A stretch of 64,000 bases of DNA, from positions 448,001 to 512,000 of the forward strand of contig CAXXLV010000001.1 in NCBI GenBank assembly GCA_963664305.2, written 5' to 3'. The notes below the pieces were generated by a model. It saw nothing but the letters and a program-made list of their open reading frames with translations. It had not been told where the DNA came from and searched no databases. The translations under genes were made by a program, and so were the position numbers. This DNA comes from an uncultured Aliarcobacter sp. GTDB lineage: Bacteria; Campylobacterota; Campylobacteria; Campylobacterales; Arcobacteraceae. Positions 1-64,000 of the stretch are shown piece after piece. Position 1 is the stretch's first letter. Each line of letters opens with the position of its first letter.

Positions 1-1465
1 AAACATTTTTTGTTGAAGTTATTAATCTTTTATAATAATACTTCTGTAAAGATTCTCTATCAAATTGTGTTGGAAGATTTGCCAATTGTTTTAATTTTGT
101 TGATAAGAATTTATCTTTTAAAGATATTTTTGGAATAAATGATTCATTAAAATCACAGATAATTACTACATCAAACTCTAAAGCTCTAGTTTCAAGTAAT
201 CCTAAAACAGTAATTTTCCCAGAATTAACATCATCAAGTGTGATTTTTGCTAACTTTTGTAAAAATATTTTAAATACATCTTTTAATAAAATATTGTTTT
301 CTTTTGAAAATAAAATAATATTTAGTTTATAAAGTAACTCATCATATTTTTCAATAAGCTCAACATCTGTCTCTTTTGATTTTATAAAGTCCGTAATAAA
401 AAGAAATAAATCTTTTGAAACATTTTTATTCCATAAAAATTTTATGTTTTTATCAATAAACAATTTATCAATTTGTAAAAAGTTTAAATTTTCAATATTT
501 TTAACTTCATCTTCATTCAAATATAAATATATTGCATTTGCAATTTGATAAAGATTTGTATTCTTAATACTTTTTCCCATTGCATAGTTAAAATACTTCT
601 CATCATCAAAAAGTTGGATATAAGATGCAAAATTTTCATCAGGTAAAACCAAAGCTATATTAGATGGATTTATACCACTTTTTACTGATTTTTCAATACA
701 TGATTTAATATAAGCTATTTGATTTAATCTAGAACTAAAACCTTTTGTTTCAAAAAATTCTAATTTACTATCTATTGGTTTTTCATCAATAATTTCATTT
801 TTTGTTAAATCATATTTAAATTTATAATCAAGTTTTATTTCTAAACCAAGATTTTTAAAAACTTCCAATGATTTTTGATTATAAATATTAGAATAAAATA
901 CAATTGTTATATTTATATATTTTGATATTTTTTCTATCATATCAAATTCAACTTTTGTAAAGTATCCTTCAAAATGTAACTCTATTGAGTCAAACTTATT
1001 CAAAAAATTTTCATTAATTTTATAGTGATTATTTAAATTTATTCTATCTACATAAGAATTTTTCTCTAAAATATTTACATAGTTATTTTTTATTACTTCT
1101 AATATTTGTAAATGCTCTAGATAAAAATCATAAGTGTCAACATTTTGTATCTGATTTATTTCAACTTTTTCACTTGCTAATTCAAGAAAAAATCTATAAA
1201 TATAATCACTTTGTTTTAAAAATTTAGTAAAATTATCAGAAATACCAAGTTTTTTTATATCAACGTTTTTTATTGCTTCATTTAAAAAAAGAACTCTTTG
1301 TTCTTCTTCACAATATTTTAGTTTATTTAATGTTATTGATTTTTTAAAAAATTCGTCGATTGTTAGAATAAAAGGCAAAAGAGTATTTTCACTCTTTTGA
1401 TTAGAAATAAAATTCCTAATTACCCTTGAAGTAGGAAAAACTAAAAGCTTTTTTTTAAATAGCAT
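1..1465 (-). CDS. addB: AddB-like PD-(D/E)XK recombination nuclease subunit, 5' part (runs off the left edge)
   Basis: Not in the ORF track because it has no stop in the window. ATG at 1465 reads MLFKKKLLVFPTSRVIR and overlaps the upstream stop. Position directly after the cco accessory genes matches Campylobacter addB. Confidence 0.7.
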   Translation of the reverse strand, partial: MLFKKKLLVFPTSRVIRNFISNQKSENTLLPFILTIDEFFKKSITLNKLKYCEEEQRVLFLNEAIKNVDIKKLGISDNFTKFLKQSDYIYRFFLELASEKVEINQIQNVDTYDFYLEHLQILEVIKNNYVNILEKNSYVDRINLNNHYKINENFLNKFDSIELHFEGYFTKVEFDMIEKISKYINITIVFYSNIYNQKSLEVFKNLGLEIKLDYKFKYDLTKNEIIDEKPIDSKLEFFETKGFSSRLNQIAYIKSCIEKSVKSGINPSNIALVLPDENFASYIQLFDDEKYFNYAMGKSIKNTNLYQIANAIYLYLNEDEVKNIENLNFLQIDKLFIDKNIKFLWNKNVSKDLFLFITDFIKSKETDVELIEKYDELLYKLNIILFSKENNILLKDVFKIFLQKLAKITLDDVNSGKITVLGLLETRALEFDVVIICDFNESFIPKISLKDKFLSTKLKQLANLPTQFDRESLQKYYYKRLITSTKNV

Positions 1466-2012
1466 TAGTTTTTATATAAATATATCCTATAGTTCCATCA
1501 ACTTTGAAACTACCAGTAATAATCCAATTATTTGACTCTTTTAATTCAAAAACTGTATTGTATGATTTTTCATTAGCTGTAAAATTTTCATCTTTTAAAA
1601 TAATATCACTATCATTTGATATTGTTTTAGAAACAACTAATTCAATATTTACATCTTTTTTTTCATTTGTATTTTTATCTAAAACTACAATTTTTAAATT
1701 ATTTTGCCCAACTTTTAATAAGTCTTTATGTAAAGAATATTTTTCAACAGCTCTTTGTGATAATTTTATATCATCAGTTGTTAAATCAAATTTTTTATCA
1801 TTTAAATAGAATTCAAAATTATATTTTGATAAAAATGCAAGATTTGATTCCATCATATTATTATAGTTTTCATCAACATCTTGATACTTTTTCATAAAAC
1901 TATGATCTTCTATTACAGGCACTTTTGTAGCACTCATAATAGTCCAAATAATCATTGAAAAAACAAAACTAAAAATTCCTATAAAAAACAGTGGCCAATA
2001 ATTTCTTTTCAT
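1455..2012 (-). CDS. FixH/CcoH-like cbb3 oxidase assembly protein
   Basis: N-terminal YWP plus TM helix, Y-Q-x-V-D-x-N-Y motif, located in the cco operon. Confidence 0.65.
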   Translation of the reverse strand: MKRNYWPLFFIGIFSFVFSMIIWTIMSATKVPVIEDHSFMKKYQDVDENYNNMMESNLAFLSKYNFEFYLNDKKFDLTTDDIKLSQRAVEKYSLHKDLLKVGQNNLKIVVLDKNTNEKKDVNIELVVSKTISNDSDIILKDENFTANEKSYNTVFELKESNNWIITGSFKVDGTIGYIYIKTNAI

Positions 2013-2016
2013 AAAT

Positions 2017-2646
2017 CTACTTTCTTTTTTTTAAAATTGCATAAGTATATGCTAATAATCCTAAAACTATTAAAGTATACATTACAACTCTCCAGATAGT
2101 ACTAGAAACTTTTCCTGAATTTCCTATACTACTTTCAAGTTTAATATTTTTTGATTCAGCTAGAGTATCAGCAATCGCAGCATAACCATTTAAACTTGCA
2201 GCACTTACTTTTGCAAATAATGTATTTTTATCTTTTGAAGCAAGTAATGGAACAACATATCCATCTAAAATGTCATTTTTATTAATTGTACTTTTAAAAT
2301 CATCACTTAATAGTAAATTTACATGTGTTTCTTCAACAGCAATAGTTAGTAAAACATATGGTTTTTCTACATTTGAAATTATTTGATTTTCAAAATTTTT
2401 AATAGCTTCAATTTTTTCTTTTGTTTTGATATTTTCATCTAATCCTAAAGTAGATTTTGCATATACGTAAATATTAACACCTAATTTAGATTTAGTTTCA
2501 TCACCTATTTGATTGATTTTATCTTTTGCTCTTTGATCAATTAGATTATCATCATTTAATATAAAATTTTGTGCAGATAAATTTTGACAGAAAAAAAGTA
2601 GAAGTGATAAAATCACTCCTACTCTAAAAAAAATATTTCTTTTCAT
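2017..2646 (-). CDS. Exported TPM-like domain protein with C-terminal membrane anchor (cco-associated)
   Basis: Signal peptide, C-terminal TM helix, conserved position after ccoP. Confidence 0.6.
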   Translation of the reverse strand: MKRNIFFRVGVILSLLLFFCQNLSAQNFILNDDNLIDQRAKDKINQIGDETKSKLGVNIYVYAKSTLGLDENIKTKEKIEAIKNFENQIISNVEKPYVLLTIAVEETHVNLLLSDDFKSTINKNDILDGYVVPLLASKDKNTLFAKVSAASLNGYAAIADTLAESKNIKLESSIGNSGKVSSTIWRVVMYTLIVLGLLAYTYAILKKRK

Positions 2647-2739
2647 TTAACCAACAAACACTTTTGTAGCATCAAAGAAACCATAATATACAGTCATAAC
2701 TGCAGATACTAAAAGTAAAACACCAATAATTTTTTCCAT
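2647..2739 (-). CDS. 30-aa single-TM small protein in the cco operon
   Basis: Read by hand: MEKIIGVLLLVSAVMTVYYGFFDATKVFVG*. SD AGGGG upstream; its stop abuts the next ATG. Confidence 0.75.
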   Translation of the reverse strand: MEKIIGVLLLVSAVMTVYYGFFDATKVFVG

Positions 2740-2749
2740 ATTTTACCCC

Positions 2750-2992
2750 TTATTTACCATTACCAACAAGTTGGTATTGTGTATGATTATCAGAACTATT
2801 CATTTTTAATCCATTTAAATCTTGATTGATTTTATAGAAATTACTAGCTTCATTCTGTTGAACTATAATAGCATTTGTAACTAAAACAGCAAGGATAGAT
2901 AATAACAGTACAACTGCGATTAACATACCCGTAACACCATTAAGTTTAAAAATACCTCTTTCATTTTCATTCATTTGTGTATTTCCAGCCAT
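2750..2992 (-). CDS. DUF4006-like small membrane protein (cco-associated)
   Basis: ENERGIFKLNGVTGMLIAVVLLLSIL motif, directly after ccoP. Confidence 0.7.
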   Translation of the reverse strand: MAGNTQMNENERGIFKLNGVTGMLIAVVLLLSILAVLVTNAIIVQQNEASNFYKINQDLNGLKMNSSDNHTQYQLVGNGK

Positions 2993-2993
2993 C

Positions 2994-3884
2994 TTACTCT
3001 CCTAAACTTCTTAAATATGAAGCTAAAGCTTTTTCTTGAGTTTCGTTAAGTCTTCCATTAAAGCTTGGCATTGCTCCGATTGAACCTTTTTTACCATCTT
3101 TTAATACAGCCATAACTAATGCATCATCATAAGCTCTGATATTTGGAGCAACCATCTCCATACCATTTCCATCAGCACCATGACAACCAGCACAAACTGC
3201 AAACCCTGCAGGTTGCTCACCTTTAAATCCACCAGCAACATAAGAAGCAACTTCATTAATGTCTGCATCTTCTGTTAACATCATTGGAGGCATTCCAGCT
3301 GGATATGTTGATGTTAAGTTATTTGAACCATTTTTGATAACATAAACAACTTGTTCTTTACTCATTCTCTTAGTTAAGTTTTGAGCTTTTCCTTCAATAC
3401 CTTCTCCATCAACACCGTGACAAGGAGCACATTGAACTAAGAAAACAGATTGTCCCATCGCTTTTAAAGTTTCAGAAGATGGATTTTCCCATTTTTTCTC
3501 AAATTTAGCATTGTATTCTAAAGTCTCTTCATTCCATTGACCAATTTGTGAGAAACCATTAATTGGGTAACCAACTGTGAAATACCAAAACATCCAAATA
3601 ATAGAACCAATAAATGCTAATCCCCAACCTGTTGGAATTGGATTTTTATATTCACCAATACCATCCCATTTTTCTTCAGCTAATTCACCACTAGCTGTAT
3701 CATTTTTCATTTGATTAACATATTTTAATGCAACAAATACAGTAATTGTAATAATTGCAACAGCACCTAACATTGTTAAGCTGTTAATATAATCATCACC
3801 GTTAAAAGCATCACCTGCTGAGAAGTAAGTTCCTGCTAATAAAGCGATGATAAGAATTATTCCACCTATAACCATAGATTTCAT
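2994..3884 (-). CDS. ccoP: cbb3-type cytochrome c oxidase subunit III
   Basis: WDGIGEYKNPIP motif, two CXXCH heme motifs (CAPCH, CAGCH). Confidence 0.95.
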   Translation of the reverse strand: MKSMVIGGIILIIALLAGTYFSAGDAFNGDDYINSLTMLGAVAIITITVFVALKYVNQMKNDTASGELAEEKWDGIGEYKNPIPTGWGLAFIGSIIWMFWYFTVGYPINGFSQIGQWNEETLEYNAKFEKKWENPSSETLKAMGQSVFLVQCAPCHGVDGEGIEGKAQNLTKRMSKEQVVYVIKNGSNNLTSTYPAGMPPMMLTEDADINEVASYVAGGFKGEQPAGFAVCAGCHGADGNGMEMVAPNIRAYDDALVMAVLKDGKKGSIGAMPSFNGRLNETQEKALASYLRSLGE

Positions 3885-3885
3885 C

Positions 3886-4110
3886 TTATTTCTCCTTATT
3901 ATCTATATCTTTATCTTTTTTTCTTTCTTCTAAAGGCATAGAAACACTTGAATCATCATGCACAAGTTTTGAATATTTTTCAAAATCTCTTTCCCCTGAT
4001 TTATCTCTTTTATAAATAGAATAAGCATAAGAGTAAAATATGATAAATACTGCTAAAATCAAAAAGAACTTAGCATAACCTTGCACTGTTAAAAGTGTTT
4101 CATAATCCAT
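3886..4110 (-). CDS. ccoQ: cbb3-type cytochrome c oxidase subunit IV
   Basis: 74-aa single-TM protein between ccoO and ccoP. Confidence 0.9.
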   Translation of the reverse strand: MDYETLLTVQGYAKFFLILAVFIIFYSYAYSIYKRDKSGERDFEKYSKLVHDDSSVSMPLEERKKDKDIDNKEK

Positions 4111-4119
4111 TGATAACCC

Positions 4120-4785
4120 TTATTTTAAAGAATTTAAATATGCAATTAATGCAACTATTTCAGGAACTTGACCATTTGCAACAGCTTGTTTAACTGCTTC
4201 ATTTTTCATACTAGCTGCAATAACTTTTGCTTCTTCTAAAGCAGAAGCTTTTGCTTCTTCCCATGATCCAAGTTTAGGCATACCTTCTTGATCATAAGGT
4301 GTATTAAATACATTTTTAACAGTATATGCTTCTGCATAAGCTGTTTCTATATCAGCTATATTACTAAATTGGTGTTTGTAAGCTGGCATAATACTTCCAG
4401 GTACAACTGATGAAGGTTGCCACATGTGATTTTCATGCCAATCTGTTGTTCTATAGTTTCCAACTCTCATTAAATCTGGACCTGTTCTTTTTGATCCCCA
4501 TAAGAATGGTCTATCATAAGCATATTCTCCAGATAATGAATACATACCATATCTATCAGTCTCAGCTTTAAATGGTCTAATTAATTGAGAGTGACAAGCA
4601 TTACAAGAATCTTTAATATAAACTTGTCTTCCAGCTAATTCTAAAACGCTGTATGGTTTTGTACCAACAGCTGGTCTACTTTGTTTTGCAAAATCTGGAA
4701 TAACTTCAACTATACCTGCAAATGAAACAAATAAAAACACTAGTACCGCAAAGAAAAACGGTCTTTGTTCAAACCAATGAAACAT
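4120..4785 (-). CDS. ccoO: cbb3-type cytochrome c oxidase subunit II
   Basis: CNACHSQLIRP and WGSKRTGPDL motifs. Confidence 0.97.
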   Translation of the reverse strand: MFHWFEQRPFFFAVLVFLFVSFAGIVEVIPDFAKQSRPAVGTKPYSVLELAGRQVYIKDSCNACHSQLIRPFKAETDRYGMYSLSGEYAYDRPFLWGSKRTGPDLMRVGNYRTTDWHENHMWQPSSVVPGSIMPAYKHQFSNIADIETAYAEAYTVKNVFNTPYDQEGMPKLGSWEEAKASALEEAKVIAASMKNEAVKQAVANGQVPEIVALIAYLNSLK

Positions 4786-4799
4786 AATTTCTCCTTTTC

Positions 4800-6266
4800 T
4801 TACGCAGCTACTGGTGTAGCATTTACTGGTTCTTTATCAAGTACTCTACCACATTTAACTGTTTTGTAAATGTTGTATGCAAATAAGAAGAATCCAATTA
4901 GGTATAATAAACCACCAACTGCTCTAATTGTATAGTATGGATGTAATACAGTAACTGTATCAATAAATGAATATACTAATGAACCATATTCATCATAAGC
5001 TCTCCACATCATACCTTGTGTAATACCTGCAATCCACATTGAAGTAAAGTATAAAACGATACCTGTAGTTTGTAACCAGAATTGTGTATCCATTAATGAT
5101 TTAGAATATAATTCTCTTTTATACATTCTTGGAACCATATGGAATAATGCAGACATAATCATAAATACAACCCATCCTAAAACACCATCATGTACGTGTC
5201 CTGGAATCCAGTCAGTAAAGTGTGCAATAGCATTTACAGATTTAATAGCTTGAATTGGTCCTTCAATTGTTGATAACATATAGAAAGTTGAAGCTAATAC
5301 CATAAATTTGATTAGTGTATTTGTTTGTAATTGTTGCCACTCACCCTTCATTGTTAAAAGCATATTAATAGCTGATCCCCATGATGGTAAAATTAAAACA
5401 ACAGACATAACTGAACCCATAGTTTGCATCCAATCTGGAACTGTTGAATAAATAAGGTGGTGTCCACCAGCCCATAAATAAACAAATAATAATCCCCAGA
5501 ATGCTAAGATAGATAGTTTATATGAATAAACGTTTTGTCCAGATTCTTTTGGTAAGAAGTAATAAATTAATGCAATAATTGGAGTTGTGAAAACGAATGC
5601 AACAGCATTATGACCAAACCACCATTGAACTAATGCATCATTAGTTCCTGCATACATAGAAACAGAGTGAATCCATGAACCATAACCAGATACTAGTTTT
5701 GTTGGAACTTCCATATTATTAAATAAATATAACATTGCAACTGCGATGAATGTAGCAATGAAATACCATAAAGAAATATAAAGTGTTCTTTCTCTTCTAA
5801 TACCAATAATACCAAAGATTGAAATACCCCATAATACCCACCATACAACAACTAAAATGTCAATTGGCCACTCTAACTCTGCATACTCTTTTGATGTTGT
5901 AATACCCATAAATAAAGTTACAACAGCTAATAGGATTGTAATAAAATATAAAACAAAGTGTAACTTAGCAATAGCCATTAAAAAAGGTGACTCTTTTAAT
6001 GATACTTTTAAAACTCTTTGCGAAATATAATACCATCCAGCAAAAATACCACTTAGTGCGAAACCATATGCAACACCATTAGTGTGTAAAGGTCTTAATC
6101 TACTAAATGTACCATACTCCCCAGCTAAATAGTTTAACTGTGGGAATGCCAATTGAAACGCAAGTACAACACCAATTGTCATACCAATGATACCAAACAA
6201 AATTGTTGCAAATGTAAAGGCTTTTGCAACTGAGTAATCGTACTCAATTTGTGCACCGTTTTGCAT
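4800..6266 (-). CDS. ccoN: cbb3-type cytochrome c oxidase subunit I
   Basis: RLRPLHTN, WWFGHNAVAF, GGHHL and GHVH motifs. ATG at 6266 preferred because SD GGAGGAG lies at 6271-6277. Confidence 0.98.
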   Translation of the reverse strand: MQNGAQIEYDYSVAKAFTFATILFGIIGMTIGVVLAFQLAFPQLNYLAGEYGTFSRLRPLHTNGVAYGFALSGIFAGWYYISQRVLKVSLKESPFLMAIAKLHFVLYFITILLAVVTLFMGITTSKEYAELEWPIDILVVVWWVLWGISIFGIIGIRRERTLYISLWYFIATFIAVAMLYLFNNMEVPTKLVSGYGSWIHSVSMYAGTNDALVQWWFGHNAVAFVFTTPIIALIYYFLPKESGQNVYSYKLSILAFWGLLFVYLWAGGHHLIYSTVPDWMQTMGSVMSVVLILPSWGSAINMLLTMKGEWQQLQTNTLIKFMVLASTFYMLSTIEGPIQAIKSVNAIAHFTDWIPGHVHDGVLGWVVFMIMSALFHMVPRMYKRELYSKSLMDTQFWLQTTGIVLYFTSMWIAGITQGMMWRAYDEYGSLVYSFIDTVTVLHPYYTIRAVGGLLYLIGFFLFAYNIYKTVKCGRVLDKEPVNATPVAA

Positions 6267-6322
6267 CAATCTCCTCCTACTAATTTTATATACAAGTCAC
6301 AAAAATGTCACTCATTGCGGTA

Positions 6323-6374
6323 ATCATAGCTAACAGAAACTTAAAATCAACAAAAAAATTAACGAAAAATTAAC
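6323..6374 (-). promoter_or_regulatory. Putative ccoN promoter with upstream phased direct repeats
   Basis: Minus strand TTTAAG-N11-TATGAT (6345-6323), preceded by GTT(A/G)ATTT repeats at 6344, 6356 and 6367. Confidence 0.5.
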
Positions 6375-6429
6375 AAATAAAACACTATTTTTATTATAAT
6401 TTTTACTTATAAATAAGATAGAAAATATC

Positions 6430-6906
6430 TTATTTATATGATTTTAGTACTTGTTCGGTCTCCCTTTTTAGGGTTTTTACTTTTAAATCTTCTCTTTTAT
6501 CATGCAATTTTTTACCTTGAGCAGTTGCTACTTCAACTTTAACCATATTTTTATCATTAAAATAAAGTTTTAAAGCAACTAAAGTGATTCCATCTTTTGT
6601 CACTTTTGAATACATTTTATCAATTTGTTTTGAATGTAATAATAGCTTTCTTGCTCTTCTTTCATCAGGTCTATATGTTGTATGCGTAGTACTTAGATGA
6701 GAGATATGTGCATTAAGCAAAAAAACTTCACCTTTTATAATTCTTACAAAAGAGTCTTTCAAATTCACTCTTCCTTCTCTTATTGCTTTTACTTCACTTC
6801 CTTCTAACATAATTCCAGCTTCTAAAGAATCTAAAATTGTAAAATCATGAAATGCTTTTTTATTTTTAAAAACTAAATTTTTTTTTGTATCTTTTTTATT
6901 TGCCAT
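6430..6906 (-). CDS. smpB: SsrA-binding protein
   Basis: [23 protein letters not shown] and GKKLHDKRE motifs. Confidence 0.97.
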
Positions 6907-7672
6907 TATTTATCCTAAAAAATGAACTTCCACTTCCGCTAAAATACCAATCTTTTTTTTCATAAACACTTAGTTGTGGATAAAGACTAAGTGCACTTTC
7001 ATATAAATCATTTGCTTCTTTTATATCTAATTCTTTTAAAATATCTGTTGATTTCATATCAAGTAATTTTTTTGCTTCTTCTTTTGATATTTGTTTATAA
7101 AATTTTTCCCTAAATATTTTAAAAATTTCACCTGTATTACATTTTATTTTTGGTGTAATCGTTTCTATATCTAAAATATCTTCGTCAAATTTTTCTACTA
7201 TTTCTCCAATTCCTGTTACATTTGCACTATCATATTCATAAACAAAGAATGGAACATCAGCACCAACTTGTGCACCAATCTTTGATAATTCATCTTTTGA
7301 CAAATTTAAATTGCAATATTTATTTACCATAACCAAAAATGTTGCTGCATTTGAACTTCCACCGCCAAGTCCGGCAAACTCTGGAATATTTTTTTCAATT
7401 TTTATTTCATGATTTAAAAAAAATTCTTCAACACCATCAAAATTTTTTATTAAATTGTATGCTTTATATACAGTATTTGAGTCCATTTTACAACCAAAAT
7501 CCCCTATAATTGTAATTGCTTTCCTACTAGATTTAACAAATGATATAATGTCATACAAATTATGAACTCGTACAAATCTTGATACGAGTTCGTGATAATT
7601 TTCTCTTTTGTCTGCAATTTTTAAAAAAATATTTACTTTAGCATACGATTTTTCAATCATTTCATTTTTCAT
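6896..7672 (-). CDS. ispE: 4-diphosphocytidyl-2-C-methyl-D-erythritol kinase
   Basis: [28 protein letters not shown] and SGSGS motifs. Confidence 0.95.
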
Positions 7673-8519
7673 ATTTTGGTACCCTATTTACTAAATATTT
7701 TATATCACCATCAATTATTTCAATTATAGAAAAATAGTTTTCTGTTATTATAAGATATTTTCCATTCTCTTTTTTTTCAACATAATCTAAACCTATTCTT
7801 TTACCTTGAACCAGCCACTCTTGTGTTCCAAAATATTTATTTATAGGTAAATCAATAAAATCTAGTGGATCTAACTCTTTTTCATTATCAAAAAAGAATT
7901 TTCCTTCATTTAATCTCTCAAGATAAGATAATGTCCCTACTCTATCTAATTTTTCTAATAAAACTTGTGCAAAAGACCTTACATATGTTCCTTCACTAAC
8001 AGTTACTTCAAAAGTTATAAAAGGATGTCTATATGAAATAAATTTTGTATTATATACATTCATTGTTGTTTTTGATAATTGTACTTCTTCACCATTTCTA
8101 GCAAGTTCATAAGCTCTTTTACCATCAATTTTTTTTGCTGAAAATTTTGGTGGTGTATATTCTATTTTTCCATTTAATAAATTTAACTCATCAATTATCT
8201 TTTTTTCATCCACTTTATCAACTAAATTAATATCAATAATTTGTTCTATATCAAAAGATTCAGATTCAACACCTAACCAAATAACAGCTTTATAAGTTTT
8301 AGGTGTTTTTGATATATATTTGAAAAGTTTTGCATATTGACCAAATGCAACTATCAAACACCCTTTTGCGAAAGGATCTAAAGTTCCACTAAAACCTGCT
8401 TTTTTATTTTTAAACTTTCTTTTTATTCTATTTAAATAAGAGTTCGAACTTATAAAAATTGGTTTATTCACAACCAATAATTTATTTATTTGTTCTTTTT
8501 CATAAAATCTAACTTGCAA
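7662..8519 (-). CDS. truB: tRNA pseudouridine(55) synthase
   Basis: GFSGTLDPFA, PPKFSAKKIDGKRAYELAR and GTYVRS motifs; TTG start. Confidence 0.95.
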   Translation of the reverse strand: MQVRFYEKEQINKLLVVNKPIFISSNSYLNRIKRKFKNKKAGFSGTLDPFAKGCLIVAFGQYAKLFKYISKTPKTYKAVIWLGVESESFDIEQIIDINLVDKVDEKKIIDELNLLNGKIEYTPPKFSAKKIDGKRAYELARNGEEVQLSKTTMNVYNTKFISYRHPFITFEVTVSEGTYVRSFAQVLLEKLDRVGTLSYLERLNEGKFFFDNEKELDPLDFIDLPINKYFGTQEWLVQGKRIGLDYVEKKENGKYLIITENYFSIIEIIDGDIKYLVNRVPKYEK

Positions 8520-8532
8520 GAGAATTATCCTA

Positions 8533-10587
8533 TTATGCTTTTTCTACAAATGAAGATAAAATATCTCTATGAGTTCCACCAAAATTTATTGTAAGTTTAT
8601 AATCTTTACCAGCATTTGTTGCTTTTTCGACTCTACCCATACCAAAAATTTTATGTTGAACTAAATCACCTTTTTTAAAGCCTGATTGTTTTTCGATAGT
8701 TAAACTTCCTTTAATAAGTCCACATTCACTTAAAAATCTACTTTTAATTAAACTTGTTCTTTTACCTTTGTAAAATCTTGAATGAACAAAAGATAAAGTA
8801 AGATTATCCATTGCACGTGTTATTGCAACGTAACCTAATCTTCTTTCCTCTTCTAAATCACAACCATCACCAGTTATAGGGAAAAAGCCTTCTTCAAATC
8901 CAATAATAAATAGTTTTTTAAACTCTAAACCTTTTGAAGCATGGATACTCATCATAGAAACAGCTTCACCACTATAATCATCATTTTCACTTTCAAGAGC
9001 TATTTCATTTAAAAAATCTTTTAAATCCAAATGTGGATTTTGAATAAAATAATCTCTAATGTATCCATAAAACTCATCAATATTTGCTTGTCTTTCAAAA
9101 CCATCTGGTAAATTATCATATGAAGCTCTGTAATCAAAAGTCTCTTCAAAACTATCTAAAAATTTCATTTTTGATTCACCAAGGAGTTCTTTTAAATCTA
9201 AAATAGATGCTTCAAATACTTTTAAAGTTCTAGAGTTTTTTTTACCAACAATTGCACTTATTTCATCTGAATCTAAATTTTGAATTAAATCAAAAATTGA
9301 TTTTCCTGTTTCTATTGATTTCGCTTCAAGTTTATCAATAGTTGTTTTCCCAATTCCACGTTTTGGTTTATTTATAATTCTTTTTATAGAAAAGTTATCA
9401 TTTGAATTTGTTAATATTCTAAAATATGCTATCAAATCTTTGATTTCACTTCTTTCGTAAAACTTCATCCCACCAACAAGTTTATAGTGAAGCCCAGCTT
9501 TATTAAAGCCCTCTTCTAAAGAACGAGATAATGCATTTACTCTAAATAAAATAGCGATATTTTTTGGATTTTCACCGCTATTTATCAATTTTCTAATATC
9601 TTCAACTATTTTTCTAGTTTCTTCATTTTCATCTTGTGATTCATAAACTTTAATAGAATCACCTTTTACTCTTGTTCCAATTAATTTTTTACCTAATCTA
9701 TCTCTATTATGTTCTATCAATTGATTAGCATGATTTAAAATTGTATCAGTTGACCGATAGTTCTCTTCAAGTTTTACTACAATAGTGTTTTCAAAATGTT
9801 CTGAAAAATTTAAAATATTTTTTATAGTTGCTCCACGCCATCCATAAATAGATTGGTCATCATCACCAACTACACAAAGATTATTGTGATTTGAACATAA
9901 TAATCTCAAAAGTCTATATTGTAATTCATTTGTATCTTGATACTCATCTACCATTATATATTGATACTTTTGACTTATCTCTTTTGCTAAATTTTCATTG
10001 TTTTTTAAAATTTTATATGGAAGTAATAATAAATCATCAAAATCAACTAAATTGTTTTTTTCTAAATACTCTTCATATTGTTCATAAATCTCTGCAATTT
10101 GTTGATAAAGCTTTAATTGAGCTGCACTTTTTGCTTCACTAGGAGTCATCAAAGAGTTTTTATATTTTGATATTTCTGAAACAAGTAATGATGTAGTAAT
10201 ATCTTTATCTAATGATTTTAATATTCTTTTTTTATCATCAGTATCTATTATAATAAAATTGTTTTTTCTTCCTAATTCACTGATATAAAATTTAAGAAAT
10301 AAAAGACCAAATTTATGAAAAGTACATAATAAAGGTGGAGTATTTATCATTGAAGAATCTAACATATTAAAGGCTCTTTCACGCATTTCACTTGCAGCTT
10401 TATTTGTAAATGTAAGTGTTAATATTGAACGTGGATCTATACCTATTGATATCAAATAAGCAAGTCTTGTGGTAATAGTTTTTGTTTTACCAGAGCCTGC
10501 ACCTGCTAAAATAAGCAGAGGTCCATCAATATGTTGCGCCGCAATTTTCTGTGATTCATTTAATGATGTTAATAAATTTTCAGACAT
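8533..10587 (-). CDS. uvrD: UvrD/PcrA ATP-dependent DNA helicase
   Basis: AGAGSGKT, VDEYQDTN, GDDDQSIYGWRGA, HASKGLEF and EERRLGYVAITRA motifs. Confidence 0.95.
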   Translation of the reverse strand: MSENLLTSLNESQKIAAQHIDGPLLILAGAGSGKTKTITTRLAYLISIGIDPRSILTLTFTNKAASEMRERAFNMLDSSMINTPPLLCTFHKFGLLFLKFYISELGRKNNFIIIDTDDKKRILKSLDKDITTSLLVSEISKYKNSLMTPSEAKSAAQLKLYQQIAEIYEQYEEYLEKNNLVDFDDLLLLPYKILKNNENLAKEISQKYQYIMVDEYQDTNELQYRLLRLLCSNHNNLCVVGDDDQSIYGWRGATIKNILNFSEHFENTIVVKLEENYRSTDTILNHANQLIEHNRDRLGKKLIGTRVKGDSIKVYESQDENEETRKIVEDIRKLINSGENPKNIAILFRVNALSRSLEEGFNKAGLHYKLVGGMKFYERSEIKDLIAYFRILTNSNDNFSIKRIINKPKRGIGKTTIDKLEAKSIETGKSIFDLIQNLDSDEISAIVGKKNSRTLKVFEASILDLKELLGESKMKFLDSFEETFDYRASYDNLPDGFERQANIDEFYGYIRDYFIQNPHLDLKDFLNEIALESENDDYSGEAVSMMSIHASKGLEFKKLFIIGFEEGFFPITGDGCDLEEERRLGYVAITRAMDNLTLSFVHSRFYKGKRTSLIKSRFLSECGLIKGSLTIEKQSGFKKGDLVQHKIFGMGRVEKATNAGKDYKLTINFGGTHRDILSSFVEKA

Positions 10588-10691
10588 TTTTTCTCCAATT
10601 ATTATTTATTATATCATATATTATATAAATTCATTATTTCTCTTAATTATTCTATATATAAATAAATGTTATCATTTTCATAATTTATTTT

Positions 10692-11600
10692 ATGGAGATT
10701 ATAATGCTCACAGATTTTGCCAAATTGGAAACTTTTCTAACTGTTGTTAGAGAAAAATCTTTTTCAAAAGCATCTGCAAAACTTGGTATTTCTCAACCTG
10801 CAGTTACACAACAAATGAAATTTATTGAAGATTATTTAGATGTTCAAATTGTTGATAGAAAGAAAAATGGTATTAAATTGACTAAAGAAGGTCAAATATT
10901 ACATGGTATTGCTTTAAAAATTGAAAAATGTATTACTAATGCTGAAAAAGAACTATTAAAAATTATGAATAAAAATGTAACTTTTGTATTTGGTGCTTCA
11001 TTTATTATTGGTAACTATATTCTTCCAAGATTTTTAAATAATTTAAAAGAAAATATTCACAATGATGTATCGATAAATGTTTCAGTTTCTCATGAAGCTA
11101 TAGAAGATTTATTAGATAAAAAAATTGATATTGCTTTAGTTGAAAACTATGTTCCAAATGAAGATATTATTTATAGAGAATGGATGGAAGATGAGATTGT
11201 AATTTTCTCAAATCAAAAATTACCAGCAAAAGCTAAAGCAGAAGATTTATTATCATATAAATGGGTTTGTAGAAATCCAGAATCAAATACAAGATTACTA
11301 TTTAAAGAAAATCTTGAAAAAGCAAATTATCCTGATTGTGACACATTTAATGTTACAAGTGAAGTAACAAGTGCAACAACTATTGTTCAAACTGTTTTAC
11401 ATTCAGATAAAAACAGTACGCCAACAGTTTCAATTGTTTCTAGAAATGCGATTGAATCATTATTAAAAGCTGGTGCTTTATATGAATCAAGAATTGGTAA
11501 TCAAAAGATGATAAGAAAACTTTATATTGCTTACAGAAAAGATAGAAAACATGATGCATTTATTGAAAATGTTGTTGATTATCTTTTAAAAATCAAATAA
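10692..11600 (+). CDS. LysR-family transcriptional regulator (probable true start a few codons downstream, MLTDFAKL)
   Basis: HTH SFSKASAKLGISQPAVTQQM plus substrate-binding domain. Confidence 0.93.
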   Translation: MEIIMLTDFAKLETFLTVVREKSFSKASAKLGISQPAVTQQMKFIEDYLDVQIVDRKKNGIKLTKEGQILHGIALKIEKCITNAEKELLKIMNKNVTFVFGASFIIGNYILPRFLNNLKENIHNDVSINVSVSHEAIEDLLDKKIDIALVENYVPNEDIIYREWMEDEIVIFSNQKLPAKAKAEDLLSYKWVCRNPESNTRLLFKENLEKANYPDCDTFNVTSEVTSATTIVQTVLHSDKNSTPTVSIVSRNAIESLLKAGALYESRIGNQKMIRKLYIAYRKDRKHDAFIENVVDYLLKIK

Positions 11601-11625
11601 ATACTAGATTTTCTAGTATTTATTT
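11595..11625. terminator. Bidirectional hairpin terminator between the LysR gene and the radical SAM gene
   Basis: Perfect 14-bp stem AAATAAATACTAGA-ttt-TCTAGTATTTATTT between convergent stops. Confidence 0.7.
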
Positions 11626-12588
11626 CTAATAATTAAATCCCTCTTTTTCTAAAGCTAATCTAATATTTTTCATTTGTGTATGCTTATTTCTACACCATTC
11701 AGGTGATAATAGTGTATCATCATCAATTCCTGCTGTAATTCTTTGAACAGAAACATTTGAAGGTAAGTTTATTATTGACTTTACTACTGTATCAATATAT
11801 AATTCTTCTGAAATTGGAGTAAACTTTCCTTTTTTATATTCATTAGTTAACAGAGTATTTTTAACAACATATAAAGGATGGAATTTAATAGAATCAACAT
11901 TTAATTCAATAGTTTGATTAAACGTTTCAAGCATCATTTCTTGAGTTTCATTAGGCAGTCCATAAATCAAATGCCCACAAACATTTAAGCCTTTTTCTTT
12001 TGTTCTTTTAATCCAATATTTCATATTTGAAACATTGTCTCCTCTATTAATTTTTACAAGAGTTTCATCAAAAAAAGATTGAATACCATATTCAACCCAA
12101 ATCTCTTTAGTTTTTGACTTTTCAACTAAAAAATCCAAAATCTCATCTGTAACACAATCTGTTCTTGTTCCAATACTAAGTCCAATAACATTATCAAAAC
12201 TTAAAGCTTTTTCATATAAGGCTTTTAATGTAGGGAAAGGAGCATAAGTATTTGTAAATGATTGAAAATAAACTATAAATTTTTTAGCACCAAATTTATT
12301 TTCTAGTCTTTTTTTAGTAGCAAAAAACTGCAATTCTAATTGTTTTAATTGATTTTCTAAATAAGGATTTTCTTTTACATTTGGATTTAATTTGAACTTA
12401 GTTTTTTTTTCTTGTAAATTAGGGCTAAAAGAATCATTTTCACAAAATGAACATCCACCACGAGCAACAGTACCATCAATATTTGGGCATGTAAACCCAG
12501 ATATTGAGATAGGAACTTTATAGATTTTTTCACCAAATTTATTTTTTAAATATCTTCCGATAGTTAATACGTTTTTTAATTCACTCAT
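11626..12588 (-). CDS. TIGR01212/YhcC-family radical SAM protein
   Basis: GFTCPNIDGTVARGGCSFC, YFQSFTNTY and IKFHPL motifs. Confidence 0.9.
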   Translation of the reverse strand: MSELKNVLTIGRYLKNKFGEKIYKVPISISGFTCPNIDGTVARGGCSFCENDSFSPNLQEKKTKFKLNPNVKENPYLENQLKQLELQFFATKKRLENKFGAKKFIVYFQSFTNTYAPFPTLKALYEKALSFDNVIGLSIGTRTDCVTDEILDFLVEKSKTKEIWVEYGIQSFFDETLVKINRGDNVSNMKYWIKRTKEKGLNVCGHLIYGLPNETQEMMLETFNQTIELNVDSIKFHPLYVVKNTLLTNEYKKGKFTPISEELYIDTVVKSIINLPSNVSVQRITAGIDDDTLLSPEWCRNKHTQMKNIRLALEKEGFNY

Positions 12589-13937
12589 TATGCTTTTACG
12601 AAATAATCCCCGTTAAAACTCTCTAATGCATAATTTCTGTCATTTCCAATTGCATTTACTAAATCATCAACAGATAAATACTCTAAACTATCTGCTTCAA
12701 TATATTTACAAACTTCATCTTTATTCATGCTATTTGAAATTAATTCTTCTTTATGTGGAGTATCTATTCCATAATAACAAGGAAATTTAATCTCAGGACT
12801 TGCAACTCTAAAGTGTACTTCTTTAGCTCCTGCTTCTTTTAAAATTTTTACAATTCTTTTTGAAGTAGTTCCTCTTACAATTGAATCATCAATTACAAGT
12901 AAAGATTTTCCTTCGATTAAAGATTTCATTGGACTTAATTTCATTCTTACTTTTAAATCTCTCATCTCTTGTGTTGGTTCAATAAATGTTCTTCCAACAT
13001 AGTGATTTCTAATAATTCCATATTCAAAAGGAATTCCACTTTGTGCTGCATATCCTAAAGCTGCTGGAACTCCTGAATCAGGAACTGGAATAACCATATC
13101 AACTTTAATATTTTTATCTTTATCATTTAAAGCAAGTGCTTTACCCATATTTTCTCTTGTAACATACACATTTTTACCATCTATTACAGAATCAGGTCTT
13201 GCAAAATAAACATACTCAAATGCACAAGGTCTAAATTCAGGCTCAAATAATTGAATTGATTCTGGTTCAGCTTTATCTTCATCAAAAATCAACATTTCAC
13301 CAGGTCTTACATCTCTAATAAACTCCGCTCCAACTAAATCAAAAGCACAAGTTTCACTTGCAACTATGTAACCACCACTTTTTAATTTACCTAAAGATAA
13401 AGGTCTAATACCATATCTATCTCTAATAACAAATTGTTTACTTCTACTTTGAACAATAAAACAGTATGCACCAATAGTTCTATTTAAAGCTTCTTTAATT
13501 CTATCTCTTAATCTATCTTTTGTATTTTTTGCAATTAGATGAATTAAATTTTCTGTATCCATTCCTGTTTGGAAAATTGCACCTTTATCAATCAAGTCTT
13601 GTCTTACTTCATCTTTATTGATTAAATTTCCATTATGTACAATAGAAATTTCACCTAATTTATATTTAGCATAAACAGGTTGAGCATCTAAAATAGAATC
13701 TCCACCAGCAGTTGAATATCTATTATGTCCAATTGCCATATTACCTTTTAAATATTGTAATGCTTCATCTGTAAAAACTTCAGAAACTAAACCTCTATCT
13801 TTTTTTGTATAAATTTTTCCATCACAAGAAGAAGAGATTCCAGTTGCTTCTTGACCTCTATGTTGCATTGCAAAAAGAGCAATTGAAGCTAATCTTGCTG
13901 CATTATCATTTCCATAAATTCCAACTATTGCGCACAT
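12588..13937 (-). CDS. purF: Amidophosphoribosyltransferase
   Basis: N-terminal MC, QHRGQE, FEYVYFARPDS and DDSIVRGTT motifs. Confidence 0.97.
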   Translation of the reverse strand: MCAIVGIYGNDNAARLASIALFAMQHRGQEATGISSSCDGKIYTKKDRGLVSEVFTDEALQYLKGNMAIGHNRYSTAGGDSILDAQPVYAKYKLGEISIVHNGNLINKDEVRQDLIDKGAIFQTGMDTENLIHLIAKNTKDRLRDRIKEALNRTIGAYCFIVQSRSKQFVIRDRYGIRPLSLGKLKSGGYIVASETCAFDLVGAEFIRDVRPGEMLIFDEDKAEPESIQLFEPEFRPCAFEYVYFARPDSVIDGKNVYVTRENMGKALALNDKDKNIKVDMVIPVPDSGVPAALGYAAQSGIPFEYGIIRNHYVGRTFIEPTQEMRDLKVRMKLSPMKSLIEGKSLLVIDDSIVRGTTSKRIVKILKEAGAKEVHFRVASPEIKFPCYYGIDTPHKEELISNSMNKDEVCKYIEADSLEYLSVDDLVNAIGNDRNYALESFNGDYFVKA

Positions 13938-13949
13938 ATTTATTATTCC

Positions 13950-14723
13950 TTATAGACCTAAAGCGTCATTGATTGAGTATAATTTGGCTTCTTTACCAAC
14001 TATCCATTTTGCAACTTTTATTGCACCTCTTGAAAAAGTATTTCTTGCAGTTGCAGTATGATTTAATTCTAAGAATTCACCATCATTATATAATCCAACT
14101 GTATGACGACCTACAATATCTCCACCTCTTAAAGCCATTACTGCAATTTCATCTTTAGTTCTTGCACCAATTTGACCATCTCTTCCTGAAACTCTAACAT
14201 CATCTAAATTTAAATCTCTCGCACTTGCTGCATGTTCTGCTAATGTTAATGCTGTTCCTGAAGGTGAATCTACTTTATGTCTATGATGTTGTTCAACAAT
14301 TTCTATATCAAAATCTCTTAATGTCTTAGATGCTAAAGCAACTAGTTTATTTAATACAGCAACTCCTAAACTCATATTTGTTGCATATAAAATAGGTACA
14401 ATTTTACTAGCTTCTAATAACAAATTTTGCTGATGTTTATTTAATCCAGTTGTTGCAATAACTAAAGGTTTTCTTGCACCTTTTTCTACAACTTCTGTTA
14501 AAAGAGCTTCTGTTGCAACTGGTGCAGAGAAATCAATAATTACATCTGATGAATCAAATAAAACTTTCATATCATTTGTTACCACTGTATCAGCTGGTAA
14601 AATCTTTTCAATTTTTTTAGAAACATATACTGCTGATAATTTAGCTTCTTTATCATTTGCTAAATCATCTATCAACAAAGTTCCAACTCTTCCAGAGCTT
14701 CCTAAAATACCTATTTTAATCAT
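13950..14723 (-). CDS. dapB: 4-hydroxy-tetrahydrodipicolinate reductase
   Basis: [15 protein letters not shown] motif, N-terminal Rossmann fold. Confidence 0.96.
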
Positions 14724-14737
14724 TTCCTAATTATTCC

Positions 14738-15667
14738 TTATCCAATATATTCAATAATATTAACAGCTGCTGTTGCACCATCACCTGCTGCACAAACAAC
14801 TTGTTTTGGAGCATCAATTCTAATATCACCTGCTGCATAAAGTCCTGGAACTGATGTTCTCATTCTTAAATCAACAATTACTTCACCTGATTCATTTACA
14901 TCACATAAAAACGAACCATCTGCTTGTTTTAATGGAGCATTTAAAACATCTCTTCCTACAAATATAAATACACCTGGTGTTGGTAAATCTCTAATTTCAC
15001 CAGTTTCTTTATGTTTAACTTTTATTCCTTGAACACCACTCATATCACCATACACTTCTTCAACCATTACATTTGTAACTTCTTCAATATTTTCAGCATG
15101 TTTCATATGTTCAATTGTACTTGGAGCTGCTCTATATGTGTCTCTTCTATGAACTAAATAAACTTTTGAACACATTTTCGATAAATAAATAGCTTCTTCA
15201 ATAGCAGAATCTCCACCACCAACTACTGTAACTTCTTTACCTCTATAAAAGAATCCATCACAAGTTGCACAAGTAGATACACCTTTTCCAAAAAATTCAT
15301 TCTCACCTTTGAATCCAGCACGTCTAGGAACTGAACCTGTTGCAATTAAAACAGTTTTTGCTTCATACTCTTTTTTATCTGTAGTTGTTAATTTAAAAAT
15401 ATCACCTTCTTTTGTAACATTTTCAATTTGAGCCATTTCATGTTTTAATCCAAATCTTTGACATTGTTCTGGCCATTTCATCATTAAATCCATACCAGAT
15501 ACAACTTCAATTTGTCCTGGATAGTTTTCAATTTCAGATGAACTTGTAATTTGTCCTCCTGGCATACCCATTTCAAACATTACAACATTTTTTAATCCAC
15601 CTCTAGTGGCATATAATCCAGCTGTTAATCCAGCTGGTCCTCCACCAATAATTGCTAAATCTAACAT
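14738..15667 (-). CDS. trxB: Thioredoxin reductase
   Basis: GGGPAG, CATCDG and GGGDSA motifs. Confidence 0.96.
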
Positions 15668-15829
15668 ATCAAGTCCTTATATATAATTAAGTTTATAGTT
15701 CATAAAATTTTTAAAAACAATATGATACTAAAATATTTGTAAGTTATAGGTTAAATTATATCTTAAAATATTAAGGAAAAATTTTATCATTTAATAATTT
15801 ATATCTATCTTAAAATTGATTTAATAAAT

Positions 15830-15859
15830 AAAAAAAGGGAGAAGTAAAACTTCTCCCTT
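15830..15859 (-). terminator. Rho-independent terminator of trxA
   Basis: 11-bp stem AAGGGAGAAGT-aaa-ACTTCTCCCTT followed by a U-run on the minus strand. Confidence 0.85.
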
Positions 15860-15882
15860 CCGTCAAATTATTATTCTGATTA

Positions 15883-16200
15883 TTATAATAATGAATTAAT
15901 TTTGTCAGTAAACGCTTGTTTAGATGAAGCACCTACCATTTGATCAACAACTTCACCATTTTTCATGAATAAAATTGTAGGAATAGATCTAATTCCATAT
16001 TTAACTGCTAAATCTTGTTCCTCATCTGTATTTACTTTACAAATTTTAGCTTTACCTTCAAAATCTGCTGCTAATTCTTCAATAACTGGAGCAATCATTC
16101 TACAAGGTCCACACCATGGAGCCCAGAAATCTACCATTGAAACACCTTCTTTTGTTGTTTCTTCAAAATTAGCTGCTGTAACTTCTATATATTTTCCCAT
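15883..16200 (-). CDS. trxA: Thioredoxin
   Basis: WCGPC active site. Confidence 0.97.
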   Translation of the reverse strand: MGKYIEVTAANFEETTKEGVSMVDFWAPWCGPCRMIAPVIEELAADFEGKAKICKVNTDEEQDLAVKYGIRSIPTILFMKNGEVVDQMVGASSKQAFTDKINSLL

Positions 16201-16383
16201 TTTATTTCCTTATTATTAGTTTTTAATTTCTTGATTTGTCAATATAACTTATATAAAAATATAATGATTGATTATAACTTGTGAAAACTTAAATTTAGTT
16301 TTACAATTATTTAACTTTTTACTAATAAAGCCTAAATATTTTTTTAGATAAAATAAGAGAATTTAATTTAAAATGGATAATTT

Positions 16384-18939
16384 ATGGATATCAGAAAAGA
16401 ATATTTAGAATTTTTTAGAAGTAAAGGACATGAAGTAATTTCATCTATGCCTTTAGTTCCTGACGACCCTACATTAATGTTTACAAATGCAGGGATGGTT
16501 CAATTTAAGGACATATTTACTGGTGCTATTCCAACTCCACAAAATCCAAGAGCTACTTCTTGCCAATTATGTGTAAGAGCTGGTGGAAAACATAATGACC
16601 TTGAAAATGTAGGTTATACAGCACGTCATCACACTTTATTTGAGATGTTAGGAAATTTCTCTTTTGGAGATTATTTTAAAAAAGATGCTATTGCTTATGC
16701 ATGGGAATTTGTTACAGTAAATTTATGCTTACCAATAGATAAACTATGGGTAACTGTTCATAATGATGATGATGAAGCTTTTGAAATTTGGTCAAAACAC
16801 ATTGATCCATCAAGAATTATGAGATTTGGAGATAAAGATAATTTCTGGTCTATGGGAGATACAGGGGCTTGTGGTCCATGTAGTGAAATTTTCTATGACC
16901 AAGGTGAAGAACACTTTAATAGTTCTGAAGATTATATGGGTGGAGATGGTGATAGATTTTTAGAAATCTGGAATTTAGTATTCATGCAATATGAAAGAAC
17001 GGCTGATGGAAAATTAAATCCACTCCCAAAACCATCTATTGATACAGGAATGGGTCTTGAAAGAGTAATTGCAATTAAAGAAGGCGTATTTAATAACTTT
17101 GATTCTTCAAACTTCAAACCAATTATTGAAAAAATAGAAGAACTTGCAAATAAAAAAGCAACTGCTGAGAACATTGGTTCATATAGAGTAATTGCAGACC
17201 ATTTAAGAGCAACTTCATTTATGTTATCTCAAGGTATTTTATTTGGAAATGAAGGAAGACCTTACGTTTTAAGAAGAATTTTAAGAAGAGCTGTAAGACA
17301 TGGTTATTTAATCGGATTTAGAAAACCATTTATGGCACAACTTCTTGATACACTTATAAAAATTATGGGTGGACACTATACAGAACTTGTTGAAAATAAA
17401 AACTTCATAAAAGAGCAATTAACTCTAGAAGAAGATAGATTCTTTAAAACTATTGATTTAGGAATGTCTTTATTTAATGATGAATTAGCAAATACTAAAG
17501 AGATTTTTTCTGGAGAAATTGCATTTAAACTTTATGATACATATGGTTTCCCTTTAGACTTAACTGAAGACATGTTAAGAGATAAAGGTTTAAAAGTTGA
17601 TTTAGCTAAATTTGATGAACTGATGAATGCACAAAAAGCAATGGCAAAAGCTGCATGGAAAGGAAGTGGTGATGCTTCTAATGATGGTGATTTTAAACAA
17701 CTAATTGAAAAATATGGAATAAATGAATTTGTTGGTTATGAAAATATCACTTATAAATCAAAAATTGTTGCACTTTTAGATGAACATTTTAAAGAAGTAA
17801 AAACTTTAGAAAAAGGCACTACTGGTTGGGTAATGTTAGATAAAACACCATTTTATGCAACAAGTGGTGGACAAACAGGAGATATTGGAGCATTAGAAGA
17901 TAATAAACATGTAGCTATTATCGAAGAAACTTCAAAATTCCATGGATTAAATCTGTCTAAAGTAAAAGTAGAAAATTCTACTTTAGCTCAAGGTGAAAGT
18001 GTTGATGCTGTTGTTGTAAATAGATATGAAATTGCGAAACATCATAGTGCTACTCACCTTTTACAAAGTGCATTAAAAATGGTTTTAGGAGAAAGTGTTT
18101 CACAAGCAGGTTCTTTAAATGATGCAAATAGATTAAGATTTGACTTTACATATCCAAAAGCAATGACAACTGAGCAAATTGAAGAAGTTGAAGATTTAGT
18201 AAACTCTATGATTGCAAGAGGTATTTCTGGAAATATTGAAGAATTACCTATTGATGAAGCTAAAAACAAAGGTGCAATTGCTATGTTTGGTGAAAAATAT
18301 GGTGATGTTGTAAGAGTTGTTAGTTTCTCAGATGTTTCAGTTGAATTTTGTGGAGGAACACACGTAAGAAATACAGCTGATATTGGAAGTTTTTATATTG
18401 TAAAAGAATCAGGTGTAAGTGCAGGGGTAAGAAGAATTGAAGCTGTTTGTGGAGCTTCAGCAATTAAATATACAAAAGATATCATTTCAAAAATGAATGA
18501 AATTCAAGTAGAAGTTAAAAATAATGACATTATTGCTGGAATCAAAAAATTAAAAGAACAAATTAAAGATTTGAAAAAAGAAGTTGAAGTGGCTCTTAGC
18601 CAAACTTCTGCTCCAATAAATGAAGAAATTATTGGTGATACTAAAGTTGTAGTTTCTATTGTTGAAAATGGTGATTTGAAAAAAATTGTTGATGATATGA
18701 AAAATGCAACTGAAAAACTAGCGATTTTACTTTTACAAGCAAAAGATGACAAAGTTATGATTGTTGCAGGAAGTAAAAATACAAATATCAAAGCTGGTGA
18801 TTGGATTAAAAATATAGCACCAATCGTAGGTGGAGGTGGAGGTGGAAGACCTGACTTCGCACAAGCTGGTGGAAAAGATGTAACAAAAGTTGAAGAAGCA
18901 AAAATAGCTGCTTTAAATTACGCAAAAGAAAATTTATAA
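16384..18939 (+). CDS. alaS: Alanine--tRNA ligase
   Basis: [28 protein letters not shown], editing HSATH and CGGTH, C-terminal GGGGGG. Confidence 0.98.
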
Positions 18940-18949
18940 GGATTGAAAA

Positions 18950-19429
18950 TTGAGTGAATTATTTAACAATTTCTCAACTTTAATCGTTTTTTTACATCTT
19001 ATATCTGCAATAATTTGGATTGGAGGAATGATTGTAATTAGATTTGCAGTTCATTACTCTATGCAAAATATTGAAGATCCAAAAATTAAATTAGGAAGAA
19101 CTTTAGAAAATCTAAAAAGATTTTTTTCTATGGTTATTCCTTCTATTATTATTCTTTTAATTACTGCCATTATTATGATTATTGCTTTAGAATTAAAAGA
19201 AAGTGAACTTTATAAGTTTGCCATAGTAAAAGAAATAGTTTGGATGATTATGACTATCATATTTGTAGTTATATACATAAAGAGAAACCAAGCTCAAAAA
19301 GCTTTTGATAATGGTGATTTTGTAACTGCAAAAAATCAACTTACTCCATTAGCTAAATATCTTATTCCTACAAATATAGTTTTAGGATTACTTGCTATTA
19401 TTTTAGGAATAACATTAAGAGGATTTTAA
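18950..19429 (+). CDS. Four-TM membrane protein, CopD/DUF4149-like
   Basis: HLISAIIWIGG motif, hydrophobic helices, TTG start with AAGGA SD. Confidence 0.55.
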   Translation: MSELFNNFSTLIVFLHLISAIIWIGGMIVIRFAVHYSMQNIEDPKIKLGRTLENLKRFFSMVIPSIIILLITAIIMIIALELKESELYKFAIVKEIVWMIMTIIFVVIYIKRNQAQKAFDNGDFVTAKNQLTPLAKYLIPTNIVLGLLAIILGITLRGF

Positions 19430-19440
19430 CTCCTCTTAAT
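19414..19440. terminator. Hairpin between convergent genes
   Basis: 10-bp stem ATTAAGAGGA/TCCTCTTAAT spanning the stop codon. Confidence 0.6.
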
Positions 19441-19450
19441 TCTTTTTGAT

Positions 19451-20014
19451 TTAGTTATCAAAACTCTCGCTCTCTCTAGCAAAATAACCTTTCATAAAAT
19501 TCATTCTTACTAAACTATTAGAATAATTAGAATCTAATCTTGGTTTATCTAAATAGATATTTTTGTACTCTTTATTAAATCCAGATATTAATCTAGTTGA
19601 ATAAATACCTTTATAATCAATTATTAATAAATCTTCAAAAACTGTAAATTTATTTATAATGTTTACATAATATTTTTCATCAATTAAATAAGTTGAAATT
19701 TCAAGATTCTTATTTTCAATTCTCTCAACTAATTTTAAAGATTTAACTTTTATTGTATCTTTGAATAAATCAACAAAATAACCTCTTTGTAATCCATTCC
19801 ATTTGCATGAACTATCCAATCGAATATATTCTTTAAAAATTTTTCCATACATACTATCTTCTGAATTTGAAATATATGAAAAGTTTGTACAGTTGTCATA
19901 AGTAAAGAATTTTTTCTCATTATTTAATTTTATTTCTTCATCTAAATTTAAGTTTTGAGAAGAAACACAAGAATTTAATACAAAAATCAACAATGTAAAT
20001 AAAAAATATTTCAT
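19451..20014 (-). CDS. Hypothetical lipoprotein
   Basis: Start at 20014 (MKYFLFTLLIFVLNSC, lipobox-like) with SD AGGGGG; the longer start in the ORF track overlaps the promoter region. Confidence 0.65.
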   Translation of the reverse strand: MKYFLFTLLIFVLNSCVSSQNLNLDEEIKLNNEKKFFTYDNCTNFSYISNSEDSMYGKIFKEYIRLDSSCKWNGLQRGYFVDLFKDTIKVKSLKLVERIENKNLEISTYLIDEKYYVNIINKFTVFEDLLIIDYKGIYSTRLISGFNKEYKNIYLDKPRLDSNYSNSLVRMNFMKGYFARESESFDN

Positions 20015-20066
20015 CAAATTTTCCCCCTTGAAATAATAGTTTATTATACTCCTAAACAATTAAGAC

Positions 20067-20095
20067 TTGACATATTAATCATTTTTTTATATCAT
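20067..20095 (+). promoter_or_regulatory. Sigma70 promoter for the NlpC/P60 pair
   Basis: TTGACA-17bp-TATCAT. Confidence 0.65.
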
Positions 20096-20143
20096 AAATA
20101 AAATCTTTACTAGAAAATGGCTTTATCAGGGGGAAAATACAAT

Positions 20144-20767
20144 ATGAATATAAAAAATTTATTAATTATGTCTATTTATATTTCCTTATTTATGACAGGA
20201 TGTTCTTATAAAACTAGTGAAGAATCTGTTGATATGTCTACATATTATAAAAATAAAAATTCTATTCACTCAAATGCTTCTTTACAAGAAAGCGATTATC
20301 AAAAATATAAAAACTTTAAACAGCAACAACAATCAAAAAACAATTCAAAAAGTAGTATATTTGATGAATTTACAAATACAAACTATATAACTAAAAAAAC
20401 AGCTCTTAATAATGAACTATTTGATTTTTACAGTAAATGGGAAGGTGTAAGATATAAACTTGGTGGAGAATCTAAAAAAGGTATAGATTGTTCAGCATTT
20501 ATTCAAAAGGCATTTAAAGAAAAATTTGATTTAGAAATGCCAAGAACTACACTTATGCAAGCTAATGTTGGGAAATCAATTAAAAAAGATGAACTTGAGA
20601 TTGGTGATTTAGTTTTTTTCAAAACTGGTAAAACCAAGCATGTTGGTATATATATAGATAACGGTAAATTCATGCATGCATCAACTAAGACAGGTGTAAC
20701 AATCTCTGATTTAGATAATGATTATTTCAATAAAAATTATTGGAAAGCCCAAAGAATAATTGATTGA
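20144..20767 (+). CDS. NlpC/P60 (C40) peptidoglycan endopeptidase lipoprotein 1
   Basis: Lipobox MTGC; YKLGG..GIDCSAF, HVGIY and HAS catalytic motifs; ATG at 20144 follows SD AGGGGG. Confidence 0.92.
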   Translation: MNIKNLLIMSIYISLFMTGCSYKTSEESVDMSTYYKNKNSIHSNASLQESDYQKYKNFKQQQQSKNNSKSSIFDEFTNTNYITKKTALNNELFDFYSKWEGVRYKLGGESKKGIDCSAFIQKAFKEKFDLEMPRTTLMQANVGKSIKKDELEIGDLVFFKTGKTKHVGIYIDNGKFMHASTKTGVTISDLDNDYFNKNYWKAQRIID

Positions 20768-20789
20768 TTATTAACTATAGGAGAAAATA

Positions 20790-21440
20790 ATGATAAAAAA
20801 GTATTTAACTGTAATACCTGCTGTCTTTATATTTACTGCTTGTAGTAATAACATCCAAAATTTAGAAAATTCTTCTAACCTAAATAACAATCAAACTAAA
20901 ACTACTTTATCTTACGATGATTATGCAAAATTATATGAAACTAAAAATAAAACACAAAAAACAAGTGTTTTAACAAATTATGAAACTATATTCAATCCTA
21001 AAGAATATAAAAGTTCTAATAATAAAAACTATGAATTAGCTAATAATAAAGAAACTATAGTTTCTGAAATCCCAAAGAGAAAACAAGCTTTTAATGACTT
21101 TTATAATGAATGGAAGAATGTTAGATATAAACTTGGTGGAGAATCTAAAAAGGGTATAGATTGCTCTGCATTTACTCAAAGAATCTACAAAGACAAATTT
21201 GGGATAGAATTACCAAGAACAACTCTTACTCAAGTTAATATGGGTGTTGAAGTAAAAAAAGCAGAATTAATTCCTGGTGATTTAGTATTTTTCAAAACAA
21301 GTAAAACTGATAAGCATGTAGGAGTTTATGTAGGAAATGGAAATTTCATGCATGCATCAATTAAAGGTATCCAATTTACAAGTCTTGAAAAACCTTTTTA
21401 TAAAAAGAATTATTGGACTTCTAGAAGAATTATAGATTAA
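20790..21440 (+). CDS. NlpC/P60 (C40) peptidoglycan endopeptidase lipoprotein 2
   Basis: Lipobox FTAC; GIDCSAF, HVGVY and HAS motifs. Confidence 0.92.
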   Translation: MIKKYLTVIPAVFIFTACSNNIQNLENSSNLNNNQTKTTLSYDDYAKLYETKNKTQKTSVLTNYETIFNPKEYKSSNNKNYELANNKETIVSEIPKRKQAFNDFYNEWKNVRYKLGGESKKGIDCSAFTQRIYKDKFGIELPRTTLTQVNMGVEVKKAELIPGDLVFFKTSKTDKHVGVYVGNGNFMHASIKGIQFTSLEKPFYKKNYWTSRRIID

Positions 21441-21450
21441 TTCTTCCTTC

Positions 21451-22377
21451 TTAAAATCCCCCATAAATAATCAAAGCAATTGGTATGTATAGAACAGAGA
21501 TTAAAGTACTTAAAAGTACAGTAAAAGAAGCTTTTTCAGGTCTTGCTTTTAAAAGTACAGCTAAAGTTACTGTATTTCCTGCAAGTGGAACAACTGAAAA
21601 TAAAAACAATACTTTATAAATTTCTTCATTTAAAAAACCAATGAAATTTCTATCTATCATAATTATCGCTAAAATTACTCCTGGCCAAAAAATAAATTTA
21701 TAAAAATATGCAACTTTTAGATATTTTTTATCTAAGTCTTCTTTTAAATTAAAGCCTTTCATTCCCATACCAAGCATCATCATACCAAGAATTCCATATG
21801 CCCATTTCAAATTTTCAAAAGAAGGAATCAAAAATTCAGGTGTTCTAAAACCTGCAATATTTAATGAAACACCAGCAATAAATGCATAAAGAAGTGGAAG
21901 TTTAATCACTTTCATAATTGATTGACGAGCAGTAAAAGTTCCTTTTGCTGTTACATAAAAACCTGTTGTATTTTCATAAAGTAAAGATGCTAAAGTTGCA
22001 AAGATAAAAATATTTGCTGATTCTGGACTCAATAATATCATAGCAAGTGGAATACCAAAATATCCTGTATTTCCTGTACCACAAGTAAAAGCTAAAGTAT
22101 TAATACTTGCATCATTCCAATCTTTTTTATATCTTCTTAAAATATAAAAAGCTATTGATGAACCAAAGAAAAAAACAAATAAAGGTAAAAATACTAATTG
22201 TAAGTTTATATTAATAGACAAAGTAGCAAAAAAAATTACAATTGGTCCTAAAATATAGATAAGAAGTAAAGCTATTAAATCTCTCTTAACTTTAAAATAA
22301 CGTGATAAAATATAACCTATTGCTATATTCAAATATAATGGAGAGATTTTTCCAAGTAAAATAAAAAATAAATTCAT
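21451..22377 (-). CDS. AEC (auxin efflux carrier)-family transporter
   Basis: About 10 TM helices, GNTGYFGIPL and PLAGN motifs. Confidence 0.85.
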   Translation of the reverse strand: MNLFFILLGKISPLYLNIAIGYILSRYFKVKRDLIALLLIYILGPIVIFFATLSININLQLVFLPLFVFFFGSSIAFYILRRYKKDWNDASINTLAFTCGTGNTGYFGIPLAMILLSPESANIFIFATLASLLYENTTGFYVTAKGTFTARQSIMKVIKLPLLYAFIAGVSLNIAGFRTPEFLIPSFENLKWAYGILGMMMLGMGMKGFNLKEDLDKKYLKVAYFYKFIFWPGVILAIIMIDRNFIGFLNEEIYKVLFLFSVVPLAGNTVTLAVLLKARPEKASFTVLLSTLISVLYIPIALIIYGGF

Positions 22378-22419
22378 AAAAGCTTCTTAAAATAATTTAG
22401 ACTAATTGTAACTAATTAT

Positions 22420-22520
22420 GATAAAAATAAGGTAAACATATAATTTTTGAACACAGGAAGCAGAAAGGATACAAATGAATGTTTATACGTTTACCTTTAT
22501 AAATGAATTTTAATTAAATC
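22420..22520 (-). ncRNA. Candidate small RNA: long hairpin with a C/U-rich anti-SD loop
   Basis: 15-bp stem 22429-22443/22483-22497, loop CAUUUGUAUCCUUUCUGCUUCCUG on the minus strand, U-rich tail, -10-like hexamers at 22518-22534; boundaries approximate. Confidence 0.4.
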
Positions 22521-22542
22521 ATATGATAATTGTATGATTTTA

Positions 22543-23832
22543 TTACAGAGATAAATATTTTGACAATAAAAATAGACAAAATGTACAAATAAAATACATT
22601 TTAATTGCGTATGTTATATTTAACCTAAAAATCTCTTTTGCACTACAATTGTATCTTGATATTATTGTAAGATTTAATCCTGAAAAAGGTGATGTTGAAA
22701 CAGTTGTTGACCATGCCATTAAAAATGTTACTGCTAAAAGTGTGTGATTAACTCCACTTAAAAAATCACCAATAATTGCTATTGTAATAATTGGATGAAT
22801 TCCAATAAAAGCTAAAATAACAAATATCAAAAGTAAAAGGGAAGCTATTTGCCAATCAAATATTTCAAAAGGCAAAGATAAATTTAATCCAATCAAAATA
22901 GAACTAATAGAAATACCAAACATTCCAGCAACTAAAAATAGAGATATTTCAGATTTCATTTTTGGCAACTCATCTAATATATGAAATTTTAAAATTTTTA
23001 AAGATTCAAATATAGATTTTTTTATTGGTAAAATAAGTATAGTCATTAATATTGAAAATGATGAAATTAAAACGATTACTTTTATTTCTGGATAAATATG
23101 ATTTGTTATTAAAACTAATAAAGCAAGTAATATTGGTAAAAATAGTGAATCTAAAGATAAAGGATATCCATAAAATTCATCTATATTAAAATCCTTATTT
23201 TTTGTAACTTCAAAATATGTAATACCAAAAGTTATAATGGCTAATACAATCCCATTTATTACAATTATTGGTGTATTTAATTTTGGTGCGTAAGTTATTG
23301 CTGCTGCAAATGCAACAAAAAATGGAGACCAATAAGCATCACTTGCAAATGCTCTTGTTAAAAGAATAATTTGTGCATTTGTTAAAGAAGCTTTTTTATA
23401 CATTTTATCTGCAACTAAGATAAGAGAAGAAATATTTATAACTGAACCAAAAAGATGTACCCCTAAATATGTTTTTATAAACGATTGTTTTCCCTTTGGT
23501 AAATTTGTATTTTTATTTTTTCTTGGTGTTGCAATTAATCTTAAAAAGCCTACTCCAATTAAAAGAGTTAATAAATATTGATTTACTGTAAATACCTTTA
23601 TAAAATTTATTTGATAATTATTCAAATAACAAATAAAAAATGCCAATATACTAAGACTTAATAATATAATTATTATTTTTTTATTTTTTAAACCAGAAAA
23701 AAGAATAAAAAAAGCAATCCAAGCAAATATTCCAGAAATTATCAATAAATTTGATTGATAAAAATATGAATACAATGTTGTCATAAATGAAAGGAAAATC
23801 AGAATTCCAGAAATCTTATTTAAAATTAACAT
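22543..23832 (-). CDS. Polytopic membrane protein, ion-transporter-superfamily-like permease
   Basis: More than 10 TM helices, WSPFFVA and GIHPII motifs; start at 23832 avoids overlap with the DMT gene. Confidence 0.65.
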   Translation of the reverse strand: MLILNKISGILIFLSFMTTLYSYFYQSNLLIISGIFAWIAFFILFSGLKNKKIIIILLSLSILAFFICYLNNYQINFIKVFTVNQYLLTLLIGVGFLRLIATPRKNKNTNLPKGKQSFIKTYLGVHLFGSVINISSLILVADKMYKKASLTNAQIILLTRAFASDAYWSPFFVAFAAAITYAPKLNTPIIVINGIVLAIITFGITYFEVTKNKDFNIDEFYGYPLSLDSLFLPILLALLVLITNHIYPEIKVIVLISSFSILMTILILPIKKSIFESLKILKFHILDELPKMKSEISLFLVAGMFGISISSILIGLNLSLPFEIFDWQIASLLLLIFVILAFIGIHPIITIAIIGDFLSGVNHTLLAVTFLMAWSTTVSTSPFSGLNLTIISRYNCSAKEIFRLNITYAIKMYFICTFCLFLLSKYLSL

Positions 23833-23833
23833 T

Positions 23834-24721
23834 CTAGTTTTTATCTCTTTTAAAAAATATAGAAAGATAAATCCCAAACCCAATCAAAATAATTCCTACA
23901 ATATGATATGTTTGTAATACTTCTCCTAAAAAGAAATATGCCAAAATAGAACCAAAAATTGGCATAAGATGTGTGAATTGTCCTGCTTTATTTGCACCAA
24001 TTTCAAGAATTGCCCTATTCCAAAAATAAAAAGATAAAATTGAAGGAAAAAATACTATATATATCAATGAATATAAAACTTCTTTTTTTTCAAGAAAACT
24101 AAATTCAAAACTGTAACCTTGGAATACAAAAACTATAAATAAAACGATTGTCCCTATTAGTGTAATTATCGCAAAAAATTCTAATGGCTCTAACTCTTTT
24201 GGTTTATATTTTAAAAGAACTGTATATAAAGCCCAAACTATACATGCTCCTATTATCCATAAATCTCCAACAGTAAATTCTAGTTCATATATGTGACTTA
24301 TTTCACCTTTTAAAATTAAATAAATAACTCCTAATGTTGAAAACACAACTCCTATAAATTGTATTTTTGTAATAGTTGTTTTAAAAATTATTGCAGATAA
24401 AATAATAATAAATATTGGAATACTTGAGTTTATTAACAATGCATTTGTTGCTGTTGTAGTTTGTAAACCATAATATAAAAAAGTGTTAAAACCTGAAATT
24501 CCTAAAATTCCTAATATCAAAAGTGAAATATATTTTTTTTGAAAAATGTTAAATATATTTTTATAATGAATCACGATATAAGGAAATAAAATCAAAAGTA
24601 CAAAAAACCATCTAAAAAAAGATAACTGCATTGGTTCTATACTTGTAGATACCAAACGACCAAAAATAAAATTACCAGACCAAAACAGTACAGTTAAAAC
24701 TAAAAACACATAATACTTCAT
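23834..24721 (-). CDS. DMT/EamA-family transporter
   Basis: Two EamA repeats, WSGNF and FLGE motifs. Confidence 0.9.
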   Translation of the reverse strand: MKYYVFLVLTVLFWSGNFIFGRLVSTSIEPMQLSFFRWFFVLLILFPYIVIHYKNIFNIFQKKYISLLILGILGISGFNTFLYYGLQTTTATNALLINSSIPIFIIILSAIIFKTTITKIQFIGVVFSTLGVIYLILKGEISHIYELEFTVGDLWIIGACIVWALYTVLLKYKPKELEPLEFFAIITLIGTIVLFIVFVFQGYSFEFSFLEKKEVLYSLIYIVFFPSILSFYFWNRAILEIGANKAGQFTHLMPIFGSILAYFFLGEVLQTYHIVGIILIGFGIYLSIFFKRDKN

Positions 24722-24794
24722 AATAAACTTTCAAATCAATTTTAAAAATTTATTATATTCAAATTGAGTATAATCCAAATAAAAAAGGACTATT

Positions 24795-25346
24795 TTGATT
24801 AGACTTGGTTCAAATTCACCTACTCGTGCATTAATTTTAAAAAATTATGGAATAGATTTCATCCAAAATGGTGGAGATTTTGATGAAGATTCTATAATAA
24901 CTACTAATCCCAAATCATTTTGCTATGAAGCAACTCTTGGAAAATTTCAAGAACTTTATAAAAAATATGGAATAGAAGATATGCCTTTACTTGTTGCTGA
25001 TTCTGTTGTAACTTGCGAAGGAAAATTATTGAGAAAAGCAAAAGATTATGATGATGCAAAATCTATGCTTGAACTTCAAAGTGGTAATAAAACATCAGTG
25101 ATAACTTGTATGATTTATAAATCAAAAGATAAAGAATTAATAGATATTTCAATCACAACTTATAACTTTGATAAATTTGATGAAAAACATATGAAAGAGT
25201 ATTTAGATTCAGGTGAATGTTTTGGTAAAGCAGGTGCAATTATGGTAGAAGGTTTTTGTAAACCATATATAAAAAACGTAGTTGGATATGAAAGTACAGC
25301 TATGGGATTATGTGTTGATAAATTAATTAATTATCTTCCACATTAA
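24795..25346 (+). CDS. maf: Maf-family nucleotide pyrophosphatase
   Basis: LGSNSPTR, ADSVV and GKAGA motifs; TTG start. Confidence 0.92.
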   Translation: MIRLGSNSPTRALILKNYGIDFIQNGGDFDEDSIITTNPKSFCYEATLGKFQELYKKYGIEDMPLLVADSVVTCEGKLLRKAKDYDDAKSMLELQSGNKTSVITCMIYKSKDKELIDISITTYNFDKFDEKHMKEYLDSGECFGKAGAIMVEGFCKPYIKNVVGYESTAMGLCVDKLINYLPH

Positions 25347-25431
25347 AAAATTATTTTTTCTAATAAATCAAGAAAAAACAACGTTTATTATAACTATAAA
25401 TAATATCATTAAAGTATCATTTTTATTTTTT

Positions 25432-25454
25432 TGTAAGTTTTAAACTGTCATAAT
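25432..25454 (+). promoter_or_regulatory. Putative promoter of the flp/tad operon
   Basis: TGTAAG-N11-CATAAT with an extended TG; same geometry as several other promoters in this window. Confidence 0.45.
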
Positions 25455-25518
25455 GTTTATGAAATAGTGAATAGTTAATATCTTTTATTAACTGTTTAAC
25501 TCACATAAGAAGCATGGA

Positions 25519-25707
25519 ATGCTGAATTTTTTAAAAAGAAGATTAAAAAACCAAAAAGGTGCAATGGATAAAATCCTTGTTACGTTATTATTAGTTATCG
25601 TAGGTGTTGGTGCCGTTATTGGATTAGCTCAATGGGCAACTGACCAAAAAGACTTAGTGCAAAATTCTGCAAATACTTCTATTAGCAACGTTGTAAACGG
25701 TCAATAA
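25519..25707 (+). CDS. flp: Flp-like major pilin (type IVc), non-canonical
   Basis: Basic leader MLNFLKRRLKNQKG, hydrophobic helix, 62 aa, first gene of the tad cluster; lacks the E+5/Y+6 Flp motif. Confidence 0.75.
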   Translation: MLNFLKRRLKNQKGAMDKILVTLLLVIVGVGAVIGLAQWATDQKDLVQNSANTSISNVVNGQ

Positions 25708-25738
25708 ATAAGGAAGTAGCTTTTGCTACTTCTTTATT
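25707..25738 (+). terminator. Hairpin or partial terminator between flp and the prepilin peptidase gene
   Basis: 14-bp stem AATAAGGAAGTAGC-tttt-GCTACTTCTTTATT with one G-U pair. Confidence 0.75.
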
Positions 25739-25751
25739 AATTTAGATTATT

Positions 25752-26189
25752 ATGTTTACAATAAGTTTTTATATATTTTCTATTATTCTCTCTTATACTG
25801 ACTATAAAAAATTTTTAGTTCCAAATAATTTATTACTTAGTATGTCAATAATGTTGATAATATTTGGTTTCTTTGAATCAAAAATATATATAAGCTCTAT
25901 TGTTTTATCGTTTTTAGTTTTAATTTTTTTCATAATTTTAATTTTATTAAAACCAACTATGATTCTTGGTGGTGGTGATATTAAATATATGATTATAATC
26001 GCATTTTATTTAGGAATAGAACCATTTGCCCTATTTCTTGTTATAACAGGAATTTTGCAAACTTTAACACTTTTATATATTCAAAATATAAAAAAAAGAA
26101 GAATTGCACCAATGGTTCCTATAATGTTTTTATCCGTAATAATTGTTGAAATTTTAATTTCACTTAATATTTATCCATTTAAGATTTAA
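25752..26189 (+). CDS. tadV: A24 prepilin peptidase, TadV/CpaA type (no methylase domain)
   Basis: Two catalytic Asp motifs, YTDYKKFLVPN and GGGDIK; 145 aa, hydrophobic. Confidence 0.85.
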   Translation: MFTISFYIFSIILSYTDYKKFLVPNNLLLSMSIMLIIFGFFESKIYISSIVLSFLVLIFFIILILLKPTMILGGGDIKYMIIIAFYLGIEPFALFLVITGILQTLTLLYIQNIKKRRIAPMVPIMFLSVIIVEILISLNIYPFKI

Positions 26190-26198
26190 GGTTCTATC

Positions 26199-27242
26199 AT
26201 GAAAAAAGCACTAATTGATCAAGTAATGTTAGGTCTATTTTTATTTGTAGTATTAATTATTATTGGTGCAACTGTTAGTGATAATATGCAAGCAAGAGAT
26301 AAATACTATAATCTTAAAAAAATAACAGATAATGCCGTTTTAACCCTAGCAAAATATTATGTAAATGTTGAAGAGAATACTCTAAATGCACAAGATGTTT
26401 ATTATCAAATGTTAACAAAAACAAAACTTGGAAATGAAGTAAAAGATACTATTATCTATAATTGGGATTTTATTAGTGAACCAAATACAGTAACAGCTGA
26501 AATACCAAGCTACATTGAAAACACATTTTGGTTTAGATTATTTGGACTTAACGCATTTAATTTAAAAGCTTCTTCAAAAGCTACAATTACTATTACCGAT
26601 TTACCAACTGCAACTTCAAGTTATTCAAGTGGAATAGCACCATTTGCAGTAAATTATAGAGATTTTGTAATTGGTGATAGTTTAGATATCACATATGCTT
26701 TGACTGCTGATTGGCAATATAGTGACAAAGAGACTTTCTACCCAATATTGACCAATTGTGATTGTGACTGTGATTTTATTTTAAGTAATAAATTTGACTT
26801 CTCATCTTTAGGATTTGATGTGGATGCTTGTAATTCTTCTAGTTCAGCATGCACAAGTCATGGAGAGAGTGAATTTACACAATATTCTAATGCTTTAGAT
26901 GATATTTACAATTCTAACCAAAGTATTGATTTTGATAATGGTGTAACTTCATCTCCAATTTGTTTAATTGGAACATATTTAGGTAATACAACATCCACAT
27001 GGGGAACACAAATCAACGGATTATCTAGTGGAATTTATGATATCATTGGTAACACGGGTCAAAATTTACCTTTGGAAATGGATATAATTACTTTAGGTGA
27101 TAATGGAAAAGCAAATGGAATAGTAAGACTGAAGATTACAAGTTATGATTTTGTAACAGTTAGTAATCCAGATAACAGATATTTAACTCTGAATACAACT
27201 ATTGTTCCAGCAAAAACAAGAGAAATACATTTAGTAGATTAG
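26199..27242 (+). CDS. TadG-like pseudopilin or tip adhesin
   Basis: MKKA leader, hydrophobic helix, D..Q.R...L..ITDNAVLTLA Tad-domain pattern, Cys-rich acidic C-terminal domain. Confidence 0.7.
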   Translation: MKKALIDQVMLGLFLFVVLIIIGATVSDNMQARDKYYNLKKITDNAVLTLAKYYVNVEENTLNAQDVYYQMLTKTKLGNEVKDTIIYNWDFISEPNTVTAEIPSYIENTFWFRLFGLNAFNLKASSKATITITDLPTATSSYSSGIAPFAVNYRDFVIGDSLDITYALTADWQYSDKETFYPILTNCDCDCDFILSNKFDFSSLGFDVDACNSSSSACTSHGESEFTQYSNALDDIYNSNQSIDFDNGVTSSPICLIGTYLGNTTSTWGTQINGLSSGIYDIIGNTGQNLPLEMDIITLGDNGKANGIVRLKITSYDFVTVSNPDNRYLTLNTTIVPAKTREIHLVD

Positions 27243-27250
27243 GATAAATT

Positions 27251-28843
27251 ATGAATATTCAAGAGTATCAAGAAAAAATAGAACATTCTCAAGAAAATAA
27301 ATTCTTTCAAGAAAGTATTCATGAAATGATTGAACTTTTCTGTGATTTGAGTAATCAACCTTATGTTGCATATTATAAATATGAATATGAATATAATGAC
27401 TATTTCCACCAAATTACTGTTAATAGTAATGGTGAAGAATTAAATGATGAAATAAATCATTTTGATAATTATAAATTACTACTAAAAGATAGTAAGAGAG
27501 TTTATGGTTACTTGTTAATAAAAAACAAAATTAAATACTCTTCTTTATTAAGAAAATTGCTTAAAAAAATTATAAAAAAATTAGCAAGAGAACATGAAAT
27601 AAATAAAAAATTATCACAAGGAGAAATTCCTTTTAATATCTATCTAATTCATGATGATTTAGAAACATTTGCAAATAATTTAAAAACTGGTTTGGAAAGT
27701 TTATTTAATGCAAATATTATTTATGATTCATCAATTGAAAAACATTATGAACATATTCAAACTAAAGAATCAAAAAATATCATAATTTTTTTAATAAATG
27801 ACCTAGAGTTTATAGAAAAATTTGCTGATAAACTAAAATATTTAAATGAATTAATCATAGTTATTGGACCAAATGACCATCATATTTCTATGAGTTGTGG
27901 AAAATTAGGTATCGAAGACTATATTTCAATAAATGATTTTAAAGCTGAAAATTTAAAATCAATTATTGTAAATAAAAGAAAAATCTTACTTAATAAAAAT
28001 AAATTTGGTAATAGAATTATTGCTTTAGCTGGAATTGCAGGAGGAATTGGAACAACATCAATTGCAATGAATATGTCTGATTTAATTGCTAAAAATGTTC
28101 CTGATAAAAATATTTTATATATAGATTTATCAACTACAAAAGCAATAAGTAATCTATTTTTATCAGGTGACCCTCTACCAAATAAGACAATAATTGATTT
28201 AATAAATAGTAGTGAATTTAATTTAGACAATAATCTTGAACACGGTCTTGTAAAAGTTAGAGAAAATTTTTATAGTATTACTGGAATTCAAAAACATATT
28301 GATAAAGAGTTTATTGAAAAAGATATTTTTATTCAAAAACTATTAGAGTATATTTCATCTTGCAGTGATTATTTTAACTTTGTAATTATTGATTTAGGAA
28401 TAGCAGATGCATCAAATCTAAAATCTACAATTTATGATATTGTAAATGAATTATGGATTATAACTTCAATGAATTTACCACATACTTCTCAATTAAAAAC
28501 TTTTTATTCATTGATGAAAAGAGCTGGATTAAGGGATAAAATTTCTTTTTTAGCAAATAGATTTGACTCTGAAAATACAATAAGTGTAACAGATGTTATA
28601 TCAATTTTAAATATGAGTAATGATGAAAAAGATCAATTCGAAAGATTTAAAATACCAAATGATTATAAAAGTTTAGGAAGATGTTGGAATCTTTGTGAAC
28701 TAGCATCTCAAAAAGATGTTAATTCTTTATTCATAAAAAAATTAAACTCTATTTTAGAAGAAAAAAATTTTTATAAATCAAAAATTAAAGTAACAACACA
28801 AAGTGGTTTTTTTTCAAATCTTTTTAAGAGGGATAAAAGATGA
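27251..28843 (+). CDS. TadZ/CpaE-like pilus localisation protein (pseudo-receiver plus MinD-like ATPase, long N-terminal extension)
   Basis: RIIALAGIAGGIGTTSIAMN, YIDL and FNFVIIDLG motifs; directly upstream of tadA. Confidence 0.75.
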   Translation: MNIQEYQEKIEHSQENKFFQESIHEMIELFCDLSNQPYVAYYKYEYEYNDYFHQITVNSNGEELNDEINHFDNYKLLLKDSKRVYGYLLIKNKIKYSSLLRKLLKKIIKKLAREHEINKKLSQGEIPFNIYLIHDDLETFANNLKTGLESLFNANIIYDSSIEKHYEHIQTKESKNIIIFLINDLEFIEKFADKLKYLNELIIVIGPNDHHISMSCGKLGIEDYISINDFKAENLKSIIVNKRKILLNKNKFGNRIIALAGIAGGIGTTSIAMNMSDLIAKNVPDKNILYIDLSTTKAISNLFLSGDPLPNKTIIDLINSSEFNLDNNLEHGLVKVRENFYSITGIQKHIDKEFIEKDIFIQKLLEYISSCSDYFNFVIIDLGIADASNLKSTIYDIVNELWIITSMNLPHTSQLKTFYSLMKRAGLRDKISFLANRFDSENTISVTDVISILNMSNDEKDQFERFKIPNDYKSLGRCWNLCELASQKDVNSLFIKKLNSILEEKNFYKSKIKVTTQSGFFSNLFKRDKR

Positions 28844-30441
28844 GAAGTTTAAGAAATCTTATTGAAGAACAAGAAGAGCAAGAATATACTAAAAAGAAGG
28901 ATTTAGTAGAATTTGAAGAATTAGATAATATTGAAGAAACAAAAAATAAAATTGAAAAATATAAACAATATCAATCAAATTCTGAATTAAAATTTCCCGA
29001 AATTTATATAAATAAAGAACTATACGATTTAGCATTAAAGATAAATGATAGTTTTTTATTAAAACTTAAATCAGACCAAAAAATTACAAAAGAAAATTTA
29101 GAAGAAGTATTACCAGAATATATTTTATCTTTTAAAGAATCAAGAGCTTTAAAAAGAGAAATATTAGATGATATTAAAACTATGATTATAAACAACATTA
29201 TTGGTTTTGGTCATATTTCAACTATTTTTACAATTGCAAGAGATGGCTTAAATGATGTTATTGTAAATACAAAAGACTATATTGATATTATTTATAAAGG
29301 TAAAACTTATCAAACTCCATTTACATTTAGAAGTGAAGAAGAGTTAAGAAAAATTATCGATAAAATGCTTGCTGAAAATAATAGAAAAATCGATGAAGCT
29401 CATCCAATTATGTCAAGTAAATTAAAAGATGGTTCAAGAATTGAAGTTCAAATTCCTCCAATTGCAGCAAATGAAGGAAGTTGTATTACTATTAGAAAAT
29501 TTAACGATATTCCTTTACTAATGGAAATGCTTATTGATGGTGGGCAAATGGATTATAAAATGGCCTATTTCCTAGTAAAAGCTGCAAAAGGAAAATGTAA
29601 TATCATTGTTTCAGGAGGAACATCAAGTGGTAAGACAACTTTCTTAAATGCAATGACAAGATTCGTTGACGAAAATGAACAACTTATGGTTATTGAAGAT
29701 ACAAGAGAGATGCAACCACAAATGCCTTGTCACTCTATTAGACAATATGAAGCAAGAATGGCAAATGAAGAAGGAAAAGGTGCAATTACACTTGATTTCT
29801 TGTTACGTTCGGCTCTACGGTCAAGTCCAAGAAGGATTATTGTTGGGGAGTGTAGAGGACCTGAAATTGTTGTTATGTTAAATGCGATGAATACTGGACA
29901 TCCTGGTTCAATGACAACTGTTCATGCTGATAATACAAAAGAAGCTCTAGTTAGGATTGAGAATATGTATCTTGAAGCCAGACCTAGTGCAAATATCAAT
30001 TTTATTAGAACTCAAATTGCAAGTGCTGTTGATTTAATTATTCAGCTTGTTAGGTTTCCTGATGGTAGTAGAAAACTAATCACTGTTTCAGAGATTGAAA
30101 GAAGAATTGAAGATAACGGTGTAATCTCACTAAATCATATCTTTGAATTTAAAAGAGATACAAGTGATTTGAAAAAAACAAAAGGTGAATTTAAAGTTTT
30201 ATCTACTCCAACAAGAACAGCCGACCAAATGAATATGTTTGGAGTTGATATAGATAAAAGAGTATTTGATCCAAATTTTGAAATGCCAAAATCAATGTTA
30301 ATTGAAGCACTTGAAGATGATTTACCTTCTGTTATGTGTGGATGGAAAGATGAATTTATTGAACACTTTATCAAATCAGACCCTCAGCTTTTCCATAAAT
30401 GGCCACATTTCCAAAAAATAAGAAAGGCAAATAATGGATAA
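28840..30441 (+). CDS. tadA: TadA/CpaF pilus assembly ATPase
   Basis: Walker A GGTSSGKTT, IEDTRE, ALRSSPRRIIVGECRG and NTGHPGSMTTVHA motifs. Confidence 0.95.
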   Translation: MRSLRNLIEEQEEQEYTKKKDLVEFEELDNIEETKNKIEKYKQYQSNSELKFPEIYINKELYDLALKINDSFLLKLKSDQKITKENLEEVLPEYILSFKESRALKREILDDIKTMIINNIIGFGHISTIFTIARDGLNDVIVNTKDYIDIIYKGKTYQTPFTFRSEEELRKIIDKMLAENNRKIDEAHPIMSSKLKDGSRIEVQIPPIAANEGSCITIRKFNDIPLLMEMLIDGGQMDYKMAYFLVKAAKGKCNIIVSGGTSSGKTTFLNAMTRFVDENEQLMVIEDTREMQPQMPCHSIRQYEARMANEEGKGAITLDFLLRSALRSSPRRIIVGECRGPEIVVMLNAMNTGHPGSMTTVHADNTKEALVRIENMYLEARPSANINFIRTQIASAVDLIIQLVRFPDGSRKLITVSEIERRIEDNGVISLNHIFEFKRDTSDLKKTKGEFKVLSTPTRTADQMNMFGVDIDKRVFDPNFEMPKSMLIEALEDDLPSVMCGWKDEFIEHFIKSDPQLFHKWPHFQKIRKANNG

Positions 30442-31360
30442 TTTATTTTTATTTTTTATTTTTACTATTCCTGTACTATTTGGAGTATTTGCTTTAACAA
30501 CATACTCTTTTTATTCAAAAGTAAGAAATAAAAAATATTTAATAAATTTATTATCAAGTACAAATAGTAAAATTATTGATAAAAATAAAATCGATAATTT
30601 CTCAACAAAAGATGACAATTGGCTTATCAAAAAACTAAGATTTGCAGGTTTTAATTCAAAGGGTGCAGAAGTAATTTTTATTTTAATAAGCCTTGGATTT
30701 GGATTTTTATCTGCTGCATTTGTATATTTTGTTGCAAATTCTAAAATCATATTTATCTTTTGTTTTTTAATCTTTTCTTTTTTCCCTTATTTAGTTTTAG
30801 TAAAAATCATAAAATCAAGAGAAGAAGAGTTCAATTTTAATTTAAAAGAATTAATTGACAAAGTTACAAGTATGATGAAAAGTGGTGTTGGTTTTGAACA
30901 AGCTTTAAAAAAATCAATTCTAACTTGTAAATCAAAACTTACAAAAGATATTTTTTCAATTTATATTAATGAAAAATCAATTATTGGTGAAGATAAATGT
31001 TTTGAAAAAATGTTTGATATTATTGAATCAAAAGAGTTAAGGATTTTTTATCTAACTATTTCAATAGGAAGAAAATCTGGAGGTAAATTTTCTAATACAT
31101 TAGAAAAATTAAGAAAAACATTACATGACCAAGGTGAAATTAAACAAGAAATCACTTCATCAACAAAAGAGATAAAAATTGGAACTTACTTTATTATAGG
31201 TATTACAGTTTTTATTTATATTATGTTGAATCAAGCACTAAATAATGTACTTAATCAACATTTTTTTGGTAGTGATACAGGGAAACTTCAAATGTTTTTT
31301 ATTGTTGTTTGGGTTTCATTTGGTATATTTGTAAATAGCTTATTAACAAAGATTAAATAA
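30434..31360 (+). CDS. tadB: TadB inner-membrane platform protein (T2SSF fold)
   Basis: TM pattern, MKSGVGFEQAL and KSGGKFSNTL motifs; follows tadA. Confidence 0.85.
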   Translation: MDNLFLFFIFTIPVLFGVFALTTYSFYSKVRNKKYLINLLSSTNSKIIDKNKIDNFSTKDDNWLIKKLRFAGFNSKGAEVIFILISLGFGFLSAAFVYFVANSKIIFIFCFLIFSFFPYLVLVKIIKSREEEFNFNLKELIDKVTSMMKSGVGFEQALKKSILTCKSKLTKDIFSIYINEKSIIGEDKCFEKMFDIIESKELRIFYLTISIGRKSGGKFSNTLEKLRKTLHDQGEIKQEITSSTKEIKIGTYFIIGITVFIYIMLNQALNNVLNQHFFGSDTGKLQMFFIVVWVSFGIFVNSLLTKIK

Positions 31361-32199
31361 TGGAAAAATCACTTTTACTACTAATATTAGCACCTGTTGT
31401 ATTAGCCTTTATTTTCCTAATTACACTTGTTTTCCTTGAAAAAAGAAAACAACAAAAAAGTATTATTCTTCTTTCAAAAATGGATAATAAAGCAATTATT
31501 GACCAACAAAGAACAAAGAAAAAAGACAGCACTGGTCTTACTATGAAATTAATTCAATCTGGAATTACTTATAAAGAGTATACGGAAGCTAGATTAGTTT
31601 TTGCAATAATTGGTTTAATACTTATGTGTACATTACCTTTCTTTTTTTCAATCACAGTTGGAATAATAAGTGTGGCTGTTGGGATTTTATGTATTGTTTT
31701 TGGTGGAGATATGTATTTAAGTATCTCGAAATCTGAAAGAATTGAAAAAATCAACAATGACTTAGGTGTTTTTTTGGATTTAGTAAATGTTATTTTAGAA
31801 GCTGGAGGAAGTTTAAAAAATGCATTTTTTGAAGTTTCAAAAAGAGGTGTTGGGATAATTGACCAAGAATTATTAAAAGAAATTGCAATTTTAGAATATG
31901 AAATGACAAATTACTCTTCAAAAGTTGCATATGAAAATCTAAAAAATAGAATTGATAGTAGAGAAGTTGATAAGATAGTTGATTTCTTGATTTTAAGTGA
32001 AGAAACAGGAATTGGTGTAAAAAATATTTTTACAATGCAGTCTGATGAAATGAGAAAAGAAAAATTTTATAAAATAAAAGGAAAGGTTAACACTCTTAAC
32101 ATGTATCTGATGTTAATAATCTTTCTTTTTGTTTTACCAGCATTTGGAGCATTTATAATTTTCCCAATGATGGCAGGCAAAATAACAATGGGATTATAA
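31360..32199 (+). CDS. tadC: TadC inner-membrane platform protein
   Basis: FLDLVNVILEAGGSLKNA, EETG and C-terminal FVLPA motifs. Confidence 0.85.
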   Translation: MEKSLLLLILAPVVLAFIFLITLVFLEKRKQQKSIILLSKMDNKAIIDQQRTKKKDSTGLTMKLIQSGITYKEYTEARLVFAIIGLILMCTLPFFFSITVGIISVAVGILCIVFGGDMYLSISKSERIEKINNDLGVFLDLVNVILEAGGSLKNAFFEVSKRGVGIIDQELLKEIAILEYEMTNYSSKVAYENLKNRIDSREVDKIVDFLILSEETGIGVKNIFTMQSDEMRKEKFYKIKGKVNTLNMYLMLIIFLFVLPAFGAFIIFPMMAGKITMGL

Positions 32200-32217
32200 T
32201 TTAAATAAGGAAAAAGT

Positions 32218-33417
32218 ATGCAGGTAAATAAACAATTAATAGTTATTATAATATTGGCTTCACTGCTATTCTCAGCGCTAGGTGCAGCGTTTTATTTTTA
32301 TAACAAAAATAAAAAATCAATGGATGAGCAAAATCAATTAGTAACTATCTATATTGCAAAAGATGATATCCCCAAAGATACATTACTAACCACTGAACAT
32401 TTAGCACAAACGAATATTGCTAAACAATTTATTTTAAATAAACCATTGGTAAAAGAAGAGATTATAGGTAAATATACAAACGAAAGAATTTACAAACATG
32501 AAATATTTCTAAAACAAAAATTAGACACAGAAATAAAAAAAGAGCAAAAAAATTTACTTGAGTTTGAAAAAAGTGCATACAACATGAAATTTGAATTATT
32601 TAGAAATCCAAATTATGCTCTTCAACAAGGTGAATATATCAATGTTATTTCAGTATTCCCAATAGGAGAAGGAGATAACAAAGGAAGATTCTCTGATTTT
32701 GATGTTACTTATGTTGCACCAAATATTAAAATTTTAGGTTTTATTAGAGATGGAAGATATGAAGCAAAATCAATAACAAAACATAAAATTAAAAAAGTAA
32801 TCAACAAAAATGTTGAAGAGGTAGAAGAAGAAATTAAAGCTGATGAAGTGATTTTAGATATAGATTTAGATGTTTTATTGAAACTAATTAAAAACTACAA
32901 TCTAGGTACTCAATTATGGATGACAAGAACTAAGTTTTCAAATGATTACATTCAAGAACTTCAAGATGAGAAAAAAGCATTAGAAGAGCAAAAATCAGAA
33001 AATAACTATAAATCAAATATAATAGAAATTGATTTAAGAGAACCAGTAGTTAGAAAATTCCAATATGTTATGTATCAACCAACAAAAGCTGTTAGTCAAA
33101 AAAGTGCATTGATTGAATATTCTAATAACAAAGAAGAATCTACTACTAAAAATGTTGATATTGTTGCTAATCCAGCAACTTTATGTAAAACAATAAAAGA
33201 TAATTTCATTGTTGGTGTTCCGACTGGTTTTTACATTAGATCAGAAGCAACAAGAAGTTCAAAAGAGAAAACTTTATTAAGTAAAAATACAATTATTCCT
33301 TTTATTGATAAACAAGCAGATTGGTATAGAACTTGTGATGAAAAATATATACATGAAAGTGTTGTAAATGAGGTAAACTCATCATTTGTAAAAGAAAAAT
33401 TGGGGAAATATGAATAA
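32218..33417 (+). CDS. RcpC/CpaB-like protein (TM, SAF domain, RcpC domain) with an SH3b-like C-terminal tail
   Basis: IYIAKDDIPKDTLLT SAF pattern, LQQGEYINVI, C-terminal IRSEAT..S...WY..YI pattern. Confidence 0.75.
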   Translation: MQVNKQLIVIIILASLLFSALGAAFYFYNKNKKSMDEQNQLVTIYIAKDDIPKDTLLTTEHLAQTNIAKQFILNKPLVKEEIIGKYTNERIYKHEIFLKQKLDTEIKKEQKNLLEFEKSAYNMKFELFRNPNYALQQGEYINVISVFPIGEGDNKGRFSDFDVTYVAPNIKILGFIRDGRYEAKSITKHKIKKVINKNVEEVEEEIKADEVILDIDLDVLLKLIKNYNLGTQLWMTRTKFSNDYIQELQDEKKALEEQKSENNYKSNIIEIDLREPVVRKFQYVMYQPTKAVSQKSALIEYSNNKEESTTKNVDIVANPATLCKTIKDNFIVGVPTGFYIRSEATRSSKEKTLLSKNTIIPFIDKQADWYRTCDEKYIHESVVNEVNSSFVKEKLGKYE

Positions 33418-33835
33418 TAAAACTATGAAAAAAGCATTTATAGACCAAATAATACTTTGGATAGTATTATTTACTATTTTTGTATCCTTCTTATTTTTTA
33501 TTATTGATTACTCTAATGCTATTAAGGTAAAGGATAATACAGATGCAATTGCAGATTATATTGCAAGAATGATTGCATTGGATAAAACAGACTATGAAAT
33601 TATAACTGGTGCAAATAAAATAAAAGAGAGTTACTTTGCCGATATACAAGAAGGTGAAATTGTTTGTAATATTGATGCTTCAATATCAAATTATGAAGTT
33701 ATTATGAACGTAAAAACAACTTTAACTAATGGTTTTTTAAATGCAGGAGATAATAATGTGCATTCAAAAACAGTTGTTTTTAATGAGAGTAGTGAATTTC
33801 AAAAAGAGTGTACTTTAACACTATCATTTAACTAG
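33410..33835 (+). CDS. TadE/TadF-like pseudopilin
   Basis: MKKA-FIDQ leader, hydrophobic helix, A...AR..A pattern, two Cys. Confidence 0.65.
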   Translation: MNNKTMKKAFIDQIILWIVLFTIFVSFLFFIIDYSNAIKVKDNTDAIADYIARMIALDKTDYEIITGANKIKESYFADIQEGEIVCNIDASISNYEVIMNVKTTLTNGFLNAGDNNVHSKTVVFNESSEFQKECTLTLSFN

Positions 33836-33844
33836 GGGAAAACA

Positions 33845-35332
33845 ATGAAAATACTAAAAATAATGGCTTATTTATTCTTATTTTTTACATTAGCAAATTC
33901 AAATGAATTGATTCAAAAGAATCTAAATGAAAAAACTTTTACAATAAATAAAGGTTCTTTCAAAATATTAGAGTTTGATAAAATGATAAGAAATGTTAAA
34001 GTAAATGATAAAGAAATTGTTGAAGTTGATTTTGTTGATGATGATATAAAACCATTACAAACACTTAAAATATTTGCAAAAACTATTGGTCATGGAAATG
34101 TATTAGTGACATTTATTGATTCTTCTTCTATGCACATTGATATTAGTATTGTTGAAAATTTACTTGATATTATAAATGTAGCAAAACATATTGCACCAAA
34201 ATTAGATATACAACAAACAAATGGAAAGATTATCTTAAAAGGTTTTATTGACGACCCAAAAACAAAAGTTAAAATATTAGATTTATTTAAAAAAGGTGGA
34301 ATTGATATTGATAAAGATTTAGTTGATTTAATCAGCTTAACAAATCCAGAAAAGATGATTAGATTAAAACTTTATGCTGTTGAAATCAATAATTCAAAAG
34401 GTTTAGATTTAAAAAACAATTGGGTTGTTTCATCAAAAAACTATACAGAAGTTGTTAACACAGATGGTTTATATCATAATGAAAGTCTTAATAATTTTGC
34501 AAGTACAGATGCTCAAAGAAGTAAGCTTGTAAGTGATACAATTGACAAAACAATGGCAAATGCAGTAACTCTAACAGGTGGATTAACTGGTGCAGCTAAT
34601 TATTTAGGGAAATACTTTAATGCTGCATTAACACTTAACTATTTATCAAGTAAAGGTGTTGCATCTATTCTTGATGAAACTACATTGCTAACTTTAGAAA
34701 ATCAAGATGCAACATTTCATGCAGGTGGTACAATTTATTTAAAAATTGCAACTACAACAAATCAAGGTGTACCAACAACAGAAGTTAGAAATATAAATTA
34801 TGGATTACAACTAGATATAAAAGCAGAAAATATTGTTAATAACAACTTTGTAAATCTAAATATCAATACAAAATCTACTCAAATCGATTGGGCAAATACA
34901 GTTGATGGAATACCAAGTTTTACAGAAAAATCAATAAAAACTAACGTTGTTGTAGGTAATCAATCAACAATTATTTTAGGTGGTTTAATTAGCAGCAGTA
35001 GTTCACAAGATGTAGATAAAATTCCACTATTAGGAGATATTCCTATTTTAGGTATGTTATTTACTAGTAAAGCTTTTAAAGAAGGGAAAAGTGAACTTGT
35101 ATTTTTTATAACTCCTGAAATTGTTGACCCAAGAAACAATGACCAATTCGAGAAATTAGATAAAAAAACAAGTTTTACAAAAGAATTAGAAGTAAATAAA
35201 CAAGAATTAGAAGAACAACAAAAACAAGTTATTGAAGAAAATGAAGATGTTGTAGAAGAAAAAGTAGCAGAAACAAATCTTGATTCAAAAACTGAACATG
35301 AAAAAAGAGTAAAAGAACTTTTAGGATACTAA
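33845..35332 (+). CDS. rcpA: RcpA/CpaC pilus secretin
   Basis: Signal peptide, N-domain with FAKTIGHGNV, BON-like segment, secretin signature GGLI...KIPLLGDIPILGMLF...SELVFFITP. Confidence 0.92.
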   Translation: MKILKIMAYLFLFFTLANSNELIQKNLNEKTFTINKGSFKILEFDKMIRNVKVNDKEIVEVDFVDDDIKPLQTLKIFAKTIGHGNVLVTFIDSSSMHIDISIVENLLDIINVAKHIAPKLDIQQTNGKIILKGFIDDPKTKVKILDLFKKGGIDIDKDLVDLISLTNPEKMIRLKLYAVEINNSKGLDLKNNWVVSSKNYTEVVNTDGLYHNESLNNFASTDAQRSKLVSDTIDKTMANAVTLTGGLTGAANYLGKYFNAALTLNYLSSKGVASILDETTLLTLENQDATFHAGGTIYLKIATTTNQGVPTTEVRNINYGLQLDIKAENIVNNNFVNLNINTKSTQIDWANTVDGIPSFTEKSIKTNVVVGNQSTIILGGLISSSSSQDVDKIPLLGDIPILGMLFTSKAFKEGKSELVFFITPEIVDPRNNDQFEKLDKKTSFTKELEVNKQELEEQQKQVIEENEDVVEEKVAETNLDSKTEHEKRVKELLGY

Positions 35333-35357
35333 TAAGAAGAGATCAACTCTTCTTATT
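35331..35357. terminator. Bidirectional terminator between rcpA and the peroxidase gene
   Basis: Perfect 11-bp stem AATAAGAAGAG-atcaa-CTCTTCTTATT. Confidence 0.75.
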
Positions 35358-36380
35358 TTAATTAAATGTTGGTTTTTCAGTTTCAATTGTAGATTCAGGA
35401 AGTTGTGGGTAGATAATTTGAGGTTTGTCACCTTTTAATGATTTAAAAAATGTTACAATTTTTGCTGAATCTTCATCTGAAATATTTATTCCCAATTGAA
35501 CTGAACCCATTTCTTTAACAGCTTCATTTAAAGACCAAATTTGACCATTATGGAAATATGGTGCTGTTTCAGTGATATTTCTTAATGTTGGCGTTTTTAC
35601 CATACCATTTGCATCTCCTTTAAAATCACCTACATTTGTAAATTTATATTGTGAAGCCACTTGGAATGGCTGCATTGTTCCACCTAGTGCAATTCCACTA
35701 TGACAAGCCGTACAACCTTTATCAATAAATGTATTTAAGCCCTCTTTTTCTTCTTTTGTTAAAGCTTTATCATCACCGCTTAAAAATTTATCAAATCTTG
35801 ATGGTGTAACTAAAGTTTTTTCAAAAGTTGCGATTGTTGCTGTAATTTTCTCAAAATCTACTTTTACATCTTTTCCATATGCAGTTTTAAATTCATTAAT
35901 ATATTCAGGTATTGAATTAATTCTTTGTTCAACTAATGCAGGTGGTGCAGCCATCTCTGGACCTGCTTGAACTGGACCTTGTGCTTGATCAGCTAAATGA
36001 GGACTTCTTCCATCCCAAAATTGAGCTTTGAAAAATACTGAATTATATACTGTTGGAGAATTAAGATGATGAGGATTTGCTGTCCAACCATGTCCAATTG
36101 CAGCGGGAACTCCATCTGCACCACCTAAAGCTAAATTATGGCAAGTATTACAAGAAATTAATCCACTTCTTGAAAGTCGTGGATCAAAATAAAGTTTTTT
36201 ACCTAATTCAATTTTTTCTTTAGTAATTGGATCATTTTTATCATCGATCATCTTCATTAATTTTGTTTTATCAGCTGGTATTGCTTCTAAACCACTATTT
36301 TTTGCTTTTTCAACTAATGTTGTTGCTAGTAATGAACTTGCACCTAATAAACAAATTGCCAATGATTTTACAATTTTCAT
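35358..36380 (-). CDS. ccpA: Di-heme cytochrome c peroxidase
   Basis: Signal peptide, CNTCH and CTACH, QFWDGR, KTPTLRNI..TAPYFHNG. Confidence 0.93.
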   Translation of the reverse strand: MKIVKSLAICLLGASSLLATTLVEKAKNSGLEAIPADKTKLMKMIDDKNDPITKEKIELGKKLYFDPRLSRSGLISCNTCHNLALGGADGVPAAIGHGWTANPHHLNSPTVYNSVFFKAQFWDGRSPHLADQAQGPVQAGPEMAAPPALVEQRINSIPEYINEFKTAYGKDVKVDFEKITATIATFEKTLVTPSRFDKFLSGDDKALTKEEKEGLNTFIDKGCTACHSGIALGGTMQPFQVASQYKFTNVGDFKGDANGMVKTPTLRNITETAPYFHNGQIWSLNEAVKEMGSVQLGINISDEDSAKIVTFFKSLKGDKPQIIYPQLPESTIETEKPTFN

Positions 36381-36577
36381 AATAACCCCTTTAAAATAAT
36401 AATTTTAACTATAGGATAAATATTATTAAATGAAAATTAATTTTATTCTTATTTATAATTAATTTCATAAATTTTTCTTATAATAAAAGATAAAAAATAT
36501 CCTATTTTATGGTACTTTTTAGAATTTAATTTGAGATATCTTTTGTCTTATTTATATTTTTTAATTATAAATTATAA

Positions 36578-37048
36578 TTATTTAAGAAGATTTTTTATGA
36601 TTGAGTTTACACCAATATGCAGATTATATGTTGAAATAGGAAAATCTAAAATATCTTCATCAGTAACATTAATTCTATTTGATAAAAGATAAGTTTCCAA
36701 TTTTTCTATATCTATTTCTTTATAGTCTTTATCTTTATGTTCAGTTCTTTGAAGTTTATTTTTTTCATTACTTTGTTTGATTATAAAATACAAAATTCTT
36801 AAACAAACTAAGTCACTCCATCTAAAAAATAGATTACTATCTAGTTCATTTAGTATCTTTCCTTCAGGATTAAATAGTAAATCTTGTTCTTTTAATGGAA
36901 TTAATATAGACAGTATTGCATCAGTATAAGGAATAATTTTTTCTTTCCAGAAATCAGCCTCATCACTTTTTTCTAATCTATCTTTTAATATTTCAAGTAT
37001 CTCTTCACTAGAAGAATTTTGCAAAAGTTGAGTTAAATAATCAAGCAT
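36578..37048 (-). CDS. Hypothetical acidic helical protein translationally coupled to dxs
   Basis: 156-aa ORF with TAATG overlap on the dxs stop. Confidence 0.7.
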   Translation of the reverse strand: MLDYLTQLLQNSSSEEILEILKDRLEKSDEADFWKEKIIPYTDAILSILIPLKEQDLLFNPEGKILNELDSNLFFRWSDLVCLRILYFIIKQSNEKNKLQRTEHKDKDYKEIDIEKLETYLLSNRINVTDEDILDFPISTYNLHIGVNSIIKNLLK

Positions 37049-38862
37049 TATTTAACTTTTAATACTAATTGTTCAGGCAATAATTCTAAACTTTGTTCAA
37101 CTTGTTTTGTATCACCATGCTCAATAAAATTATCACTATATTCAAATGATGTGATTTGTACATTATGTATTTTTTCATCATTTAATACTTCTAATATTGC
37201 ACTAGAAACTCCACCTTGTTTTTGAGAATCACTAAATACATACCAACTATCATATTTTTTTGAAAGTTCAATCAACATCTCTTTATCAATTGGTTTGATA
37301 AATCTTAAATCCAAGATTGTAATATCTTCTTCATGTAAGTTTTCAGTATCAATAGCACGACTAACTCCTGCACCATAACCAATAAATAGCTTATTTGAAC
37401 TCCCAACTTTAAGAAGTTCTGCTTTCCCAAAAATAAATTGAGTTGAAGTATAAGTTAATTCTTTAAAATTTCCTCTTGGATATCTAATAGCACATGGACT
37501 GTTTAAACCATATGCAAATTCTAATGAATACTCTAAAGTTTTATTATCTCTTGGGGCAAATAAAACCATATTTGGAATAAATCTTAAATATGAAATATCA
37601 AATGCACCTTGATGTGTTTCTCCATCATTTCCAACAATTCCTGCTCTATCCATTGCAAAAACTACAGGTAAATTCATCAAACAAACATCATGAATAATTT
37701 GGTCAAATCCTCTTTGTAAAAATGTTGAATAAATTGTAATATATGGTTTAAAGCCCTCTTTTGCCATTGCAGCCATAGAAGTAATTGCATGTTGTTCTGC
37801 AATTGCAACATCCCAAAATCTTTCAGGAAACTTATCCATAAGTTTATTTATTCCTGTACCACTAGGCATTGCAGCAGTAACTCCAACAACATTTTCATAT
37901 TTTGTTGCCAATCCAACTAATGCATCAGCAAATACAGCTGTTGCAGATTTTGGAGCAATTTTTTTTACAAATTCACCATCTTCAATATTAAAAGGTCCAA
38001 CTCCATGCCACTCTTCATGTTGCCCTTCTGCAATTTTATAACCTTTTCCTTTTATTGTATGAGCATGAACAATAACAGGTTTTTGCATAGCTTTTGCAAT
38101 TTCTAAAGTTTCAATTACCTCTTCTAAATCATGTCCGTCAATTGGTCCTATATAATCAAGTCCCATCTCTTCAAATAAAATTCCAGGAGTTATAAGTTTC
38201 ATAGCTTCTTCCATACGTTTAGCTATATATGTAGTACCTTCAGGCATATTATTTCTAATAAATTTATCAACTTTTGATTTAAAACCTTGATAATATTTTC
38301 CTGCAAGAAGTTTTGAAAGATATTTTGAGATAGCTCCAATTGGTTTTGCAATACTCATTTCATTATCATTTAAAATAATTACAACAGGAAGTTTTAAATC
38401 ACCAAGCTCATTTAAAGCTTCATAAACCATTCCAGCTGTCATAGAACCATCACCTATCATAACAACAGGTATTCTATTTTCATTTTTTAATTTTATTGAT
38501 TTTGCTGCACCAACAGCTAAAGAAATTGAAGTTGAGCTATGACCAGCAACAAAATAATCAGCTACAGATTCATTTGGTTTTGTAAACCCACTTAAACCAC
38601 CAAATTGTCTTATAGTTTCAAACTCATCCCAACGTCCAGTTAATAGTTTATGAGGATAACATTGATGCGAAACGTCAAAAATAAAAGGGTCACTATATGC
38701 ATCAAATACATAATGCATACCAAGAGTTAACTCAACTGCACCAAGTGTAGATGAAAAATGTCCACCCTTTCTTGATACAACATCAATTATTCTTTCTCTT
38801 ATATCTTGAGAAAGTTCTTTTAACTCTTCTAGTGATTTATCTTTTATTTCCATTTCAAACAA
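37048..38862 (-). CDS. dxs: 1-deoxy-D-xylulose-5-phosphate synthase
   Basis: GGHFSS, GHSSTSIS, GDGSMTAG..EALN and DGETHQG motifs. Confidence 0.97.
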   Translation of the reverse strand: MFEMEIKDKSLEELKELSQDIRERIIDVVSRKGGHFSSTLGAVELTLGMHYVFDAYSDPFIFDVSHQCYPHKLLTGRWDEFETIRQFGGLSGFTKPNESVADYFVAGHSSTSISLAVGAAKSIKLKNENRIPVVMIGDGSMTAGMVYEALNELGDLKLPVVIILNDNEMSIAKPIGAISKYLSKLLAGKYYQGFKSKVDKFIRNNMPEGTTYIAKRMEEAMKLITPGILFEEMGLDYIGPIDGHDLEEVIETLEIAKAMQKPVIVHAHTIKGKGYKIAEGQHEEWHGVGPFNIEDGEFVKKIAPKSATAVFADALVGLATKYENVVGVTAAMPSGTGINKLMDKFPERFWDVAIAEQHAITSMAAMAKEGFKPYITIYSTFLQRGFDQIIHDVCLMNLPVVFAMDRAGIVGNDGETHQGAFDISYLRFIPNMVLFAPRDNKTLEYSLEFAYGLNSPCAIRYPRGNFKELTYTSTQFIFGKAELLKVGSSNKLFIGYGAGVSRAIDTENLHEEDITILDLRFIKPIDKEMLIELSKKYDSWYVFSDSQKQGGVSSAILEVLNDEKIHNVQITSFEYSDNFIEHGDTKQVEQSLELLPEQLVLKVK

Positions 38863-38865
38863 ACT

Positions 38866-39972
38866 TTATTTTAAATTTTCTAATACTTCGTCTAATTGTT
38901 CAAATACTTTTGTATTTTGTTCAGTTCTTCCAATCGTAATTCTAATTGCATTTTGACCATAACCAGTTAAATCTCTTACAATTACTCCACGTTCTAGAAG
39001 TTTTTGAGCTACTTCTTTTGATACAAATTTATCTCCAAATTTAATTGTAATAAAATTTGTATATGAAGGAATATATTCAAATCCTTTATTTGTTGCATAC
39101 TCTTCATATCTTGTCATCTCTTCAAAGTTTTTAGCAATACACTCATTTACAAACTCTTCATCTTTTAATGCTTCAATTGCAGCTGCTAAAGTTAAAGTTG
39201 TAATATTAAATGGAGCTCTTAATTTATATAAAGTTTGAACTACATCAGGTTGTGCAATACCATATCCAACTCTCATTCCCCCAAGGGCATATGCTTTAGA
39301 GAAAGTTCCTAAATAAATTGCATTTGGAAATTTAGTAATTAAATCTTTTGCATTTATTCTTTTTTTCTCATCTTTAAAAGAAGCATACTCTTGATAAGCT
39401 CCATCTACAACAACTAAAGTTTCAGGACTTACTGTTTCTAAGAATGCATAAACATCATCTTTATTTACACATTCACCTAAAGGATTATTTGGAATACATA
39501 AGAAAATTACATCTGCACCATGTTCTTTATATAGTTTTGAGAATTCTTCAAGATTGTGTTGTTCAGAATCTGTTTTAATAATAGTTGCACCAGTTTGTTT
39601 TCCATAAATTTCATACATAGCAAAAGTTGTTTTTGCCATTAAAATTTTTGAACCTTTTTCACATTTTGCATGAACGCAGAACTCTAAAATTTGGTCACTT
39701 CCAGAACCAATGATTACATTTTTACTATCAACTTCAAATTTTTTTGCCAAGGCTTCTTTTAATTCATACATTGAATCATCAGGATAAACAAACATATTTT
39801 TTGCTAATTCTTGAATCTTTGCAACAACTTTTGGGCTAGTTCCATATGGATTTTCATTTGAAGCTAATTTGATTACATTTTCAGGTTTAACACCATATTC
39901 TCTTACAACTAATTCTATTGGTTTTCCTGCTTCATATGTTGAAACATTCTCTAATACTTCATTAAATTTCAT
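38866..39972 (-). CDS. hisC: Histidinol-phosphate aminotransferase
   Basis: KLASNENP and [15 protein letters not shown] motifs. Confidence 0.93.
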
Positions 39973-39998
39973 CTACTTTTCCTAAATTATTTAATTTT

Positions 39999-41075
39999 CT
40001 AAATATCGTTAATCTCTTTTACGTATGACCCTAATACTTTTACACTCGTTTTGTATTTTTCTAGAATTTCTTTAACATTTTCATCATCTTTATGTCCATC
40101 AAAATCAATAAAGAAAATTGAATTTCCTTCTACAATATGTGATTTAATTTTTGTTAAATTTATTCCAGCTTTATTAAAATCAGTTAAAAACTCAACAAGA
40201 ACACCTTGTCTATCAGGTAATTTAACTAAAATTGATGTTTTATCATTTCCACTTTGACCATTTTCAAAATCACTGATTATAAAAAATCTTGTTTTATTGT
40301 TATCTTTATCTTCAATATTTTCAAATAAAATTGGAAGATTGTGTAATTTTGCTCCAACATGTGGACAAATAGCTGCACTTCCAGGTTCACGAGCTGCTAA
40401 TTTTGCTGCTTTTGTTGTTGATTCAACTGGAATTTGTTCAACTTCATCAAGTCCCATATTTGTTAAAAATTTTCTACATTGATCAAACGCGATATCTTTT
40501 GAATATATTCTTTTTATATCTTTTATTTTATCACAAGTTGTTGCAAGTGTATGGTGAATATTTAATACAACTTCAGCAATTATTTTTAAATCATATTCAC
40601 TTAAACAAGTAATAGTATCTGTAACTATTCCATTTGATGAATTTTCGATAGGAATTACACCAAATTTTACTTTTTTTGTATTAACTTCTCTAAAAACACC
40701 TTTTATAGAACTTACTGAAATATAAGAACTCATTGCACCAAATCTACCTTCAGCAGCTTGATGTGTAAAACTTCCTTCTGGCCCTAAATAAGCGATATTT
40801 TCAGGTAACTCAATATTTCTTGAAATTGCAAAAATTTCTAAAAAAAGAGCTTCAATTGCATTTCTATTTAATAAACCATTATTTTCATTATTGATTTTTT
40901 CTAATCTATCAATGATAGCTTTTTCCCTTTCAGGTCTATAAATTGCTCCACCACTTTTTGCTTTTAATGCACCCACTTGATGGACAATTTTCATTCTTTC
41001 ATTAATTAATTCTAAAAGTTTATTATCAATAGCATCAAGTTTATTTCTTAACTCTATTAATCCTTCTTCACTCAT
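39999..41075 (-). CDS. pheA: Chorismate mutase/prephenate dehydratase
   Basis: N-terminal chorismate mutase domain, LGPEGSFT, PIENSSNG, NKTRF and ACT domain. Confidence 0.95.
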   Translation of the reverse strand: MSEEGLIELRNKLDAIDNKLLELINERMKIVHQVGALKAKSGGAIYRPEREKAIIDRLEKINNENNGLLNRNAIEALFLEIFAISRNIELPENIAYLGPEGSFTHQAAEGRFGAMSSYISVSSIKGVFREVNTKKVKFGVIPIENSSNGIVTDTITCLSEYDLKIIAEVVLNIHHTLATTCDKIKDIKRIYSKDIAFDQCRKFLTNMGLDEVEQIPVESTTKAAKLAAREPGSAAICPHVGAKLHNLPILFENIEDKDNNKTRFFIISDFENGQSGNDKTSILVKLPDRQGVLVEFLTDFNKAGINLTKIKSHIVEGNSIFFIDFDGHKDDENVKEILEKYKTSVKVLGSYVKEINDI

Positions 41076-41100
41076 TTTAAGCCCTTTATTTAATCAAAAA

Positions 41101-42309
41101 TTATTTAACAAACTCTTCTTCTAAAGCAATAATATCTTCAAAAGTTTCTCGTCTTCTAATTAATCTATCTTGTCCATTTTCAATAGCAATTTCAGCAACT
41201 TTTCCTCTTGTATTATAGTTACTTGACATTGTAAATCCATAAGCACCAGCACTGTAAATAGCAACTAAATCATTATGTTGTGTTTTTTGTAATTCAATAT
41301 TTTTAGCAAAAAAGTCACCACTTTCACAAACTGGTCCAACTAAATTACAATCAGAAAATTCTGTATTATCATTTAATACTTCAATTTTGTGATATGCATT
41401 GTATAATGATGGTCTAATTAAATCATTCATAGCTCCATCAACAATAACAAATCTTTTATTTCCATTTACTTTTTCATATAAAACTTTTGTTACAAATGTT
41501 CCAGCATTTCCAACCATAAATCTTCCTGGTTCACAAATAACTGTTATATCTAAACCAAACATTGTTTCTAATACAGATTGTGCATATTCATTTGTATCAA
41601 TTAATTTTTCATCTTTATAAACAATACCTAAACCACCACCAATATCCATAAATGAAAGTTCAATTTTTATTGCTTTTAAATTTCTTACTAAATCAGCAAT
41701 AATTTTTACTGATTCTTTAATTGGTTGTAATTGTGTTAATTGAGAACCAATATGACAATGAATTCCAACTGGGTCAAGATTTTCAGAGTTTTTACATTGA
41801 ATATACATTCTTTTAGCTGTATCAATATCAACTCCAAATTTATTTTCATGAAGTCCAGTAGAAATATATGGATGAGTTTTTGGGTCAATATTTGGATTAA
41901 CTCTAATAGAAATTCTTGCAATTTTTCCTAATTCTTTTGCCATAATTTCAACTCTTTGTAATTCAGCATCACTTTCAACATTAATCATTAAAATATCTAA
42001 TTCCAAAGCTTGTCTTATTTCATCATCAATTTTCCCAACACCTGAAAAAATAATTTTATATGCTGGAATTCCAACTTTTAAAGCACGTTTAACTTCTCCA
42101 ATAGAAACGCAATCAGCTCCAGCTCCAAGATTTGCCAAATGTTTAATAACACTTAAATTTGAATTTGCTTTTACTGCGTATGCAATTAGAGATTTTCTTG
42201 CTCTAAAAGAACCTTTTAACTCTTCATATTGTTTTGTAATATGGTCAAAATCATATACATAATAAGGTGTTCCATATTTATTTGCTAATTCTTTAAAATT
42301 AATACTCAT
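41101..42309 (-). CDS. lysA: Diaminopimelate decarboxylase
   Basis: YAVKAN, HCHIGSQ, EPGR, GPVCESGD and GAYG motifs. Confidence 0.96.
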   Translation of the reverse strand: MSINFKELANKYGTPYYVYDFDHITKQYEELKGSFRARKSLIAYAVKANSNLSVIKHLANLGAGADCVSIGEVKRALKVGIPAYKIIFSGVGKIDDEIRQALELDILMINVESDAELQRVEIMAKELGKIARISIRVNPNIDPKTHPYISTGLHENKFGVDIDTAKRMYIQCKNSENLDPVGIHCHIGSQLTQLQPIKESVKIIADLVRNLKAIKIELSFMDIGGGLGIVYKDEKLIDTNEYAQSVLETMFGLDITVICEPGRFMVGNAGTFVTKVLYEKVNGNKRFVIVDGAMNDLIRPSLYNAYHKIEVLNDNTEFSDCNLVGPVCESGDFFAKNIELQKTQHNDLVAIYSAGAYGFTMSSNYNTRGKVAEIAIENGQDRLIRRRETFEDIIALEEEFVK

Positions 42310-42404
42310 TTTTTATAATTATCCTATCTTTAAAATCTTAATTTAAAATTTCAATAAATTTAAAAGTAAAATCTAATTTTATAGCCAAAAGCTTTTGCTT
42401 TTGA

Positions 42405-43937
<1,533 letters not shown>

Positions 43938-43938
<1 letters not shown>

Positions 43939-45140
43939 TAATTATTTTCCTCAATAACTAATGCTTTAACTCCTGGTAAAATTTTTCCTTCAATTAATTC
44001 TAAAGAAGCTCCACCACCAGTTGAAATAAACGTCATTTCATCTTCATCACCAGTAATTCTTACTAAATCTGCTGTATCTCCACCACCAACTACTGTTGTT
44101 GCAAATGAACTAGCTACTGCATGAGAAATTTTTGTACTTCCTTTTGCAAATTTATCCATTTCATAAACACCCATTGGTCCATTCCATAAAATTGTATTCG
44201 CATCTTCTAAAGCTTCATCAAATAATAAAGCTGTTGCAGGCCCAATATCTAATCCCATCCAACCTTTTGGTATTTCTTGAATTGGAACTATTTTAGCAAT
44301 TGCTTCTGCACTAAATGCTTCTGCTGCAACAACATCAACAGGTAAATAAAGTTTTACACCTTTAATTTTTGCTTCTTCCATAATTTTTAATGCTTCAGGA
44401 ATTAAATCATCTTCAACTAAAGAGTTTCCAATTTCATGTCCTAATGCTTTTAAGAATGTAAATGCCATTCCTCCACCAATTAAGATTTTGTCAACTTTTG
44501 GAACTAAATTATAAAGTGCTTCTAATTTTCCTGAAACTTTTGAACCACCAACGATTGAAACAAATGGTCTTTTTGGATTATGAACAATATGATGGAAGAA
44601 TTTAATCTCTTTTGCCATCAAAAATCCTGCTGCTTTATGATTCATATCAAAATATTTTGCAATACCTTCAACTGATGCATGAGCTCTATGAGAAACTCCA
44701 AAAGCATCGTTGATATATACATCTGCCATTGAAGCTAATTTTTTACTTAATTCTTCATCATTTTTTGTTTCACCAAGTTCAAATCTCATATTTTCAAGAA
44801 GTAAAATTTCACCAGTTTTTAACTCTTTTGCCATTTTTAATGTTTCATCACAAACAACACCTGGTGCCATTAAAATCTCTTGTTTTAATAGAATATGTAA
44901 TCTTTTTGCAATTGGTAGTAAAGAATATTTTTCTTCAAAACCACCTTTTGGTCTTCCAAAATGAGATGCTAAAATAACAGAACAATCATTATCAATACAA
45001 TATCTAATTGTATTTAATGCACTTCTAATTCTTCTATCATCTGTAATATTGTTATCTTCATCCATTGGAACGTTAAAATCACATCTAATAAAAACTTTTT
45101 TCCCAGCGATGTCAATATTTTTGATTTCTTGTAATTTCAA
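43938..45140 (-). CDS. pgk: Phosphoglycerate kinase
   Basis: DFNVP, SHFGRP, WNGPMGV and STGGGASLE motifs; TTG start. Confidence 0.97.
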
Positions 45141-45158
45141 TTTAAATCCTTGAAAAAA

Positions 45159-46154
45159 TTATTTTGTAGCTACGTGAACACCCATGTCCACTAATCTTGT
45201 TGAATATCCCCACTCATTGTCATACCAAGATAAAACTTTTACCATGTTTCCTTCTATAACTTGAATTGTATCTAAAGGAACAACTGTTGATAAAGTTTCA
45301 CCATTGAAATCTGAGCTTACTCTATACTCTTCATCAACACCTAAAATACCTTTTAAATTACCTTCAGCAGAAACTTTAAAAGCAGCAATTACTTCTTCTT
45401 TAGTTACATCTTTTTTAAGAGTTACTGTTAAATCTACTAAAGAAACATTTGGAGTTGGAACTCTAATTGCTTGACCGTTTAATTTACCTTTTAAGTGAGG
45501 CATTACTAATCCAATTGCTTTAGCTGCTCCAGTGCTTGATGGAGTTAAGTTAGTAGCACCTGCTCTTCCTTTTCTTGGATCTTTTTTATCTTTTGCATCT
45601 AAAATTGGTTGAGATGAAGTATATGAGTGAATTGTTGTCATTAAACCTTTTTCAATTCCAAATGCATCATCTAATACCTTAGCAACTGGTGCTAAACCAT
45701 TTGTTGTACAAGAAGCATTTGATACAATTGGTTGTCCTGCATATGTATCTTCATTAGCACCCATTACAAATGTTGGAGTATCATCTTTTGCAGGAGCTGA
45801 AATAACAACTTTTTTCACACCATTATCTATATAAGCTTGGCAAGACTCTTGTGTTAAGAATGCACCAGTACATTCTAAAACAACATCTGCACCATATGCA
45901 GCAAAATCAATTTTTGAAGGATCTCTTTCACTTAATAATTTTGCTTTATCTTTACCAATGTAGATATAACCATCTTCAACTTTTACATCAAATTTTGGTC
46001 CGTGAACTGTATCATATTTTAAATTATATTGGATCATCTCTTCACTACCACTAGCATTTGCTGCTACTAACTCAACATCGTTTCGACTTGCAATTATTCT
46101 TGCTACGCATCTTCCGATTCTTCCTAAACCATTTATTGCAACTTTAACAGCCAT
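45159..46154 (-). CDS. gap: Glyceraldehyde-3-phosphate dehydrogenase, type I
   Basis: INGLGRIGR, SNASCTTN and WYDNEWGY motifs. Confidence 0.97.
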   Translation of the reverse strand: MAVKVAINGLGRIGRCVARIIASRNDVELVAANASGSEEMIQYNLKYDTVHGPKFDVKVEDGYIYIGKDKAKLLSERDPSKIDFAAYGADVVLECTGAFLTQESCQAYIDNGVKKVVISAPAKDDTPTFVMGANEDTYAGQPIVSNASCTTNGLAPVAKVLDDAFGIEKGLMTTIHSYTSSQPILDAKDKKDPRKGRAGATNLTPSSTGAAKAIGLVMPHLKGKLNGQAIRVPTPNVSLVDLTVTLKKDVTKEEVIAAFKVSAEGNLKGILGVDEEYRVSSDFNGETLSTVVPLDTIQVIEGNMVKVLSWYDNEWGYSTRLVDMGVHVATK

Positions 46155-46244
46155 TTGTTCCCTTTAATATAAATCTAAATGGTAGATATTTTATCGAAAA
46201 ATTGCTATAATAATATTTAAGTATATTAGAAAGGTTTTAAATAG

Positions 46245-46793
46245 GTGCGAATTGCAATATTTGGTGGTAGTTTTGACCCAATTCATATAGCTCATGTAGC
46301 TATAGTTGAAACTGCATTAAAAAAACTTGATATTGATAAATTAATAATTGTTCCTACATATTTGAATCCCTTTAAAAATAGCTTTTATTTAGAACCTAAA
46401 ACTAGATTTGAACTATTAAAAAAAGTTTTTCATAAATTTGATAAAGTTGAAATTTCTGATTATGAAATAAATCAAGAAAAAACATCTTATAGCTTTGACA
46501 CGGTGATTTATTTAAAAAACTTATACCATGCTTCTAAAATATATTTTATTTTAGGAGAAGATAATCTAAAAAATTTAAATAAATGGTATAAAGCTGAAGA
46601 TTTAGGAAAAATTGTAGAATTTGTAGTTGCTACAAGAAAAGGGTTCGAATCAAATGAAGCTAAAAAATTTAAAATTTTAGAAGTAAATATAAATATCAGT
46701 TCAACTTCGTTGAGAGAACAAATTGATATCAAATATATACCACCTGAAATTAAAAATGATATATTAAATCTAACAAAAGGTAAAAGTTTTTGA
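46245..46793 (+). CDS. nadD: Nicotinate-nucleotide adenylyltransferase
   Basis: GGSFDPIHIAH and ISSTSLR motifs; GTG start. Confidence 0.93.
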   Translation: MRIAIFGGSFDPIHIAHVAIVETALKKLDIDKLIIVPTYLNPFKNSFYLEPKTRFELLKKVFHKFDKVEISDYEINQEKTSYSFDTVIYLKNLYHASKIYFILGEDNLKNLNKWYKAEDLGKIVEFVVATRKGFESNEAKKFKILEVNINISSTSLREQIDIKYIPPEIKNDILNLTKGKSF

Positions 46794-47116
46794 ATACAAG
46801 ATTAGAAAACATCAAAAAAATATTAGATGATAAAAAAGCAGAAAATATTGAAGTTATTGATTTAACATCTAAAGACTATATTGTTGATTATGTTGTTATT
46901 GCTACAACACTAAATCCAAAACATGGTTTTGCATTATTAAACTACTTAAAAACTGATTTAAAACCACAAGGTGAAGAATTTTTAAGAGTTGATGAAGATG
47001 ATGATTGGACAATAATTGATTTAGGAGATATTTTTATTCATCTAATGAGTGAAAAATATAGAACAAAATATTCACTTGAAGAGTTTTTATCTACTTTAGG
47101 AAATAAAGAGATATAA
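46790..47116 (+). CDS. rsfS: Ribosome silencing factor
   Basis: DKKAENI and WTIIDLGD..H....R..Y.LE motifs. Confidence 0.92.
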   Translation: MNTRLENIKKILDDKKAENIEVIDLTSKDYIVDYVVIATTLNPKHGFALLNYLKTDLKPQGEEFLRVDEDDDWTIIDLGDIFIHLMSEKYRTKYSLEEFLSTLGNKEI

Positions 47117-47132
47117 AAAAAGGGAAGAATTA

Positions 47133-47255
47133 TTATTCTCCCCCTCCTCTTAAAAGCTTATTGTAATTAGATGCTGCATCTCTTGCACCACCCATATTAC
47201 CTGTATAAATCGCATAACAAACTATAATAATTAGAATACCAATTACCCATTTCAT
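47133..47255 (-). CDS. 40-aa single-TM small protein coupled to argS
   Basis: Read by hand: MKWVIGILIIIVCYAIYTGNMGGARDAASNYNKLLRGGGE*. TAATG overlap with the argS stop; below the ORF-track length cutoff. Confidence 0.6.
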   Translation of the reverse strand: MKWVIGILIIIVCYAIYTGNMGGARDAASNYNKLLRGGGE

Positions 47256-48844
47256 TACATTATATCCTTAGCCTTAATCCCTAATAAAGATAATCCAACA
47301 TTAATACTTAATGCTGCCATTGATAATACTTTTAAATATAAATTTTGTTCATCACTACCAATAACTTTATGTTCATTATAAAACTTATGAACTGATGATG
47401 CAAGATTATATAAATACTCAGTAATTTTTTGCATATCTCTTTTTGCAAATGCTTCATTTAATATTGATTCAAGAAGTAATGATTCATAAACTAAGTTTAA
47501 ACCATCTTGATTTAAATTATCAAAATTTACATTTTCAATATCTTTACTTGTAATTCCTGCTTTTACAAAAACTTGATTAATTCTTGCATGTGCGTAATTT
47601 ATATAAAAAATTGGATTTGATGAATCTTGATTTTTTAACATATCAATATCAAACTCTAAATGAGTATCACTCTTTCTTGTTAAGAAAATAAATCTTAATG
47701 CATCTGGACCTATTTCTTCTGTTATATCAGACATTAAAATTACATTTCCAGCTCTTTTACTCATTTTATAAGGTTCACCACCTTTTAGTAATTGAACCAT
47801 TTGAGATAAAATAACTTCTAATTTTGAAGAATCATTCCCTAAAAATTCGATAGCTGCTTTTACTCTTGGAATATATCCATGGTGATCTGCACCCCAAATA
47901 TTAATATATCTGTCATAATTTCTATCATATTTATCTTTATGATAAATAATATCTCCAGCTAAATAAGTTGGTATTCCATTATCTCTTACAACAACTCTAT
48001 CTGAATCATCACCATATTGAGTAGATTTTAAATAGATTTTCTCATTTTTTTCATATAATGAACCATTCTTTTCAAGAACTTCTCTTGTCTCATCCCATGC
48101 ATAATATAAAGATTTCTCAGAAACAAAATTTTCAAATTCAATACCTAAATCTTTTAAATCTTTAATGATAATTTTCATCACTTCATCTTTACCAAATCTA
48201 GCCATTTCTATGAATCTTGATTCATCATAAAATATTTCATTTCCATGTGTTTCTTGGATTTGTTTTGCAATATCAATTAGATATTCGCCTCTATAGTAAG
48301 TTTCAGGATATTCTACATCTTCATTTAATAAAAAATCTCTTGCAGCTAAAGAAATAGATAATCCTAACATATCCATTTGTGCACCTGCATCATTTATATA
48401 ATATTCAGTTGTGATATCAAAACCTAAATGTCTTCCAACACGAGCTAATGAATCTCCTGCTATTGCACCTCTTGCATGTCCAATATGTAAAGGACCTGTA
48501 GGATTAGCAGAAACATATTCTAATAAAATCTTTTCATCTTTTTTCTCTTGTTTTGCAAAGTCATCTCTATTTGATAAAGCATTGTTTACTAATGTAAGTA
48601 AAAAAGAAGAAGAAAGTTTGAAATTTATAAATCCTTTTACTGCTTCAACTTTTTCAAACATTTCACAATTATCAAACTTTGAAACTAATTCATCAGCAAT
48701 TGCCATTGGTGATTTTTTTAATTCTTTTGCTAAAGAAAAAGCAACAGGAGTTGCATAATGACCAAAAGATATATCTTTTGGTTTTTCAAGAACTACATTC
48801 GTTCCTAATGTTTTTTCTATAAATTCTTTTACTAAATTTTGCAA
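47255..48844 (-). CDS. argS: Arginine--tRNA ligase
   Basis: SANPTGPLHIGH, WGADHHGY, KMSKRAG and YAHAR motifs. Confidence 0.97.
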   Translation of the reverse strand: MQNLVKEFIEKTLGTNVVLEKPKDISFGHYATPVAFSLAKELKKSPMAIADELVSKFDNCEMFEKVEAVKGFINFKLSSSFLLTLVNNALSNRDDFAKQEKKDEKILLEYVSANPTGPLHIGHARGAIAGDSLARVGRHLGFDITTEYYINDAGAQMDMLGLSISLAARDFLLNEDVEYPETYYRGEYLIDIAKQIQETHGNEIFYDESRFIEMARFGKDEVMKIIIKDLKDLGIEFENFVSEKSLYYAWDETREVLEKNGSLYEKNEKIYLKSTQYGDDSDRVVVRDNGIPTYLAGDIIYHKDKYDRNYDRYINIWGADHHGYIPRVKAAIEFLGNDSSKLEVILSQMVQLLKGGEPYKMSKRAGNVILMSDITEEIGPDALRFIFLTRKSDTHLEFDIDMLKNQDSSNPIFYINYAHARINQVFVKAGITSKDIENVNFDNLNQDGLNLVYESLLLESILNEAFAKRDMQKITEYLYNLASSVHKFYNEHKVIGSDEQNLYLKVLSMAALSINVGLSLLGIKAKDIM

Positions 48845-48853
48845 TACTTTCTC

Positions 48854-49084
48854 TTATGATTGTTTTGTTTCATTTTTTTCAGATGTATTTACTTCTGATT
48901 TTTTTTCTATTTCATCAACTTTTTTTGCATCTGCGATTTCATCATCATCTTCTTTTACAGCTTTTTTAAAGTTTTTGATTCCAGAACCTAATCCCTTTGC
49001 AAGCTCAGGTATTTTTTTACCACCAAATAATAATAATACTACTAATGCAATTAATAACCACTCCATACCACCTGGCATACTCAT
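48854..49084 (-). CDS. tatA: Twin-arginine translocase subunit TatA
   Basis: [24 protein letters not shown] motif. Confidence 0.95.
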
Positions 49085-49156
49085 GACTTATCCTTATTTT
49101 ATTGATTTTTTGGGAACCATTATAACTATTTAATGCTTAAAAAAATTTTGAGTATA

Positions 49157-49543
49157 TTACTTTAGAAAGAATTGAACTAACTTATATCCACTTCCAGCAA
49201 ATAAAATTGTTCCTATTAAATTTAGTGAAATATTTAAAATTGCAAGATATAAAGAAGTTCCAAATAATAAATAAGTTTCAATTGCAAATGTAGAATATGT
49301 AGTTAATGCTCCTAAAAAACCTGTTGTTAAAAAAGCTTTTAAATTCATTGAAACTGTATAATGAGAGAAATAGGCAAATAATACACCTATAATAAAAGAA
49401 CCTATTAAATTTACTAATAAGATTCCTAAAGGAAATTCTAAAGGTATATATTTGTTTGTAAAATGAACAGCATATGCTCTTGTAATTGCACCTAAAAATC
49501 CCCCTAAACCTATGGCTAAAATTGTTTGCCAACTAAGAGACAT
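49157..49543 (-). CDS. crcB: Fluoride channel Fluc/CrcB
   Basis: GGFLGAITR and TGFLGALTTYSTF motifs. Confidence 0.93.
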   Translation of the reverse strand: MSLSWQTILAIGLGGFLGAITRAYAVHFTNKYIPLEFPLGILLVNLIGSFIIGVLFAYFSHYTVSMNLKAFLTTGFLGALTTYSTFAIETYLLFGTSLYLAILNISLNLIGTILFAGSGYKLVQFFLK

Positions 49544-50219
49544 AATTTTTATACTCTTTATTAAATGCTTCGTTCATTTTCTGTTCTGTATCTTCAAACC
49601 AAGTTGTATCTTTTGAAGCTTGAACTGGCTCTAAAAAAACAACTTTTACAACACCAGGAGCTGCTTTAAGGCTTTTTGAATCTACAATATTTCTTGTGTT
49701 AAATAAAATAATTGGTTGAACTTTTAAATTATATTTATTTGCAACCATTTTAGCACCAGGTTTAAAACTCCCCATTTTTGTGCCATCACTTCTAGTTCCT
49801 TCGGGGAACATTGCTATTGGTCTTTTTTTATCAAGTCTATCTTTTGTCTCTTTTAATAAATGAATAATTCCAGCTTTATTTTCTCTATCAACACTTATCA
49901 TTCTTGGCGCTTTAATAATATGTCCAAAGAAAAATAAATCTGTAATCTCTTTTTTTGCAACCCAAGCTAAATCTCTAGAATGAATGTATTCAATGACAAT
50001 GATATCAAGTAAAGATTGATGATTCATAATTAACATATCGCATGATTCATCAAGTTTACCTTCAATTTCTAGTTTTATTCCAAGAACAAACATTTGAAAA
50101 TTCATCCAAATTTTTATAACTTTATGTGTATGATTTCTAAAAATGTACATACATAATACTGTAATTGCAACAGTTATTGAAAATTGTATAAAAAGTATGA
50201 TTCCTCTAATTCGTGCCAA
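49533..50219 (-). CDS. plsC: 1-acyl-sn-glycerol-3-phosphate acyltransferase
   Basis: NHQSLLD and FPEGTRS motifs. Confidence 0.9.
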   Translation of the reverse strand: MARIRGIILFIQFSITVAITVLCMYIFRNHTHKVIKIWMNFQMFVLGIKLEIEGKLDESCDMLIMNHQSLLDIIVIEYIHSRDLAWVAKKEITDLFFFGHIIKAPRMISVDRENKAGIIHLLKETKDRLDKKRPIAMFPEGTRSDGTKMGSFKPGAKMVANKYNLKVQPIILFNTRNIVDSKSLKAAPGVVKVVFLEPVQASKDTTWFEDTEQKMNEAFNKEYKNYVS

Positions 50220-51273
50220 AACTTTCTTCCTTTATCCAGCCTATAAAGCCATTATCAACACCCAATATTTTTATAAAACCATTTTTTCTTTGTAAAATTT
50301 CAACTTTTTCTTCTTTATCAACTTTGAAAAATATTGTAGAATTTTTTGTTGGTAAAATATAAACAAATGAGTCTTGTTTTACTATACCTTTTTGATTTGG
50401 AAGATTATAAAGAACTGCAACAACAAAAGTAATTACAACTAATAATAGTAACCATTTTTTTCTTTTCCAAATATATAATAATAAAAGTAAAACAAAAACG
50501 ATTATTGCCGCTACTTTTTTGTATTTTTCAAAAGTAGAATCATTTGGATTTAAATCTGTTTGAGTACTTACTAATTCATTTTGTAAAATTAAAGGAATTT
50601 TTACATCTTTAAAACTTTTTGTCATCGAGTTATAATATGTAAATATTAAATTTTTTTGATAAATAGGAGTTACAAAATAATAAACTAAATTTTGTGTACC
50701 TTCCCACTCTTTTATATTTGAAATTCCCTGTTCTTCTATATTTTTTAATTTAAAATCTTCTAAATTTGAGTTTTGGGCATCTATATCAATAATTGTTAGT
50801 GCTTCTTTATTATTATATTGTTTTGTTTTATATGCTTTTAATAGAATATTATCTGCGATGATATTTGAAAATCTATCATCACCATTTATATCTGAATATC
50901 TTATTGGTGTGCTAGATATTTGACTAATATCAATTAATGAGTCACCACTCCATAGTTTTACTTCTATATCTGGTAATCTAAAATTTCCTGATTTAACTTT
51001 AAAATAATAACTATTTTCATAAGTATCATTTGATATTTTTTTCCATGCAGAATTTGGATTTAATAAAGTTATATTTGATGATTCGGAAAAAGATGTTGAA
51101 AGATTTGTAAAATTATTTGTTGTTACTAAAGCTTTAACAACAACTTCAAATTTTTGATTTTTATAAACGTTACTTGGAATTTTTTTGTATGATAAATATA
51201 AATTTTTTGCAGCAAAAAGATCTATAGAAAAAAAAGCAATGAATAGAGTTATTAATAAAAATGATTTTTTCAT
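50206..51273 (-). CDS. Exported/membrane protein with C-terminal SH3-like domain
   Basis: Signal peptide, two late TM helices, ILPTKNST...IGWIK tail; conserved between purQ and plsC. Confidence 0.65.
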   Translation of the reverse strand: MKKSFLLITLFIAFFSIDLFAAKNLYLSYKKIPSNVYKNQKFEVVVKALVTTNNFTNLSTSFSESSNITLLNPNSAWKKISNDTYENSYYFKVKSGNFRLPDIEVKLWSGDSLIDISQISSTPIRYSDINGDDRFSNIIADNILLKAYKTKQYNNKEALTIIDIDAQNSNLEDFKLKNIEEQGISNIKEWEGTQNLVYYFVTPIYQKNLIFTYYNSMTKSFKDVKIPLILQNELVSTQTDLNPNDSTFEKYKKVAAIIVFVLLLLLYIWKRKKWLLLLVVITFVVAVLYNLPNQKGIVKQDSFVYILPTKNSTIFFKVDKEEKVEILQRKNGFIKILGVDNGFIGWIKEESFGTN

Positions 51274-51307
51274 TTTATTTTTTTACATAAAGAGATTTAA
51301 CATCTCT

Positions 51308-51979
51308 TTATTGTAAAAAACCCTTTAACATATTTACACCATCAACAGAACCTAAAATTTCCTCAATAGCTCTTTCTGGGTGTGGCATTAAACCAAATAC
51401 ATTTTTTTCTTTATTACAAATTCCAGCAATGTTAGAAACAGAACCATTCATATTTACTAAATTTCCTTCTTTGTCACAATATTTTAAAAGAATTTGATTG
51501 TTTTCTTCTAACTCTTTTAAACCTTCAGCATCAATGTAGTAATTTCCATCGTGGTGAGCAACTGGAATATTTAATACTTCACCTTTTTTTGTTAAAGATA
51601 AAAAAGTATTATCATTATTAATAACTTTTAAAGTATGATATTTAGAGATAAAATGTAAAGAATCATTTCTTTTCATAGCTCCAGGTAATAATCCAGCTTC
51701 TAATAATATTTGAAATCCATTACAAATTCCTAAAACTTTTCCACCTTTTGAAGCATATTCTTTTACAGATTCCATTACATTTGCAAATCTAGCAATTGCC
51801 CCACTTCTTAAATAATCACCATAAGAGAATCCCCCTGGAATTACAACTAAATCAGTGTCAGATGGGATTTTGCTCTCTTTGTGCCATATAATTTCTACAT
51901 CACATCCTAATTGTTCAAAAGCATATTTTGTATCATATTCACAGTTTGTTCCAGGAAATTGTAATACTGATATTTTCAT
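51308..51979 (-). CDS. purQ: FGAM synthase glutaminase subunit
   Basis: FPGTNC, GGFSYGDYLR, GICNGFQ and MPHPER motifs. Confidence 0.97.
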   Translation of the reverse strand: MKISVLQFPGTNCEYDTKYAFEQLGCDVEIIWHKESKIPSDTDLVVIPGGFSYGDYLRSGAIARFANVMESVKEYASKGGKVLGICNGFQILLEAGLLPGAMKRNDSLHFISKYHTLKVINNDNTFLSLTKKGEVLNIPVAHHDGNYYIDAEGLKELEENNQILLKYCDKEGNLVNMNGSVSNIAGICNKEKNVFGLMPHPERAIEEILGSVDGVNMLKGFLQ

Positions 51980-51980
51980 A

Positions 51981-52226
51981 TTAACCTACTATTTCTATAT
52001 TATAATCTTCAATAACTGTGTTAGCTAAAAGTTTTTCACACATTTTTTTTACTTCAACTTCAGCTTCTTCTTTGCTTGAAGAGTTTAATTCAATAATAAT
52101 TTGTTTTCCAATTCTTACATCTTTAACAATCTCTTTAAAACCTAATGTATCTAAAGCATGATGAGTTGCTTTACCTTGATCATCAAGAACACCTTGTTTT
52201 AATCCTACATTTACAATTGCTTTCAT
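51981..52226 (-). CDS. purS: FGAM synthase subunit PurS
   Basis: GVLDDQG and LLANTVIEDY motifs. Confidence 0.95.
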   Translation of the reverse strand: MKAIVNVGLKQGVLDDQGKATHHALDTLGFKEIVKDVRIGKQIIIELNSSSKEEAEVEVKKMCEKLLANTVIEDYNIEIVG

Positions 52227-52297
52227 TTGTCACCTTCAATTTATATTTTTTGCGATTATATCTAAAACTGCCTTATAGCAATTTAGCTTAGTTTTTC

Positions 52298-53251
52298 CTA
52301 TTTACTTAATCTATTAAGAATAGTTGTATATCCACTTAAAATTTTATCTTTTATTTCTTGTGGTACAACAACATCTAATTTTTGACCAGCTTTTAATTCT
52401 TTTGCTTGTTCTTTCCAGTTTTGAGCTTTTCCAAAATCTCTTAAAATTTGTTTATCCATAGAGATATAATTACCTGCATCAAAATCTTCTTTAGAGATAA
52501 ATCTTGAACTTTCAGGAGTTAAAATTTCATCTCCTAAAATCCATTCACCTTTTGAATTTACGAAAACTTCAAGTTTTGTATCAACTACAATAATTCCATT
52601 CTCTTCTGCAAATTTAGTAAAATCTTTAAATAGTTTTTCTAAACTAGAAATAATCTCAGGGAAAGTTTCTCTTACTTTTTGAGAATTTAAAGGAATATCT
52701 TTTACACCTTTTGTTGTAGGAGTAAATAATGGTGTTTCAAATTTTGACCACTCTTTTAAATCAGAAGAAAGATTTAATCCATAAGGGTCTTGTCCTTTTT
52801 GTGTTGCTTCAAATAAAGAACCTGTTAAATAATTTCTAAAAATTAATTCAAATTGAACTACTTCTCCATCAATTTCTGCTTCTAATGCTTTACATAATTC
52901 CATCAATTGGCATCTTGGAGCTACACTTAAATTTTGGTCAACTGTTTCATCTAAAATTGCTGTTCTAATTCCAGATTGTTTTGCAAATTTTGCACCATTA
53001 TTTGAAATTGCAGTTTGAGAAACACCTTTTCCTTCAATTTCAAGATTTAATGGAATATCAAATACCGAACATCTATCACTTCTAACTAATAAAACTTTTG
53101 CATCATCACCTGGACAAGTATAAAGGTCTGCATTTTTTCCAATATAAAATAAGTTGTAACCTAACTCTTCAAGTTCTGCAATACCTTTTTGAGTTGTAGT
53201 TTTTTTTGATTCTGGCCAAAGACCAAGTGCTACAATATCACTAATTTTCAT
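52298..53251 (-). CDS. purC: SAICAR synthetase (long, ADE1-like type)
   Basis: SDRCSVFD, RNYLTGS, FTPTTK, DTKLE, DEILTPESSRF and DKQILR motifs; upstream of purS. Confidence 0.9.
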   Translation of the reverse strand: MKISDIVALGLWPESKKTTTQKGIAELEELGYNLFYIGKNADLYTCPGDDAKVLLVRSDRCSVFDIPLNLEIEGKGVSQTAISNNGAKFAKQSGIRTAILDETVDQNLSVAPRCQLMELCKALEAEIDGEVVQFELIFRNYLTGSLFEATQKGQDPYGLNLSSDLKEWSKFETPLFTPTTKGVKDIPLNSQKVRETFPEIISSLEKLFKDFTKFAEENGIIVVDTKLEVFVNSKGEWILGDEILTPESSRFISKEDFDAGNYISMDKQILRDFGKAQNWKEQAKELKAGQKLDVVVPQEIKDKILSGYTTILNRLSK

Positions 53252-53262
53252 TAAAATTCCTA

Positions 53263-54561
53263 TTATTTATTCATTATTATTAAACTTTTCAAGATTGCTA
53301 ATGAAGTATTCAATTGATTATCTTCTAGTAAATCTTCACCTGTTATTACTTTTTTAGTTTCATCATTCATAACTTTTAATTCTTCTTTTTTTACATCATC
53401 TACTTTTTCAAGTTCTCCTTCAAGATGTTTTTTCAAATCAGCTTCTTTTATTTTTATTGCATTGTCATCACTTTGAGTTACTTTACCTGCAGCTACTATA
53501 ATATCTGGAGTTACTCCTGTTGCTTGGATAGTTCTTCCACTTGGTAAATAATATTTAGCAATAGTTAATTTAATATTTTCACTTCTTTCATTGTCGATTG
53601 GAAGTACAGCTTGCACTGAACCTTTTCCAAATGTTTTTTCTCCAATAACAACTGCTCTTTTGTGATCTTGTAAAGAACCACTTACGATTTCAGAAGCAGA
53701 TGCAGAACCTTCATTTACAATTACAACTAAAGGTAATTTTGTTTTAGTATTAAAACTACTTGCTTCAAATTTTTCTTCATCTTCAGCTGTTCTTCCTTTT
53801 TGAGAAACAATAACACCTTTGTCAACAAATAAATCTACAACACCTATTGCTTGATTTAATAAACCACCTGGATTATTTCTTAAATCTAAAATAAACCCTT
53901 TAATATTTTTATTTTCACTTATAATTTTTTCTAAATCTTCTGTAACTTTTGTATCAAAACTTGAAATTCTTAAATACATTACATCTTCTTTTTCTATTTT
54001 CTTAGCAAAAACTGATTGTATTTTTATAATATCTCTTTTCATTTTTATTTCAAGTGGTTTCAATTCACCTTTTCTTACAACAGTTACAACAATATCGGTT
54101 TTAGGTTCACCTCTCATAAGATTTACTGCTTCATCTAAAGTCATACCTATTGTTGATGTTTCATTGATTTTTAAAATAATATCACCAGATTTAATACCTG
54201 CTTTAAAAGCTGGAGTATCATCAATTGGAGAAATAACAGTTAAAGCACCGTCTCTCATTCCAACAGTTATTCCTAATCCACCAAACTCACCTTTAGTTTG
54301 AATACTCATCTCTTTTGATGCTTTTTTATCAAGATATGTTGAATGTGCGTCTAATTCTTGCATTAAACCTTTTAATGCTTTGTCAACTATTTCTTGAAGT
54401 TTAATATCATCAACATAATATTTTTCAACTGTTCCTATTACTTTTGTTAGTTTAGATAACGATTCAAACCTACTTTGTTCAGTTTGAACAACTTCCTCTT
54501 TTGAGAAAAGAGATTGTGATAAAATTAATGCAATTGTGGAAGCTAATATTATTCTATTCAT
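53263..54561 (-). CDS. ctpA: S41 carboxyl-terminal processing protease with PDZ domain
   Basis: GEFGGLGI, LDLRNNPGGLL, SASASE and FGKGSVQ motifs. Confidence 0.93.
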   Translation of the reverse strand: MNRIILASTIALILSQSLFSKEEVVQTEQSRFESLSKLTKVIGTVEKYYVDDIKLQEIVDKALKGLMQELDAHSTYLDKKASKEMSIQTKGEFGGLGITVGMRDGALTVISPIDDTPAFKAGIKSGDIILKINETSTIGMTLDEAVNLMRGEPKTDIVVTVVRKGELKPLEIKMKRDIIKIQSVFAKKIEKEDVMYLRISSFDTKVTEDLEKIISENKNIKGFILDLRNNPGGLLNQAIGVVDLFVDKGVIVSQKGRTAEDEEKFEASSFNTKTKLPLVVIVNEGSASASEIVSGSLQDHKRAVVIGEKTFGKGSVQAVLPIDNERSENIKLTIAKYYLPSGRTIQATGVTPDIIVAAGKVTQSDDNAIKIKEADLKKHLEGELEKVDDVKKEELKVMNDETKKVITGEDLLEDNQLNTSLAILKSLIIMNK

Positions 54562-54675
54562 TTTTTTAATAACCTTTAAAATTTATAGAAAAAAATTATA
54601 CAAAAAACTTTATAAAAGTAAGATTTTATTAAAAATCTTGTACCATATCAACTACTTTAGAAAAAGGTCATTAAA

Positions 54676-55254
54676 ATGAGTATAAAAGAAGATGTTAATT
54701 ATGTAAAAAATGAACTAAGTAACGAAGAGAAATTTCTCGAAAATTTCGTGAAAGGTGAAAGATTTTTTAAAAAATATAAAACATTAATCTTTGCATTTAT
54801 AGTTATAATCATTGTTGGGTCAATTGGTATCATAATCAAAAAAAATATTGATAATGCAAATAAATTTGAAGCAAATGTTGCTCTTAACAATTATCTAAAT
54901 AATGGTGATAAAAAAGCTTTAGAAATATTAAAAAACAATAATCAAAAACTTTACGAGATTGCACTATTTTTAGAAGCAAAAAAAGAAAATAAATCTGCTC
55001 AAATTGATATTCCAATGTTAAAAGAGTTAATGGAATTTCAACTTGCAACACAAAGTAACAGTATTGAAAAATTAGATAATTTATCATTACAAAATGATTT
55101 TTTGATTAAAGAATTTGCAATATTTAACAAAGCACTAATTTTAGTTAATGAAGGGAAATATGAAGAAGCTAAAACTTCATTAAATAAAATTCCACAAACT
55201 TCAAAAGCATATGAATTAGCTAATTTACTAAATCACTACTTACTTACAAAATAA
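54676..55254 (+). CDS. YfgM-like single-TM TPR-type protein
   Basis: Short acidic N-terminus, FFKKYK plus TM helix, helical TPR-like C-terminus (ALILVNEGKYEEAK). Confidence 0.6.
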   Translation: MSIKEDVNYVKNELSNEEKFLENFVKGERFFKKYKTLIFAFIVIIIVGSIGIIIKKNIDNANKFEANVALNNYLNNGDKKALEILKNNNQKLYEIALFLEAKKENKSAQIDIPMLKELMEFQLATQSNSIEKLDNLSLQNDFLIKEFAIFNKALILVNEGKYEEAKTSLNKIPQTSKAYELANLLNHYLLTK

Positions 55255-55263
55255 GGAAAAAAC

Positions 55264-56247
55264 ATGAAATATTTATTGGTTTCATTATCAGCGCTACTTT
55301 TATTTACAGCTTGTTCTAGTAAAAAATATTATGAACCAGAAGATGTAAGTAGCAACATAGAATTAAACAAAGAGTCAATGTCTTCATCAATCAAATCTAT
55401 GAATAAAATAGGTGCTACACTAGATGATAATAGAATTATCACAAAAAATGGTATATCTGAATTTGAGTTACCAGAAGGTTTTGATTTTATAAATCTAACT
55501 GACGATGGAAAAGTAATAGCAACTAATTATATTGATAAATTATTAATTGGAAATCAAGAGAAAAAAGTTAAAGATGTAGTTGTTGCAGCAACTATTAAAA
55601 ATGGTAAATTAGCTGTTGTTTACTCAAATAATACAATTGAACTAATTGATATGAATACTGATAAAACTTTATTTAAAGAGTATTTACCTTTATCATTAGC
55701 AAATGATACAAGAATTGCAAATCCATATTTTATGGGTAACTTGATTTTATTCCCAACATTAAATGGAAAAGTAATTATTGTTTCTGCAATTAATAATGAA
55801 TCAGTTAAAAATATAGCTGTTGACCCTGATAATGAATTTAATAATATCATTTCATTAAATGTAATAGAAAGTAGTCAAACATTAATCGTTGCTAGTCCAA
55901 ATAAAATTGTTTCAATTTCTCCAAAAGAAGTTTTATCAAAAGAGTATGACTTAAGAGATATTATTGTAAATAAAGAGAATGTATATATCGCAACTGTTGA
56001 TGGACAACTAATCAAATTAACAGCTAACTTAGAAGAAGTTGCAAAGAAAAAATACAAATATGCAAAAATTCATGCTTTAGCATTTACTGATTCATTATAT
56101 GCTGTTGAATCTCAAGGTTTTTTAATAAACGTAAGTGCTGATTTTAAACAAGATGCAGTTTATGATTTCAGTTTCGATAATGAAGAAAGAATGATTGCAG
56201 TTGGAAATAGAATATACTATAACTCTAAATATATAACTCTTCCATAA
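55264..56247 (+). CDS. Beta-propeller lipoprotein (PQQ/BamB-like; Campylobacterota PgbB-like family)
   Basis: Lipobox FTAC; repeated beta-blade motifs LILFPTLNGKVIIV and VYIATVDGQLIKL. Confidence 0.6.
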   Translation: MKYLLVSLSALLLFTACSSKKYYEPEDVSSNIELNKESMSSSIKSMNKIGATLDDNRIITKNGISEFELPEGFDFINLTDDGKVIATNYIDKLLIGNQEKKVKDVVVAATIKNGKLAVVYSNNTIELIDMNTDKTLFKEYLPLSLANDTRIANPYFMGNLILFPTLNGKVIIVSAINNESVKNIAVDPDNEFNNIISLNVIESSQTLIVASPNKIVSISPKEVLSKEYDLRDIIVNKENVYIATVDGQLIKLTANLEEVAKKKYKYAKIHALAFTDSLYAVESQGFLINVSADFKQDAVYDFSFDNEERMIAVGNRIYYNSKYITLP

Positions 56248-56254
56248 AAACTCA

Positions 56255-56289
56255 ATGATATAAGTTTGATTAAATCAAACTTACATCAT
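56255..56289. terminator. Long hairpin between the convergent lipoprotein gene and truD
   Basis: ATGATATAAGTTTGAT-taa-ATCAAACTTACATCAT, 16-bp stem with one mismatch. Confidence 0.65.
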
Positions 56290-56294
56290 CTTTA

Positions 56295-57293
56295 TTAAGC
56301 AAAATTTCTATTAGCTAAAAATTCAACTAATACAGTTGCGTATGAACCTTTTGGTAAAATAAAATCTAAACTAGATACTTTTTTTGAAGCATCATATTTA
56401 CAAGATATATCTTTTGGAAAAACTATAGCTTCTCTTCTATAACCTTTTTCTTGAATATATAAATCATCATATTTTTCTTCTATTTTTAAAGCCTCACCAA
56501 TAGATTTAAAAACTTTTCTTCCTGGAAGTAATCCTGTTGGAACTACTTTAAAATCTTTAAAGTCTTTTATTATTTTTTCTGTAATAGCTTTTGGAGTAAA
56601 TAGTTTATCTTTTTCTAAATCTAAAAAAATATCTCCATCGAGTAACTTAAATTCATTTTCATTTAATTTAAGTCTTTCTACTAACCAAGCATTAAAAAAA
56701 CTACTTTGATAAGCAGAAATTAACATTTTTGCTAACTTCCTATCTTTGATAATCTCTTCACCATAAATTACAGATTTTGCTTTATCAAGATTTTCCATAA
56801 CATCTTTACCAAATCTTTGATAACCAAAATAGTTTGGCATTCCATTTTTAGTAATAACTTTTATAATCTTTTGAATATGATTTATATCAGAAACTTCTAC
56901 ATTATGTAGATTGATTTTAAATCTATTACCTTCTAAATCACCTATATTTAGCTTTTGATTATGTAAGCATGTTTCAAGTATTTCTATTTTTTTGCTTTTA
57001 AAAAGTTTTATCTCTTTTGAATATTTTTTAGGAATTGAAATATATTGAGTAGTTGTTGCTCTTTTATCTTTTAATCCAGCATAACCTATCTCATTTGAGT
57101 AAATCCCTAGGAATTTTGCTAGTCTATCAATTAATTCCCAAGTATCACAATTTGTTTTTTTTATTTTTAAAACTAGAAAACTACCGCTTTGAGAAAATTT
57201 TATAGGTTGTTCTTCAACTATAAAATCTTCTTCATTTTGGATAAATTTAAAATCTAAAGTTTTATCGTTTAAAGGATAAAATCTTTTTATCAA
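56295..57293 (-). CDS. truD: tRNA pseudouridine(13) synthase
   Basis: EDFIVEE, YAGLKD, PNYFGYQRFG and LPKGSYAT motifs. Confidence 0.95.
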   Translation of the reverse strand: MIKRFYPLNDKTLDFKFIQNEEDFIVEEQPIKFSQSGSFLVLKIKKTNCDTWELIDRLAKFLGIYSNEIGYAGLKDKRATTTQYISIPKKYSKEIKLFKSKKIEILETCLHNQKLNIGDLEGNRFKINLHNVEVSDINHIQKIIKVITKNGMPNYFGYQRFGKDVMENLDKAKSVIYGEEIIKDRKLAKMLISAYQSSFFNAWLVERLKLNENEFKLLDGDIFLDLEKDKLFTPKAITEKIIKDFKDFKVVPTGLLPGRKVFKSIGEALKIEEKYDDLYIQEKGYRREAIVFPKDISCKYDASKKVSSLDFILPKGSYATVLVEFLANRNFA

Positions 57294-57661
57294 TTTTTTG
57301 CTCTTTTCCCAGCTTCTTGTTCGTAAACAGTTCTACACTCTGTACAAAACTTTGCAAATGGTTTAGCTTTTAATCTACCAAGAGGAATAGTTACTCCACA
57401 CATATCACAAATACCATAAGTTCCAGCAGATATTTTTTTAAGCGCATCTTCAATTTGATTTAATTCATCTAATTGATGATTTGCAATCATTCCTTCAGTG
57501 AAAGAATCACTAACAAGTTCAGCATAATCTAACTCATCATTAATATCTTGTTCTTTAAGTTGATCAATATTTGATCTACTATTTTGAATGTTCGTTAAAA
57601 TATTCTCTTTTCTTCCAAGTAATATCTCTTTTAACTCATCGATTTGATTTTTATTTGGCAT
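57290..57661 (-). CDS. dksA: RNA polymerase-binding protein DksA
   Basis: DELDYA coiled-coil tip, C4 zinc finger (CDMC...CTEC); ATG at 57661 follows SD AAGGAG. Confidence 0.9.
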   Translation of the reverse strand: MPNKNQIDELKEILLGRKENILTNIQNSRSNIDQLKEQDINDELDYAELVSDSFTEGMIANHQLDELNQIEDALKKISAGTYGICDMCGVTIPLGRLKAKPFAKFCTECRTVYEQEAGKRAKN

Positions 57662-57870
57662 ACTCTCTCTCCTTAAATATTCGCGCAATTATATACTTTT
57701 TATTATATATAATTTATTAAATAAGGCTTAAGGCTCTATTTTTAGGTATTTCATGAAAAATAAATAATATTAAAAATCACAAAAAAAAATATATTTTATA
57801 AATTTTATTGATATTTCTTTAACAGTTAATTAACTTAAAATTGCTACAATATTTTTATCAAAAGGAGTTT

Positions 57871-58131
57871 ATTATCACTACTTTATCAAAAATATATATT
57901 TCTTTTATATCAGTGTTAATATCAATGTTTATTTTCTTTATTTTTATTCATCCAACTATTAATAAAAAGATTAATTATTCATCAAAAATTACTAACATTA
58001 CAAAAATTCCTAATCTTGCTTATTCAAACAATATTTTTGAAGCTAGAATAAAAGAGTACAAAGATTATTCAACAAATCTTTATCCACTTCCAATACAAAT
58101 AAATTATTTGGATTTTGTATATGAAAAATAG
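57871..58131 (+). CDS. Small single-TM hypothetical protein leading the ABC operon (start uncertain)
   Basis: ORF overlaps the permease start. SD AAGGAG at 57862-57867 precedes in-frame ATT/ATC; the TTG in the ORF track sits on a -10-like TACAAT. Confidence 0.55.
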
Positions 58132-59299
58132 CGTTTTTTTAAATTTCTTATTTTTACTTTTAAGTAAACACAAATCAAAACATATAGCTATTTTTATAAT
58201 TTCTATATTAATAGTTTTTTTAACATCATCTATTCTATTTTTAAAAAATTCTTTACAAAAAGAAATAAATTCTACTTTAGAAAATCAAAGTGATTTTGTA
58301 ATACAAAAAATAAATAGCGGAAAAACACAAAATATTCCTACTTCTTGGATTGATGATTTTAGTTCTATAAATGGTGTAACTTCTGTTCAACAAAGAGTTT
58401 ATGGTTTATACTATTTTATGCCAGAAAATATTTATTTTACAATTATAGGTATTGATTTTTTTGAAGAAACAACAAATAAAAATACAAAAGAACTTCTAAA
58501 TATTTTAAATATCTCTGATTTTTTAAGTGCAAACTCAATGATTATTGGAAATGGTGTAAAAAAAATCTTTGATAAATATCACTATTTTGATTCTTATGAT
58601 TTTAAACTTTCAAATAAAAATTTAGAAACTATAAAAATTTTCAAAGATTTACCAAAAGAGTCAAATATAGTTGCAAATGATTTGATAATTATGGATATAA
58701 ATCTTGCAAAAAAAATATTAAATATAAATGAAGAGGAAGCAACAGATATTATTTTAAATGTTCCAAATAATTTAGAAAGACAAAATGTAAAAGAACAAAT
58801 ATTATTAGAGCATTCAAATATAAGAGTTTTACAAAAAGATGAATTAAAAAAAATGTATGAAAATATGTTCAACTACAAAGGTGGAATATTTTTAATTTTA
58901 TTTATTGTTGTTTTATTTACTTTTATTTTGATTTTATACCAAAGATATTCAATGATAAGTTCAACTGATAAAAGAGAAATTGGTATTTTAAAAGCCGTTG
59001 GTTGGAGTATAAAAGATATTATCAAACTCAAAATCATGGAAAATTTTATAGTTGGTTTTATGGCATTTATTATTGGAGTTATTTTGGCTTATATTTTTAT
59101 ATTCATTTTAAATGCTCCTATTTTAAAAAATATTTTTATAGGTTTTTCAAATATTCAAAATGATTTTATAATATCTTCAAATATTGAAATAAGTAGTTTA
59201 ATCACCCTATTTTTATTTTTTATGATTCCATTTTTAAGTGCTGTTTTAATTCCTGTTTGGAAAGTTGCTATTATTGATTCTACAAAGAGTATGAAATGA
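58121..59299 (+). CDS. FtsX/MacB-type ABC transporter permease
   Basis: One TM, periplasmic domain, three [13 protein letters not shown] motif. Confidence 0.88.
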
Positions 59300-59967
59300 T
59301 ACAAATAAAAAACCTAAATAAAATATTTTATGAAAATACAAAAAAAGAGTTTTATGCTCTAAAAGATATAAATTTAGAGATAGAAACTTCAACTTGTGTA
59401 ATTTTAAAAGGTATTAGTGGAAGTGGGAAATCAACTCTTTTATCACTTATTGCAACTATGGAAAAACCAACAAGTGGTGAAATTATTATTGATGATGAAA
59501 GTGTTGCTAAACTTCCAGATTTACATAGTTCTAATTTTAGAGCAAAAAAACTAGGTTTTATTTTCCAATCATATAATCTATTTAATGAATTAAGTGTAAA
59601 GGATAATGTTTCAATTCCTTTGATTCCTCTTGGATTTTCTCAAAAAGAGATAAATGAAAAAGTTTTAAAAGCTTTAGAAATAGCAAATATTTCACATAAA
59701 AAAGATGAGTTAGTATCAAATCTTTCAGGTGGAGAAAAACAAAGATGTGCAATAGCAAGAGCAATTGTAAATAATCCTGATATTATTCTTTGTGATGAAC
59801 CAACTGCAAATCTTGATTTTGATAATTCAATCAAATTTATTGAAAATTTAAAAAAGTTAAAAAAATTAAACAAAACAATTATTGTTGCAACTCACGACCC
59901 AATTTTTGATAATCTTGATTTTATTGACAACGTTATAAATATAAAAAATGGAATAATTAGTGAGTAG
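59296..59967 (+). CDS. LolD/MacB-type ABC transporter ATP-binding protein
   Basis: GISGSGKST, LSGGEKQR, CDEPTANLD and ATHD motifs. Confidence 0.92.
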   Translation: MIQIKNLNKIFYENTKKEFYALKDINLEIETSTCVILKGISGSGKSTLLSLIATMEKPTSGEIIIDDESVAKLPDLHSSNFRAKKLGFIFQSYNLFNELSVKDNVSIPLIPLGFSQKEINEKVLKALEIANISHKKDELVSNLSGGEKQRCAIARAIVNNPDIILCDEPTANLDFDNSIKFIENLKKLKKLNKTIIVATHDPIFDNLDFIDNVINIKNGIISE

Positions 59968-60928
59968 TATTTTATTATCAAACGAAGTAATTATATTTTT
60001 ATTTGTGCAAATTATTCTTTTTATTTTATTAACAATTGCTTTTTATTTTTCACTCTCTATTATAAAAAATTGGGATTTTAATAAAACAACAAACAAACAA
60101 TATAAACTTGAAAAAACCTCTTATTTAGTGATTTTAATCATTAGTTTCACGCTAATTGTAAAAATAGTTTTATTTCCCTATTTTGCTTATAGTTTAGATA
60201 ATTTATCAAATATTGTCCCAGGTGCTATGTGTGCAGCTGGAATTGTTGGAGCAAATGAATTTGGTCAAATAAATCTAGCCTTAAAAATCTTGATTTTGTT
60301 TTTTATTGGTGTTTGGTTGATAATAAACTCTTTAGATTTAAAAGAAAAAACATATCCATATACAAAGAAAAAATACTTTTTATATATTTTCATTTTTATT
60401 TTATCTATTATTGAACTTTTTTTAGATTTCTCATTTTTAGATAATATCTCTACAAAAGAACCTGTTATGTGTTGTTCTGTAATATTTGGAGTTAATAATA
60501 CTGGAACTAAAATACCTTTTGATTTATCAATTTCAAATCTTTTGATTGTTTTTTATCTTTTATATATTTTAACAACGATTTTAAGTTTACAAAAATCATC
60601 TTTTTTGAATCTAATAATAAATTTTATGTTTTTATATATTGGTTATTATGCGGTAACTTACTTTTTCTCAACCTACATATACCAACTTCCAACTCATCAA
60701 TGCCCTTTTTGTATGCTTCAAAAAGAGTATTATTTTATTGGATATTTTATTTGGGGAACTCTATTTTTAGGAACTTTTTTTGGTGTTTCAAGTTTTATTT
60801 TAAAAACTTTTATTGATAAAGATTTAGCTTATACGTATAAATACTCTTTGATATTTAATACTCTTTTTCTGTTTTTATGTTCTTTTTATGTGATTAGATA
60901 TTATTTAGTTAATGGAGTTTTTTTATAA
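59960..60928 (+). CDS. Uncharacterised polytopic membrane protein with GAMC, CC and HxCPFC motifs
   Basis: About 8 TM helices; PGAMCAAG, VMCCS and THQCPFC; GTG start overlapping the ATPase stop. Confidence 0.75.
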   Translation: MSSILLSNEVIIFLFVQIILFILLTIAFYFSLSIIKNWDFNKTTNKQYKLEKTSYLVILIISFTLIVKIVLFPYFAYSLDNLSNIVPGAMCAAGIVGANEFGQINLALKILILFFIGVWLIINSLDLKEKTYPYTKKKYFLYIFIFILSIIELFLDFSFLDNISTKEPVMCCSVIFGVNNTGTKIPFDLSISNLLIVFYLLYILTTILSLQKSSFLNLIINFMFLYIGYYAVTYFFSTYIYQLPTHQCPFCMLQKEYYFIGYFIWGTLFLGTFFGVSSFILKTFIDKDLAYTYKYSLIFNTLFLFLCSFYVIRYYLVNGVFL

Positions 60929-60955
60929 AAATCTGCGCTAAAAAAGCACAGATTT
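60929..60955. terminator. Bidirectional terminator
   Basis: AAATCTGCGCT-aaaaa-AGCACAGATTT between convergent genes. Confidence 0.7.
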
Positions 60956-60967
60956 AAAAAATATAAA

Positions 60968-61153
60968 TTATTTATTTTCAGTTTGAGCAGCTGGTGCTGT
61001 CTCTTCTTTTTGAGTTTCTTGCGCAGGAGTTGTTGCTTCAGTTTTAGTTTCTGTTGTAGTTACTTCTGTTTTAGTTTCAGGTGCTTTTTTCTCTTCTGTA
61101 CAACCTGTTAATAAAGCTACTGCTACAACTGTTCCTAATAAAATTTTTTTCAT
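60968..61153 (-). CDS. Small low-complexity Thr/Glu/Lys-rich lipoprotein
   Basis: MKKILLGTVVAVALLTGC lipobox; SD AAGGA; ETKTE repeat. Confidence 0.8.
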   Translation of the reverse strand: MKKILLGTVVAVALLTGCTEEKKAPETKTEVTTTETKTEATTPAQETQKEETAPAAQTENK

Positions 61154-61195
61154 GGATTGCGTCCTTTTTTGAATTTTTTGTTTCCTCAAAAACAA

Positions 61196-61239
61196 TGTGG
61201 AATAATATCAAAACTATTGTGGAATAATTGTGTGAAAAT
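61196..61239 (-). promoter_or_regulatory. Phased direct repeats (putative response-regulator sites) and extended -10 upstream of the small lipoprotein
   Basis: TGTGGAATAAT at 61196 and 61218, TGTGTGAAAAT at 61229; TG-n-TATTAT on the minus strand at 61202-61210. Confidence 0.5.
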
Positions 61240-61247
61240 AGCTTTTA

Positions 61248-63140
61248 TTAATCAATTGGAATTATTATTTCAAATAAAGCACCTTCATAACTTTTTCCTT
61301 CATACTCAAAAGTTACATTTTTGGTATTTATTTCTCCATTCATACTTTTACTAATTATTTCTCTACTCATATAAAGACCTATTCCAGTACCTTCAGATTG
61401 ATTTTTTGTTGTAAAATAAGGTTCAAATATTCTAGTAATTATATCTGTTGGAATTCCTCCTGCATTATCTTTAATTTGTACTAAAAGATTTTTTTGATTT
61501 TTTAAAACATCAATAAAAATTAATTTTTCATAATCTTTATCTTTTTTGATAAGTTCATCTCTTGCGTTATTTAAAATATTAATCAATACTTGCATTAACT
61601 CATTTTCAAAAGAGTTTATTTTTACATCTTGACCATTTTTTATTATTGTTATTCCGTTAGACCTAAATTGTAAATCAACTAAATTTATAACTTTATTTAT
61701 TGTTTCTAAAATTCTAAACTCTTTTTTATTTTTATCTGGTTTATAAAAATTCCTAAAATCATCAATCGTAGTAGATAAATATTGTACTGAGTTGTTTATT
61801 TGTTCTAATCCTTCAATTAAAAACTTATCTTCTAAAATATTCAACTCTTTTTGTAACTTCATTCCTGTTGCTGATGTAGAAATAGATGATAAAGGTTGTC
61901 TCCATTGATGAGCAATATTTCCAATCATTTCACCCATTGCAGCCATTTTTGCTTGTTGAGCTATAATATTTTGTTGTTTAGTTCTTTCATTTTGATATTT
62001 TTTAAATTTTTCTTGTAAAATTTTTGAAAAATAAATAGATATTATCATCAAAAATAAGATTAGAATACATGTAAATATTATTGTTTTAAAAAGATAATCT
62101 CTAAATTCTTGGTTTAATTCCTCTTTTTTATCATTAATAGCTCTTTGCATATCATCTTCATAAAATCCTGTTCCAATCATCCAAGACCAATTATTCAGAC
62201 CTTTTACAAAACTTATTTTTTTAATAGATTGTTCATTATCTGGCTTTTTATTTTGTATATATGTATAAAATCCTTCACCTTTTTTAGATATTTCAATTAA
62301 ATCTTCAATAACTTTTTTTATTTCAACAGTATCATTATTTTTTATTGCATTTTGTCCTACAAACTCTTTTCTTATATGACTTAAATATATTGAATCATAA
62401 TTAATAACAAATATATATCCATTATTTCCAAATCTTATCTCTCTTATATTTCTTAAAACTCTCTCTTGAACCTCTTTTTCAAAATCTTCTAAATATTCAC
62501 CTGTACCAATAAACCAATCAAATTGAGGAAGATTTCTGACTAATCCAATTTTTTTTCTTTGAACATCTGGCTTTATTGGATTGTACCAATACCATTCGTA
62601 AAATGCTTCGTCGTTTTTAGATAAAAGATTTGTCATATCTCTTATAATATATGAACCTTTTGCATCTTGATGATTCCAAAAACTTTTTCCTTCAAGCTCT
62701 TTATTATATGGTAATAAAACATTCTTTCCACTGTTTTCATATATAAAATAGTAACCTCTACCACTATTAAATCTCACATTTCTTAAAGCATCAATAACTA
62801 ATTTTTTGATTTCATCTTTACTTTTATCTAAATTATTTTCGTAAATAGTATTTGATATATTATAGGCTGTATCAATTGCTTCTTTTAGAGTTTTTCTTAG
62901 TTCTAATTCTGTGTATTCTTGTTCTCTTTTAATATAATCATAAACTTCATAAACCCTTTGTTTGATAAGTTCTTCATTTTTTTGAATATATTCTAAACGA
63001 ATTTTTTCTTTATCTTTTTCAAATTTCTTTTTATTATCCCAAAAAGATGCAGTCAAAACAAAAATTGTAATTGTAAGAACAAAAATTGTAGGAGTATATT
63101 TTATAATTCTTAATAGCTTTTTTTCATTTTCAAATACCAT
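61248..63140 (-). CDS. Cache-domain sensor histidine kinase (no adjacent regulator)
   Basis: Two TM helices flanking tandem Cache domains (GYYFI...WFIGTG, GYIFV...WMIGTG); H-box AHQWRQPL; DNAGGI, FEPYFTTK and GTGIGLY motifs. Confidence 0.93.
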   Translation of the reverse strand: MVFENEKKLLRIIKYTPTIFVLTITIFVLTASFWDNKKKFEKDKEKIRLEYIQKNEELIKQRVYEVYDYIKREQEYTELELRKTLKEAIDTAYNISNTIYENNLDKSKDEIKKLVIDALRNVRFNSGRGYYFIYENSGKNVLLPYNKELEGKSFWNHQDAKGSYIIRDMTNLLSKNDEAFYEWYWYNPIKPDVQRKKIGLVRNLPQFDWFIGTGEYLEDFEKEVQERVLRNIREIRFGNNGYIFVINYDSIYLSHIRKEFVGQNAIKNNDTVEIKKVIEDLIEISKKGEGFYTYIQNKKPDNEQSIKKISFVKGLNNWSWMIGTGFYEDDMQRAINDKKEELNQEFRDYLFKTIIFTCILILFLMIISIYFSKILQEKFKKYQNERTKQQNIIAQQAKMAAMGEMIGNIAHQWRQPLSSISTSATGMKLQKELNILEDKFLIEGLEQINNSVQYLSTTIDDFRNFYKPDKNKKEFRILETINKVINLVDLQFRSNGITIIKNGQDVKINSFENELMQVLINILNNARDELIKKDKDYEKLIFIDVLKNQKNLLVQIKDNAGGIPTDIITRIFEPYFTTKNQSEGTGIGLYMSREIISKSMNGEINTKNVTFEYEGKSYEGALFEIIIPID

Positions 63141-63348
63141 TTGTTCCCTTTTTCATAGAATGTGATTATAGCAAACAAATCATTATTTATAAAAGATAAA
63201 TAACAATATACATATAAAACTTATTATTGAGAAAAAGAATTTTAAAATAGAAATAAATTCTATACATTTTTAGCTGTAAAAAAAGCTTTAAAAGTATTGA
63301 TTCTTTGGGATTAGTTTAGATTTATTTGGATTGTTTTAGATTGAAAAG

Positions 63349-63424
63349 TGGAGGAGGTAGTCGGACTCGAACCAACGCATGTCGGATTTGCAATCCGAGG
63401 CATTACCAGCTTTGCTATACCTCC
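63349..63424 (-). tRNA. tRNA-Cys (GCA)
   Basis: Cloverleaf GGAGGTA.../TACCTCC-T-CCA, anticodon arm TCGGA-TTGCAAA-TCCGA, T-loop GTTCGA. Confidence 0.95.
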
Positions 63425-63488
63425 AACAAAATATTGGATAAGTTAAATCAAATAATGATAAAAAGTTAAATGATTTAAGTTTAAAAAA

Positions 63489-63577
63489 TGGCAGAGAGCA
63501 AGGGATTCGAACCCTCGGAGGCGTGAACCTCGCCGGTTTTCAAAACCGGTACAATCGACCAACTCTGTCAACTCTCT
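63489..63577 (-). tRNA. tRNA-Ser (TGA)
   Basis: Anticodon arm CCGGT-TTTGAAA-ACCGG, long variable arm, GTTCGAATC, GCCA end. Confidence 0.95.
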
Positions 63578-63589
63578 ACTCATTAATAA

Positions 63590-63676
63590 TGGTGCGAATG
63601 ATCGGAATCGAACCGATACTCCCAAACGGGAATTGGATTTTAAGTCCAACGCGTCTACCTGTTCCGCCACACTCGC
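63590..63676 (-). tRNA. tRNA-Leu (TAA)
   Basis: Anticodon arm TTGGA-CTTAAAA-TCCAA, long variable arm, GTTCGATTC, ACCA end. Confidence 0.95.
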
Positions 63677-63721
63677 TTTTATAGGTAAGCAATTTAAGTC
63701 TTTCACTCAAATTGGACTGGA

Positions 63722-63750
63722 ATTATAATAGCTTTTTTTCTTTTTGTCAA
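63722..63750 (-). promoter_or_regulatory. Consensus sigma70 promoter of the tRNA operon
   Basis: Perfect TTGACA-17bp-TATAAT on the minus strand. Confidence 0.85.
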
Positions 63751-63865
63751 GAGTTTTTTAACAAAAATTGTAAATTTCTAAATATTTATTCTATTTAATA
63801 AAAAATGAACAGCAATAAATGTATAATCTAGCCATATAAATTACGCATATTTAAAGGATAATACA

Positions 63866-64000
63866 TTGAGAAGTGATGAAGTAAAAAAAGGATTTGATAG
63901 AACACCTCATAGATCATTATTAAGAGCAACAGGACTTAAAGACGAAGACTTTGATAAACCATTTATTGGAGTTGCAAACTCTTTTATTGAATTAATTCCA
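63866..64000 (+). CDS. ilvD: Dihydroxy-acid dehydratase, 5' part (runs off the right edge)
   Basis: TTG start after SD AAAGGA; reads [23 protein letters not shown]...KPFIGVANS. Confidence 0.9.

Follow-up and report, generated by a model that had tools for sequence, protein, structure and literature searches.

The 64,000-nucleotide window that we analysed (positions 448,001 to 512,000 of contig CAXXLV010000001.1 from an uncultured Aliarcobacter sp.) contains ten co-oriented open reading frames on the + strand between positions 25519 and 35332, separated by gaps of at most 45 bp or overlapping (Table 1). They encode, in this order, a pilin, TadV, TadG, TadZ, TadA, TadB, TadC, RcpC, TadE and RcpA, and all ten frames are intact. 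The first-pass annotation had described ten tightly spaced genes running against the prevailing minus-strand orientation between maf and a peroxidase gene. The ORF positions confirm this description, since the majority of the surrounding ORFs lie on the minus strand. The claims that integrases are lacking and that the composition is host-like also held: Pfam identified no integrase or transposase among 16 flanking proteins scanned within 16384-43226, and the G+C content of the locus is 25.6%, compared to 26.5% for the window and 26.5-27.3% for the two contigs. No + strand sigma-70 promoter was seen 5' of the pilin gene.

Table 1. Features of the Tad locus and its flanks (positions in the window).
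Feature	Position	Strand	Remarks
maf	24795-25346	+	flank on the pilin side
Major pilin	25519-25707	+	62 aa; predicted cut after Gly14 leaves 48 aa from AMDKIL
RNA hairpin	25707-25738	+	14 bp; directly 3' of the pilin stop; z -5.6
TadV prepilin peptidase	25752-26189	+	145 aa; Peptidase_A24, E 2.5e-12; no methylase domain
TadG-like minor pilin	26199-27242	+	variable inserted domain; no vWA match
TadZ/CpaE	27251-28843	+	extra ~120-aa N-terminal domain, receiver, ParA/MinD-like domain
TadA/CpaF motor ATPase	28840-30441	+	intact catalytic motifs; conserved C-terminal tail particular to the lineage
TadB platform	30434-31360	+	one T2SSF domain
TadC platform	31360-32199	+	one T2SSF domain
RcpC/CpaB-like alignment protein	32218-33417	+	TM, SAF domain, C-terminal bacterial SH3
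TadE-like minor pilin	33410-33835	+	acidic residue at +3; two invariant cysteines
RcpA/CpaC secretin	33845-35332	+	Tad-type N-terminal domain; charged C-terminal tail
Di-haem cytochrome c peroxidase	35358-36380	-	convergent with the Tad locus

TadA scored 231 bits against CpaF, 112 bits against archaeal FlaI and at most 38 bits against PilT, PilB or GspE. It thus does not group with the ATPases of T2SS or T4aP, a grouping that the first-pass annotation had named as speaking against its assignment. A quick tree also put TadA with bacterial Tad and apart from the archaeal ATPases (SH-aLRT 96). Together with the split TadB/TadC pair, TadZ, the methylase-less TadV and the short helical pilin, this CpaF-type ATPase upholds the classification as Tad (type IVc); RcpA and a divergent RcpC fit the same class. 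The locus contains neither the GspE/PilB ATPase nor the two-domain platform of T2SS/T4aP. GspE/PilB-type ATPases, a two-domain platform, a GspD-type secretin and a second prepilin peptidase are encoded elsewhere in the genome. Nor does the locus carry an ATPase of the archaeal clade, as far as the sample, which excludes Epd-type ATPases, extends, or a pilin of the archaeal family (PF07790: no match). Within the family the orthologues of TadA are 69-87% identical and have intact motifs. Over all 70 orthologues compared, Walker A is intact in 69/70 and the other three motifs in 70/70. TadV contains both Asp motifs; among its orthologues the GGD motif is present in 56/56 and the first Asp motif in 48/56. 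In TadZ, for which Foldseek returned 3FKQ, a receiver plus ParA-like protein, as the best match (E 1.7e-10), VIA placed the receiver at residues 126-250 and the ParA fold at 250-509. Both lysines are missing from the P-loop of the ParA/MinD-like domain.

The remaining components are more difficult to recognize. RcpC alone gives a weak match to the CpaB model (E 0.0011) and its sequence none to the PDB, while 31 of 36 orthologues contain SAF, 15/36 SH3_3 and 2/36 the RcpC Pfam domain. The SH3 domain is predicted to be a cell-wall anchor. In RcpA, Pfam reported the secretin and T2SS-T3SS_pil_N domains without a GspD N0 domain, and the PDB matches are a mixture of RcpA and GspD. TadG has no Pfam match, but matches TadG (PF13400) clusters in the Atlas with a score of 0.95 and resembles TadG of Bacillota and Actinomycetota. 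Foldseek found nothing for the TadG model at E up to 0.001, and VIA returned pilin folds at Z 5-7 only, which is inside the chance range. One long TadG orthologue bears Ig/cadherin domains. TadG is likely a tip adhesin. Among the TadE orthologues, PF13400 was detected in 6/36 and the TadE domain in 3/36. TadD, RcpB and CpaD are absent from the locus; tblastn of the genome with five reference proteins gave no match, and neither did the CpaD Pfam model. These searches agree with the earlier statement that no TadD or RcpB is visible, but a remote TPR lipoprotein may be encoded elsewhere in the genome. The RcpB family search was silent in control genomes too and so says nothing about RcpB. TadD is reported to be essential for the Aggregatibacter secretin (PMC6668835). 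In Caulobacter CpaO/TadD is dispensable, and CpaD is reported to be essential for the machine (PMC13170226).

The main oddity of the locus is that its predicted pilins lack Glu5 and Tyr6. The gene labelled flp in the first-pass annotation is predicted to encode a short helical Tad major pilin, but the Flp motif is absent, a point that had been missed. The predicted mature protein carries Asp at +3, with the reservation that cleavage at Ala-Met instead of the predicted site would shift this numbering. Neither Glu nor Tyr occurs at +1 to +10 in any of 173 homologues, a set that was collected with a profile of the same pilin family and is mostly from Arcobacteraceae. As a control, Glu5-Tyr6 was found in 22/24 candidate pilins of unrelated Tad loci; P0157, a weak sister, was used to scan metagenomes for this control set, and the Tad ATPases that it returned are only 39-51% identical. 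The genome encodes no canonical Flp (no PF04964 match) that could take the place of this pilin, for which Pfam reported nothing above cut-off. Across the 173 sequences the predicted mature length is 45-55 aa, with no globular domain, and conservation is strong from +1 to +22; a search for longer homologues gave a single match at E 4.7. Asp+3 is a feature of the Arcobacteraceae pilins (165/173). Position +3 is Gly in the eight pilins of other families, which lack an acidic residue there, so that a general rule by which the acid moved from +5 to +3 fails and the shared trait is the loss of Glu5/Tyr6. Pilin genes are often duplicated, and the named homologues are mostly annotated as "hypothetical".

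A second conserved feature of the pilin gene is the hairpin that follows it. Such a hairpin was found 3' of the pilin in 41/47 loci, compared to 0-10% after eight internal genes, and it is kept in structure, not in sequence. We predict that it leads to an excess of pilin, either by terminating transcription in part or by stabilising the mRNA.

TadA orthologues occur in 60 of 184 Arcobacteraceae genomes, are absent from the other 124, and were also found in four other Campylobacterales families. The pilin accompanies TadA in 58/60 TadA-positive genomes and has a match in 5/124 TadA-negative ones. The proposal of a lineage-specific variant is correct at the level of the order, but the locus is not a strain-level oddity. 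It is common in Arcobacteraceae, with about a third of the species carrying it. We found no paper that describes this Tad lineage. The divergence of TadA follows that of the neighbouring Dxs (Mantel 0.81), with conflict at two of 14 supported TadA splits, and in two complete TadA-negative genomes a pilin remnant is still located between the maf and dxs genes. Because TadA tracks Dxs and deletion remnants lie at the same site, this Tad lineage is mostly vertically inherited and often lost. Host-like G+C, the conserved maf/dxs site and TadA-Dxs co-divergence rule out a recent horizontal island.

The known Tad/Flp systems of Caulobacter (Cpa), Aggregatibacter, Pseudomonas and Vibrio share with this locus the single-locus organization, a CpaF-type ATPase, TadB plus TadC, TadZ, a methylase-less TadV, RcpC, RcpA, a short helical pilin and TadE and TadG minor pilins. 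The present locus differs by its pilin without Glu5/Tyr6, by one TadE-like gene instead of TadE plus TadF, by the accessories that were not found (TadD, RcpB, CpaD), and by the SH3 domain on RcpC, the extra N-terminal domain of TadZ and the C-terminal tail of TadA. TadA identity to these systems is only about 35-44%. The rearranged gene order noted in the first pass is real: rcpA is the tenth gene, and the core order Z-A-B-C-rcpC-rcpA is kept in 59/59 loci.

Taken together, the sequence comparisons make it probable that this operon specifies all of a Tad (type IVc) machine belonging to an old lineage of Campylobacterales, and that its product is a thin, all-helical pilus for adhesion whose pilins lack Glu5/Tyr6. 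Of the functions proposed previously (adhesion, biofilm formation, surface sensing and DNA uptake), adhesion has the best indirect support. By analogy with known systems, TadV would cleave after Gly or Ala and so remove the basic leader, and the hairpin would raise pilin mRNA above the level of the remaining genes. The tip may be primed by TadG and TadE, and TadG would present its variable adhesive domain. With TadB and TadC, TadA would extend the filament, and probably retract it, by way of RcpC and the RcpA secretin, and TadZ may position or gate the motor. In the Caulobacter Tad filament Glu5 faces outwards on the pilus, polar contacts between subunits are limited at the N-terminus to Thr2, and the packing is archaeal-like (PMC10710030); more generally, pilins contain Glu5 "often, but not always" (PMC10191384). 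More speculatively, the subunits could pack by hydrophobic contacts, as in archaeal pilins, and Asp+3, with Lys+4, could be a refinement within Arcobacteraceae that the lineage as a whole does not require. Equally speculative are the ideas that the SH3 domain of RcpC stands in for CpaD as cell-wall anchor, and that the N-terminal domain of TadZ is a decayed GAF sensor; GAF was seen in one of 36 TadZ orthologues, but sequence comparison (E 0.02) does not show a link to the Arcobacteraceae domain.

The absence of Glu5/Tyr6 could alternatively reflect archaeal ancestry instead of secondary loss, if the lineage were the deepest bacterial Tad branch or had swapped Flp for an archaeal-type pilin. 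We consider this unlikely. The pilin profile does have its two best PDB matches in an archaeal adhesion filament (3J1R, E 6e-4; 5KYH), and Flp is missing from the 14 matches at E up to 10, but these matches are weak and a Geopilin ranks third. Two haloarchaeal pilins (L136) score 6.5 bits against at most 1.7 for four Flps, low values driven by the hydrophobic helix, and the matching Atlas clusters are nearly tied (Class_IIIsignal 0.86, Flp1-like 0.85). Archaeal pilins (the Iho670 filament 3J1R/5KYH, haloarchaeal pilins) also lack Glu5 and have a similar hydrophobic N-terminal helix; unlike the present pilin, they possess a globular C-terminal domain and work with FlaI-type ATPases, to which TadA scores 112 bits versus 231 for CpaF. 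The TadG protein resembles those of Bacillota and Actinomycetota. Among the TadA trees (FastTree on 169 rows, quick IQ-TREE trees on 58 and 27 rows, the Streptomyces row dropped, Epd-type ATPases left out), FastTree joined the clade to archaeal ATPases at 89, a join that was gone under a mixture model. The AU test rejected neither a position outside all other Tad (p-AU 0.80) nor nesting with Vibrio/Azospirillum CpaF (p-AU 0.54), and the stem of the clade is very long. If true, this Tad, as the earliest-branching bacterial lineage that survives or as one that adopted an archaeal-type pilin, would form a link between Flp pili and the type IV pili of archaea, and would break the rule of an invariant Glu5 in bacterial pilus major pilins.

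Somewhat less probable still is that the operon serves secretion or DNA uptake by means of a short pseudopilus or endopilus and does not form a surface adhesion pilus. Tad-dependent DNA uptake is reported elsewhere, according to the titles of two papers (PMC4322843, PMC8513845), and the failure to find a pilotin would fit. On the other hand, we recognized no DNA-uptake genes in the locus, the separate T2SS/T4aP-type components are present in the same genome, and TadG may carry Ig/cadherin domains. In addition, a large excess of pilin is suggested by the hairpin specific to its gene, and pilin genes are often duplicated. Loss of the motif by drift in a decaying or non-functional operon is very improbable: the absence from 124/184 genomes and the degenerate remnants speak for it, but the intact frames, the conserved TadA with its motifs, the conserved pilin N-terminus and the preserved hairpin structure argue against decay here.

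On the preferred reading of a functional adhesion pilus, a widespread and conserved Tad system whose major pilin has neither Glu5 nor Tyr6 would provide a natural test of the role of Glu5 in membrane extraction and filament packing, and a candidate adhesin for environmental Campylobacterales. The "hypothetical" labels show why motif-based annotation misses such pilins. In the two largest of the other sampled families, separate canonical Tad loci were detected in 8/276 genomes, and 3/3 examined (L103, L153, L154) are canonical, with the same bacterial order and machine type as the present locus, Flp starting from VTAIEY, TadD present and the order flp-tadV-rcpC-rcpA-tadZABCD. L103, the only one of them included in the tree, falls together with CpaF of Vibrio (support 97-99); by this sequence evidence the canonical Campylobacterales loci are a separate acquisition. 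A TAD cluster with a proposed role in adhesion has also been described in the genome of an Osedax-associated Sulfurospirillum epibiont (PMC10470745). The available part of that paper mentions the pilus without pilin analysis or distribution, and the cluster may belong to the present lineage. Two Sulfurospirillum MAGs (L090, L091) carry the present Tad lineage.

Ten co-oriented genes, all with intact reading frames, lie between maf on one side and, on the other, a gene for cytochrome c peroxidase that converges on them, in the setting that the first-pass annotation had described. Its remarks that an integrase or insertion sequence was missing and that the composition looked host-like also hold: a scan of 16 proteins encoded on the flanks found none from a mobile element, and the operon has a G+C content of 25.6% versus 26.5% for the window. 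The nearest named loci are from Aliarcobacter MAGs, with a TadA identity of 86%. One MAG labelled Aliarcobacter butzleri (locus L066) carries this tadA at 73% identity, and because the other Aliarcobacter MAGs reach the higher value, this label is doubtful.

The assignment of the ATPase to Tad rather than to T2SS or type IVa pili is supported by scores of 231 bits for CpaF, 112 for archaeal FlaI, 80–89 for VirB11 and at most 38 for PilT, PilB or GspE. Its motifs are intact in the orthologues (Walker A in 69 of 70; Asp-box, Walker B and His-box in 70/70 each), and its conserved C-terminal tail, compared with 148 other ATPases, resembles none convincingly (best E 0.048). TadB and TadC contain one T2SSF domain each, TadV is an A24 peptidase with no further domain, and RcpA combines a secretin with a pil_N domain. 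The predicted structure of TadZ (pLDDT 80.7) best matches PDB 3FKQ, which we take to be TadZ from E. rectale. The architecture of E. rectale TadZ is described in PMC13170226. In the TadZ of the window both lysines are missing from the P-loop, and the N-terminus bears a further domain, about 120 aa long, which can be recognised as GAF in just 1 of 36 orthologues. RcpC orthologues match SAF (31/36) and bacterial SH3 (15/36). TadG scores 0.95 against TadG clusters in the Atlas, a protein-cluster resource, and its predicted model joins a pilin-like N-terminal part to an inserted domain. TadG lengths vary between roughly 330 and 850 aa, and the sole long form scanned bears Ig/cadherin domains. In line with the first-pass annotation, neither TadD nor RcpB turned up, and nor did CpaD, when the genome was searched by tblastn with five reference proteins; the CpaD Pfam model had no match, and a family search for RcpB was uninformative.

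The small first gene behaves as the major pilin. It is present in 58 of 60 TadA-positive and 5 of 124 TadA-negative genomes. Its product starts with a basic leader whose last residue is Gly and contains a hydrophobic stretch; the mature protein is predicted to be 45–55 aa long. A hairpin follows it in 41/47 loci (significance by single-base shuffles), compared with 0–10% after eight internal genes and 30/58 after the last gene. We placed 173 of 180 distinct homologues in register, omitting seven whose leaders were truncated or atypical. Glu and Tyr are absent between +1 and +10 from all 173. Asp+3 occurs in 165; the remaining eight belong to other families and have Gly+3, with no acidic residue. 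In this set Asp+3 is a trait of Arcobacteraceae and not of the whole lineage. An acidic residue, Asp or Glu, occupies +3 in all 32 TadE-like proteins in register (4 of 36 omitted), and Asp does so in 19/28 TadG-like proteins; neither group has Glu+5. The control was a filter blind to Glu, run on 80 unrelated Tad loci, 18 of which yielded 24 candidates. Glu5-Tyr6 occurs in 22 of these; by eye, one more is an Flp out of register by one residue and one is a non-pilin. By its machinery the system is a genuine Tad, and its pilin lacks the Flp motif. A trimmed Flp of Bdellovibrio keeps EY (PMC5430801) and KilP keeps G/XXXXE (PMC12075869).

The operon probably encodes an adhesion pilus made by standard Tad assembly with lineage-specific differences: Tad machinery would build an adhesive filament from predicted pilins that lack Glu5. 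A pilus that manages without Glu5 is structurally plausible, given that in Caulobacter this residue lies on the surface side of a filament with archaeal-like packing (PMC10710030). A machine lacking TadD is plausible too, since Caulobacter can dispense with CpaO; the anchor to the cell wall proposed there is CpaD (PMC13170226), and the SH3 domain of RcpC could take such a role here. A basal Tad, or a Tad with an archaeal-type pilin, is an unlikely alternative on which the trees and the pilin both bear. In the trees, whose outgroup lacked Epd-type ATPases and most of whose rows carried no taxonomy, the ATPases of Campylobacterales group together with full support at the end of a long stem (TadA identity 57–87% within, about 44% or less outside). 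FastTree joins this clade to archaeal ATPases (support 89), but quick mixture-model runs place it within the polytomy at the base of bacterial Tad. By the AU test the clade may branch outside all other Tad (p 0.80) or next to Vibrio/Azospirillum (p 0.54), neither placement being rejected. The pilin profile best matches an archaeal adhesion filament in the PDB (E 6e-4 and 0.004), then Geopilin (0.013), with no Flp among 14 matches; Atlas scores, as leads only, are near level for an archaeal class III signal cluster (0.86) and an Flp1-like cluster (0.85). The archaeal resemblance of the pilin is thus real but weak, and ancestry is not thereby established. PMC6668835 covers a model of Tad and its archaeal origin; no Campylobacterota names came from its searchable supplements, though its other supplementary files may list such systems. 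A full-text literature search, for the most part outside subscription journals, turned up neither an account of this lineage nor a Tad whose major pilin lacks Glu5. For a Sulfurospirillum epibiont, a TAD pilus is mentioned in PMC10470745.

With orthologues counted at E ≤1e-125, TadA occurs in 60/184 family genomes, 13/22 genera and 8/44 genomes of the window's genus. The order-wide sample adds four other families (f2 1/1, f8 3/11, f15 5/38, f19 5/32), and Sulfurospirillum MAGs are among the named records. Among 76 distinct loci, the core order is identical in all 59 spanning tadZ to rcpA; the window's exact order recurs in 38 of 52 spanning tadV to rcpA, with dxs downstream in 21 of these 52. 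The proposal of a lineage-specific variant survives for the order as a whole, not for the strain, and the system is common in the family. TadA and Dxs distances correlate across 22 loci and the window (Mantel 0.805, 0/2000 permutations), and the trees share seven supported splits, while 2 of the 14 for TadA conflict. Two complete tadA-negative genomes carry remnants, deletion scars of the operon, in the interval from maf to dxs. Distribution, constant order, Dxs correlation and remnants together argue that the system is old in Arcobacteraceae, mainly vertically inherited and often lost.

Among 276 genomes sampled from two other families (f26 and f11), 8 have a second, canonical Tad ATPase; the single one included in the phylogeny falls with Vibrio CpaF. 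The three examples examined (L103 in G389, L153 in G704, L154 in G677) have an Flp with Glu5-Tyr6 plus TadD; TadEFG are present as well. The scattered GspE/PilB, GspD and peptidase genes of the window's own genome are a separate T2SS or competence-like machine.

Coordinates of the operon and of other features (L, loci from relatives or the same genome; G000:C1, a contig of the window's own genome)
Location	Feature	Remarks
Window 25519–35332	Tad operon	ten ORFs, single orientation
Window 20117–21440	tandem NlpC/P60 pair	216 aa each
Window 36578–37048	156-aa gene	no Pfam/NCBIfam match; conserved, adjoins dxs in relatives
Window 63349–63676	tRNA-Cys, tRNA-Ser, tRNA-Leu cluster	distant from operon
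L119:12235–14655	TadG	among the ~800-aa forms
L098:11764–13488	f15 protein in TadG slot	unrelated-looking, 550–590 aa, no Pfam match
L147:4984–5649; L149:5588–5764	degenerate pilin between maf and dxs	one with tadV too; complete tadA-less genomes
L150:4879–5070; L151:5003–5197	orphan pilin beside maf	operon sits elsewhere
L148:5096–6259; L152:4504–5655	two divergent pilin-like genes flanking a 194-aa gene	off operon; also in complete genome G135 without tadA orthologue
L157:6533–9132; L155:6490–8196; G000:C1:553012–553362	GspE/PilB-type ATPase with two-domain platform, GspD-type secretin, second prepilin peptidase	scattered
L156:787–12445 (G000:C1 ~866800–878400)	further T2SSE-type ATPase cluster	two large RCC1-like-repeat proteins; several without Pfam match
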